Assembly: GCA_964486045.1 (NCBI GenBank)
Contig: CAZALK010000008.1
Span: 1-64,000 of the forward strand
Source of the DNA: an uncultured archaeon
GTDB taxonomy: Archaea; Asgardarchaeota; Lokiarchaeia; Sigyniarchaeales; SOKP01
Direction: 5' to 3'
Length of the DNA: 64,000 nucleotides
The notes below the pieces were generated by a model. That model saw only the letters and a list, made by a program, of their open reading frames with translations. It made no database searches and was not told where the DNA came from. Shown one piece after another: positions 1-64,000 of this stretch. The translations under genes and the position numbers were made by a program. Position 1 is the first letter of the stretch. Each line of letters begins with the position of its first letter.

Positions 1-15000: not shown

Positions 15001-18000
15001 GATAGTCCTATAATCGAGCAGAGTTCTCTCTTTTCTTCCGTTATACAAGATCAGACTATTCAAGTAGGTAACTCCTCTACTGGTTCCGGGATTCTTACTC
15101 TTGAAAATGTATGGAAGAATGTTAGCGGTGAGTTTGAGATACTCAATGGTAGCTATTATAATTATAGTATTGTAAATGTGGGTGGTGTTGATGCGCTTAA
15201 AGTTACATATACTGACTCGCCAACCCTCGATCTAAAAATCGAATATGGATACATTCCAGAACAAAAACTTACTCACTATGCAATAGGGAATTTATTAGAT
15301 AATTCCTCCATTAAGGTAATGAAGGATAATTCGATATCAACTCTTTCCATGATACACGGCACTGACTACCAGATATCAGGAGCTAATAATAATTTAGTTA
15401 CATTTTATACCCTCTTCAGTTCAAGTTCTACCGGATATAGTTTTGATGATGCATTTTTTATTTCCTATGATGGTTATCTTACTGAAGAAATTAATCCTAT
15501 AAATAACATGATCCTTGAATTTTTGGATTCTGATGGATTATGGAAACCAATTACTAAAGTTCCCATTGGAGCAGACGGTAATTTTGATCATAGTTTCTAC
15601 ATGGGTGAAGGTGGATTTGAATTCCCATTAAACGAAGAGACTATTATGAGATTGGTTTATCTTCCTTCCAGTTTAACTGATTACAACGACCAATACATAG
15701 GAGTTGATTATTCTGGATTTAATCCCGTCTATAACCCTATCTATTCCATAAATGAAATGTTTACTTTAACTGTCAATGGAAAACAAAGCAAGATTTCTTA
15801 TATACCCACTGAATTTTCGCGCACTTTCGACCAATGGGCAACAGTTCAAAACAGAATTTATACCACCACAACAAGTCCTTATGAAACCTTGCAAGTTGGC
15901 AAGCCTTATACCTATTTTGACTTCCATAGGACCATTACCGATAATTATGAGTTCCAATTTGAATTAACTGACGATAGGGGCGAATTTCTCGCAGACCAGT
16001 TAGTGTGGATGGAAATCGGTTTCAAACCGAAGGCGGGGCTTAATTACAAAATACTTGACTGGGAAGATGAGGATGGAAATTATATCGACTCTGAAGCGTT
16101 AGGTACTGCTTGGTTTACTGAACAAGGTCAAGAGATTGCTCGTGGACCAGGAATATTAGATAATGACTATTCAATATCCCGTATGTTTACACGTCCTGAG
16201 TCATGGGAGTATTTAGATCCTGAAACGGGACAAGTAGGTGAATATTCGAGCCTATTTTGGGATTATCAAATAACTGATAATACAGGGCTAGTTACATTTA
16301 ATGTGAGCTTAGACGAGGATATCATTGGAGATCACCACAGAATATTTGATGAGTCTCTTTTCAGCAGTGGAAGTATAACCTTTGATTCACTTGATGATTA
16401 TCGGCTTTATGTCCGTGTGTTCCATGCTCCTATATATGATATTGGCCACATGGCGTTTGAGGATGCTTCACAACTTTATATGTCGAAAGATAATGATGTA
16501 TTTGATCTAAGCAGAGTTTCAGAATTAGACGGATTTGATTACTCTGATACCACTTTCTATTCGGGAAGCTACGGCGAAGGCTTGTTAACGGTCCATCCGG
16601 AAGACCTCATGCTTGGCATACCCAATCTCTTAGTTTATCAATTAGGCTCAGATTTAAATGATACCTTCTCGTTTAATGTAGAAGTTACGGAAGCTGATGT
16701 AGTTCCCGATGCGGAATTAATGACTCTTAGTAAATTAGATGCTGTTTTTGAGACCAGTAGTTTGATACCAGAATATAGCAATAATACCTTTTTGATTGAT
16801 GGAATGCCATTAGTAGCAATGATTACCGATTATTCCGGTGTAAGTCCGTTTATAGAGGGAAATGTTCAATTCTCTTCATATGTTGATAGCTATGGGTTTG
16901 CTGCCTTCAATATCAGTGATTACTATTTACAACAGCTCGATCCTGGCGTATATCAAGTTAGTATTTTCACGGTTTCACGTGCATATACAAAAGACGCATA
17001 CCGTTTTATCAGTCTCGAAGTGAGACCTGAGAATTGGATGAAATTTGGAGAACCTACAATGACTTTAGACCTTCTCAACTGGTATGATTCAGGATGGGGT
17101 GGAGCGTACTTCGGAAACGATTATGCGTTCTATGAAGATATTTATCCACGACTTACCGGTTATCTTGCTACACTACACAGCGAGGAGGGGATTTCAGATT
17201 ATGTCAACTTCAAAGTCTCAGCGAAAGCCCGAGATATTGGCGATACTACCGATTGGAGTGAATTTTCATGGATAGAGTTGGGAGATGAGGATCTATTTGT
17301 CAGTTCACTTGTATATGATGGCCTTTATTACTTCGAATATCCATTAGGACAAGACGGAGATATGCTTATGGGCAAAGAAATCATATTAAATGTCACCGCT
17401 GACGCAACCTACAACCAGACGGGAATGATTGCTGAAAATCGAGAGCAGAAATTATTTATTTTAAATCTTACTTTAACTTCTTCCAGCATTCGTAATGATT
17501 CAATCATATTTAATTCCTATTCTGACCTAGATACAGGAACCTTCTGGTTAGGAGATATTACAGGTGATAAATATGGCGTAGAAAGGTATTTTGAATATAC
17601 AGATGATATTGATATATATGGAATTGACTCTGAAGATGTATTATTAAACTTGATTGGATACAACACAATTGATATTGTAGAGGTTAGAGGAATATATGAA
17701 TATGATGAAGTAGTTCTTACAGAAGGTATTGATTTTACCATATCCGGCAATGATTATGAAATTACAATCACCGGTCCAACTACCTTAGATAATTATTCTG
17801 ATTTAATTATATCATATCGGGTTGAGCTTGAAGAAAGTAAGGTCAAGACATGGACCTTCTCCGAGTCAAACGGATTTGAATTTTCAGAAATACTCTTTAA
17901 TACAGATAATACTCCACTTGAACTTGATCGCGATACTTATTTAGGTATTTATTACTCCAAATTCAACGAATCTTATAGCCTTGTTAGTACTGCTACCGAC

Positions 18001-21000
18001 TTAAATATCGGATTTACAGCGATTACGCTTAACGATGTAGAAATTTATTCCGTATATGATATGCAAGGACAACCGATTGTGGACACTTATACTCTAAGTA
18101 TAAACGGAGATCAAATTAATATCGATTTTGGTTCAACTACAGAAGATGTCTATATTGAGTATGGAATCGCAACATACAAACTTGATAGAGGGTACCAACA
18201 AATAGAAATGAATATGACTGACTCGATAAGAAAGCTTTCTAAATTCCACAATTTCCATAAAATATACAATTACAGTTCAAGCACAGATGTGAATTTACTC
18301 ACCATTCCCGATGATCCACAAGATCCCCTCGATCCTGGTACTCCAAAGATACTAATACCTATATTAAAAGATAATAAAACTACTATCTCATTCAATTATC
18401 TCGCTTTGCTCTATGACAGCGTTCTCAATGGTTCATTTTTCTTAGACGATGCTGTACTTTATGGAAATGTGTCAAAACTTAAACCAATACTTGCAACATT
18501 TACTTTTACCACTGAAGATGGAGAATCTTATTTTGATTATGTATCAATTGATCCTTCCACCGGAGAAAATAGGTTTGACTTTGAGATTAATCTCCAGCCT
18601 ATGTATGCGGTAAAAGGGTATACTACCTATGATATTGAAATCGACTTTCTTACCTATGGAAATAATACGAATATTACTCAGTATGTTATTTTCGATAAAT
18701 TTGAGCTTACTGCTGATGATAGGATCCTTCAAGTAATCGATAAACCAATGAGAACTAAGAAAGATGAGCTCGATGTCTCACAAGTGATAAATACACCACA
18801 CTATGCTCAGATCTTTACTGATAGATTAAATGATGCTTATGGTGTCATTGATGACGCATGGGTGACTATCGCTGTTGAAGGTTTTGATGATTATGGAGAA
18901 TTAGTTCAACTCTATCGAGACGGGAATAATGACCTTCAATTTGGAAGTATTGATAATAATTCATATTCCTTTAAATCAGAACAGACAAATGATTACAGGC
19001 TCACGGAATCATTAGGGCTTCATATCAATGCTTATGATCTTGAACTTCCTGAATATATTGAAGGAGAAGTTAATCTTTATGCTGGAAAAGGCACCGAACC
19101 GTATGGAGAAGTGTTTGTCGATGCTCAAGACTTTGCGATGAATTGGCAATACAGTGATTATACCGTTGATATCAGCCAATTTGACTCTCACAATTACAAT
19201 GTCCAAAACTTTGAATTATCGACTCAGCCCCTCACCAGCCAGTATATGTATATCGAAGGGGAACTATACTTGCACCATAGAATAGATCTCACTGATTCTA
19301 ATAATATAATTACTTCAGGACTTCCAAGCGGTGTGCAATTTGCAGTAGAAATTCCAAACGCCACCAGTAGAATTGATTATGTGGATATTGTCAACATTAA
19401 TAGAATTAGCTCACCATGGGGTTGGGTTGAGTCATGGCAAGGGTTTGCCTTAGTAGGAGAAGATTATATTATATATAACCAAGATAATGCCGATACTTAC
19501 ACTCCATCAACTATTACATTAAGTGAAGGAACCCACTTTGATTTAGTGATTACGGAAACAGGAGAAAATCAGATTCACTTTTACGATACCGAAGCCAATA
19601 TTATTTCACTTCTTTCAAGTAATACTATCCAGATTGATTTCCACAGCGACTACGAGTTTACTGAATTTGATTACACTATTGATGAACCATTAAACGCCTA
19701 CAGCCCCACACTTCATTGGAAGTTCCCTGATAGCTCATATGTATTCTGGGATCAGTTTGAATATCATCCCGATTTAACTTCAACAACTAGCTTTAGCGCC
19801 TCATTCTACCATCTTAGCGAATATGCGCCTATGAGTGACTTTATGTCTTCTAACACCGAAGAGTTTCAGTTCTATCCAAATGAATATAACTTTACTGAAT
19901 TCAGTTTCACAAGTTTTAATGACACGGAATATGAAGTGACTGTTAATCTAACAAACGGTGGAGATTTCCAATATATTATTAACGATCCGAATGTCGAGTG
20001 GTATGATGTTGTAAAGCCATTTGGTATAACAATTCAAACATCCTCAGGAGAAAGATATTTAAATCATAAATATATTAACTATTGGCAGCATAGCTCAGAT
20101 CCTCAGCATGCGGACGAACCAATTTTCACATTTTCATTAAGGCGGGAAGTGTTTGAACCTCTAGAGCTTTTAGATGACATAGAAATATTGATGACTTACT
20201 ATTATAAAAAAGAAAGTTTAAGCTATTACACGACATACGATGATATTCTTAATGGAAGTGATTATACATTTATCATCAAAGATTCACAAGGAACTATAAT
20301 TCAACCACTGGGAAATATTTCTTCAATAGTTGGAAATAACATTACATTTACCGAAAATATTAAGACACTGTTGAGCATTGGAGAGAATTTTACAATTGAA
20401 TATTCGTTTAAAACTAAAGGCGGTCTTTTAGATACGAAACACTTCTTTATCGAAGTTCAGCCTTATGAGATGAAATTCTATAATAATTACTATCCGTTTA
20501 GCGGGAGTAGTATAGTTTCAGCCTTGTACTACAATCTTTCGGCTAACTATCAATATCAGCTCGCACTAAACTATCGGCTCCAAGAAAAAACATTCCTCAC
20601 ATTTTCGAAAGAAATAGAAGAAACAGAGATAACTAATAATGAAGTAAAAATCGATTTAACAAGCAATGAACCTCTTGCTGATGAAAATGATTTGGTATTA
20701 GTAGCCTATTACATTGATTCCACATCGAAGAGAATTATTATCCCAGATAAGTATGTAAACTTTATCGGGAAGATTGCCACCATTAATATAGTAGATTATC
20801 TTAATAATGGTTCACTTGCCCGAGGGGAAATTGTCTATGCTATGATAATGCCTGAACTTCATAACAAATATCAGCCATTCCATCACATTGAAGCCGATTT
20901 AAGCAATAAAGTGTTCACACTTAAAAATTGGACGGTTGCCCAAGATCCAGAAAATAATCTAATTGCTAACTTAGAATCAAATAATTTCATTTATGGCACA

Positions 21001-24000
21001 AGTTCCTACGAATCAATTACAGAAGGAAGAGTAAAACAAATTTATGGTATATTAAACAGCACTAATAATCTTACATATTATCTGACGGAAGAATTAAACG
21101 ATGCGATAGATGGTTGGAAAGATTATGATACTCTTATCATGAAAATGGGATTTTTAAATCCTGATGTACTTGAATATCTGAATGTTTCCTTCTACTATAA
21201 TAACAATACCCTCATAGGCTATGCCAACGTGACTTTAGATATGTTCGACGATGATTCCGGCGCGGTATATATTAGACTTCCCGACTCAACCAACTTCCAA
21301 TATTTCACGGTTGCTAATAATGCCCATATCACCTTTAGTCCTACATTCTATCAATCTGATGATTATCTCGGATTTTTCTATGAGCAAGGACTTCCCACCT
21401 ATCAATCAGTAGAATGGGAAGCTGATAATATAGAAAATGGATATTTACCTATTGATTTAGACAAGGAAGCCTTCTCACTTAATGAAAAAGTGTATGTATT
21501 TAACGATCAATATGAATTCCTTTACGCACTTGATCCTGATGTAAGAGAGCAAGAGGAAGAAAATAATGGTCAGGTTTATGCTTTACAATACAATAACGTG
21601 TCCATCCCAAGCTCTTATATAATAAATGGAGACACTATGCAAATGAAAGATGGAGACCTCCTCTTCTTAAAATATAACGCATCTTTAGAAGAATCCATAG
21701 GAATCACCGTAGAGGATATGGTACTCCAGAAGAAACCGTATATCAAGAACTATGAAACAGGGTTATATAACGTACCACTCGCGGAAATCTCGCTCTTAGG
21801 AATTAACAACGATGGTTTAACATACACAACTGATGATTTGTTTGATAATCGCGATAAATTAGTTGCCTGGGAAATTCCATTAAATATTACTCCCTTTGAA
21901 AACGTATTTTACAACGAATATAAACAAGCAGTTATTAACGTTTCTCTAGATGATATTTACTCCGACTTCAAGGTAACTGATATTTATGGAGTAGAACATG
22001 CATATATAACCGATATTCTTATTACTTCTAATGATCCTCGCTACGAATTAATTGTCGATTCAATATTCTTATTCGAGTTTGATGATAACGCAACTCTTTA
22101 TGATTCTGATATTTTTGATATCTTTGATAACAATCACATGGAGAAATTCTTTGTTGGGGCTTATACCGACATTTACAATGAGTTTATTATTCTCAACGCA
22201 AGCGAGTTTCTACCACTATATCAAGATGATTCTGCAATTAATGAAACCTATTATTTCGATGCTTTTGACAGTGATGGCAATTGGTACTATTTTGGAGAGC
22301 ATCTAATCGGACAAGAAACTACTTCCGGAATTTACAATATTACCTGGGATCAACAATACAGCGAAGAATATTATTATGCCTATCGCGACCAAGATGCAGA
22401 TCTTCAAGACCTCTTTGAGTATTACAACCCACACATCGACACATTCAGGTATCTTTATATCTCATGGGCAGACCAAAATGCATGGAACGAATGGCAGACA
22501 ATTGAAACCCCTAATGTAAATAGCAGCACACTTGATATAACTTTTGAATGGTACGATGAAACTTCAGAAGAATATCAATCCGTAACATATGACCAATCCC
22601 TCGATGAGTTTGAGGCACGACATATTGCAGTTGAAACTATCTATCCTTATAATTCAGAAGGAATAACGGATACTTTTGACTTATCACAAGACTATAGCAA
22701 CGCTCAAAACCTCGAAATCATGACGATGAAAGGGTACTATTTCAACGAATCTGAGATCGATTTTGATCCAGCAGCGTCTACATTACCTGACGGAGAATCG
22801 ATTCGAATTGAAGCGCCAAATAGCATTAGTTTGAAAAATTTCGAAAAAATAGTTGTTTATCTTAACTTTACTGAAGGTGCTTATTCCGATTACACTCAAT
22901 TCAGACTACTTCAAAATGCGAAAGATAAATCAGGACCACCTACCTGGACCAAAAATGACAGCATCTATGTTGATTATGAATACATTGATATTGATTATTT
23001 CTTACTCATGGAAGATTATGCAGTTGGCTCCGATGATTCGCTTTTTGAACACCTCGATTATATAAGAAATGGCAATTTTGTCACCTATGATACCTTAAGC
23101 TCTGAATATATATTCAATAAAAATATTCAGATGACTGACTTCTATAATTTCACAAGAAAGGATGATAAAAGAACAGCACTTGAATTTTATGATTCTAATC
23201 TCGACGGGGAATATGAACTGGTCATACAAAAGGAAGACATCAATGTTGACGGCGTTTATGATGTGTTTAAATATGGAGAATTGGACGCTTCGGGTGAAAT
23301 AGTATTTCATACCACCTTAATAAAAGTGGAATCTACTAATGTCGAAACTCAAAAGAGAGGTGAAACTCGACAAAGTAAAGTTTACACAACTAATTCAAGA
23401 TGGCGGAAGATTAAAGATGGTAGGATGCAAGATTCTGATTCACCCGTTCTTGCTCAAAGGATTATAACGACAAACACTACAACTACAAGTCACACTACTA
23501 AGACAACGCTCATAGTTCAAAAAGACCTTGATTTGGACGGGGTTATCGATAAAGATGTAACTTTCGAAGCTACAAATGTCTTCTCTTCATCAACCACGTT
23601 TACTACCGAGACAACCAATTTCTTTGAGACAGTTCCTACTATAATCGGCACTATTGTAGAATACCGAAATTCAACAATCGTCGCTTCCGATAAATCTCAT
23701 ACCTTTATCTTCAGAGATTATGAAGACGGAGAAGTAAACAGCACACGTATATACGATGATGTCTTTCCAAATGAACTTTCCGAAAAATACAATTTAAATA
23801 ATTACCTTGAGACTGTTTACAATGATGGAAATGATGAAGATCCTTCGAACGACCTTGTGCTCCAAGCACCCGCAATGGGAAGCTTACTGAGTTTCAAACA
23901 TACAACTGATGATGTACCTGCCATTTTCGACCGTAGAATAACAATCAATAGTCCTGCAGTAATAGACAATATTTTAGATACTTCAGTCACTATTTCAATT

Positions 24001-27000
24001 CCTGATTCAAGAACCGGACTCGCTAAAACAACCGCCACACTTGATGTTATTGAGGTCATTCCTGAGGATGGAAAAGTAATAATTGATAGTAATCCTCGAA
24101 CAAGCCCCAATAAAGTTCAGATTGAGGGAGGTAGATATCTGCATTATTCTTCTGCTCAAAATGGTGTATATGACCAAGTATTTGTCCTTGATGAAGATAA
24201 TAATGTATTAGCGGTTTCCATGGATTATGATTATAATTTCCGTGTAGAACCCAATAAGAAAGTATTTACGGAGAAACATATCATGTCCACCGAGGTCGTA
24301 GAAGGGGATGTAGAGTACTTAATGGCTGATTCTCGAGTGTATCTACGAGACTTTGATAGATATGATGGATTTTCCTTAGATCCAACATTTGCCGATTCTT
24401 TCTACGATATTTGGAAAATAGCTTATACTTCAAGCACGAGTCAATTAATAAAGGAAGTGAAAGCGATTACATCTAGCCAGTTTGTACAATCTGTTCAGAC
24501 GAGAATTGTAGGAGATGTAGTATGGCAAGTTGCATCCCAAATGATAGCATTTGCTGTTTCTTCACTTCTTCATGCTATACCTGGTATTGGTACGGTTTTG
24601 TCTGGTCTGGCTTATGCATTAGTTTACGGTCTTTTAAATGCTGCTAAATCATGGCAAGAGACAATAGCAAATGAAAATATTATCGCATCGCAGACACTCA
24701 ACAATGAAAACTATGAGGGAGAGATAACACTTTCTTCTAAGGGGGCCTATTCGGACCTATGGGGTGGTACACTACCCAATATCGTTGGATTTAGCACGGC
24801 AGGAGTTTATACTGACATACGATTAGAAGTAGATAAACACATCTTCAAAGGTAACATGTTGCTTGCTCCAAAGGGTGTTCATAAAACAGACTTTTTAGGA
24901 ATGAGAAATATACCAATTTCACTTGATTACACAAAGCAGAAAGGAGGATATATTATATATTCTGACTTTAATGATCCCCGTTTAGCTCCTTACATCGATC
25001 CAACACCCCCTGCACCCGGATTGTTGTTAGGCACGGCTGGTATAATAAGCTATGCTCAGCAAGTTGAGGCCTACAAAGCCAGTTTAGATACTGATGTTAT
25101 TTACATGGCAAATACCATGATATTTCTAGAAAACGCGATTTCCAAGCAGACCAATGGTGAGTACTATACTGTCTATCCATACATGATGTCAAGAGAAGGA
25201 ACTTTTGTACCTACATATCAATTTTCTGGATTCAATAGCAAATATCCAACTCCAGAGTATTACCATGACTATCCCGTATTTGTAGATGAGGAACATTACT
25301 CACAGTTTGAAAACGAATATAGCATTATATATAAAATATTTGATATTGAGAGTACTAAAGAGATTCAGCTTATCCCTGACGATGGTGTTCACGCGATCTA
25401 TAGTGATGTCGCTGAGATCGATGTTATATTTAGAGATACTCAAGGACTTAATATACCTCTAGGACCTTTCAAGGCCTCTGCGGGATTATTTACTTATAAT
25501 GAGTTCACAGGTATCTTAACTATGGGTGATGTGTTATACAATGATCTTCACGGACAACTAACCGCATTATTTAATAGTTATTCCGGAGTGCAAGGTTATG
25601 ATGCATATATCGTATTGCAAGTTAAAATAGCAAAATATCGGTCTATGAGTGATCTCCAAGGAATGACACAAAAAGAGGTAAATCACATTGCCACCATGCA
25701 AGCTATAGAACAGTCCATCTTAGAATACACATATCAGTTCAAGCACGCTCAGGCCACTCAACAGGGTTTATCGGAGATGTTTTACACTACGTTTATAACC
25801 GTTATAAGTACTGTGATTACCACGGTTATAACCTTAGGTGTAGGTGCTGTAGCAGGGAAGCTTAGTAAGGTGATAACCAAGGAAGCAGGAGAGGCTGGTG
25901 GTATTGTAAATGTTGGTAAATTCATTGACGTTGCAACAAAGAGTTCAACAAGAGCGTTCCAGAGGGTTATGAGTGCTTTATCAAGTAGAACCTCTCTTAT
26001 AAGTATTATGCTTTCTCCGATAACAGAGCCCCTTCAAGAAATATTCGTCGATCCCTACCTAGAGACCATCGTGACTAATCTCGCTGCCAAAGCAGGTTGG
26101 AACGTCTTTTGGCAAGTACTCGCCAGTAGTATGGTAGAGGGTGGCAGAGAGACGCTTACCGGTTCAATGTCCCAATTCCTTTTTGGTGGCTCTCAAACAA
26201 ATACTCAAGGTTTAGTAGAGACTCGACATGTAATGGGTGAAATGCGTAGCACAGAACAAAGTGCTTCTATAAGTTCCATCGATAACAAGAAATATTCACT
26301 CAAAGTCACCCCAAAATGGAGTTCAGTCATTAAGTCGGGAGCATCCCTTATACTCGGGGCAGCACTCATCGGAATCGGCGGACCTATGTTCTTTGGCGCC
26401 ACTCTTGCCAGCGGATTTATTGCCCTCCAATCAATTTCCCAAGATGTAAAGATCCTAAAGACTCTTACTCATAATATTGTCTCCAAACAATTGCCAAGTG
26501 ATTACCATCTAAATGATGTTATAGCTGATAGTACTGATGCTTTAATTGATGAAGGAATAGAAGATGCCATAGAGTGGGCTCAAGTGAGTTCAGTATCTAA
26601 AGATGCATTTCCAATTACTCCAGAGCACATTGCTTCGATATATGAGGAAATTGCTTTGGGTCTTGGTCAAGGAGGTGGTGCGCCTAGTTATAATATACAA
26701 AATGAATTGCCTGCTTATTACCGCAAAATAGGTCAGATTAGGCAGGCCCATCAAGGAGAGGTTATTTATGAAAAAATGATTGAATATTCTGAAGCTGTAG
26801 TTCAGAGTGTCAGAGACGAATTTAGAGCCGCAAAAGTGGAAATTGATCAGAAAGATATACAGACGAAGATCATCAAGTTTGTTGCCGTCTCTACAAATCA
26901 TAAAGTCATGTTCGGTGACCCTATATTTGACAAAGTAGTTGCCAATCCTGCTAAATATGGTTATCTCTATAATGTTTATCGCTGGAATTGGAAGGGACAG

Positions 27001-29115: not shown

Positions 29116-30558
29116 ATTAGTTTTTCTGATATTCCTGTCGATGTAGGACCTGTTTACGAAGGGGAACGAATTAGAGGGAATCAGATGTACGTTGAACTTG
29201 GTGGGCCAAAAATTTCCAAACATTTTGAACTCGTACGCGTTCTCGACGCCAAGGAAATTGAGGATGGAAAAATAATAATTATTGGCCCAGATCTAAAAGA
29301 TATGGAAGAAGGATCTAGACACCCAATAGGTATTTTAGTAGAAGTTGCGGGACCTGAGTTAGAAGAGGATCTAGAAGCAGTTTTTGAAAGAAGAGTTCAT
29401 GAATTTTGCAACTTCATAAATGGAATCATGCATTTAAACCAACGCTATACCAACTGGATGCGCATATCCAAAGCCGCCTATGAGAAAGGTTTTAATTCCC
29501 TTGAAATGCTTGGAACAGTCTTAATACGATTATTTAAAGCAGAATTACCGATAATTAAGAGCGCACAAGTTACAATCATTACCGACCCCGAAAAAATCAA
29601 AGAACCCCACGAATTTGCTTTAGGAATTTATGAAAAAAGAGATGAGAGAGCTCGAAGTATCAACGATGATGATGTTGACATGTTTTATGGCTGTGTTCTA
29701 TGTCAATCTTTCGCTCCAACACACGCATGCTGCATTACACCAAATCGGATGAGTTTATGTGGCTCGATTTCATGGTTTGATGCGAGAGCAGCTGCTCGTG
29801 TAGATCCGAAGGGTCCTTTATTCGAAGTACCCATGGGAGAGACAATTAATAAAGACGGAGGAGAATATTCCGGTATTAACGAGATGATAAAAAAACGATC
29901 CCTAGGTGAAATTGAAAGAATTTATCTATATAGTGGAATGGAGTTCCCTCATACTTCTTGTGGATGTTTTGAGGCAATAGACTTTTTTATTCCTGAAACT
30001 GGTGCGGGCCATGGCATCATTGATAGAAATCATGATGGAATAGCATTAAATGGTCTCCCATTCTCAGCGATGGCAAATCAAACCGGAGGTGGAAAACAAA
30101 TGGCGGGTTTCAACGGAATTAGTATCCAATATATTATTAGCCCTAAATTTCAAATATACGATGCAATTCAAGCGGGATTAAAGACAGGTATTGAATTGGT
30201 TGTTTGGATGGGAAGAACGACGAAGGATCGCGTATATGATCTACTTCCAGAAGATATCCGGGATAAAATTGCGACTGAAGATGATGTTGCCGACATAAGC
30301 GATTTACCAGCATGGTTAGAAAAAGTAAAGCATCCTATTATAGAAACAGAGGAATATAAAGCCGCTATCGGGGGAGTTGAAGAGGAAGAAGAAGAATGGG
30401 AAGAAGAAGGTGCAATGATGCCGATGGGGACTGTTGGAATGACAATTCCCGGAGTTGGAGGGGGCTCAGGTTTTAAGATTATTCTAAAGAATTGTAAGAT
30501 CCATGCTGAATCGATAATCATCAAAAAGATTGAACCTAAAACCAGAAGGAAGAAATAG
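29116..30558 (+). CDS. cdhC: CO dehydrogenase/acetyl-CoA synthase complex beta subunit (acetyl-CoA synthase)
   Basis: YEGERIR, VELGGPK, FYGCVLCQSFAPTHAC, SLCG and PHTSCGCFE A-cluster motifs, plus an acidic/Gly-rich C-terminal tail. The conserved N-terminus extends upstream of ATG 29185 to ATT 29116, behind GAGGTG. Confidence 0.95.
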   Translation: MSFSDIPVDVGPVYEGERIRGNQMYVELGGPKISKHFELVRVLDAKEIEDGKIIIIGPDLKDMEEGSRHPIGILVEVAGPELEEDLEAVFERRVHEFCNFINGIMHLNQRYTNWMRISKAAYEKGFNSLEMLGTVLIRLFKAELPIIKSAQVTIITDPEKIKEPHEFALGIYEKRDERARSINDDDVDMFYGCVLCQSFAPTHACCITPNRMSLCGSISWFDARAAARVDPKGPLFEVPMGETINKDGGEYSGINEMIKKRSLGEIERIYLYSGMEFPHTSCGCFEAIDFFIPETGAGHGIIDRNHDGIALNGLPFSAMANQTGGGKQMAGFNGISIQYIISPKFQIYDAIQAGLKTGIELVVWMGRTTKDRVYDLLPEDIRDKIATEDDVADISDLPAWLEKVKHPIIETEEYKAAIGGVEEEEEEWEEEGAMMPMGTVGMTIPGVGGGSGFKIILKNCKIHAESIIIKKIEPKTRRKK

Positions 30559-30565
30559 TTATAAT

Positions 30566-30590
30566 ATTTTTTTTTACTTATTTTTAAATT
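30566..30590 (+). terminator. Oligo-T archaeal-type terminator after cdhC
   Basis: A run of ten T's and further T tracts immediately follow the stop codon. Confidence 0.45.
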
Positions 30591-30818
30591 GTTTTAATTC
30601 AATAATTGACATTTTAAGACATCTACTGATTGAGATAATTCTAAATTCTACTAATTGAACATATTGTTACCATTACACTATAGCTTGGAATTTCATGATT
30701 AGACGGTATAGATATAGGTAGAATTTTATGACTACAATCTCATAGAAATTATCAATTCATAGTGTTTACAAAGCTTAAATTTAAGTATGTATTATTACTT
30801 CAGAAGGTTGTCTCCTAT

Positions 30819-31001
30819 ATGAAAAATACATTTCTCATTACTTATGTATCGTGGATTGTAAGCCTTTTGTTATATATGTGGGTCTGCGCTCTCGCGTCAG
30901 AAACCCAAGAACAATTTTATTATTTATTGAGTTTTGGAACGATGATTAGTATGCTTTTTTTCTGTAGTATTCTTGGGTTTCTCACAGAAAAATTAGATTA
31001 A
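30819..31001 (+). CDS. Small two-TM membrane protein, hypothetical
   Basis: Two hydrophobic segments. ATG 30819 is a more likely start than GTG 30762. Confidence 0.4.
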   Translation: MKNTFLITYVSWIVSLLLYMWVCALASETQEQFYYLLSFGTMISMLFFCSILGFLTEKLD

Positions 31002-31053
31002 AGCTAAACTTAAACTCACTGAACATTTTTGGCTGTATTTTTAAGGGAAAATC

Positions 31054-31716
31054 TTAATATAATATTTCTACTTTAAAATCCTCTTTTTTCTGAGTATATA
31101 ATTTCCAATAATTTTCTGCAATAGCCGAAGGATTGTATTTCACATCTTCTGGTTCGATAATTCCACAAATAATAACTGAAGCGACATGGATATTCTGTGG
31201 AGTTAATTCTGCTGCTAATGTTTTTACTAAATTAATGAGTGCACCTTTTCCAACAGAAAGAGAAGCAAATTCTTTATGAGGTTCAATACCTAGATGTCCT
31301 CCAGTAACAAGAATAGTACCTTCTTTTTTTGCTTGCATTGCTGGGAGAACCTCTTGAACCGCTGTTAAAACTCCTGCTACATTCACTTTAAAATCAGTGA
31401 CTAAAGATTCGAATCGTTCGTCAAGAATATTTCTCATTTTTAAACGAGCAGCATTATAGATTAATACATCTGTGTTCCCCACTTTTTCTTTTAATTTTTG
31501 AAGCGAATTTTTTAACGAATCTTCTATACTTGCATCTCCCACAAAATAGTAAGAGTCAATATTATCTTTTTTTAATTCTCCTTGGAGTTTTTGCAATTTT
31601 TCTTCATTGCGTGAAATCATAGCTACGGTAAACCTTTCTTTGCCAAATTTTCTTGCGATACCCATCCCATTACCTGGTCCCATTCCTACAATTGTTATAA
31701 TTTTTTTCTTTTCCAT
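31054..31716 (-). CDS. Short-chain dehydrogenase/reductase (SDR)
   Basis: N-terminal GMGPGNG Rossmann motif, VLIYNAA, ILVTGG. The YxxxK motif is atypical (LSVGK). Confidence 0.88.
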   Translation of the reverse strand: MEKKKIITIVGMGPGNGMGIARKFGKERFTVAMISRNEEKLQKLQGELKKDNIDSYYFVGDASIEDSLKNSLQKLKEKVGNTDVLIYNAARLKMRNILDERFESLVTDFKVNVAGVLTAVQEVLPAMQAKKEGTILVTGGHLGIEPHKEFASLSVGKGALINLVKTLAAELTPQNIHVASVIICGIIEPEDVKYNPSAIAENYWKLYTQKKEDFKVEILY

Positions 31717-32129
31717 AAATTTTCATATCAATTAATTATGATCAATTATTTTTGACCATTATATTCATTGAATTCCATTCTAAATTTAGATTTTAGGTTT
31801 TTTTCGATCTTACACATATTTTTTATTACCATTTCAATAGAACCATAGCATAATAAGGAATAAATTTAAAATTCTAAATTATTAAAAATTTTTATTTTAT
31901 AATTCGATAAAACAACTTCGTAAATAGAGCATTAACCATTTTCAAAGATTTTTACGACAAAAAATCGACATAACCCTACAGCAATTCATATTCTACAAAA
32001 CTTGTTCCTTTATCACGGAATTCTTATAAAGAGGGTAACATTTAAAAGTGAGAATTTTGTTATATATGAGGAACAGCAGTTAAGAATATATTTTTAATAC
32101 GATTTGGACTAAACTCTTTAGAAATTAAA

Positions 32130-32585
32130 ATGTTGATTCGAGAAGCTGGTATCATCTTTAATGGAATACCCGTTATTTTTGCTAGTTACCATAGAGCCAG
32201 TAAAGAAAAAACAGATTTAATTTGTTCAAGCGGATTGATGAGTGGATTACTAACTTTTGCCGAATGCTTAATGGCGCCAATTGAATATTTTGAAAGCAGC
32301 AATTATTCCATAATTTTCAATAAAGGAATGATGAAAGATTTTTATGGAAAAGAACAAGAGGTGCTTGCATTCTTAGTTGTTGATAAAGATAACAGACTTG
32401 AAAAATATTTACACAAAACTGTTTTACCACTTTTGGAGAAATTACTAAAAAAATTTACCTCTCAATATACTGGTTGTAAAATTACTGAAACAGCTCAATT
32501 TGAGCCATTTAAGCAAACTATTGACAAAATTTTCGGAACTGGTACTCAAACTTTTGAAGAAAAGGTAATTTCTTTATTAACTTAA
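32130..32585 (+). CDS. Longin/roadblock-like small alpha/beta protein (Asgard type)
   Basis: Beta-beta (IIFNGIPVIF), then helix (SGLMSGLLTFAE), three strands, and a C-terminal FEPFKQTIDKIF helix, a pattern typical of Asgard longin-like proteins. Confidence 0.6.
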   Translation: MLIREAGIIFNGIPVIFASYHRASKEKTDLICSSGLMSGLLTFAECLMAPIEYFESSNYSIIFNKGMMKDFYGKEQEVLAFLVVDKDNRLEKYLHKTVLPLLEKLLKKFTSQYTGCKITETAQFEPFKQTIDKIFGTGTQTFEEKVISLLT

Positions 32586-32624
32586 TTAAAAAATCTTATT
32601 TTATCACGATTTCCGAAAGTTAGA

Positions 32625-33737
32625 TTAATTTATCCGTGAAAAAAATATTTCTCTAATTTTGTTAAAGAGAGCCTTATTTTCATCAAGATAATTACCCTTT
32701 AAAACTTGAGATCCCCCATTGGGATAATAGGCTAGTATTACGGAATCACATAATGTCCCACTCATACTTTTATAACCTATATCATATCCAACTATATTAA
32801 ATCCTTTTTCAAGAGCAAGTGCCATAGAGTGTATGCTACTTTGAGTTGTAGGAATTCTCCATAAAATAATTCTCCAATCCTTATAGGTTTTAATTAGTTG
32901 GTTTAATGACTTTTCTTTAATAGAACCATATAATTGTACTAACCCATTATAATAATCTTTTGAAACACCATACAATTCATACCCCTGATCTTTTTTACCT
33001 TTTTCTGTGACTAAATCATCATCTTTCATTCGTTTACATTGATTTTTGACGTGTTTATGAAAAAAGACGAAATCCTCATCATCTAATAAATAAACCTTAT
33101 TCTCTCTTTGACGCCAAAGTTTTTTAAATACAAGTGTGTAAAGAAATGCAGCCTCTTCTTCTTTTGGTGGAAATGGGGTATTATTAGTTATTTCATAAGT
33201 TCTCTTATCTCCTAAATTGAAGTAAGCCGGTATTAAACCAAAGTGTATTGCCCCAGCATTTTGATTAAGTTTTTGTGCTCTAACCTCTAACGTCCGCACT
33301 TCTGTATCAATTTTTAGAACATCTTTGAATTGTGGCATTTTCATGACTGAAATAAGACCTGCTGCACCTATTCTTGTTGTAACTCCTTGACCTTGGAATT
33401 TTTTCTTTGTCATACCTTTGCTTGAGTGAGCAATATATCTCTTTTTTTCTATTAATCCCACACCAGCTATTTCTCGAGTATTTAATAATTCACCTACAAA
33501 CCAGAAATTATTCTTATTTGACAGCTCTTTTTTTAAATATTCTAATTCATACACTAAAGGATTGACATACTTATACCCCCAAATTTCTCTAAAAATCATA
33601 GAAATAGGTTTAGCATCATTCGGGGTCCCAAATCTTAATCCATATTCATCTCCATTTTTAGCTACAAATTTCTGAAAATATGCAATATCTTCTTGTTTTG
33701 ATAAATATTTTTTACTAATAACTGCCAATCTTATCAC
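32625..33737 (-). CDS. GNAT-fold N-acetyltransferase-like protein
   Basis: KKFQGQGV acetyl-CoA-binding motif A, with DAKPISMIFREIWG at the N-terminus. The start may be the TTG just downstream of GGTGA. Confidence 0.65.
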   Translation of the reverse strand: MIRLAVISKKYLSKQEDIAYFQKFVAKNGDEYGLRFGTPNDAKPISMIFREIWGYKYVNPLVYELEYLKKELSNKNNFWFVGELLNTREIAGVGLIEKKRYIAHSSKGMTKKKFQGQGVTTRIGAAGLISVMKMPQFKDVLKIDTEVRTLEVRAQKLNQNAGAIHFGLIPAYFNLGDKRTYEITNNTPFPPKEEEAAFLYTLVFKKLWRQRENKVYLLDDEDFVFFHKHVKNQCKRMKDDDLVTEKGKKDQGYELYGVSKDYYNGLVQLYGSIKEKSLNQLIKTYKDWRIILWRIPTTQSSIHSMALALEKGFNIVGYDIGYKSMSGTLCDSVILAYYPNGGSQVLKGNYLDENKALFNKIREIFFSRIN

Positions 33738-33990
33738 CTTACATTGAAAAATTTATAAAATGTTAAGTAATACTCTCTAAAAGCCTTTAAATAATTTTCT
33801 AATTTTCACGTGAAAAAAGGGAAATTCAAGGTAAGGATCTTTGGCAAAAAAAGTAAAAAACTTTGATGTCAAATTATTATTTAAACACATCTAGATATGA
33901 AAAAACCATAAAAAAAAAGCGGACAAAAGAAATAGCGTCTAAGCAAAATCAATGATTGTTATTTTTTCAAAGATAAAAGAGAAATTATTT

Positions 33991-34746
33991 TTATTTTTTT
34001 AATTTGGAACCAATTCCATAATACATCAATGAACCCCATAAAATTACTGAAATTCCTAATAAACTTACCACTGGCCTCAAAATATTCTGGAAACTCTCAT
34101 ATTCTTCCATAATATATGTTAATAAATTTAATATGTATACTGGATATAAATTAAAAATAACTAATCCTAATGAACCTATTAAATAATAGAACCATTTTCT
34201 CTTTAATTCTTTAGTTTCAAATTTAAAATAAATTTTAAAAGATGTATAAAATATTGGTATAATTGCAAAGCAATTTACAATAGAAACTAAATAAATAAAA
34301 AAATACGGGGCCCATTTCATATATCCTGAAGAATGTATCGTCACTCCTTGAAAAGGGTATATAATTAATATTAACATTCCAATGAAAAGGATAAGACCGT
34401 AGTAAAGGATATATCTATTTTGCCGTTTTACAGAAAAAATGATGGTTGATTCTAATATTATCATATTTACAATCACGATAAAAATTAATCCGAAATTTAC
34501 AGAGAAGACAGATAAAAAATGAAGAATTATAACAATATAATCAATATCTATTGCCGCATAAATCATATTTAGGATTAAACCAATGATTGTACTTATAAAG
34601 AATCCACTAAAAATCAGGTTTAATCGTTGTTTTTTTCGGTGTAATATTCGATTAGCTAACACTGAAAAATAGACAACAATAATTCCCATAACTACATAAA
34701 CGGATATTATTCTTGTAGTCGTGGCAGATATTTGGAAAAAAGCTAT
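33991..34746 (-). CDS. Multi-pass (~7 TM) membrane protein, HisKA-7TM-like sensor type
   Basis: About seven hydrophobic segments. The frame extends upstream of ATG 34689 to ATA 34746, behind GGTGAT. Confidence 0.75.
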   Translation of the reverse strand: MAFFQISATTTRIISVYVVMGIIVVYFSVLANRILHRKKQRLNLIFSGFFISTIIGLILNMIYAAIDIDYIVIILHFLSVFSVNFGLIFIVIVNMIILESTIIFSVKRQNRYILYYGLILFIGMLILIIYPFQGVTIHSSGYMKWAPYFFIYLVSIVNCFAIIPIFYTSFKIYFKFETKELKRKWFYYLIGSLGLVIFNLYPVYILNLLTYIMEEYESFQNILRPVVSLLGISVILWGSLMYYGIGSKLKK

Positions 34747-34891
34747 TTATATCACCAGTATCAGCTCATTTTAGTTTTGTTATATAAACATTGGATTTAA
34801 TATTAATAAAGATAATCTTGTTTGAGAGGTTTGAATCAAAATTAATAGTTTCATTTAAGATGATAAAATTTAAAAAAAAGTATTTACATTC

Positions 34892-35467
34892 TTATCTCAG
34901 GCTGATTTCTTTCAACCTTTGAGAAATATCCCATTCCTTCATAAGTTTTACTACACATAAAGGCAGAAAATGTTCCCATTTTTCGCCCTTTATCATAGCT
35001 TCACGTATATCACTTGAGCTAAGTCCTTTTTTTTCAATGGGAACTTCCCAAAGGAGATGAATTTTCAATCCCAAAGATTCAAAGTATTTTTTCTTTTGTC
35101 TCCCCCACTCATCATATATTGTAAGGAAAAAAATAACATCCAATGGAACATAATATTTGATAAGTTCTGGAACGTTTATGGGAAATGGTACTATAGAAAA
35201 TTCAGATAATGATAAGTCTTGTTCTAAAAGTGCTGCTTGTATCATGACATAACGTTCATAATAAGTTAATGGATTTGCTATAGGAGTGCTGCGGTGTGGA
35301 TTAGTATCTGAGTCTCTCGTTAAAGAGGGATCAGGATTCGTAATTCCCACTACGAGATTCTTACACAATTCCTTACCTGCCATTAGATATTTAATGTGAT
35401 CATTATGCAATATCTGAAATCTACCATGAATTACACCTAGTTCATATTGAAAGATTTTCTGTTTCAT
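34892..35467 (-). CDS. Nicotinamide/nicotinate-nucleotide adenylyltransferase-like (cytidylyltransferase family)
   Basis: HGRFQILHNDH (HxxH), NPLTYYER and SSSDIR motifs. Confidence 0.85.
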   Translation of the reverse strand: MKQKIFQYELGVIHGRFQILHNDHIKYLMAGKELCKNLVVGITNPDPSLTRDSDTNPHRSTPIANPLTYYERYVMIQAALLEQDLSLSEFSIVPFPINVPELIKYYVPLDVIFFLTIYDEWGRQKKKYFESLGLKIHLLWEVPIEKKGLSSSDIREAMIKGEKWEHFLPLCVVKLMKEWDISQRLKEISLR

Positions 35468-35637
35468 CTCTACACTCTGTTTAATGACTTCAACAAATAA
35501 TAGATTATCATATTTGAAATAACTTATTAATATGTCAAATTTTTCACTATTTTTGAAGGCTATTAATATTTATATTGGCGCTATGGACTATTGTTCTATA
35601 ATTTTAAAGTGAATCTTTTTAATTTTTTAATATTAGA

Positions 35638-36801
35638 ATGAGCAGATCTTCTGAAATCATGATAAAACCAAAAACCCATAGTAGCAGCTCTGTGAAATTT
35701 GTCCATGCAAGTGATATTCACCTTGGTTGCCACCAATATCGAACTTTAAACCGTGCTGATGATTTTATAAGAGCTTTCAGAGAAATATTGATATTATCAA
35801 TTGACCACTGTGCAGATTTCATTATTCTAGGTGGGGATGTCTTTACTTCTCTAGAAATGTTGCCAGGAAAATTATTGGAAATAGTAGAGATGTTAACTGA
35901 ATTTAAGACTCGTACAAGTGGAAAGATCAAAATCATTGCAATTGAGGGAAATCATGACATTCGAAAATCTTCTTTTGGTTTGAGATTATCCAAGCGTGGT
36001 CAATCATGGCTAAAACTTATCTCGAGCTTGGGTTTAATAATTTTGCTTGATGCAAATTTAGAAGATTCTCCAGAAGAATTGTTTAAGGTTTATGATTCTA
36101 GTTTGAAAAAAGGGGGGAAAATCCAAATAAAGAATGTAATGATTCACGGAATTCAATATATTGGCCAGGATCCTATAAAATATTTACCTAAGATAAAAAA
36201 CGCAATTAAAAAGGAACATGGGGTATATAATATCCTGCTACAACATTATGGTATTAAAGGACAAATGAAAAATGTGCCAGGAGTGAAATTAGAAGATATT
36301 GAATTATTAAAAGATCGAGTAAATTATTTAGCTCTAGGTCATTTTCATCGTCAATTCATAATAGATGATTGGATATATAATCCTGGCTCTTCTGAAGCAG
36401 CGAGTTGGATTGATTCAACTTTTAAAAGAGGAGTTTTTTTAGTAGAAGTTTATAATGATAAAAAATTTACCAAAATTATTCAAATCATTAGATTACATAA
36501 TCGTCACCACCGATGGGAGGTAATTTTTTTCCCAAAGGCTATAAAGAACAAACAAAACTTTTATAACTTTATTTTCCATAAATTAAAACCGGTTTTTAAA
36601 TACTCTCAACCTAAAATAGGAACGTTAGATATGAGGATACCCGCGTTATATTTAGTATTGAAAGGTAAAAAGCCCCTAAACTTATTTAAAATAAACGAAA
36701 AAGAATTAGGAAATAGAATTTGTGAGAATTTTCCGGTTGTAGATGTTAAAATCTATCAGAAATTTACTAATTCTGTGGTTAAATTAGATAAATACATGTA
36801 A
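35638..36801 (+). CDS. mre11: Mre11/SbcD-family metallophosphoesterase nuclease
   Basis: SDIHLG, GGDVF, GNHD, LALGHFH and YNPGS motifs. Confidence 0.85.
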   Translation: MSRSSEIMIKPKTHSSSSVKFVHASDIHLGCHQYRTLNRADDFIRAFREILILSIDHCADFIILGGDVFTSLEMLPGKLLEIVEMLTEFKTRTSGKIKIIAIEGNHDIRKSSFGLRLSKRGQSWLKLISSLGLIILLDANLEDSPEELFKVYDSSLKKGGKIQIKNVMIHGIQYIGQDPIKYLPKIKNAIKKEHGVYNILLQHYGIKGQMKNVPGVKLEDIELLKDRVNYLALGHFHRQFIIDDWIYNPGSSEAASWIDSTFKRGVFLVEVYNDKKFTKIIQIIRLHNRHHRWEVIFFPKAIKNKQNFYNFIFHKLKPVFKYSQPKIGTLDMRIPALYLVLKGKKPLNLFKINEKELGNRICENFPVVDVKIYQKFTNSVVKLDKYM

Positions 36802-36917
36802 CCTGCTTTTTCCTTAAGGAGATCCATGATATTTTAATATTTCTTATTAGACTGTTTTGTAAAATTAACTGAGTAAGTTAAATGTTTATTAAATAATTTA
36901 GTTAAATCCTATATGAG

Positions 36918-38528
36918 ATGTCAGTACGAAATTTTATAAAAAAAAATCGAATTTTCTCTATTGTGTCAATAGGCTTTCTTATATGGCTAGTATTCTTAAT
37001 AATATTAAGTGTTTTAAATAAACGAAAAATCATTTTCCTCGATGTTCTTAACTCCTATCCTGGAACAGATGTATCATCAGAATATCATTCAGTAGTGCCA
37101 TTGATCAGGTATTTTATTGAACCCTTTGTCGGAATATCTTTTATAATCGGGATGGATTTCGAGTATTTAATTGCTTTAACAATAATTTATCCCATTTATA
37201 GATTATTATACTTATTTCTGAAAAAAAAGGGGCGAATTAACAAGAAAAGATTCAAGAAATTAAAGCCCCCAGTATTTAATTATTTGAGATTTGTGTTTAA
37301 AATATTTTCTTTAACAGTAATAATAATAGCAGTTGCTATATTAATCGGCTATATAATTTCAGGTTATTATTTTGTTAGTCGCCATTTTATGATGATTATT
37401 CAACCAGGAATAAGAATTTGCTTTGTATTATTAATTGTTAAGATTTCCTATTTATTTATGATTTTTCTGCATCCTAAATTAAAATTCAAAAATTTTTCTG
37501 AGAAAAAACTAAAAAAAATTAAAAGAAATTCAAAATTAGCAAAACATTCTGATACAATAAAGATGGAACTTACTTATTTCGTAGCATTAATATATTTAAT
37601 GCTTGCAATAAACATTCTCTTGATTTCTACTCCATTTCCAACTCATCGGATAAATGCTGATTTAGATTATGATGAGTTTTTATTTGATTTTCATGTTCAC
37701 ACAACAATGTCAGATGGTTGGATCACCCCAGAGCAAAGAGTAATGTGGTATATAGAACAAGGAATAGATGGTGCTGCTTTTTCTGACCATGATAATCTCC
37801 GTGGGGTGATTCCTGCTAGAAATTATGTAGAAAGTAACAATTTAGATTTTACTGTTTGGTTAGGAGCAGAATGGACTGATAATGAGAGGGATATTCATAT
37901 GAATTATTATGGTCTAGAAGAAGAAATTGTTGCTCCTATGTCAAAAACATCGTTGGGCATATCTTTAGCATTAAACGCATCAGATATGATCGCCTATGTA
38001 AAGAATCATGGAGGATATGTGATTGTGAACCATTATAATTATAATCCTAATCCAAAAGGAGGTTATGGGACACCATACACTCTTGAGCAACTACGAGACT
38101 GGGGGGTTGATGGTTTTGAAATAATTAATGGTGACCATGTTGAAGAAAAGGAGATAAGAGAATTTTGCTTAAATAATACTAACAACTATAATGAGAGCTT
38201 AATATGTTTTGGTGGTTCTGATATTCATACAAGTGAAGATTTAAATGCTTTTATAAAAGTAAGGTTAAATGATCCTTCAAATAAAACTATCGATAACATT
38301 TTTAAAAATTTAAGAAATAATAGCCATAGTGTGATAACTATTAATTTACATTCTAGCTTAGTAAATTTTCCAAGAGTGCTCAATGTTCTCGGTTTTGAAT
38401 TGCTAGAAGATTATTTAAATTATGTTCTAAATCTAAATTCATTTCAGGTAATTTCCTGGATAGCCTGGTCTTCTATAGGTTATTTATTATTCTTTTTAAC
38501 ATATAGAAAGATTAAAAAACGGATTTAA
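36918..38528 (+). CDS. Membrane-anchored PHP-domain phosphoesterase
   Basis: Several N-terminal TMs, DFHVHTTMSDG, SDHD, NH and GGSDIH PHP motifs, and a C-terminal TM. Confidence 0.85.
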   Translation: MSVRNFIKKNRIFSIVSIGFLIWLVFLIILSVLNKRKIIFLDVLNSYPGTDVSSEYHSVVPLIRYFIEPFVGISFIIGMDFEYLIALTIIYPIYRLLYLFLKKKGRINKKRFKKLKPPVFNYLRFVFKIFSLTVIIIAVAILIGYIISGYYFVSRHFMMIIQPGIRICFVLLIVKISYLFMIFLHPKLKFKNFSEKKLKKIKRNSKLAKHSDTIKMELTYFVALIYLMLAINILLISTPFPTHRINADLDYDEFLFDFHVHTTMSDGWITPEQRVMWYIEQGIDGAAFSDHDNLRGVIPARNYVESNNLDFTVWLGAEWTDNERDIHMNYYGLEEEIVAPMSKTSLGISLALNASDMIAYVKNHGGYVIVNHYNYNPNPKGGYGTPYTLEQLRDWGVDGFEIINGDHVEEKEIREFCLNNTNNYNESLICFGGSDIHTSEDLNAFIKVRLNDPSNKTIDNIFKNLRNNSHSVITINLHSSLVNFPRVLNVLGFELLEDYLNYVLNLNSFQVISWIAWSSIGYLLFFLTYRKIKKRI

Positions 38529-38556
38529 GAAAATTAAAGCCTAGTAAATAAAAAAT

Positions 38557-39018
38557 TCAAATGTAGTAATGGTTTCTATCTTCTTTATATTTATCTTTGT
38601 CGTCATCTTTGTCATCATCTTTCCTATCACCAAGAAATTTCTTATAAAGATACTTGAGCATATCTTCTGGATTCCCCTTAAAGTCTTTTAAGTCTCGAGG
38701 GTCGAGTTTAATAATACCTCCCCTTTTAAGTGGTATAACTTTATTGCGTAAATCTCTCTCCATATCTTTTTGCCTTTTCTCATTCAAGGATAATTCCTTT
38801 TTCATTAGGTCTTTTAATTCAGTTACCACAAGGTCTTCTAAGTATTCTGGCTCAAATGCCATAAGCTTTTCTAAACCGTACATTTTTGTGAGTCTTCGTA
38901 TTGCTTTTCTCTTCTTAATTTCTGCTATCTGATTAATATTGTTTAACTTAAGCATAGATACAATATTAAGCCAATCCAGCTTAATTGTCCAACGAAAGTT
39001 CTTCTCGTCTTCTGTCAT
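38557..39018 (-). CDS. Hypothetical charged protein
   Basis: 153-aa ORF with protein-like composition and a low-complexity KDDD tail. Confidence 0.7.
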   Translation of the reverse strand: MTEDEKNFRWTIKLDWLNIVSMLKLNNINQIAEIKKRKAIRRLTKMYGLEKLMAFEPEYLEDLVVTELKDLMKKELSLNEKRQKDMERDLRNKVIPLKRGGIIKLDPRDLKDFKGNPEDMLKYLYKKFLGDRKDDDKDDDKDKYKEDRNHYYI

Positions 39019-39300
39019 AATTTTTGAAGGCTTGAATTATATTTGTAATTGCTATAATTTTTTTACAAAAAAAAAAATTTATTTATAGACTACTATGTAG
39101 TAACCGATAAATGATCTTTATAAATTTATTTATTTTAATCAATAATTTCCAGAAAAGGACTAAAGTTTCATAAATTTATCCACTTTAAATATAATGAGGT
39201 AAAGATTATCCAATATTGATTTATCTATTTGAATTTAAATATAAGAAGGTTAATCCTTAACATTTAGAAAAAAAATTAGGGTTAAAATATTAAACACCAG

Positions 39301-40533
39301 TTATTTAACCTTTAACCTTTTAATTTTTAAAAATATTATTATTGGGATGAATCCTAATAGGATTAATAAATTATAGCCGGGAATTTGAGGATTTGAGGAT
39401 GTTCTAGCTGATTCTATGATATAATCGTTTATTATTTGATCCAATGCATAATCAACATAGGTACTCTCGGAAAAAATAATTACAACTATATCATAATCGG
39501 GAATAACAATTATATATTGTCCTAAATAGCCAGCGGCATAAAAATAATCTTCACTTTTTAACCAAAACAAATATCCGTATTCAGGATTTCCTACATGATT
39601 TATAGAAGCAGAAGTTATATAACTCTCGGGTACTACTTGAGTACTATTCCAATTTCCATTGTTCAAACATAATAATCCTATCCGAGCCATCGCCTTTGGT
39701 GTAAAATAAAGTCCCCAGCCCCCATAAGAGATATTGTTTAAAGTTCCATTTCCCCATTCCCAATTAATTTCATCCCATTCCCATTGGTCATCTTTAATTC
39801 CAATAGGAGCAAATAAATGTTGCTGTGCAAATTCAGATGTTTTCATCCCTGTTTTATTTTGAATAATAGCAGATAATAATTGAGTATTTCCACTAGAATA
39901 CTCAAAATCTGAACTAGGGGGTGATACTAATGGTTTTTTAAGAACATAGTCAAGACTGATATTATAAATCCACCAATTAGAAAAGGAGTCAAAGCCCTCA
40001 TCCCATTGAAGTCCTGATCTCATTGTGAGTAGATCTTCAATTGTTATGTTCTTTTTCAGTTCATCACCATAACTAGGTTTCCATTTGTCAGGAAAGATCC
40101 CGAAAAAAGTCTCGTTTACACTGTCGATGTATCCTTTTTCAATTGCAATACCAATTAAGAGTGAGATAATAGATTTGGTACAACTATATAACACGTGTAA
40201 GGATCCATTTTTTCGGGTTATAATAGGCGTGGAAGTTATGAATCTTTGTTCTTCAATGACTTCACTATTAGATAAATAACTTTCATTAACAATATATCCA
40301 TTCCGGCTAACTAGGATACTTTGAATATTTAGGTTATATTGGTTTATAAAATCATACATCTCCCCAATAAGATTCGAATTCATTCCTTGATCCTCAGGAG
40401 TCGTAATAATCCAATCATCACCAGGCCAGTAGTTGTTTTCAGTTTGGGAGATGCTATAGGAACTAAAGAGATTAATGAAAATTATTATGGAACATAAAAA
40501 TCCACCTAGCAAGAATTTCGATTGTTTTTGCAT
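39301..40533 (-). CDS. Secreted serine hydrolase (beta-lactamase class C/AmpC-like family) with a C-terminal IPGY-TM-basic sorting tail
   Basis: Signal peptide, YSCTKS (SxxK), LLTMRSG, FEYSSGN, AAGYLGQ, and a C-terminal IPGYNLLILLGFIPIIIFLKIKR. Confidence 0.88.
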   Translation of the reverse strand: MQKQSKFLLGGFLCSIIIFINLFSSYSISQTENNYWPGDDWIITTPEDQGMNSNLIGEMYDFINQYNLNIQSILVSRNGYIVNESYLSNSEVIEEQRFITSTPIITRKNGSLHVLYSCTKSIISLLIGIAIEKGYIDSVNETFFGIFPDKWKPSYGDELKKNITIEDLLTMRSGLQWDEGFDSFSNWWIYNISLDYVLKKPLVSPPSSDFEYSSGNTQLLSAIIQNKTGMKTSEFAQQHLFAPIGIKDDQWEWDEINWEWGNGTLNNISYGGWGLYFTPKAMARIGLLCLNNGNWNSTQVVPESYITSASINHVGNPEYGYLFWLKSEDYFYAAGYLGQYIIVIPDYDIVVIIFSESTYVDYALDQIINDYIIESARTSSNPQIPGYNLLILLGFIPIIIFLKIKRLKVK

Positions 40534-40688
40534 TTTCTTATGAAAAATCGTTAATTATTTTTTTATGGAGCAAAAAATATTTAAATTTAATGAAAAAAAG
40601 TACGGCTCTTATGTATCAAGCTAGTAGAGGATTGAAATTAATAAAATAAGCAGTATAGAATTTAAAAATTAAGAAATTGTTGAAAATT

Positions 40689-40898
40689 TTATTCAAAATA
40701 ACTTTTAAAGGAGCGAGAAAAATCTTTAATATATTTGTTATCTATTTCACCAAATTTAAAGCTTTCTTGATGTTTCTTTTCCTTCCCAAATAAGTATCTC
40801 TTGATAGCAAGCTCAAAATCATTTATGCACATACTATCTTCTTCCGCAAACTTGATTTCTCCGAAATATTTAAGAAAATCCGGGTTTGAAATTGACAC
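40689..40898 (-). CDS. Small hypothetical protein
   Basis: 69-aa ORF with a GTG start preceded by an AGGTGA Shine-Dalgarno-like motif. Confidence 0.5.
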   Translation of the reverse strand: MSISNPDFLKYFGEIKFAEEDSMCINDFELAIKRYLFGKEKKHQESFKFGEIDNKYIKDFSRSFKSYFE

Positions 40899-41263
40899 TT
40901 TATAGTTTCACCTTAAACGGTATTTTAATGTTTATTTTAATATTCGTTTTACTATATCATTAAGTTTCTAATTAAAAAGATAGTTGAATATTTAAACATT
41001 TTCATATGATTAACCATCTCAATAATTCTCGATTTTAAGCACAATTTTCTAAAAAAAATTCATAAACTGTTAAAAAACTCAAGAATTTGTTGCAACGCTA
41101 AAAATTCTATCTTACTTTATTGAATAATTATCTCCTTATCGAGATTCTAGGTAAACAAATGGATATAATTATATATTAGGCTTTCAAATTATAATTGAAT
41201 ATTAAATTCATATTACGTTACCTACTTAACATTGTATTAAATTTTAGAAAAATAGGGCTTGAA

Positions 41264-42202
41264 ATGAATAGACAACTTAATGATAAAACCTATATGAAAT
41301 ACCTTTTACAATACTTAAATGTTGATGGATTAAAGCAGATTTGCCGAGATTTTGGAATAAAAGGGTTTTCAAAACTGAAGAAGTCAGAATTGATTGAGTT
41401 TATTCTTGATTCCCTGGCTGAGGAGGAATTAGAAGAATTAATAAAACAAAAAGAATTGGAGATTATTTCAGAAGGTATAAATTTAGCTCTAAAAAAAATC
41501 GATGGAGAAGATAGAGAGACTATTAGTGAAATAAAAATTGTGAATCCTAAAAACCATGAGGTTGAGATTAAATTTAAGGGATTTAATTGGGAGATAGGTT
41601 CTTATTTATCTATTACACCTACAAATATAAATGATCCAGAGAGGGATTGTGATTGCCGAATAGGTTCAAACCTAGGTTTTTGTGGTCATTTTTGGGTAGT
41701 TTTTATCCTATCTTTAAAAGAAGGATATTTTAAACTCTCCGATTGGACGTTAACAAAACTGCCAGAAAATTTTGAAAAACTTATTAAGCCAATTAAGATA
41801 TCAAAGCCAGATTCGAGTGCGAAAAGTACTGGAAAAAGAAGCTTAGTTAATGAGAGTTCTGATAGTGCTATGTTCATGAAGTTTATTGATAAAAGTATTA
41901 CTATTTATGAAGGGAAAATCTCAGAGATAGTACAGAAGCAATCAGAATTTCAAGGAAATGTTTCCATTTTTTATCTCATCACTTTAGAAGATGTAAGATT
42001 CGGACCAAGAATATCCCGAAAAAGCGATTACCGTGAAGAAGACATTGTACAAGCAGACAACCTTAAAATAAGAGTTAGTGAAAAATTACAGAATGAAAAT
42101 GAGTTAAAACCAAAAGAAAAAATAAAAGTGAATGGGAAGCTTGATAAAGATAATTTTTGGGGTATAATGGTAAAAAATATACGAAAAGTAGAAAAAATCT
42201 AA
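41264..42202 (+). CDS. HeH/SAP-like + SWIM zinc finger + OB-fold-like nucleic-acid-binding protein
   Basis: LNVDGLKQICRDFGIKGFSKLKKSELIEFI (HeH/Rho-N-like), CDCRIGSNLGFCGH (SWIM CxC...CxH), and a C-terminal GKISEI...IKVNGKL OB-like pattern. Confidence 0.7.
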   Translation: MNRQLNDKTYMKYLLQYLNVDGLKQICRDFGIKGFSKLKKSELIEFILDSLAEEELEELIKQKELEIISEGINLALKKIDGEDRETISEIKIVNPKNHEVEIKFKGFNWEIGSYLSITPTNINDPERDCDCRIGSNLGFCGHFWVVFILSLKEGYFKLSDWTLTKLPENFEKLIKPIKISKPDSSAKSTGKRSLVNESSDSAMFMKFIDKSITIYEGKISEIVQKQSEFQGNVSIFYLITLEDVRFGPRISRKSDYREEDIVQADNLKIRVSEKLQNENELKPKEKIKVNGKLDKDNFWGIMVKNIRKVEKI

Positions 42203-42347
42203 AAAATAAAAATCCCAAAATCCATCAGAGATTTTATTAATTTTTTTTCTTTCTCATACTTAACTTTGTTCTTTTAATTAGGATATTTATTATTTTTATA
42301 ATTTGGGGATTTAAACGGCTGTAATTAAGAATAATACATCTAAAATT

Positions 42348-43190
42348 ATGAAAGGAAAAATTTGCATGATTACTGGTGCAAACTCGGGTATTGGTAAAGC
42401 TACGGCTATTGGATTAACAAAAATGGGTGCAAAAATCGTCATGGTATGCCGTAATAAAAATAAAGGTGAAAAGGCTTTAGAAGATATCAAGAAAGAGTGT
42501 AACGACGGAACAGTTGATTTGATTATTGCAGATTTATCTTCACAAAAGGAAATCCATCAGCTTGTTAAAGATTATAAGGAAAAATATCAAGATTTGCACG
42601 TTTTAATAAATAACGCTGGTGTTAATCTTAATAAACGGGTTTTATCCGATGATGGGATTGAAACTACTTTTGCAGTTAACTATTTAGCACCATTTTTATT
42701 GAGTAATTTATTAATAGATCTTCTCCAAACTAGTAATCCAGCAAGAATAGTAAATGTAGCCTCAAGTATGCAAAGTAAATCTATTAATTTTGAGAATCTT
42801 AATGGAGAACAACATTATCGCCAATTGAATGCGTATGCACAATCGAAATTAGCAGTAATCCTCTTTACCTATGAGTTTGCGAGAAGAAATGAAGGGACAG
42901 GAGTATCTATTAACTGTCTTCATCCCGGATTTGTAAAAACTAATATGGTTAAGAATTTTAGACCCTTTGTCAAATATTTTTATCCTTTGATCGGTTTATT
43001 TATAAAAAGCCCAAAGAAAGGGGCTAAAACATCGATTTATCTAGCATCTTCACCTGAAGTTGAAGGTGTGAGTGGGAAATATTTCAAAAAAAAAAAGGAA
43101 GTAGAACCTGTGAAAGCCTCCTATGATGCAGAACTTATGAAACGTCTTTGGGATGTTAGTTTAGATTTGACTAGCCTTAGATTTGATTAA
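42348..43190 (+). CDS. SDR oxidoreductase (retinol dehydrogenase/WWOX-like)
   Basis: TGANSGIG, INNAG, YAQSK and LHPGFV motifs. Confidence 0.92.
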   Translation: MKGKICMITGANSGIGKATAIGLTKMGAKIVMVCRNKNKGEKALEDIKKECNDGTVDLIIADLSSQKEIHQLVKDYKEKYQDLHVLINNAGVNLNKRVLSDDGIETTFAVNYLAPFLLSNLLIDLLQTSNPARIVNVASSMQSKSINFENLNGEQHYRQLNAYAQSKLAVILFTYEFARRNEGTGVSINCLHPGFVKTNMVKNFRPFVKYFYPLIGLFIKSPKKGAKTSIYLASSPEVEGVSGKYFKKKKEVEPVKASYDAELMKRLWDVSLDLTSLRFD

Positions 43191-43340
43191 AATAAGTTAA
43201 CATAACTTATTTCGCTAGATATTTCATAATTATATTAAAAACACCTTAATTTCTCCATATTGAATTTTATGAAACAAGGTTTATAATTGAAAGAATTAAA
43301 TAACTAAAATATATAACTTCAAGTTTTATCGCTAAAGAAA

Positions 43341-44720
43341 ATGACTCATATAAATTCTGGTTTTGTGAACAACAACAATATGATCTTGAGTACAGATTTT
43401 TACCAACTCACTATGGGTGCTGCATATTATCAGTACAACCTTGAAAATCACATAGATGAAAAAGATGATATCGCTACTTTTGAATTATTTGTTAGAAGTT
43501 TACCTAAAAATCGTAATTATTTAATTTTTGCTGGACTAGAACAAGCTATTTACTATTTATTAAATGCGAAATTCAACGAAAGAACGATTGAATTTCTTAG
43601 AAATAAGAAAGTTTTTAAAAATATTGATCAAAGTTTTTTCAACGAATACCTACCAAATTTTAAATTCAATATTGATTTATGGTCAATGAAAGAAGGTAAT
43701 TTCTTTTTTCCTAATGAACCAATATTAAGAATTCGTGGTCCATTACTTCATGCTCAACTCGCAGAAACTCACGTGCTAAATGTAATCAATTTCCAGACAT
43801 TAATAGCGTCTAAAGCCTCACGTATAAGGAATATTGCACCAAATAAAACGCTTCTTGAATTTGGTACGAGAAGATCTCACAGTCCACTTGCTGGTGTCTA
43901 TGCCGCAAGAGCCAGTTACATTGCGGGTTTTAATGGAACTAGTAATGTAATTGCTGATCTTGAATTTGGAATAAATTCTACCGGTACAATGGCTCACAGT
44001 TTTGTTCAAAAGTTTGAACGAGAGGAGGATAGCTTTACTGCTTATTTTGATATTTACGATAATAATACAATTCTTCTGATTGATACATACAATACTGAAA
44101 AAGGAGCTGAAAAGAGTATTCGATTTGGGAATGGGATAAAAGGGGTACGAATTGATTCTGGAGATCTTGGTGGTCATGCAAAAAAAGTGAGAAAGATTTT
44201 GGATAATGCAGGTAGCGAAAAAGTTCTGATCATTGCAAGTTCTGATCTAAATGAGTACAAAATTAAAAAAATGATAGATGAAAATGCACCAATTGATGCG
44301 TTTGGCGTTGGAACAGAATTAGCAACTTCTAGTGATGATCCCACCATTTCTGGAGTGTATAAATTAGTTGAATATAAAAATGAAGCTAAAATTAAGGTAA
44401 GTGAAGATAAAATTACCTTTCCAGGGACAAAACAAGTTTTTAGAGTATTTAATAAGAAGGGTGCGTTTAAGGAGGATATTTTAGCGCTTGAGAATGAACC
44501 CATTCCTACCAATTCAGAAGCACTGTTAGAACTTATTATGAAAAATGGCAAATTAGAGGCTAAGTTACCTAAGATAGACGAAATTCAACAGTTCTACTTA
44601 GAGAATATAAAAAAATTGCCACGAACGTATAAGAAACTAGAACAAATTCAAATTTTCACGTTAAATATATCACCAGATTTGGAAAGCTTAACAAGTTTAT
44701 TAAGAAAGAAATACCGATAA
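43341..44720 (+). CDS. pncB: Nicotinate phosphoribosyltransferase
   Basis: TDFYQLTM, EFGTRR, GTMAHSF, LIDTY, RIDSGD and FGVGT motifs. Confidence 0.95.
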   Translation: MTHINSGFVNNNNMILSTDFYQLTMGAAYYQYNLENHIDEKDDIATFELFVRSLPKNRNYLIFAGLEQAIYYLLNAKFNERTIEFLRNKKVFKNIDQSFFNEYLPNFKFNIDLWSMKEGNFFFPNEPILRIRGPLLHAQLAETHVLNVINFQTLIASKASRIRNIAPNKTLLEFGTRRSHSPLAGVYAARASYIAGFNGTSNVIADLEFGINSTGTMAHSFVQKFEREEDSFTAYFDIYDNNTILLIDTYNTEKGAEKSIRFGNGIKGVRIDSGDLGGHAKKVRKILDNAGSEKVLIIASSDLNEYKIKKMIDENAPIDAFGVGTELATSSDDPTISGVYKLVEYKNEAKIKVSEDKITFPGTKQVFRVFNKKGAFKEDILALENEPIPTNSEALLELIMKNGKLEAKLPKIDEIQQFYLENIKKLPRTYKKLEQIQIFTLNISPDLESLTSLLRKKYR

Positions 44721-44849
44721 TTTTCTGGGACCTAATTTTTTTATCTTTGGAATTTTTTTACTTAAGATACAAAATTATAAATGATTACAGAGAAAATAAA
44801 TAAAAAGAATATCATGATTTGTGTATACTAAAAAAAGAGGAAAGGTAAA

Positions 44850-45422
44850 ATGGATGTAGAAGAAATAAGAGAATTATTAGGAAACGATTTTGCTTTTGTT
44901 TATAATGAAACAAATCCAGTTATTCAAGACTTAAATTTAGATAAGACTGCAAAAATTTTAGACATCGGGACAGGAATTGGCTTAATATTAATAACTCTGG
45001 CTTTAAATAATTTCACCATAATTACTGGTGAACCTGAGGATGATGAATCAAAATACGCAAAACAGGATTGGTTACAATTTGCTAAAAAAGCAAAAGTGGA
45101 TCATATGATAACATACACTCCATTTAATGCTGAAAAAATGCCATTTGAGGATTCTTCTTTTGACGCGATATTTATTTTCGGGGCGTTGCACCATATAGAT
45201 GACAAAAAAGCAGCTCTAAAAGAATGTAATCGAACAGTAAAAATAAATGGAATTATTTGTATTTTTGAACCAAATTCTAAAATGTTAAAATTTGTACGAG
45301 AACAGAAGGATCCAGATCATCCAGACGCAGTTGATCCAAGGGGATATGCCCAAAACCTTCATTTATCTGTAGAATTGATACAACGCCCTTTCTATGATAC
45401 ATTCATTTTAAAAAAGATATAA
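44850..45422 (+). CDS. Class I SAM-dependent methyltransferase
   Basis: ILDIGTGIG, AEKMPFEDSSFD and ALHH motifs. Confidence 0.9.
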   Translation: MDVEEIRELLGNDFAFVYNETNPVIQDLNLDKTAKILDIGTGIGLILITLALNNFTIITGEPEDDESKYAKQDWLQFAKKAKVDHMITYTPFNAEKMPFEDSSFDAIFIFGALHHIDDKKAALKECNRTVKINGIICIFEPNSKMLKFVREQKDPDHPDAVDPRGYAQNLHLSVELIQRPFYDTFILKKI

Positions 45423-45505
45423 AAAAAATTGTGTAATTTTTGGATTTTTTTAAAAACAAGCGCAAAATGCTAAGGATTTTAATCTAACTATTAATTCTCA
45501 ATTTT

Positions 45506-46300
45506 ATGACTAATTTTGAATTAATTGAATTAGAGATTGATGAACCGAATAACTTAGCTATTGTGTTCTTAAATCGTCCTAACCATTATAATGCTTTCAA
45601 CATTAAACTCATGGATGAATTAATTATTGCTTTTAACATAATTTTGGGTAATAAAAGGATAAGATGCATAATTCTTACTGGAATAGGAAAAGCTTTTTCT
45701 GCAGGAGGGGATGTTGTGGAATTTAAAAATGCAGAAAAACCTGATGAATTTATGGCAAAATTAGTAAGTAAATTGCATAAAGGAATAAAAATCCTTAAGA
45801 ATATGGGGACTCTCTCAATAGCCGCTATTAATGGTGCTTGCTTTGGGGCTGGTTTAGGTTATGCAACAACATGTGATTTTAGAATTAGTTCCGAGAATGC
45901 TACATTTGGTTGTGCTTTTACAAAAATAGGTTTATCTCCTGATTCTTCATCAACCTGGCATCTTCCTAAACTGGTAGGTTTAAGTCTGGCAAATGAGATG
46001 TTTTTCTTGAATAGAGTGCTCAATGCCGAAGAAGCTCTCCATTTTAACTTAGTAAATAAAATTTTCAACTCAGAAACATTTATGGAGGAAGTTAAAAAAT
46101 ATGCTATTCAGATAAGCCAGGGAGCACCGGTAGCATTTGCTTACACTAAAAGATTATTAAGAGAATCTTATACTAATGATTTAGAACCACATATTGAAAA
46201 AGAAGCTCAAAGTATTGTAAAAACTGCGGGAACAGAAGATTTTCAAGAAGGTATAAAAGCTTTCTTTGAAAAAAGAGATCCTAAATTTACTGGTGAATAA
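45506..46300 (+). CDS. Enoyl-CoA hydratase/isomerase (crotonase family)
   Basis: LNRP, FSAGGD, AINGACFGAG, GLSPD and EGIKAFFEKR motifs. Confidence 0.93.
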   Translation: MTNFELIELEIDEPNNLAIVFLNRPNHYNAFNIKLMDELIIAFNIILGNKRIRCIILTGIGKAFSAGGDVVEFKNAEKPDEFMAKLVSKLHKGIKILKNMGTLSIAAINGACFGAGLGYATTCDFRISSENATFGCAFTKIGLSPDSSSTWHLPKLVGLSLANEMFFLNRVLNAEEALHFNLVNKIFNSETFMEEVKKYAIQISQGAPVAFAYTKRLLRESYTNDLEPHIEKEAQSIVKTAGTEDFQEGIKAFFEKRDPKFTGE

Positions 46301-46454
46301 TTAAATAGTAATATTATACGATTTGAGAATTGTTTTTATGATTCTATAATATAAAAATATCAAATTCCCAAAAAATGGGAGTAAAAACCCCGAGACTATG
46401 ATTTTAAAGTTTATATCAAAACATATTAGCAAAAATAGGAAAAGTAGAAAAACC

Positions 46455-46462
46455 TTTATAAA
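46455..46462 (+). promoter_or_regulatory. Candidate TATA box for tes
   Basis: gaaaaaccTTTATAAA, with a purine-rich BRE-like upstream sequence, ~70 nt before the ATG. Confidence 0.4.
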
Positions 46463-46528
46463 TCAGCACTTCGTATTTGTATAAATACATGTTTAAATAA
46501 ATAATGATGTAATTGGTGTTAACAAAAA

Positions 46529-48265
46529 ATGTATCACTTAAACGATGAAGATTATGTAAACGAACCTTATTATCGGAAAACTACAAGTATATGCCCTGAA
46601 TGCTTACAGCCAATTGGTGCTGAAATCTATGAAGAAGATGAAAAAATATATATGAAAAAAACATGCGAAGATCATGGATTCTTCAAAGATTTACTCAGTA
46701 GCTCTGCAAAATATTATAAATGGACACATTATTCTGTAAAAGATAAGAATGGAAATGTTGTCTGGAAATTCGATAAAGATGGTGACACTAATCCACCAGA
46801 TTTTCAAGGAGACGATCCAAGAGGGTGTCCTTATAACTGTGGACTCTGCGAACAGCATATTTCAACTTGTTCATTGGCTTTAATAGATCTAACTAATCGA
46901 TGTAATTTTAACTGTAACTTTTGTTACGCAAATATCTTGCAAAGTGGCTATTTAGTTCAGCCAACCTTAGAAGAAATCGATAGGGTAATGAAACACTTTA
47001 GAAGTAAACCTATTCCAGCAGTTGCAATTATGTTTACGGGCGGAGAGCCTACTGTCAGAAAGGATTTTCCTGAGATTTGTAAGATGGCTAAAGACAATGG
47101 ATTTAAAGAGGTAATAGTCGCTACAAACGGTTATGGTTTTCAAAGAAAGAAAGGTGGCTTAGAATTTACCAAAAAATGTAAGGAAATGGGCTTAGATACA
47201 CTATACTTCCAATTTGATGGGATCAATGATGCGACTTATGAAAAAACTCGTGGAATTAAGCATTTAATGGCATACAAACAAAGGGTTGTTGATAACCTTA
47301 GAAAGGCAAAACTCGATTCAACTGTATTAGTTGCTACAATTGCTAAGGGAATTACTGACGTTGAGGTTGGAAATATTATTCAATACGCAATTGATAATAT
47401 AGATGTTATACGCGGAATAACATTTCAGCCCGTTTCTTTATGTGGTCGAATTGCGTTTGAAGAACGCAGTGAACTTAGAATAACCAATGCAGATGTCCTA
47501 AAGAAAATTGAAGAACAAACCGGAGGAAGGATAAGCATGGAAAATTCGTGGTATCCACTCTCGACTATTGTGGAACTCGGTAGAATTATCGCTTATCTAG
47601 CAGATGTTGAACCTATTGAGTTTACCTGTCATCCTGATTGTGGTTTTGCCTCGTATATGGCCATAGACCCTGATACTGGTGAAATGATGCCGATAATGGA
47701 ATATTTTGAGCCGTTTAAAGTAATTGACTTCGCAAACAAATTTTGGGAAAAGATTAAAAAGAAAGAAAAGCAGCCCATAAAGCTCTTTGAAAATTTACTC
47801 GGTGACTTTGGTAAAACTCTAGATGAAGGATTAAATTTCCTTGACAAAACCCAGCTTCGAGCGCGATTCCTATTAGGAATCTTACAGTATGCTAAAAAAC
47901 CGGGTAAGCTCATGGAAATGTTCAGCAGAGTTCTTATTAATGGTGATTGGGAAAGTATCAGCTCTTTCAGTTACGGAACCCTTCTTTTAAGCTCAATGCA
48001 TTTTCAAGACGCATACAATATGGATTTGGAAAGAACAAAAAGATGTATTGTTCATTTCGGTATAGCAATGCCGGACGGCACCGTCAAGGAATGCTCGTTC
48101 TGCACAATGAATACAATTCACAGGCCAGAGATTGAAAAACAAATAGCGAAACATATCACAGCTAAAGTCAGAGATGAATTTGACACGACTACCGGTCAAG
48201 AAGTCTTAGAAGTCCAACCAGAAATCGCACGAAATGGTGGAATTAAAACGGAGAGTGATAAATAA
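46529..48265 (+). CDS. tes: Radical SAM tetraether lipid synthase
   Basis: N-terminal SICPEC...KTCEDHG, CPYNCGLCEQH, radical SAM CNFNCNFC, FTCHPDCG and HFQDAYNMDLERTKRCIVH...FCTMN. Confidence 0.88.
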   Translation: MYHLNDEDYVNEPYYRKTTSICPECLQPIGAEIYEEDEKIYMKKTCEDHGFFKDLLSSSAKYYKWTHYSVKDKNGNVVWKFDKDGDTNPPDFQGDDPRGCPYNCGLCEQHISTCSLALIDLTNRCNFNCNFCYANILQSGYLVQPTLEEIDRVMKHFRSKPIPAVAIMFTGGEPTVRKDFPEICKMAKDNGFKEVIVATNGYGFQRKKGGLEFTKKCKEMGLDTLYFQFDGINDATYEKTRGIKHLMAYKQRVVDNLRKAKLDSTVLVATIAKGITDVEVGNIIQYAIDNIDVIRGITFQPVSLCGRIAFEERSELRITNADVLKKIEEQTGGRISMENSWYPLSTIVELGRIIAYLADVEPIEFTCHPDCGFASYMAIDPDTGEMMPIMEYFEPFKVIDFANKFWEKIKKKEKQPIKLFENLLGDFGKTLDEGLNFLDKTQLRARFLLGILQYAKKPGKLMEMFSRVLINGDWESISSFSYGTLLLSSMHFQDAYNMDLERTKRCIVHFGIAMPDGTVKECSFCTMNTIHRPEIEKQIAKHITAKVRDEFDTTTGQEVLEVQPEIARNGGIKTESDK

Positions 48266-48553
48266 ATGTCTGATGAATTTGTAAAAACAAAAGATGGCAT
48301 GAAGATACGTAAATTAACGGAGTTAAGAACGAGTACTGCGAAAGAATATGAACAAGTAATGCTCGATAGAGTCGAGGAGTTCAAAGGCAAGAATGCGGAT
48401 AAAAGTATTTTCAATAATTTCGTACAAAATACACTAGTATCTGGAATTGGTGTCCTTATGAACCTTAAAGTCAAGATTGATGAAGTTTTAGGAGAAGAAA
48501 ACCAAAAAAAAATTCACGAAATATTAGATAGTGCCCTTCTATTAGGGCTTTAA
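48266..48553 (+). CDS. Small hypothetical protein, translationally coupled to tes
   Basis: The ATG immediately follows the tes TAA, and a T-rich tract follows the stop. Confidence 0.7.
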   Translation: MSDEFVKTKDGMKIRKLTELRTSTAKEYEQVMLDRVEEFKGKNADKSIFNNFVQNTLVSGIGVLMNLKVKIDEVLGEENQKKIHEILDSALLLGL

Positions 48554-48613
48554 ATAACTTTTTTTACCTTTTACTTTTAATTATTAGTCTTCTACACATC
48601 TGAAAGCTTACCA

Positions 48614-50401
48614 TTAATTATAAACTAATTTACTTAATTCTTCTACTTTACGGGCTAAATAATCGATACCTTTTTGCCAAAAGGAAGAGTCATTAAGATT
48701 AATATCGAGTGTAGAAAGCATCTTTTCAGGAGAAAGAGAAGTGCCTAAAGAAAGCAATTTAATGAATTTTGGGATAAATTCCTCTTTTTGTTCTAAATAC
48801 AATTGATATAATGAAATTACTAATAGGTTTGACATGTTGTATGCATAGACATAAAAAGGAGCACTTAAGAAGTGCGGAATTACAAAACAATATTCAGCAT
48901 AATCATCTTTAAGATTACTAATAGAGTTTCCAAACATTGCCTTCATTTCTTCTATGAATTTTTCTTTAATTTCGTTTGTCGTTGGAAGTTTTTTTTCAAT
49001 CATATCATGTATTTTTACTTCAAAATTATAGAAAGCGTTTTGTCTAAATGAGGTTGCAATGTTTTTTTCAATAAATATGCATAGTAGTGCGATTCTTTCT
49101 TCGTTAGTAAGGTCTGTATTCATTAAATGATCCAAAGTTAACATTTCATTAAAATTAGAAGCAATTTCCGCTACAGCTAGAGATATACCATTATTAAGAT
49201 AATTTTGATCTCTTTGGATATAAAAAAGTTGGATTGCATGACCTAATTCGTGAGAAAGAGCTAGGATTGAATCAACAGTCTCAGTAAAATTAATAAACAC
49301 AAAGGGATAATGTTTTAACTTTCCGAATCCACAAAAAGCACCCCTATTTTTCCCTTTTCTTGGAGTTACATCTATATGTTCAAGTTCAAGCATTTTTTCT
49401 ACGATATTTTTGAATTCGGGGTGAAACTGTTCATTCACTGTCTTAATGAGCTCAATTGCTTCGGAATATGAAAAATTTTTAGTGATCTCACTGACAGGTG
49501 CATACAAATCAGACATATGCAGTTCAGTAAGTCCTAATAATTTCTTCTTAAGGTTGTAATATATTTCAACTATTTGATAATTTTTTGTTGTCACATTCCC
49601 GAGAACTTCCACAATTTCGTCGCTCAACTCATTACTAAGATTTCTTCTCGATATAGGATTTCTATAATTCTTTTTCTTACTTCCTAAGTCCCAATCTTTT
49701 AAGATATTATTAAAAATATGAGTGAAAACCATTTCATTTTCCTTATATTTTTTTACAATAGTTTGTAGAGCATTATATCTGAGTTCTTTATCTGGTTGAT
49801 ACATAAAAGCGAACAATTCGGATTCTGTTAATTTTCTCTTTTCCCCATCAACTTCAAAGTCATATATGAAGCTACTTTTCAATTCACCATAGAGTTTGAT
49901 AAACCCATTCACTCCAGTTAAGTTCTTCATCAAAATTATTTGTTCTTCTTTTTCGGAAAGTTGGTGGGGTTTTTCCTTCCGATTTACATCAAGCACATGA
50001 TAGTAATTCTCCAACAATGGGGATGCAATCATTTTATCATATTTATCATCTGAAATTAAATTAAATTCTAAGGGGAAAAACAGAATCATATCCTGTATTT
50101 TTACATTAATTTCTTCGATTTTCGATTTAAAAGTCTTAATCTCATCATTTAGAGTATTAGTGGAATACGAAAATAATGCATAAAAGTGTAAATATGCTGA
50201 TTTTTCAGAGATATCCTCGTACTCTTGTAACCATCCTAACAATTGTTCTGGAGTTAAAGTGGGAACATTGACTTTCCCTTTTACGTTATGGTTAAATTCT
50301 TCTGATGCTTTTAATACAGATTGGATATCTTTTTCAATATTAGAATCAGTAATACTCTCATAAAAATCACTCAAATCCCACTCAATGATTTCTTTGGTCA
50401 T
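48614..50401 (-). CDS. pepF: M3B oligoendopeptidase F
   Basis: WDLSD N-terminus, KGKNRGAFC, HELGH zincin motif, AEIASNFNE and PHF...FYVYAY. Confidence 0.92.
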   Translation of the reverse strand: MTKEIIEWDLSDFYESITDSNIEKDIQSVLKASEEFNHNVKGKVNVPTLTPEQLLGWLQEYEDISEKSAYLHFYALFSYSTNTLNDEIKTFKSKIEEINVKIQDMILFFPLEFNLISDDKYDKMIASPLLENYYHVLDVNRKEKPHQLSEKEEQIILMKNLTGVNGFIKLYGELKSSFIYDFEVDGEKRKLTESELFAFMYQPDKELRYNALQTIVKKYKENEMVFTHIFNNILKDWDLGSKKKNYRNPISRRNLSNELSDEIVEVLGNVTTKNYQIVEIYYNLKKKLLGLTELHMSDLYAPVSEITKNFSYSEAIELIKTVNEQFHPEFKNIVEKMLELEHIDVTPRKGKNRGAFCGFGKLKHYPFVFINFTETVDSILALSHELGHAIQLFYIQRDQNYLNNGISLAVAEIASNFNEMLTLDHLMNTDLTNEERIALLCIFIEKNIATSFRQNAFYNFEVKIHDMIEKKLPTTNEIKEKFIEEMKAMFGNSISNLKDDYAEYCFVIPHFLSAPFYVYAYNMSNLLVISLYQLYLEQKEEFIPKFIKLLSLGTSLSPEKMLSTLDINLNDSSFWQKGIDYLARKVEELSKLVYN

Positions 50402-50582
50402 ATTTCAGAAAAGAAGCAATAATTATTTGAAGTTTACTAGAAGTTTAAAACATAATTTAGTTAAATGACCAGTCGGAATTATGGAAGGTATTTTAATTCC
50501 ATTTTTTATTTTTTTCAGATATATTTTTTAAATCATAAAAACTATTTATTTCACTAAAAAGTCATACTAAAAAACTTACAGA

Positions 50583-51509
50583 GTGAAATATCAAATGGTT
50601 AGTGAAGGGATGAAAACAATAATAAACATGCTTTTCCAACAAGGAGAAGTTGCGACAAAAAAAAGAGTAGAAGAAGGTCGTGCTAAATTTGATCAATTAG
50701 AAGCTATGTTACAAATTCCAAATGATGTAAAAATTGAGAAAATCGAAGTTAGCGGTGTTCCTGCCCTATGGATAAGCACTCCTGAAGTTGTAGAGGAAAA
50801 TATTGTCCTATATTTACATGGAGGAGGTTATGTTCAGGGTTCAATCAATTCACATAAGGAGTTTGGTTCAAGGATTTCTCGGGTTTCAAATTCGCGAGTA
50901 TTATTATTAGATTACCGTCTAGCACCTGAAAATCCCTATCCCGCAGCTTTAGATGATGCGGTTGCTGCTTATAAATGGCTGATCGATAGCCAAGGAATTA
51001 ATCCTAAAAATGTAATAATTGGAGGAGAATCAGCTGGAGGAGGTTTAACATTAGCAACGCTTTTGAGATTACGAGATACTGGCATCACGTTACCTACCGC
51101 AGCAATTATACTTTCACCATGGGCAGATTTACTTATGACTGGAGATTCAATGAGAACAAAAGCAAAAGTAGATCCTCTTGCGAATGCAAGTGACCTTTTC
51201 TTCTTAGCTTCTTTATATATCGGAGAAGATGATCCCAAGAATCCTTATATATCACCATTTTATGCTGATCTCAAAGGATTACCACCTATGTTAATACAAG
51301 TAGGTGGTGCTGAAGTTTTGCTAAACGACGCTACTAGAATTGCAGAAAAAGCAAAAATTGCTGGAGTTGATGTTCTTTTAGACGTATGGGAAGATATGAT
51401 TCATATGTTTCAGATGTTTGCATTTATGGCTCCAGAAGGCCAGAAAGCAACTGAAAAAATAGGAGAGTTTATTCAAAAACACCTAAAAAAAGAAGTTCAG
51501 ATAATTTAG
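50583..51509 (+). CDS. Alpha/beta hydrolase (HSL-family esterase/lipase)
   Basis: HGGG, DYRLAPE, GESAGG and WEDMIH motifs. The start may be ATG 50595. Confidence 0.93.
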   Translation: MKYQMVSEGMKTIINMLFQQGEVATKKRVEEGRAKFDQLEAMLQIPNDVKIEKIEVSGVPALWISTPEVVEENIVLYLHGGGYVQGSINSHKEFGSRISRVSNSRVLLLDYRLAPENPYPAALDDAVAAYKWLIDSQGINPKNVIIGGESAGGGLTLATLLRLRDTGITLPTAAIILSPWADLLMTGDSMRTKAKVDPLANASDLFFLASLYIGEDDPKNPYISPFYADLKGLPPMLIQVGGAEVLLNDATRIAEKAKIAGVDVLLDVWEDMIHMFQMFAFMAPEGQKATEKIGEFIQKHLKKEVQII

Positions 51510-51594
51510 TATTGAAATTTAATTTTTTTTTTTATCCTCCAGAAATATTATTTCCATAAGATATTTTTGAAATAGAATTTTAATTAAAGTTATC

Positions 51595-52677
51595 ATGGGA
51601 TATGACATTATCTCATTGCCAGTTACAATTCTCTTTATACTAAGTGGATCAGGGTTATTTTATTATGCGATTAGACTCAATCAAAAATATCCAATGGAAC
51701 ACAATTTTATTAACAGTATTTTAACATACTTGTTATGGCTAACAGCAGGAATAATATATCCTCTCTTTTTCTCTGCCTATAATCCGAATATTCGATTTTT
51801 CCAAATGCTGTCAACCTTCTTTATTTGTATATTCACTCCAAGTATAATAATTTTAATTCTGTATTATCAATACAAATTAATTGTAGAGAAGCATCCAAAT
51901 ATAAAAGAAAAACGGAATATTGAAACTTTTTTACAGAGCTTTGGTCAAAAGAACAGTCAAAATTCAGATCAAAGATCAAAAAAACTAAGAACAGATATCC
52001 ATAGAAAAGCATTACCTATATTTCCTGCTGGAATAATAATTTTACTTTGGATTTTTGCAGTATATATTTGGGATGATATCTGGAATGTTAATCTAGTTTG
52101 GGGAATAACTGGAAAGGAATTTGGTAGATTCTTAATTTTAACTGCGGGATATTCGGGAATTTTAGTATTTGGTGCTTTAGATTATATCAGATTATCTTAT
52201 GTTTTTGAAAAAAAGAACCTATTCCATCTTATCCCAGATAATGTTTTAAATCTCTTAAGTAAGTCTATGAGGCGTGAAGAAAATTTTGATTTCATAAGGC
52301 CAACAGTCCTAGTTCTATCATTTGCTCCCATATTTTTTTTTCCATTCTGCATATTTGCAACTTCAATATTAATCGCAACGATTGGAGATGGAGCCGCATC
52401 TGTGTTTGGACTTAGATTTGGGAGAATTAAATTTCCTAGATCGTCTGAAAAAACGATTATTGGATATGTGGCAGGTTTTTTAGCCTCTTTTGGTATAGCT
52501 TTTATAATAATCATATCATTTGAACCAGCTCTGCAAAACATCAAGATTTTGTTAATTAGTATTAGTGGAGGACTTACATTTCTTATAATTGATCTTCTAA
52601 ATCTAAGAATTGATGATAATATCTTAAATCCAATTTTTTGTTCCTTGATAATGGGAGTTTTGTATTTTCTCTTGTGA
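51595..52677 (+). CDS. CTP-dependent dolichol/phytol/diacylglycerol kinase-like membrane protein
   Basis: Multi-TM protein with HRK, IGDGAASVFG, EKTIIG and IDDN motifs. Confidence 0.8.
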   Translation: MGYDIISLPVTILFILSGSGLFYYAIRLNQKYPMEHNFINSILTYLLWLTAGIIYPLFFSAYNPNIRFFQMLSTFFICIFTPSIIILILYYQYKLIVEKHPNIKEKRNIETFLQSFGQKNSQNSDQRSKKLRTDIHRKALPIFPAGIIILLWIFAVYIWDDIWNVNLVWGITGKEFGRFLILTAGYSGILVFGALDYIRLSYVFEKKNLFHLIPDNVLNLLSKSMRREENFDFIRPTVLVLSFAPIFFFPFCIFATSILIATIGDGAASVFGLRFGRIKFPRSSEKTIIGYVAGFLASFGIAFIIIISFEPALQNIKILLISISGGLTFLIIDLLNLRIDDNILNPIFCSLIMGVLYFLL

Positions 52678-53120
52678 CGATGATTTTAAAATACCAATAC
52701 CTGGCGTAGTTCTAATTTTAAGAAATTAAAGAAATCATGAATAATGAAAGGTAAAAAAAAAAATAGTAAAATAGATTTTGACGCAATATGTAAAAATAAG
52801 CTAAACTGGTTTAACATATTCAGTGATTTCAAACTTATATATTACAATTTGCCTTCTTTTTAATCGATATTTCGCTTTGTTTATTTTAAAAACAATATTT
52901 TACTATTGTGTAGAAGATATAAGACAAATGTTTATTTAAAGCTTTTCTTCATGCTTATCTTTATATCCAACCAAAATATCGTTTAAATAACTAATTTCTT
53001 TGTTATTGAGTTCAATTTTTGAAGGATTTATTGTTAACACATCTATAAAAATAAAATTTTATAAATAGTTATGTTCTAAACATATTGCCACAATATTTTA
53101 AACAATAAATAAAAAATATA

Positions 53121-53564
53121 TTGAGAGTGAAAGTGAAAAATTTGCCTCGTGTAGAGAGAAAAGTGGATATTTCAGCACCTCAAGAAAAGATTTTCAAGAT
53201 AATTGATACAGATCGGGATTATGCTCGATGGAATATTGTCGTGAATGAGGTTACTGAGCTTGGTCCAGGTAACTATTTCTTTAAAACAAATGTGGGAGAT
53301 GTCACGTCAACTCGTGTTGAAACCAATCCGCCTGAGAGTCTTTCTGCGTCTCAAGAAGGAAGCCCAATGACAAGTTTAGGTTATGTATTAAAACCAAAGG
53401 GAGATATTGTAGAAGCTACGATTTGGGCGGAATTCGATGATGCAGGTCAAGAACAAATACTTGGTATGGCTGGGGAGATGCTTGTAAGTAGTTTGAAAAA
53501 ATATGCTGAATACCTTGAAGCTGGAGGAAATCCAGAAGATTATAACAAAAAGAAAAAATACTGA
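53121..53564 (+). CDS. SRPBCC/START-like family protein
   Basis: VDISAPQEKIFKII...YARWN...VETNPPE and a C-terminal SLKKYAE helix. Confidence 0.8.
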   Translation: MRVKVKNLPRVERKVDISAPQEKIFKIIDTDRDYARWNIVVNEVTELGPGNYFFKTNVGDVTSTRVETNPPESLSASQEGSPMTSLGYVLKPKGDIVEATIWAEFDDAGQEQILGMAGEMLVSSLKKYAEYLEAGGNPEDYNKKKKY

Positions 53565-53582
53565 AATTAATTTATTATTAAA

Positions 53583-54107
53583 TTAGTCTTTTCTTTTATT
53601 TTTTAGCACACTTTTTTCTGCTTCTTCTAAAGAATAAAAAAGATCTCGACCATTGTCATACTTCTCAACGTAGCAGAACCTTAGAAAAAATAAACTTTCA
53701 GGGAAATATTGAATGACTTGTATTTTTTTTATTAAAAGTGAAGGATTTTCATCAATTTTCCCCTGTATTGTTGAAACTACTTCAGGTTGTAGTTTTCTGA
53801 ATTCACTTACAAAAGATAAAAACTTATTTAATGGATCTTGATTTCTATCAACGTTCTCCGTGATAGCATGAGCCCATCCGTATGATAAATTCCAATTAAA
53901 TTTCATTTTAAGCCATTCACCAAAATGTTTGAAAAGAGGAACTCTTACCTCAACGATCGAATGTAATTCTAAACATGAATCATAACCAGCCAAAAACATT
54001 GATAATGATCTGATTGATTTGTCTGGAATGAACATACTTGTACGTTCTTTAATTCTGTCAATCAGATCAAAAATATTTTTCCTTTCAAAATAATTTTTCA
54101 TAGTCAA
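53583..54107 (-). CDS. Hypothetical protein (bacterial-looking helical family)
   Basis: 174-aa ORF directly downstream of the displaced polB 3' end, with the pattern IKERTSMF...SIRSLSMFLAGY...FGEWL...GWAHAI...FVSEF. Confidence 0.7.
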   Translation of the reverse strand: MTMKNYFERKNIFDLIDRIKERTSMFIPDKSIRSLSMFLAGYDSCLELHSIVEVRVPLFKHFGEWLKMKFNWNLSYGWAHAITENVDRNQDPLNKFLSFVSEFRKLQPEVVSTIQGKIDENPSLLIKKIQVIQYFPESLFFLRFCYVEKYDNGRDLFYSLEEAEKSVLKNKRKD

Positions 54108-54148
54108 GATCTTTCAACCAAACTCGTTTTTTTGATTTTCTGAATAGT

Positions 54149-54588
54149 TTAGAAAAAAGCATCCATCTTTTTAATACCTTTAACTTCATCAAATGTAATT
54201 CCGAGTGCATCCAACACTTGTTCTAATGCGGATGTCAAGAGCTCCTTATATTTTTTAGTATCAATATCTTGGAGTTTGGCTAATTCTAGTGCTTTTGCTC
54301 CAATAAGACCTTTACTTTTAATAAAACTAATTTTTTCACCCTTTTGAAATTCCCTTTTAGTAATTTTTTTCAATTCGAGAGCAGCTCGGACATGTTGTGG
54401 TATAACCTTAGTATCATTTTTAAGAGCCTTTTTAAGACTCATATTTATCGCGTAATCATTCAAGTTAAAGTATTAGATTTTCGAATTTTTTTGATATTAT
54501 CTCTTACGATTCCAATTATTTCATCTTTAACATTAGTAAATTCTTCAATTTTTGTGATATTTTTTAACATTTCAATTAAAATTGAAAA
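54149..54588 (-). pseudogene. polB: Displaced, frameshifted 3' fragment (~150 codons) of family B DNA polymerase
   Basis: FSILIEMLKNITKIEEF...KKIRKSNT/FNLNDYAIN...IPQHVRAA...QDIDTKKYKELLTSALEQVLDALGITFDEVKGIKKMDAFF aligns colinearly with the PolB C-terminus at 60608-61060. There is a one-base frameshift near 54468. Confidence 0.9.
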
Positions 54589-54968
54589 ATTGTGAGAAAA
54601 TTCCCCATATTTGAGATTTGGACAATTTATACAAAACGTTTTTAAATCTGTGATAAAAGATCAACCTATTTATTTTAGAGAAGATTCATAAACTTTACCT
54701 TGACAAAAATATCAAATCTTCATTTTTGTAAATTCTTTTACGTGCTAAAATAAAGTATTCGCTCTCAAACTCTCTAACACACCGTAAAAAGATAATATTT
54801 AAAATGAACAAAAAATCATTCTTAGACTGCTTCAGGGAGTGCACGATGATGGAAAAGTTGTTATGCGAAAAGTATAGAATGATAAAAATTAGAAAGGAAA
54901 TATTTAAACATCCGGATGAAAAGATGATGGGAATTAGAGAATTTTAGATTCCGCTTGACAAAAAATTT

Positions 54969-55859
54969 TCATTGATAAAAAGGAATAATTCTTGCATAGT
55001 TAATATCTAAAAAATGCAAAATCAATTTAAAATCCTTCAAATTCAGAGTATATATCTTATTCTCTGAATTAATCAATAATTCACATATAAAAAAATCTCC
55101 TAGATTAAAGCAATATCGCGTGTGAAAATCATATTTTCTCTTATTAGTATTAATATCTATCAATTTTTCTACTGTTTTATAGAATCGGTCATCTAAAATT
55201 AATTTATTTTTCTCACAAAAACCTTGGGCTTCATTAAGAATAGTACTAAATACTTTTTTATATTTCTTAGTTAATTGTTCTAATTTAAATTCTCTGGCAT
55301 TGCATATTTTCTTCGCACAGCTATTAATATATAAAAATTCATAACAAAAAGTATTTTCATTATATACGATTTCCCACTCCGATCTTGGACATGGATATGT
55401 TAGGTTATTATTCCATTTAGAGATTTCTTCTTGAAACTCTAATAAATCATTAACAATAATATTAAAAGCTGATTTTACTCTATGAATTTGCTTTTTTTCA
55501 TAATTTGGATCAGATTTCTCTACAGGAATTTTATCAATACAGTTTCTTATAATTGTAACAATAGAGGTACAGCGATTTTTTAATTGAGGGCTTCTTTTTC
55601 TCTGGATATATTGGTTAATATCAATCCAAAAATCATCAACATTAAATTGTTTCTTTTTCGAATTTAATTTTTCAAAAACTATTTCCCTTAATTTAAAAAA
55701 TGAATTTAAAATTACTGTTCCTATCTCTGATTTTAAAATCGGATTAATTAAAATGTTATTTTTAAATGTAATAAATTGATTTTTTATTCTGTCTTTCTGT
55801 GAGGACTTACCATATAAATAATACACCAAAACACTTGTATCGGGGATTATAGCAATAAT
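54969..55859 (-). CDS. PIN-domain nuclease with a large helical insertion
   Basis: The frame upstream of TTG 55829 reads IIAIIPDTSVLVYY (PIN motif-1 Asp), and the C-terminus reads LGDFFI...IYTLNLKDF. A start at ATT/ATA behind GAGTGA is required. Confidence 0.75.
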   Translation of the reverse strand: MIAIIPDTSVLVYYLYGKSSQKDRIKNQFITFKNNILINPILKSEIGTVILNSFFKLREIVFEKLNSKKKQFNVDDFWIDINQYIQRKRSPQLKNRCTSIVTIIRNCIDKIPVEKSDPNYEKKQIHRVKSAFNIIVNDLLEFQEEISKWNNNLTYPCPRSEWEIVYNENTFCYEFLYINSCAKKICNAREFKLEQLTKKYKKVFSTILNEAQGFCEKNKLILDDRFYKTVEKLIDINTNKRKYDFHTRYCFNLGDFFICELLINSENKIYTLNLKDFKLILHFLDINYARIIPFYQ

Positions 55860-55915
55860 TATACATCACTCATCTCTTTCTATTATTGCTGTTATTTGCA
55901 TTTTATATTATTCAT

Positions 55916-57130
55916 CTAAAGTTCTATTTTTTCTTTAAAATCAACGAATATATGATGATCTTCTCCTATAATTTTGATCGATTCAATATCGTCTTTTTCA
56001 GAAAATTCATCAATTTCTTCAATTAATTTAAAATCAGTAATTTTTGTTTGTATCTCTTCAATTTTTTTTGATTCAGTTGTCTTCTCTCTTCTAATAATTT
56101 GTTTCTTTTCCTCTTTTTTTATACTTCTTAACTCATTTTTAAATTCTTCATAGTCTATTTCCAGTTCTGGCAATTGATCCTTATAATCTATGAATTCAAG
56201 TGAATTTTTTAATTCATTAAAATGTAATCTTAATTTTTCAATAGAGGTTTTATTCAGAGGATAATTTAATTGCAAGGATTTTAGAAAGAATTTCAAAAAC
56301 TCCTTTTTTGAATCAAGACTAGTTAAGTGAGTTTTTTCAAAAGTAAGTACTTCCAATAATTTATATTTCAAGAATTTAAACGATTCATCTGGATCATCTA
56401 TTGAAATGTTATCTATAGTGAAGACTAAATGTTTTTTATTAATTTGACTTTTAGCTTTAATACCTTGACGAATTTCTTCCAAAATTGAATAAAAATGCTC
56501 TTTCTCTATGTTTTTTTCATTTCTACAGAATAAATTCAAAATACCATCAAGATTGCTAAATAATTTAATGATATAGCCTTCATCTAAGCTATAAATCATC
56601 TTTAATATAACTTCTTGATTAAAGAATTTATTATGCGCTATTATTTGTTCTTTAATAATGGATTTCTGGGTAAATTTAGGCTTTAAGTAATAACAAAGTT
56701 GAATAAGATCAGTCAAATGTTCATGATCATAATGTACTGATAATATTTTAATTAGTTTGATTTCCTTTTTGAGGTCAGAATTATTTATATAGTTATCTTT
56801 TAATATACTTTCAATTTCTTTCTTTCTTTCAGGATTTATTTGATATAATCTTTTAGAATCTATAGGAATAAAATTCGAGTTTTTCTCGAATACTTCTTCG
56901 TAGGAAATGAGTTGCTCAGTAATTAAGGGTGCAATATTCGTTTGAAAATTAACTGCAAATGGACCTAGATTATATGAAATGAAATCAAGATCAGATTCAC
57001 CCTTAAGTTCAAATATTTCCTCTAATAAGAACATTAATTTCATTGCTCTTGTTATTAAGGTAGTGTGTACTTTCGAATAATACAATATCAATAAAATCTT
57101 TTCATTAAAATCTAGATTACTTAAGCTCAT
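55916..57130 (-). CDS. wHTH antitoxin-like protein (SocA/Panacea/YwgA-like N-terminus) with a helical and acidic C-terminal extension
   Basis: ILLILY...ITRAMKLMFLL...FISYNLGPFAVNF...LITEQLI pattern. Overlaps the upstream gene by 14 nt. Confidence 0.6.
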   Translation of the reverse strand: MSLSNLDFNEKILLILYYSKVHTTLITRAMKLMFLLEEIFELKGESDLDFISYNLGPFAVNFQTNIAPLITEQLISYEEVFEKNSNFIPIDSKRLYQINPERKKEIESILKDNYINNSDLKKEIKLIKILSVHYDHEHLTDLIQLCYYLKPKFTQKSIIKEQIIAHNKFFNQEVILKMIYSLDEGYIIKLFSNLDGILNLFCRNEKNIEKEHFYSILEEIRQGIKAKSQINKKHLVFTIDNISIDDPDESFKFLKYKLLEVLTFEKTHLTSLDSKKEFLKFFLKSLQLNYPLNKTSIEKLRLHFNELKNSLEFIDYKDQLPELEIDYEEFKNELRSIKKEEKKQIIRREKTTESKKIEEIQTKITDFKLIEEIDEFSEKDDIESIKIIGEDHHIFVDFKEKIEL

Positions 57131-58454
57131 TTTCTATTTCCTCCTTTTTCTTTTTTAATAACTCCCAATTATTCATTTTTAAATTTGTACTAAATATTTC
57201 TTTTATAAATTCTTCTAAATCACAATGCAATTGGCGATCTACATTATAAAAATTATGGTTCATCAAAATAATATTTTGTTTGGTCTTCAATTTTTCCTTT
57301 AGAGTCTTTACTGCTTTTCCCCTGAACTTATTATAAGCATTTACATCAACTGGATTTTGGAAATATATATCAAATGCTCTCTGTAATGATTTAATTCTAA
57401 AATCATAACAACTTGAACATTTACAATTATAGTCTAAACTAGGTTTACGCAATAAATCCTCTGAAAACCCTCGATCATTATAAAATTTACCATTTCTTTG
57501 AAAATAAAATCTTCTGGTTCGAGGAACCATAGCAGGAATATTTACATTAAGACCAGGATACCCACTAATTCTTATAATTTTTTTAATATTAGGATTTATT
57601 TTATCAATAAGTCGTGAGCTACAAACACCAATATAAAACACGAATAATTTAGCAAATACTGAATTGAACTTTTCGATTATATCATAAAACTCCTTCATTT
57701 CCTTTTTACTGGCACTAATCTCATTGAAATCTACAATCCATAATCCTATTTTATTAAAGAACTCATATTTCTTTATTATTTCAGTAATATCATAATGATG
57801 TTTCATATAATCTTTTAGATTTAATACAATCATGGGAATATGGTTATTTAAATTATATGTCTTGACATATTTAAGAGATAGATTATATAATTCCTCAATA
57901 GCTTTTTCATTAATACTATTTAATTTTTTAAAAAAAGAACCTTTCTTAGAAATTTTTATTGGAATTGCTGGTAAAAAAGGAATAGTAAAGCAAGAAACTT
58001 TGAAATTATCATGACTCTTAAATAATTTCTTTTCAATTAAAGTCCTCGGTCTATTTTTGTATTTCTCAACAAAATCAATAATCTGAATTGACTCTGATAT
58101 TTCTTTTTTAAAATATTTTTCTAAATTAGCACCTTGAAAATCAGAAACAAATAAACTATAATCTTTTAGAAGTTTTTCTTTTGTTTCATCGTTTAGAGAA
58201 GGAGTTTGAGGATCTATCAGATAGGGGCGAACATTATAATAATTCTTATATAAAATAACCTCCTTATTAAGACTTTCAATTGATTTTATAAAAGATTCAT
58301 CAATTTGCTTCTGTTTGGTTTTTTTGTCCTCTTTGAAGAAATGTCTTTTAGGAACTAGAAATCCCTTGCATAGAGAATGCTTTAAATAGAGATTTAATCT
58401 TTCAATTTCCGTCTTAAATTGAAGTTTATAATATATATTTGACAATTTAATCAT
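57117..58454 (-). CDS. TGT-like (TIM-barrel) protein with a C-terminal CxCxxC...H zinc site
   Basis: YLIDPQT near the N-terminus and RRFYF...CKCSSC...MNHNFY at the C-terminus, resembling the tRNA-guanine transglycosylase Zn subdomain. Confidence 0.55.
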   Translation of the reverse strand: MIKLSNIYYKLQFKTEIERLNLYLKHSLCKGFLVPKRHFFKEDKKTKQKQIDESFIKSIESLNKEVILYKNYYNVRPYLIDPQTPSLNDETKEKLLKDYSLFVSDFQGANLEKYFKKEISESIQIIDFVEKYKNRPRTLIEKKLFKSHDNFKVSCFTIPFLPAIPIKISKKGSFFKKLNSINEKAIEELYNLSLKYVKTYNLNNHIPMIVLNLKDYMKHHYDITEIIKKYEFFNKIGLWIVDFNEISASKKEMKEFYDIIEKFNSVFAKLFVFYIGVCSSRLIDKINPNIKKIIRISGYPGLNVNIPAMVPRTRRFYFQRNGKFYNDRGFSEDLLRKPSLDYNCKCSSCYDFRIKSLQRAFDIYFQNPVDVNAYNKFRGKAVKTLKEKLKTKQNIILMNHNFYNVDRQLHCDLEEFIKEIFSTNLKMNNWELLKKKKEEIENELK

Positions 58455-58890
58455 TTATTTGTTCTTTTAAGATATATCTTATCTTCTGATAATTCGCTTG
58501 GATAAGATATTTACTTTTTTTCGGCTTTAATTCAATGATATTTTTATCTTTTGATACAATTATTAATCCTATCCCTTCGTTAATTAACATATCTCTATCA
58601 ACTTTATCTTCATAATCTTTCCAAATAGCTAATGAATTATAAGGAATTAGAACCCGATTTCCTAAAGTTTGTCCAAATCCTTTTTTCCAATTAAATACTT
58701 TAAATTCTAATGCGTGGGCAGTTCCAAACCGATTATTATACTTTCTTAGTTGAACAAGATCGATTCTTTTTTGATTATTTTTAACTTCCTTAAAGATTAG
58801 GGTTTTGTCGCCTTCTATCAATTTTAAATTCCCGATATAGGTATTCACCATTTCAAATTCTGAAATAATTTGTTGATTTTTGACCAGCAT
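58447..58890 (-). CDS. PD-(D/E)XK restriction-endonuclease-fold protein (MmcB/sce7726-like)
   Basis: E...RIDLV...ALEFKVFNWKKGFGQ...GIGLI. Overlaps the next gene by 8 nt. Confidence 0.7.
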   Translation of the reverse strand: MLVKNQQIISEFEMVNTYIGNLKLIEGDKTLIFKEVKNNQKRIDLVQLRKYNNRFGTAHALEFKVFNWKKGFGQTLGNRVLIPYNSLAIWKDYEDKVDRDMLINEGIGLIIVSKDKNIIELKPKKSKYLIQANYQKIRYILKEQIND

Positions 58891-59069
58891 TAATTAATTA
58901 TATTCTATTCAAACTTAAATAATTTCTATTTTAATTAATAGGAGTAAGGAAGATTTATGGTTTCAATTTAATTAAGTGAAAAAGATTTAGTGTCAAGTCA
59001 TTTAAATAGCAGTTAATTAGTTTTTTAATTACTAATAAAATCAAAGTTGAGTTATGAATAATAAAAAAA

Positions 59070-60557
59070 ATGAGGGAAGAAAGGGAAATTAAACGAAACC
59101 ATATCAATACTTCATGTAGTAAAAATGAGTTAACAAAAAACACAGGAAAGGGTAATTATGGGACAATGGATAATTTTTTTGAAGATATTAAATCAGGTTC
59201 TATAGAGGTTGAAAGAGAATATTTTACCAGTAAATCAGGTCTTCCTTATGATGAGGAAATAGTAGTAAAAGATCCAAATGGGATTGTTTGTAAGGTTAAA
59301 ATTGGAAGTATAGAGAATTCATGGAAAAACTTAAAAGTTTTATCAATCAACAAATTTAATTCACCGAAATTTGGTTCACCGAAATTTGTACCGATTATAA
59401 ATTTTTTAAAAAGTGTAACTTCATTTTTATTAAAAATTCGGTTATCAGATGGGAGACAAATTGTCTGTAGTCAGAATCACATTTTTCCTAAAATTGTAAT
59501 TTCTATCAATTTTAAATCATATAATTCTCCAGAAAGCTTCTTTTCAATTAAATATGTGAATGCTAAAGAACTAAAGGAGCGAGATAATTTGTTAGTCTTT
59601 CACAAGATTCCATTGACTTCAAACGTTCCAAAATATATTTTTATTCCTAAACTTCTTAATTGGGAGCATAAATGGATTGGAATAAAAAGAAGTGATTATG
59701 TAAAATTTTCCTATAGAACGAATCAAAGAACTAATAATCCTTTAATACAATTAATAAATTCAAAATTTCAATATTCCAAGGTGGGAAAAAAATATAGAAC
59801 ACTTTGGTCAAATTTATCAAATTCGGAAAAACTTTTTCTTGAAATGGAAGCGAAAAGAAATCACGTTGAAATCTTGATAAAGATCCATGAAAATGTTGGA
59901 TTTTGGTATTCATCAATAGTTCCATTAACAGATGATTTTTTTAGATATTTAGGTTGGTATGTTGCTGAGGGGTCTACAGACAAGAATAGAGTGACTATTT
60001 CTCAATCAAAAGAAAAAAATTATAATAATTGGATTGAAATTATTGATCTCCTTAAGCGATTAGGGTTCCCTGTAAGCATTTGCGCGCAAAATATGATCAG
60101 AATAAATTCAAATGTCTTAACTGAGCTAACAATTGAATTATGCTTAAAATTGGCTCAAAACAAGAAAATTCCTTTAGAATTAATTATGAATAATAGTAGG
60201 ATAAAGTCATTTTTAGAAACATATTATAAAGGAGATGGTTGTCAATTAAGAGGGGAATTAAAGAAATATACAACCACAAGTCAGCAATTAAAAAATGATT
60301 TAGTAAGCATTCTTGGAGCGACAGGACATTTTTGTTCTATTTGGTATCCAAGTTCTTCAGATAATTGTTATCGTATAACCGAAACTGATGGAAAACATTA
60401 TAAAAGAAAATACTTAGGTCTTCTTAAATTCAACAGTACAACTCCCATAAGGATTAAGTCCATAAGAAAAGTTAAAAAAAATTATGATATATTTAATTTA
60501 AAGACTGAAAATGGTTGGTTTGTCTCAACAAACGGAATTTTAGTCCAGGATTCTTAA
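59070..60557 (+). CDS. Free-standing intein-like (Hint + LAGLIDADG) protein lacking canonical splicing residues
   Basis: Block A GLPYDEEIVV, block B IRLSDGRQIVCSQNH, block C YLGWYVAEGS, block E FLETYYKGDG, block H TTSQQLKNDL, and blocks F/G IFNLKTENGWFVSTNGILVQDS-stop. Confidence 0.88.
   Translation: MREEREIKRNHINTSCSKNELTKNTGKGNYGTMDNFFEDIKSGSIEVEREYFTSKSGLPYDEEIVVKDPNGIVCKVKIGSIENSWKNLKVLSINKFNSPKFGSPKFVPIINFLKSVTSFLLKIRLSDGRQIVCSQNHIFPKIVISINFKSYNSPESFFSIKYVNAKELKERDNLLVFHKIPLTSNVPKYIFIPKLLNWEHKWIGIKRSDYVKFSYRTNQRTNNPLIQLINSKFQYSKVGKKYRTLWSNLSNSEKLFLEMEAKRNHVEILIKIHENVGFWYSSIVPLTDDFFRYLGWYVAEGSTDKNRVTISQSKEKNYNNWIEIIDLLKRLGFPVSICAQNMIRINSNVLTELTIELCLKLAQNKKIPLELIMNNSRIKSFLETYYKGDGCQLRGELKKYTTTSQQLKNDLVSILGATGHFCSIWYPSSSDNCYRITETDGKHYKRKYLGLLKFNSTTPIRIKSIRKVKKNYDIFNLKTENGWFVSTNGILVQDS
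59360..59388 (+). repeat. Short tandem duplication (TTCACCGAAATTTG x2, 15-nt period)
   Basis: Encodes SPKFG-SPKFV in the Hint N-terminal region. Confidence 0.75.
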
Positions 60558-60607
60558 TAAATTCAAAATTAAATCTTTTCTTATTTTCAATCATTATATG
60601 TGATTTT

Positions 60608-63544
60608 TCAAATAAATCCATCTAATTTTTGAAATTCAAGAGTTTCTAAGCTTGAAATATCAATACCAATACTAAAAGCATCAACAAACTGTTCTAGAGC
60701 TGATCTCAATAGTTCTTTGTATTTTTTCACATCAATATCTTGCAGATTTGCTAATTCTATTACTTTAGCTCCGATTTTATCTTTACTCTTAATAAAACTT
60801 ATCGTTTCGCCTTTTTGATATTCTTTTGCGGTTTTTTTTTTAAATTCTTGAGCAGCTCTAACATGCTGTGGTATTGTTTTTTTATAATTATCAAGCTTCT
60901 TTTGCATAATTATGTTAATTGCATAATCTTTTAAGTTGAACGTGTTGGGCTTTCCGATTTTTTTAAAATTTGAAATAATAAGCTTTTTGATATCTTTCTT
61001 TGCTTTTAAAAATTCATCATAGCTAGTGACCTCTTTAATAATTTCTAATAAATCACTGAAAGCTTTTTTAATAAATTCTGGTGTGTTTTTCTTCTTTGCT
61101 ACAAGGCCTTTCATGTCAATATATTTAGTATCCTTATATACTCCAAGATAATTCTTTTTTCTATCAGAAAGAGCTAAGAATTGATAAGTTTTTTCCTCTT
61201 CCAAGTCAAGATCAAGGGTTTTTTTACTCCAGTCAGTTATTTCACTCAATTGTTCTTTTGAAGGGTTTAAGAGGAAAACAGAATCTGTATCCCCATATAA
61301 AACCTTAATCCCTATTTCTTCAGTTTTTTTTATTGTTTGTTTAATAGAATATTGCCCTATTCCCGTGATGCTTTCTGCTACTGGTAAACAAAACAACGGG
61401 AAATTTTGAGACCCAAAAACACCAAAACTTGCGTTAACAAAAACTTTAAGCGCTTGTTGAATAGTTTGATTATAACTTCTTTGTTTTTCTGTTGAACTTT
61501 TATCTTCTGATTTAGGTTTAAAATACTTAACTCTTATATCCCTGAAAAATCCAACAACATAGGCAAAGATCCCCATCTTTTGAGAGCAAATATGGTATGG
61601 AGAGCCTTTTACTAAATTATCTCGATCTTCTTTATGAGGACAAATAACTGTTTCATAGGAAAGATTGTATTCCTTTATTATTGATGGATATAGACTTGCG
61701 AAATCCATAACAACAACATCAAAATGAATTCCAGGAACAGGTTTTATTACATATGCCCCTTGGAATTTCTTATCGTTCGCGCTAGACATCATTTTTCCCC
61801 CTTTCTTAAGCTCTGAAATCTCAGATCGCCGAGGGATTAAGTAATTCTTCCTACGGTGTTCAAAATGGAAAATATTTCGTATCCATGTTGATATTTGCCT
61901 TCTAACCATTTCATGGACAGGCATTTTAGTTATCCGGCATAACAAAATGATTAAATTCCAAACTAACGAGTTGTTAAATTTTGTCAGTTCTAAGGTTAAT
62001 AAAGAATCTTTCAGGTTATACCAGGAAAGGATATTATAATCCATATCTTGGATTTCTTCCTCATGCTGATATTTTTCCTCTCCCAGAAGAGCAGCACTAA
62101 TAGCATTCAAAGACGAACTTTCATAAGCACCTCCAAAAGCGTATCCAGAGATGCTTCTATTGAAAAATAAATTAAACACGTCAATGTGAATTCCACTCCT
62201 TAGTTCACATTCTGCTTTGGTCATAATACCAAACCCACGTTTAACTTGAATAGGATTAAGGTCTTTATTAACCTTTAGCCTGTCATTTGCCCTATGATAT
62301 AAATAGTTTAAATCAAAATTGTCTCCGTTAAATGTAATAACAACTGGATACTCCCACATTAGGCGAAATGTCTCTATTAGTAAACTTTTTTCAGATTTGA
62401 AGAAGATAACTTTCGCATCAGGAGGAAATTTTTCATGAGGTTTTGTATATTTGTAACCTTCCCTTTCTAGAATATAAACAAGTTTCAACCCATCTGTGGC
62501 AACAAAAGATATACTTATTACTTCCTGTTTGGCTAAGCGAGGGTCTGGAATGCCATGATCTTTAACATCCATACTTACCTCAATATCCATAGCCATACGT
62601 TTGACATCAGGGATTGGAGTAATGAAAATATCCAAAAATGCCTCAGAAAATTCTTGAATCTCGGGGGATTCATCTTTAAATAAATCTCTAAGCTCATTCG
62701 CCACTTTTTTGGAATCTTTATCGATCTTCTCAAAATCTATTTTTTCTAGCTTTCCATTTTTAATACAGTAAATAAGACCGGGGATTAACTGCCTATCGAA
62801 GATATAATTTAAATGATATCGGATATCAGCTTCGTAGGCTTTTTTTCCATTTTCTTCTAAAATAGTACGAATATTTGTCCCAGTGCCACCAATATTTGTT
62901 GGAGTTTCCCCATAAAGCTTTGTAATTTTAATTTCCTTATCGGATAATAAATCAAATTTTTTAATCTCTTCAAATCTTTTGAACCAAGGATATTCAGTTA
63001 ATTTAGTCTTTTCTAACTCTGAAATTGGCTCTTTACTTAAACAGTAAGGTTCATGGTCAGTGGTATCAATCCAAATTTTTATATCGTCTTCGTCTAAATC
63101 ATAGAATTTACAGTATGCTTTATTTTGCCCACCATCATAATCCACATCAAGCAATAACCCTTGATCTAAATTATCTACGATTTTTCCTGTTGCGATTAAA
63201 TAACGAATATATGTCGAAGTTACACCTTCTCTGAGTACTTTATCAAGTTTTACATTGCCTAATTTTAATCCAAAAGGTTCTTTGTTTTCCTTATAAAACA
63301 GATTTTTTGGAATTTCACCACTAACTAATTTTTCTTCAGGGGAAAACTTTTCAATATTTTTCTCTTTAATTGGTTCTGGTTTTTCAGCAGTTTTTTTTTC
63401 TTTAATTTCTTCTTTCGTGGTTACTTTTGCTGGTTCAATTTTCTCACCTTTTTTATCATCTACAAAAGAAAATAAGGATTTTTGCGCTTTGTCTTCAATA
63501 CTCTTCTTATTGCTTTTTTTTGGACTAGGCACTTTGTACACCAA
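60608..63544 (-). CDS. polB: Family B DNA polymerase (archaeal PolB1 type), intein-free
   Basis: Exonuclease motifs MDIEV, TFNGDNFD and YNLKDS. Polymerase motifs DFASLYPSII, QQALKVFVNASFG, YGDTDS, KKNY and PQHVRAA. Confidence 0.97.
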   Translation of the reverse strand: MVYKVPSPKKSNKKSIEDKAQKSLFSFVDDKKGEKIEPAKVTTKEEIKEKKTAEKPEPIKEKNIEKFSPEEKLVSGEIPKNLFYKENKEPFGLKLGNVKLDKVLREGVTSTYIRYLIATGKIVDNLDQGLLLDVDYDGGQNKAYCKFYDLDEDDIKIWIDTTDHEPYCLSKEPISELEKTKLTEYPWFKRFEEIKKFDLLSDKEIKITKLYGETPTNIGGTGTNIRTILEENGKKAYEADIRYHLNYIFDRQLIPGLIYCIKNGKLEKIDFEKIDKDSKKVANELRDLFKDESPEIQEFSEAFLDIFITPIPDVKRMAMDIEVSMDVKDHGIPDPRLAKQEVISISFVATDGLKLVYILEREGYKYTKPHEKFPPDAKVIFFKSEKSLLIETFRLMWEYPVVITFNGDNFDLNYLYHRANDRLKVNKDLNPIQVKRGFGIMTKAECELRSGIHIDVFNLFFNRSISGYAFGGAYESSSLNAISAALLGEEKYQHEEEIQDMDYNILSWYNLKDSLLTLELTKFNNSLVWNLIILLCRITKMPVHEMVRRQISTWIRNIFHFEHRRKNYLIPRRSEISELKKGGKMMSSANDKKFQGAYVIKPVPGIHFDVVVMDFASLYPSIIKEYNLSYETVICPHKEDRDNLVKGSPYHICSQKMGIFAYVVGFFRDIRVKYFKPKSEDKSSTEKQRSYNQTIQQALKVFVNASFGVFGSQNFPLFCLPVAESITGIGQYSIKQTIKKTEEIGIKVLYGDTDSVFLLNPSKEQLSEITDWSKKTLDLDLEEEKTYQFLALSDRKKNYLGVYKDTKYIDMKGLVAKKKNTPEFIKKAFSDLLEIIKEVTSYDEFLKAKKDIKKLIISNFKKIGKPNTFNLKDYAINIIMQKKLDNYKKTIPQHVRAAQEFKKKTAKEYQKGETISFIKSKDKIGAKVIELANLQDIDVKKYKELLRSALEQFVDAFSIGIDISSLETLEFQKLDGFI

Positions 63545-63685
63545 AATGAATTTTAATTATGAACTAAAGATAATTAGTACAAGATTAATTATAATACCAA
63601 CTATTCCTACTTTAATAGTATTACACTTATTTCTAATTTAATTTGCTATAAAAAAAAGTAGACTGAAAAGATTTCCTTTGATATT

Positions 63686-64000
63686 CTATGCAATTTTTTT
63701 GTTTTGAGTAATAATATTCTTTATTTCATCTAATAGCAGAGTTTTCTCAGCGATATACCAGTCAAGTTGGCTTTTTGAAGGATTTTCATGATAAATGATT
63801 TCTGAGACATCTCGAATTTCGTTTTCGGGAGGTTTAAGTAATTCACCATTTACATCCTCTCTTATTAATAAAACAAGATTATCGGTTTCTAAAGGTTGGA
63901 TATCATACCCATTCTTTACATTTTTGTTAATAGTAACACAAAGCTCAGCAAGCCGCCAAATCGACTTCTCTAACGTATCTCCTTTCTTATATATACGAAA
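63686..64000 (-). CDS. Partial ORF (runs off the window end) with DUF2934-like helical repeats
   Basis: Manual translation: FRIYKKGDTLEKSIWRLAEL...EIRDVSEIIYHENPSKSQLDWYIAEKTLLLDEIKNIITQNKKIA*, with a repeated W-x-x-A-E motif. Confidence 0.65.
   Translation of the reverse strand, partial: FRIYKKGDTLEKSIWRLAELCVTINKNVKNGYDIQPLETDNLVLLIREDVNGELLKPPENEIRDVSEIIYHENPSKSQLDWYIAEKTLLLDEIKNIITQNKKIA

Follow-up and report, generated by a model that had tools for sequence, protein, structure and literature searches.

The window analysed here comprises 64,000 nt of contig CAZALK010000008.1 (GCA_964486045.1; Lokiarchaeia; Sigyniarchaeales; SOKP01). It contains an intact polB1 gene encoding 978 aa (60608-63544, minus strand), which segment trees identify as chimeric and whose best solved relative is Sulfolobus PolB1 (1S5J). 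A second copy of polB codons 829-977 lies beside it at 54149-54588 (minus strand) and is the sole extra PolB1 piece in the genome. The two copies, which the first-pass annotation had placed in the same orientation ~6.5 kb apart, are separated by 6471 nt and share 68% nucleotide identity over 422 nt; at the protein level identity is 62% across 109 aa and, in another frame, 41% across 41 aa. The distal copy had been read as frameshifted, and comparison with the in-frame relic of an independent assembly (L107) indeed reveals a 1-nt deletion at 54470/54469. Both tails are as originally described, with QKLDGFI ending the intact gene and KKMDAFF the relic; the latter type is the norm in relatives and was found, as expected, at empty sites. 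The relic had been seen as the displaced typical tail of the gene. It is of the ordinary KKMDAFF type, but it is a mosaic and not simply the old tail of this host. Its truncated start abuts a small-gene remnant (54578-54685, plus strand) with 84% nucleotide identity to C5:193047-193154, and a decayed copy of codons 706-828 was looked for in the spacer at 54590-54968 and not found.

Between the polB copies lie a plus-strand ORF (59070-60557), encoding a splicing-dead, intein-derived LAGLIDADG endonuclease that is convergent on polB with 50 nt between the stop codons, and four minus-strand ORFs. The low GC content of the insert (24-28%, flanks mostly 29-37%), its mobile-looking cassette and the genome contamination estimate of 7.8% could point to an integrase-driven island that regenerated its att-site gene, to an unrelated paralogue fragment or to a misassembly. 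These explanations are largely refuted and we regard them as scarcely tenable. In agreement with the initial reading that no recombinase is present, searches of Pfam, NCBIfam, PADLOC and PHROGs gave no integrase or recombinase match for any insert ORF; no tRNA was found within the insert, neither near-exact att repeats nor an exact terminal repeat were found, and similarity between the copies is 68-72%. We reject an unrelated paralogue because the relic is orthologous PolB1 and groups with the allele L063, and recurrence of the same junctions in the independent assemblies L097, L103, L106 and L107 excludes a misassembly.

The four minus-strand ORFs had been described as a nuclease and toxin-antitoxin-like cassette. 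All four are present, but the defence label is weakly supported, with only weak matches to known defence or toxin-antitoxin systems (DarG 1.7e-5, AbiEi 0.003, and Panacea-like and TGT leads). Cargo gene 1 (58447-58890, 147 aa) has no Pfam or NCBIfam match, and its conserved D..E-x-K pattern, the sole basis for the assignment, suggests a PD-(D/E)xK nuclease. The product of cargo gene 2 (57117-58454, 445 aa) adopts a TIM-barrel fold with an invariant C-x-C-xx-C...H; fold searches returned generic TIM barrels only, and a tRNA-guanine-transglycosylase-like enzyme is a weak lead. The DarG match falls to cargo gene 3 (55916-57130, 404 aa), the N-terminal part of which may show a weak resemblance to SocA/Panacea-like or DarG-associated domains. 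Cargo gene 4 (54969-55829, 286 aa) matched no family and is under purifying selection when compared with L107.

The breakpoint in polB and the inferred target site

The foreign part of polB was initially thought to begin at 61060, which corresponds to a swap of the last ~150 codons. When compared with the naive allele L063, the window gene is 97% identical at codons 676-699 and 75% identical from codon 700, with codon 698 the last host-type site in the L063-like run. This places the actual start near 61445. The left breakpoint (codons 698-701) and the inferred target fall within 61420-61453 (minus strand), at the ancestral intein junction (61430|61429). The swap therefore involves ~278 codons, and it starts at the old intein site. 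The replacement 3' end occupies 60608-61447 (minus strand, codons ~700-978), and its QKLDGFI tail type is found in three genera. Directly upstream, a tract spanning codons ~590-699 (61448-61777, minus strand) shares 86-97% nucleotide identity with the nuclease-free L063, as opposed to 64-86% further upstream, and appears to have been picked up in an earlier host lineage. In L033 the foreign sequence sets in at codons 701-703, and in L106 at codons 702-704. A host-like patch is present at codons 721-780 of L032, and there is a second crossover zone at codons ~770-800.

The target motif reads VFVNASFG in the window allele and VFINGSYG in naive alleles. The polB end had been proposed to be recoded and cleavage-resistant; the target does differ, but through amino-acid changes as well and not by silent recoding alone. 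Among 451 columns invariant in 33 naive alleles of the genus, codon 705 is the only one at which 11 of 11 carriers differ, although the carriers share the element by kinship and their counts are therefore not independent. A Gly705 site is left open in none of the nuclease carriers; in G034, a carrier with Gly705, the site is occupied by a mini-intein. Ala or Ser at position 705 also occurs in 32 of the 100 nuclease-free alleles compared across the family, and distant Asgard inteins of this intein family sit at N-A|C junctions, so Ala is not resistant by default. Use of the Gly705 to Ala change as a marker of the element is valid within the genus and fails across the family, non-Gly705 alleles being common in other genera.

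Origin and distribution of the endonuclease gene

The endonuclease ORF matches Pfam LAGLIDADG_3 and Intein_splicing as well as PADLOC HEase (2e-11). The predicted fold (a moderate model, pLDDT 60) resembles intein endonucleases and I-DmoI, with only 12-14% structural-alignment identity to PI-SceI. The window nuclease retains its catalytic residues and is under purifying selection, but has lost the residues required for splicing. E300, K365 and D389 are invariant in the free nucleases (two LAGLIDADG helices, acidic catalytic residues and the block-D lysine), and pairwise Nei-Gojobori counts yield a dN/dS of about 0.25 for the window gene (range 0.21-0.41 overall, mostly 0.08-0.22 in the nuclease domain). 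Both Cys1 and the terminal His-Asn are gone, the protein ending in ILVQDS as compared with IVHN-S, and every free copy whose start is aligned has Gly in place of Cys1. No zinc finger is found at the C-terminus of the window protein. An N-terminal CxxC...CxxC ribbon is present in two members only (P0005 and P0008).

The 13 free proteins of family f1 group in a single clade with 100/100 support, which falls within the in-frame polB inteins located at the same codon; the nearest relatives are Loki inteins with Gly before the junction. The parent-type intein sits in polB motif B (codon 705|706) of other Asgards. This phylogenetic placement shows descent of the nuclease from a polB motif-B intein; an AU test of G034 as a separate origin gave p=0.34-0.41. 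In the DNA-facing strands, 15-18 of 31 positions are identical to those of the inteins, meaning that retargeting is possible. Viral contigs searched with this query contained no relative, leaving a viral origin without support.

The same Hint-LAGLIDADG gene had been predicted to occur convergent on polB at other loci with variable cargo. It was found that free copies face the polB stop codon in 13 of 13 checkable cases, with one nuclease per locus, no clusters, and variable or no cargo. A decaying polB end of the ordinary type lies behind most of them; this relic was seen at nine loci and begins at codons 829-927, far downstream of the inferred cut (codon 705) and not at it. The unit has up to four parts: the substituted last third of polB, a free-standing endonuclease gene in inverted orientation, cargo in some cases, and the remains of a polB end of the ordinary type. 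Cargo is absent from L032, L033 and L098, and comparison of the loci indicates that it is variable and dispensable. The element had been portrayed as a gene drive for cargo. Cargo is indeed carried, but as a hitchhiker that several elements lack, so that its drive is a side effect. The independent assembly L107 shares its nuclease start and cargo with the window (95% nucleotide identity). Between the two relics, synonymous/non-synonymous codon differences number 0/11 for the first third and 17/5 for the last (Fisher p=2e-5), and on this comparison the right crossover appears to lie inside the relic. We infer that the window relic acts as the right-hand homology arm, with crossovers inside it.

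A gene that is always polB-linked, convergent and under purifying selection, with an N-terminal ribbon in two members, could have been domesticated. It might act like HO, allowing the host to switch polymerase tails with the relic as a silent cassette, or regulate polB through DNA binding or antisense action. We consider this very unlikely, as the distribution is patchy (3/54 genus genomes and 6/161 class genomes), the block crosses genera, and relics are truncated, frameshifted or nearly gone. Decay stages are represented by L106, L001, L164 and L131, with the nuclease broken or lost in L106, L131 and L164.

Separate trees of the polB body and 3' end are discordant, as had been predicted. In the tree of codons 85-695 the carriers scatter over host lineages, and the AU test rejects a single clade (p=5e-5). 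For codons 706-958, the tree places them in two clades, both outside the ordinary group. Carriers together with three nuclease-free alleles make up one side of a weakly supported branch; a clade of nuclease carriers alone is rejected (p=3e-5) because these three alleles nest inside. The relics group with ordinary alleles, that of the window with L063 (99/96), that of L033 with L072/L078 and that of L082 with L071, and in each case the same lineage is also the source of the polB sequence just upstream of the site. The element has moved between species and genera.

Two nuclease-free islands, L081 and L082, share cargo and tail (90% nucleotide identity) although their hosts are unrelated; in L082 Gly705 is retained and the left crossover falls 3' of the site. 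Along with the second crossover zone and the frequent non-Gly705 alleles of other genera, these loci would suit a two-armed island (polB left, relic right) that moves by ordinary homologous recombination and is selected for cargo or polymerase tail, the nuclease being a founding fossil or cutting elsewhere. We judge this to be unlikely: selection on the nuclease is purifying and its catalytic residues are invariant, several elements have no cargo to select, Gly705 is never left open in a nuclease carrier, and three carriers turn foreign no more than a few codons from the intein junction.

Proposed homing route and known counterparts

The locus probably represents a WHO-like homing element hosted by polB1, and every computationally runnable check proposed with the first-pass homing-island reading supports it. 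Judging from the sequence comparisons, the element most likely spreads by cutting other polB copies and replacing their last third. When carrier DNA meets a naive chromosome, the nuclease would cut the naive ...INGSYG... site. The left end would recombine within polB upstream of the cut, whereas at the right end the unmatched stretch would first be trimmed, followed by recombination in the relic, which is much closer in sequence to the recipient's own polB end than the diverged replacement is. This would give the recipient a working polymerase with an uncut, altered site (Gly705 to Ala/Ser plus neighbouring changes), the nuclease, and whatever stands between nuclease and relic. Repair resolving inside the donor's intact polB would transfer the resistant patch only. 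Nuclease and relic would decay later. Several findings speak against this route: Ala or Ser at position 705 in nuclease-free alleles, the Ala junctions of distant inteins, the far-downstream starts of the relics, the nuclease-free islands L081 and L082, the L032 patch and the divergence of the DNA-facing strands.

The polB element appears to work like the yeast WHO element while having arisen independently. WHO elements at FBA1 of Torulaspora and Lachancea also comprise an extein-less, intein-derived LAGLIDADG gene that lies downstream of an essential host gene, is sometimes inverted and has lost the C-terminal splicing motif (PMC7282813; bioRxiv 10.64898/2026.08.13.744650). In both systems the host 3' end is replaced, 5' and 3' trees are discordant, the target sequence is changed and decay is seen; a duplicated 3' fragment has likewise been proposed as the second homology arm of WHO (PMC7282813; bioRxiv 10.64898/2026.08.13.744650). 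VDE has been proposed as the source of WHO, which targets a different gene (PMC7282813; bioRxiv 10.64898/2026.08.13.744650), whereas the polB element derives from an intein of its own host gene, with the site apparently kept. The hosts (FBA1 and polB1) and kinship (VDE/HO and Asgard polB inteins) also differ, WHO has a C-terminal zinc finger that the polB element lacks, and the cargo of the latter is unrelated to WHO. WHO genes occur in clusters, with many fragments starting near the cleavage site, in contrast to the single copies and far-downstream relics at polB. A literature search that took in few subscription journals found no archaeal WHO-like element, and it found such a lifestyle published only for the yeast WHO elements.

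The Asgard polB motif-B intein (G147, G155, G159, G038; P0012-P0014) belongs to the same Hint-LAGLIDADG family (45-47% identity to the nearest) and occupies the same inferred site, N-G|S-Y-G. It is in frame, retains Cys1 and His-Asn and interrupts the site, while the window gene stands alone, inverted, behind polB, and the element alters the site. Fragment exchange in fungal mitochondria, with cases known at atp6 and rps3, is organellar and involves intron-type enzymes without a Hint domain. In the Tremella case, mobile introns or endonuclease genes likewise supply a foreign part of the host gene and leave a duplicate (reviewed in PMC8393795). SegF, SegG and MobE are stand-alone phage nucleases that likewise cut hundreds of bases away and co-convert flanks, and the G034 locus, with its mini-intein and free nuclease, resembles trans or collaborative homing; these phage enzymes are of GIY-YIG or HNH type, and the portions of the accounts considered here mention no homology arm made of a displaced, duplicated gene end (PMC2988022, PMC2790892). 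Fractured genes with split inteins similarly tie a free-standing endonuclease to inteins and DNA synthesis or repair genes, but in that case trans-splicing rejoins the products of a split host gene (PMC2677866), whereas polB is whole here.

We consider it likely that a polB motif-B intein gave up splicing, moved behind polB and kept its target, becoming a third class of homing element that now drives a foreign 3' third of polB1, with substitutions in the active site and a new tail for clamp binding, together with arbitrary cargo, across Asgard genera. On the same reading, the stages would all be in view: the unbroken intein, G034 as a possible intermediate, elements that appear intact, patches that carry resistance only, and fossils. 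The coexistence of parent intein and derived element at the same gene makes the transition from intein to WHO-type element directly testable. The element has made the PolB1 of Loki-type Asgards chimeric, and movement of the polB 3' third across genera matters for polB-based trees. Motif B of family-B polymerases lines the nucleotide pocket. The target changes sit in this motif, and conflict with the nuclease may thus be altering the enzyme itself. More broadly, the element would offer multi-gene cargo an integrase-free route in archaea, and it provides indirect evidence of DNA exchange among uncultured Asgards.

Layout of the polB island and its cargo

The intact polB of the window (978 aa; 60608-63544, minus strand) has a second copy of its codons 829-977 at 54149-54588 on the same strand. 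This relic is split over two frames and shares 62% protein and 68% DNA identity with the intact gene; no other additional PolB1 fragment occurs in the genome. Between the two copies lie a 495-aa ORF that converges on polB and matches Hint and LAGLIDADG, and four ORFs that match no family with confidence. The island yielded no match to an integrase, no tRNA and no near-exact terminal repeat. The first-pass annotation had reported the duplicated 3' end, the Hint-LAGLIDADG gene and the lack of a recombinase, and all three were confirmed. It had also raised misassembly; an artefact or an integrase island is scarcely credible, being contradicted by independent assemblies. Directly behind the relic is a 174-aa gene of no known family (53583-54107, minus strand), missing from all related loci, L107 included. 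The corresponding position at the related locus L032 is occupied by genes for an HTH protein, a 181-aa protein and a PemK toxin, which makes the region behind polB a hotspot for variable genes.

Wherever the neighbour of a free nuclease copy could be checked (13 of 13 loci), the copy faces the polB stop codon, mostly within about 115 nt, and the cargo differs or is absent, as had been anticipated. In the window's family, the polB beside the free copy has an unusual tail, and at nine loci a fragment of the ordinary ...KKMDAFF type lies further on, with starts ranging from codon 829 to 927. Nothing separates nuclease and relic at L032, L033 and L098; L097 and L103 have a 341-347-aa gene there, and L035 and L036 a CxxCxxCC gene. 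The window's four genes follow the nuclease at L107 and, as far as the contig reaches, at L106. The four-gene cassette was found also without polB nearby and is therefore a separate module: at loci L122-L124 its gene order (147/436-446/390-404/299 aa) is kept, although the fourth gene was not called in L124, and one of these cassettes adjoins an SMC/AAA ATPase gene. It is a candidate for an undescribed defence or modification system. Of the earlier description of the cargo as nuclease/TA-like and defence-like, the four-gene cassette stands, while its resemblances to nucleases, TGT and Panacea amount to weak leads.

Descent and decay of the nuclease

Homologues of the nuclease are either free-standing genes or in-frame polB inteins between codons 705 and 706 (junction N-G|C...H-N|S-Y-G). 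Of 161 genomes of the class, a free copy is present in six and a full intein in four. A further 24 matches came from 400 genomes of the phylum; the 20 loci inspected were polB inteins, and wherever the junction was assembled it was preceded by Ala. Within the window's family, the 13 free proteins fall into a single clade (100/100), with Loki inteins that have Gly before the junction as nearest relatives. None of the free copies retains Cys1 or an intact His-Asn-nucleophile end, yet E300, K365 and D389 are kept in every one. Pairwise dN/dS ranges from 0.21 to 0.41; for the nuclease domain most values are 0.08-0.22. A moderate structure model (pLDDT 60) matched intein endonucleases and I-DmoI. 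In the nucleases P0005 (from L032) and P0008, the Hint domain is preceded by ~230 N-terminal aa that combine a zinc ribbon of the CxxC...CxxC type with a helical domain, a loose echo of the zinc finger in WHO and HO.

Decay is visible at several loci. The L106 nuclease is frameshifted and partly deleted, and L001 has about 27 nt of relic left. At L164 polB has the window's tail type, but the nuclease is missing and the relic is down to 26 nt. At L131 the tail is ordinary, and behind it lie a 90-nt remnant of the nuclease gene and 42 nt of relic. Domestication of the nuclease fits poorly with this decay and with the patchy distribution, and is very improbable. In another family, polB at L093 and L117-L118 (G034:C119:14189-18600) bears a nuclease-less mini-intein at the codon-705 site. 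Right behind this polB in genome G034 is an inverted 1020-aa free Hint-LAGLIDADG fusion, adjoining a 576-aa ORF that contains a Walker-A-like motif; no relic was detected up to the point where the contig stops. The locus is possibly an intermediate, or a case of trans-homing.

Chimeric polB and the probable target site at motif B

In a tree of codons 85-695, carriers are spread among different host lineages and a single clade is rejected (p=5e-5). The tree of codons 706-958, by contrast, places them, together with three nuclease-free derivatives, in two clades separate from the ordinary group. Three genera share the window's tail type. The other tail type has as its sister (95/95) a clade from a different genus; that clade includes G147, a genome that bears an intact intein, and is a possible source of both tail and nuclease. 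The window is 86-97% identical to the naive allele L063 over codons 592-699 and 75% identical from codon 700, and the last host-type site of the first stretch is codon 698; L033 and L106 switch at codons 701-704. The proposed exchange of the polB C-terminus thus stands, but its extent does not: not ~150 but ~278 codons were swapped, starting beside the old intein junction (61430|61429). Replacement tails have varied clamp-binding-like ends (QKLDGFI, QSTLF, QKKLF, IEKFF; 60608-60640 in the window), and a PIP-like QKSLFSF lies near the polB N terminus (63470-63490).

Codons 694-712 are invariant in 33 naive alleles of the genus. Codon 705, the only one of 451 invariant columns at which all carriers differ, is Ala or Ser in 11 of 11 carriers. 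The evidence is limited, since 32 nuclease-free alleles out of 100 family-wide are likewise non-Gly at 705 and distant inteins have Ala sites. Sulfolobus PolB1 has Ala at the matching position, so a polymerase with this change could still work. The G034 allele still has Gly705, its site being filled by the mini-intein. The window's clade is also changed at 703 and 707, the latter to Phe (61424-61438) from a motif-B Tyr found in 99 of 99 scored nuclease-free alleles of the family, which may affect fidelity. The nuclease-free clade L062, L065, L066 and L087 combines two element markers, Ala705 and Ile726, with an ordinary tail; its VFLNASYG patch lies within codons 691-750 of an otherwise ordinary allele, the pattern expected of a candidate resistance-only conversion tract without element transfer. 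Family-wide, the otherwise nearly invariant motif has Gly, Ala or Ser at 705 and Ser or Ala at 706; Ala706 suggests host escape, because the nucleophile needed by the intein would be gone. Other polB inteins, in L050, L059, L064, L069 and L121, occupy codons ~617 and ~753.

Probable homing through two arms

The relics cluster with ordinary alleles from the same lineage as the polB sequence immediately upstream of the site. L107 matches the window at 95% in its cargo and the start of its nuclease. The relics of both begin at one codon, but the genes downstream are different. Between these two relics the first third has 0 synonymous and 11 non-synonymous codon differences and the last third 17 and 5 (p=2e-5), indicating that the former drifted as shared junk and the latter diverged as working genes in different hosts, and hence a crossover inside the relic. 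Identity of the window relic to L063 is 93% in its middle part and 80-82% in its end part; before codon 550, no relative of the window's polB body exceeds about 82%. Judging by these identities, the island block would have passed through an L063-like host before reaching the window's host, in which case the relic would not simply be that host's own old end.

We consider a homing cycle probable. The nuclease would cut the naive motif-B site, and recombination would follow on both sides, in polB upstream of the cut and in the relic downstream of it, so that the altered polB end would be installed together with the nuclease and any cargo. This matches the model published for WHO elements at FBA1 (PMC7282813). 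The window element works alike but is not a member of the WHO family: it lacks the C-terminal zinc finger, its host gene is polB, its descent is separate and it forms no clusters. Looser parallels are phage intronless homing (PMC2988022) and fungal mitochondrial fragment exchange (PMC8393795); no archaeal report of such an element was found in the literature searched.

The main rival, that plain recombination between the two arms moves the island, is unlikely as the whole explanation. Three polB loci have element-type tails and no nuclease: L081 (genome G068), L082 (G041) and L083 (G050), the last ending at a contig edge. L081 and L082 each have a relic and, as cargo, two uncharacterised genes of 373 and 336 aa. 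The rival is supported by these two nuclease-free islands, which are 90% alike in unrelated hosts and one of which keeps Gly705. Homing and plain recombination may both be in operation.

Follow-up and report, generated by a model that had tools for sequence, protein, structure and literature searches.

[quoted passage not shown] WHO elements are a third form, described so far in a few yeast genera only. At the yeast FBA1 locus, the host gene is followed by a gene for an intein-like nuclease that lacks exteins and then by a 3′ fragment of the host gene itself, which has a chimeric history and whose old 3′ end is pushed downstream (Coughlan et al. 2020, PMC7282813). HO was domesticated from WHO (PMC7282813). 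A recent preprint still treats WHO elements as restricted to yeasts (Osborne et al. 2026, bioRxiv 10.64898/2026.08.13.744650), and the literature that we searched contained no description of such an element in archaea or bacteria. Here we describe a locus of an uncultured archaeon that probably carries the nuclease gene of an independent, WHO-like homing element of Asgard archaea (Promethearchaeota).

Nuclease genes that lie beside their target are also known from phages and mitochondria. The seg and mob genes of T4 ('intronless homing') and the mitochondrial endonuclease ORFs that replace the 3′ end of a gene are inherited by co-conversion of the target sequence that flanks them, and the gene described here, which we call FSI, is alike in this. 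The T4-type free-standing phage endonucleases are GIY-YIG or HNH enzymes and are not derived from inteins, unlike FSI, and the phage cases are not known to leave a displaced 3′ fragment of the target gene, unlike the FSI loci. Fractured genes with split inteins resemble FSI in that an endonuclease gene stands apart from the splicing context (Dassa et al. 2009, PMC2677866); there, however, it is the host gene that is broken up, with intein halves that continue to trans-splice, whereas at the FSI locus the host gene, the family-B DNA polymerase gene polB, is whole and a dead Hint domain is fused to the nuclease.

The window that we analysed is the whole stretch of 64,000 nucleotides at positions 1-64000 of contig CAZALK010000008.1 (assembly GCA_964486045.1). 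Its genome contains a single copy of FSI. The features of the locus are collected in Table 1.

Table 1. Features of the FSI-polB locus, with positions counted from the first letter of the window.
Feature	Position	Strand	Evidence or remark
FSI, free-standing, splicing-dead, intein-derived LAGLIDADG endonuclease gene	59070..60557	+	ORF, Pfam/NCBIfam models, alignment, AF2/Foldseek
Met33, likely true start of FSI	59166	+	onset of homology with closest copies
Gly58 in Cys1 column of FSI	59241-59243	+	alignment to true polB inteins
LAGLIDADG acidic residue E300 of FSI	59967-59969	+	alignment
LAGLIDADG acidic residue D389 of FSI	60234-60236	+	alignment
Gln493-Asp494 in His-Asn columns of FSI	60546-60551	+	alignment; then Ser495 and stop
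polB, intein-less family-B DNA polymerase, 978 aa, chimeric	60608..63544	-	5′ part native, 3′ part imported
Imported polB 3′ part, codons ~701-978, non-canonical C-terminal tail	60608..61444	-	change point, 3′ tree, AU tests
Site of the ancestral intein in polB, motif B codons A705|S706 (candidate for the target and for resistance)	61427..61432	-	junction alignment
Cargo, four variable genes between fragment and FSI, GC 0.25-0.26	54969..58890	-	absent from conserved module
Spacer, fragment to cargo	54595..54968	.	no polB signal in profile search
Displaced native polB 3′ fragment, ~codons 826-977 and stop, canonical C-terminus	54149..54594	-	tblastn, profile search, 3′ tree
Flank marker gene, 360 aa	51595..52677	+	synteny with relatives

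The reading frame of FSI is open through 495 amino acids and ends GTC CAG GAT TCT TAA, that is, V-Q-D-S-stop. Because homology to the closest copies begins only at 59097-59103, the true start may be Met33. The N-terminal ~57 amino acids varied in length and sequence across the FSI family and could not be aligned between members, and tblastn with polB found no polB similarity in them. An extein remnant at this end, which a first-pass annotation made from the sequence had allowed for in the first ~55 residues, was ruled out on these two results. Two members (P0006 and P0009) carry an N-terminal CxxC..CxxC extension with Zn-ribbon matches that stay under the Pfam cut-offs.

Pfam LAGLIDADG_3 (PF14528) scored above its cut-off in FSI (E 4e-5), and both Intein_splicing from Pfam and intein_Nterm (TIGR01445) from NCBIfam scored slightly under theirs. 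The best solved relative by sequence is PI-PkoII (2cw7, E 4e-8). The same protein was the top Foldseek match (E 1.6e-15 across 494 columns) for an AlphaFold2 model with a mean pLDDT of 70, low chiefly at residues 1-53. It was followed by VMA inteins, PI-SceI and PI-PfuI, and then by I-DmoI, which matched the endonuclease core with a TM of about 0.6. Intein endonucleases thus head the matches over the full length of the protein, in keeping with a Hint fold, and the core has the two-helix LAGLIDADG arrangement (alpha-beta-beta-alpha-beta-beta-alpha) with terminal acidic residues.

We read the splice junctions of FSI against the columns of true polB inteins (P0013-15 and L006-L014, with the pattern ..N(G/A)|C...HN|S(Y)G). 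The Cys1 column is occupied by Gly in all eleven free-standing homologues that cover it, Gly58 in the window. At the other end, Gln493-Asp494 take the columns of the His-Asn pair and Ser495 that of the +1 residue. The C-termini of the free-standing family read QD, NN, HN followed by Q or N, HD, HQ, IG and SE; HN was retained twice, but in each case the next residue is Q or N. The residue after the terminus is often Ser and sometimes Ser-Phe in this clade, apparently left over from the +1 extein residues. In block F the free-standing clade has Asn in place of Asp, and the block B His is present in the window copy and is Gln in most homologues. E300 and D389, by contrast with the junctions, are invariant in 15 sequences together with their glycines and surrounding motifs. 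FSI thus has no nucleophile at position 1, no C-terminal Asn followed by a C-extein +1 nucleophile, and no in-frame insertion into a host; it is a separate ORF on the strand opposite to polB. Judged by these residues, the protein is unable to splice and has nothing to splice.

These results bear out the core of the first-pass annotation, which had called a free-standing intein with Gly at the Cys/Ser1 position, a terminal Gln-Asp (CAG GAT) followed by Ser and a stop, both junctions disabled, the acidic residues of the endonuclease retained and the 495-codon frame intact. Alignment of position 1 and block G, which it had proposed as a check, gave the same picture. Two of its statements held in part. 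It had found all intein blocks present, and the Hint fold and the block B His are indeed kept, but the block F Asp has become Asn in the clade; it had seen no recognisable host protein, and there are no exteins, but an intein-less polB adjoins the gene.

A Hint domain that still processes itself, with Ser57 as the nucleophile and an N-terminal peptide or the Zn-ribbon extension of a subclade as the part cleaved off, is a very improbable alternative. The retained Hint fold, the block B His of the window copy and the Ser directly before its Gly58 would all suit such a protein. Across the family, however, the residue before the Gly58 column is S, Q, E or G, the block B His and the block F Asp are replaced as described, the terminal Asn is missing in most members, and the N-terminal peptides are short and unconserved.

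We searched 5.8 billion proteins and retrieved eleven free-standing homologues of 356-690 aa that are 58-92% identical to FSI, all from Promethearchaeota metagenomes. At 37-47% identity the same search reached proteins with Pfam DNA_pol_B, which are true inteins within polB. Thirteen genome loci contributed 4 further free-standing copies and 9 true inteins. Among 1.84 billion representatives, a profile search found just two 50%-identity clusters of the free-standing type, the remaining strong full-length matches being embedded in proteins of more than 1000 aa or being pieces cut by contig ends. The free-standing clade is monophyletic (100/100) and stands on a long stem beside the true polB inteins L006/L007/L010 of the same archaeal family, a sister grouping that is weak (76/65). 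The closest true inteins, whose host gene the first-pass annotation had suggested identifying, thus lie in polB motif B of the same archaeal family. VDE (PI-SceI) ranks below the Asgard polB inteins and PI-PkoII as a relative of FSI. Since these are its nearest relatives, the FSI element is an analogue of the yeast elements and not a member of the WHO/HO/VDE family. Its ancestor was probably a polB motif B intein that left its host gene once.

Canonical polB inteins (PI-PkoII, 2cw7; PI-TliII; Haloferax volcanii, PMC3024317) share with FSI the Hint and LAGLIDADG fold and the connection to the motif B region of the polymerase. FSI differs from them in lying outside polB and in having neither Cys1 nor a His-Asn pair with a +1 nucleophile. 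Resistance to the FSI element cannot arise by interruption of the site. Asgard inteins enter polB one codon further downstream than at the Thermococcus N-junction (..LAN|S..) seen in L016, a comparison with the Thermococcus pol-b site that covers the N-junction only, as contig L016 ends inside the intein.

Comparison of homologues, another check named in the first-pass annotation, gave dN/dS values of 0.22-0.32 in seven of eight pairs; the closest pair, in which changes are few, stands at 0.41. Between the window and metagenome contig L082, the endonuclease part has a dN/dS of 0.17, against 0.54 for the N-terminal Hint part. FSI is under purifying selection and has retained a function. Of the explanations that we weighed, the least probable by our estimate, and a most improbable one, is that FSI is a young pseudogene, the decaying remnant of an imprecisely excised intein. 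Such a remnant could have two dead junctions and a variable C-terminus, as FSI does. Against it stand dN/dS values far under 1 and a frame that is intact in at least 12 lineages at 58-93% identity, which also contradicts the absence of intact homologues that the first-pass annotation had named as fatal to its reading. A real pseudogene in the family, the FSI copy of L126, looks quite different and has a 131-codon deletion and a frameshift.

FSI and polB are convergent and separated by 50 nt in the window. The same tail-to-tail arrangement with an intein-less polB was seen in all eleven contexts that have visible downstream DNA (the window, L002-L005, L082, L083-85, L086, L087, L088 and L089). 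Beyond the nuclease gene, at least seven lineages carry a 3′ fragment of polB in the same orientation as polB. Shorter fragments are present in L003, L004, L005, L082, L083-85 and L123, and L121 has a fragment as well; none was found distal to the nuclease gene in L002 and L086. The window fragment is 62% identical to the resident polB copy, contains one frameshift near 54463-54499, and compares with the resident 3′ end of the relative L099 at a dS of 0.52 and a dN/dS of 0.18. A profile of the polB C-extein matched it at positions 181-329 only (codons ~826-977), with the adjoining spacer blank. A fragment that reaches back to the intein site was ruled out by this profile, as it never extends to codon 706.

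The surroundings of the fragment show where it comes from. In relatives with the intein (L006, L007 and L010) and in G085, which is free of the element, the polB stop lies directly against the 3′ end of the gene for the 360-aa flank protein. In element-bearing genomes the fragment takes polB's place beside this gene, as in L082, where position 171 is the last of the flank gene and position 183 the first of the fragment. The element-free polBs of the genus share the canonical tail ..KKMDAFF, as do the fragments, and the polBs adjacent to FSI have several different C-terminal tails. The fragment is the old native 3′ end of polB, still in place.

Cargo genes lie between the fragment and FSI. They differ among L082, L123 and the window although these copies are 92-95% identical, and window-type cargo is found beside the FSI pseudogene of L126. 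Pfam and PADLOC gave weak, sub-threshold matches only for the cargo, and its functional assignment was dropped for this reason. We saw no integrase or transposase in the conserved module and no tandem clusters of nuclease genes, each locus having one copy; short-read assemblies would collapse tandem arrays, and the contigs of G051 and G082 stop directly at the 3′ end of polB.

The polB gene beside FSI is chimeric, with a native 5′ part and an imported 3′ part, and has undergone recent transfers between lineages. We built polB trees that included 25 element-free polBs of the window's genus. In the 5′ tree (codons 310-698), the window polB is sister to the element-free L099/G085 (100/99) and the element-linked polBs are scattered among element-free ones; an AU test on these data rejected monophyly of the linked alleles (p 3e-5). 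In the 3′ tree (codons 829-962), it is the window fragment that is sister to the resident 3′ end of L099 (100/98). All FSI-linked resident 3′ ends fall into one clade there (86/91), which also holds L107, L112 and L120, with the same kind of tail, and L006. On the 3′ data, AU tests rejected a grouping of the window's resident 3′ end with L099 (p 0.02) and with its own fragment (p 0.037). A smaller polB data set showed the same conflict (AU p 0.003 and 4e-5). In-frame TGA codons that appeared in the polB of three relatives proved to be an alignment artefact upstream of the real start.

Breakpoints were located by pairwise comparison. The window and L099 are about 97% identical over codons 660-700, and differences become dense from codon 701, which is also the maximum-likelihood change point (2-lnL interval 696-707; LRT 40.5) and lies within four codons of the old intein site. 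The window and L082 share 94.9% nucleotide identity from 59103 through FSI into polB, against just 75-77% in the fragment and the flank gene, with unrelated cargo; in polB, their dS drops from 0.45 before the site to 0.07 downstream of it, and codon 699 is the change point. Against L123, divergence rises from 4.5% to 24% at codon ~590 (LRT 171). Older events have later change points, at ~733 in L120, ~791 in L003 and ~827 in L002, and one breakpoint common to all lineages was ruled out by this spread (590, 701, 733, ~791 and ~827). A rate shift that is frequent at codons 825-830 is confounded by fast evolution of the thumb, since intein-bearing pairs drop likewise. The tree of the nuclease and that of the polB 3′ end disagree in places, L004 for example joining L005 in one and the window in the other, which excludes strict co-inheritance of the two. 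Because the trees are not fully congruent, the nuclease gene and the polB 3′ end have also recombined with each other.

Motif B of the window polB reads ..NA|SFG.. at codons 705|706, where relatives carry the intein. Residue -1 of this old site is Gly in 23 of the 25 element-free alleles and in the intein-bearing alleles of the archaeal family, and is Ala or Ser in all ten FSI-linked alleles. One linked allele has Ala at +1 as well, and the window has Phe in place of the motif B Tyr at +2. L003 has the altered -1 residue though its 5′ part and its codons 706-790 group with element-free relatives, and it shares a short patch, codons 705-708, with L002. A change that made the nuclease's target resistant would be expected to look like this. 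Together with the breakpoint at codon 701 and the ancestry of FSI, the -1 changes make the old intein site our favoured candidate for the target. Breakpoints downstream of it are not predicted by a simple model with a cut at codon 705, unless later recombination has shifted them or the cut lies further 3′, up to the fragment start at ~826. We infer that FSI cleaves DNA at or near the old intein site and that the changes at the site confer resistance.

FSI may instead be a passenger relic that no longer cuts, the swaps and the fragment being products of ordinary homologous or illegitimate recombination or of another agent in the island. We consider this unlikely. Breakpoints spread across codons 590-827 and a pseudogene among the FSI copies are in its favour, as is G033, which has kept the fragment and the imported tail, yet has two unrelated genes in place of the nuclease gene. 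Ordinary homologous recombination among related species could also yield some of the mosaicism without a site-specific cut. A relic would not, however, be expected to show well-constrained dN/dS with its lowest values in the endonuclease domain, or an invariant catalytic Glu and Asp. Nor does a relic account for a nuclease gene found beside polB in every one of the 11 contexts, for a -1 codon that is changed in each of the ten linked alleles, even on a native background, or for a conserved module without integrase or transposase.

The first-pass annotation had compared FSI with yeast HO and proposed that an archaeal intein was domesticated as a stand-alone site-specific nuclease that mobilises the island. 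The HO lineage is the right comparison, in view of the free-standing gene, the dead junctions and the intact core and frame. Domestication was not borne out. FSI was present in only 5 of 135 species genomes of the archaeal family, in two genera (3/54 in the window's genus, 2/10 in another), and the related true intein in 3 of the 135. A host nuclease or DNA-binding protein, HO-like or WhiA-like, that for example regulates or protects polB and is inherited vertically would be under purifying selection and could keep a fixed place beside polB within conserved flanking synteny, as we observed. It is nonetheless quite improbable given the patchy distribution, the horizontal mobility of the linked polB 3′ ends, near-identical modules within diverged flanks, the pseudogene in L126 and the loss variant G033. 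The patchy presence, the mobile 3′ ends and the pseudogene copy argue for a selfish homing element. The proposal that FSI mobilises the island held for FSI and the replacement polB 3′ end, which are mobile, but not for the cargo, which varies between near-identical copies. On the sequence evidence, FSI is at the selfish, WHO-like stage and not at the domesticated, HO-like one, and the cargo genes are hitch-hikers.

A homing cycle can be proposed from these data. In our reading, a polB motif B intein left its host gene once. It lost the residues for splicing, as Cys1 became Gly, the block F Asp became Asn and the terminal His-Asn degenerated, while the Hint fold and a complete LAGLIDADG core stayed. 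The nuclease gene would be transcribed independently, convergent with polB, and the mobile unit would consist of this gene and a replacement 3′ end of polB. The nuclease would cut polB alleles that lack the element, and the most likely place of the cut is the old intein site (..NG|SYG..) or its vicinity. Repair of the break off an element-bearing genome would then copy in the donor's 3′ part of polB together with the nuclease gene, the donor part having an altered site (Ala or Ser for Gly at -1). The recipient's own polB 3′ end would be displaced downstream as a fragment and could then act as the distal homology, and cargo genes would build up between the nuclease gene and the fragment.

The locus shares several traits with WHO elements (Torulaspora and Lachancea, with HO as a domesticated relative; PMC7282813). 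In both, the LAGLIDADG protein is intein-like but lacks exteins and a working motif G, and its gene lies downstream of a host gene that is essential, is transcribed independently and sometimes has the opposite orientation; FSI holds this position in its 11 contexts. A second copy of the host gene's 3′ end lies beyond the nuclease gene in both, and the host gene is chimeric, with discordant 5′ and 3′ histories; its travelling 3′ end is seen here in trees, AU tests and change points. Allelic differences at the presumed target and the decay of copies to pseudogenes are likewise common to both. The two differ in origin, which is separate, the nearest relatives of FSI being archaeal, PI-PkoII-like polB inteins and not VDE. 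The presumed target of FSI is the very gene that hosted the ancestral intein. A zinc finger is missing from the window protein and from most FSI members. Tandem clusters of diverse nuclease genes and pseudogenes, which yeast WHO loci have, were not seen at FSI loci, the sole pseudogene case found being L126. The FSI host is an archaeon without meiosis, and its nuclease's cleavage is a prediction.

In conclusion, the WHO strategy appears to have arisen independently in Asgard archaea out of a polB intein. With belief and doubt about evenly divided, we would go further and read the element as a living intermediate of intein escape, which still targets its source gene, is actively homing between Promethearchaeota species that are up to about 25% diverged, rewrites the polymerase thumb and the PCNA-binding tail, and ferries defence or toxin cargo. 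If this is true, the 'third class' of homing elements would gain its first member from a prokaryote, and the path that ended in yeast HO would have been invented a second time, independently. The ancestral intein persists in the polB of sister genera, and the transition from intein to free-standing gene, a step that the yeast model has to postulate, can therefore be compared within one archaeal family. As a natural LAGLIDADG enzyme by prediction, with a predictable target and putative natural resistant alleles, FSI may also serve for tests of co-evolution between enzyme and site. The Asgard replicative polymerase is a mosaic whose last ~270 codons can be foreign, which matters where polB is used as a phylogenetic marker. 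The sequence of the locus also records how species of an uncultured lineage have recombined with one another, and the element, if our reading is true, would directly mark the exchange of DNA between species in the group of archaea that is closest to eukaryotes.

At locus L126 the free-standing intein-derived LAGLIDADG gene (nuclease gene) is a pseudogene whose aligned parts are 84-87% identical to the window protein, and it adjoins the same cargo cassette that, in the window, separates the nuclease gene from the displaced polB fragment. Among these window cargo genes, PADLOC returned only weak matches, AbiEi-like and DarG-like. In one subclade (P0006 and P0009), the free-standing protein carries an N-terminal extension of ~230 aa, which opens with a CxxC..(22)..CxxC, zinc-ribbon-like motif; Pfam Zn-ribbon matches to the extension fell under the cut-off. 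Since the yeast WHO and HO proteins have a zinc finger, this extension forms a curious parallel.

At L121 (genome G033), where polB has an imported-type tail, two genes of 336 and 373 aa, for which no Pfam family was found, occupy the place expected for the nuclease gene. Either the nuclease has been replaced here, or this site is shared by a second type of element. In genomes G051 (C112, L107) and G082 (C208, L112), whose polB also has an imported-type tail, the contigs stop right at the polB 3′ end. These contig ends are consistent with the assembly having broken at the polB segment that is duplicated, and the nuclease genes of these two genomes, if any, are unassembled.

Between the 360-aa flank gene and the displaced fragment, some element-bearing genomes hold further genes, which are missing at L082, L002 and from the element-free genome G085. 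This makes the old polB 3′ junction a second hot spot for insertion. Elsewhere in the window, a single ORF of >9,400 codons extends past the 5′ end, and thus encodes a giant protein; its GC content (0.34-0.39) is slightly above that of the remainder of the window.

Coordinates of features in the window and at related loci
Feature	Location	Strand	Remarks
Giant ORF	window 1-28344	+	
Genes between flank gene and displaced fragment	window 53121-54107; L003:2800-4571; L090:2540-2962		polyketide-cyclase-like gene and at least one small gene
Cargo, four co-oriented genes	window 54969-58890	-	very low GC, 0.25-0.26
Imported polB tails	window 60608-60650; 3′ ends of L002-L005 and L087-L089		
Nuclease pseudogene	L126:884-1915		codons 84-214 deleted; frameshift near codon 304
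N-terminal extension of the free-standing protein (P0006, P0009)	L003:5314-6000; L088:67-800		
Flank gene, displaced polB fragment, polB with imported-type tail	L121:7456-10225		
Inteins at further polB sites	L010:1105-3102		two inteins in a single polB

Inteins occupy further sites in the polB of relatives (L010, G036, G042, G038 and G068), one following YGD in motif C, at codon ~752, and another close to codon ~618. The imported polB tails themselves are widely divergent. All of them nevertheless finish in a short motif whose final residues are aromatic or hydrophobic (..STLF, ..DDFF, ..LDGFI), which resembles the canonical ..MDAFF tail. Because this ending is kept throughout, the polB tail swap seems to preserve a PCNA-box-like end.
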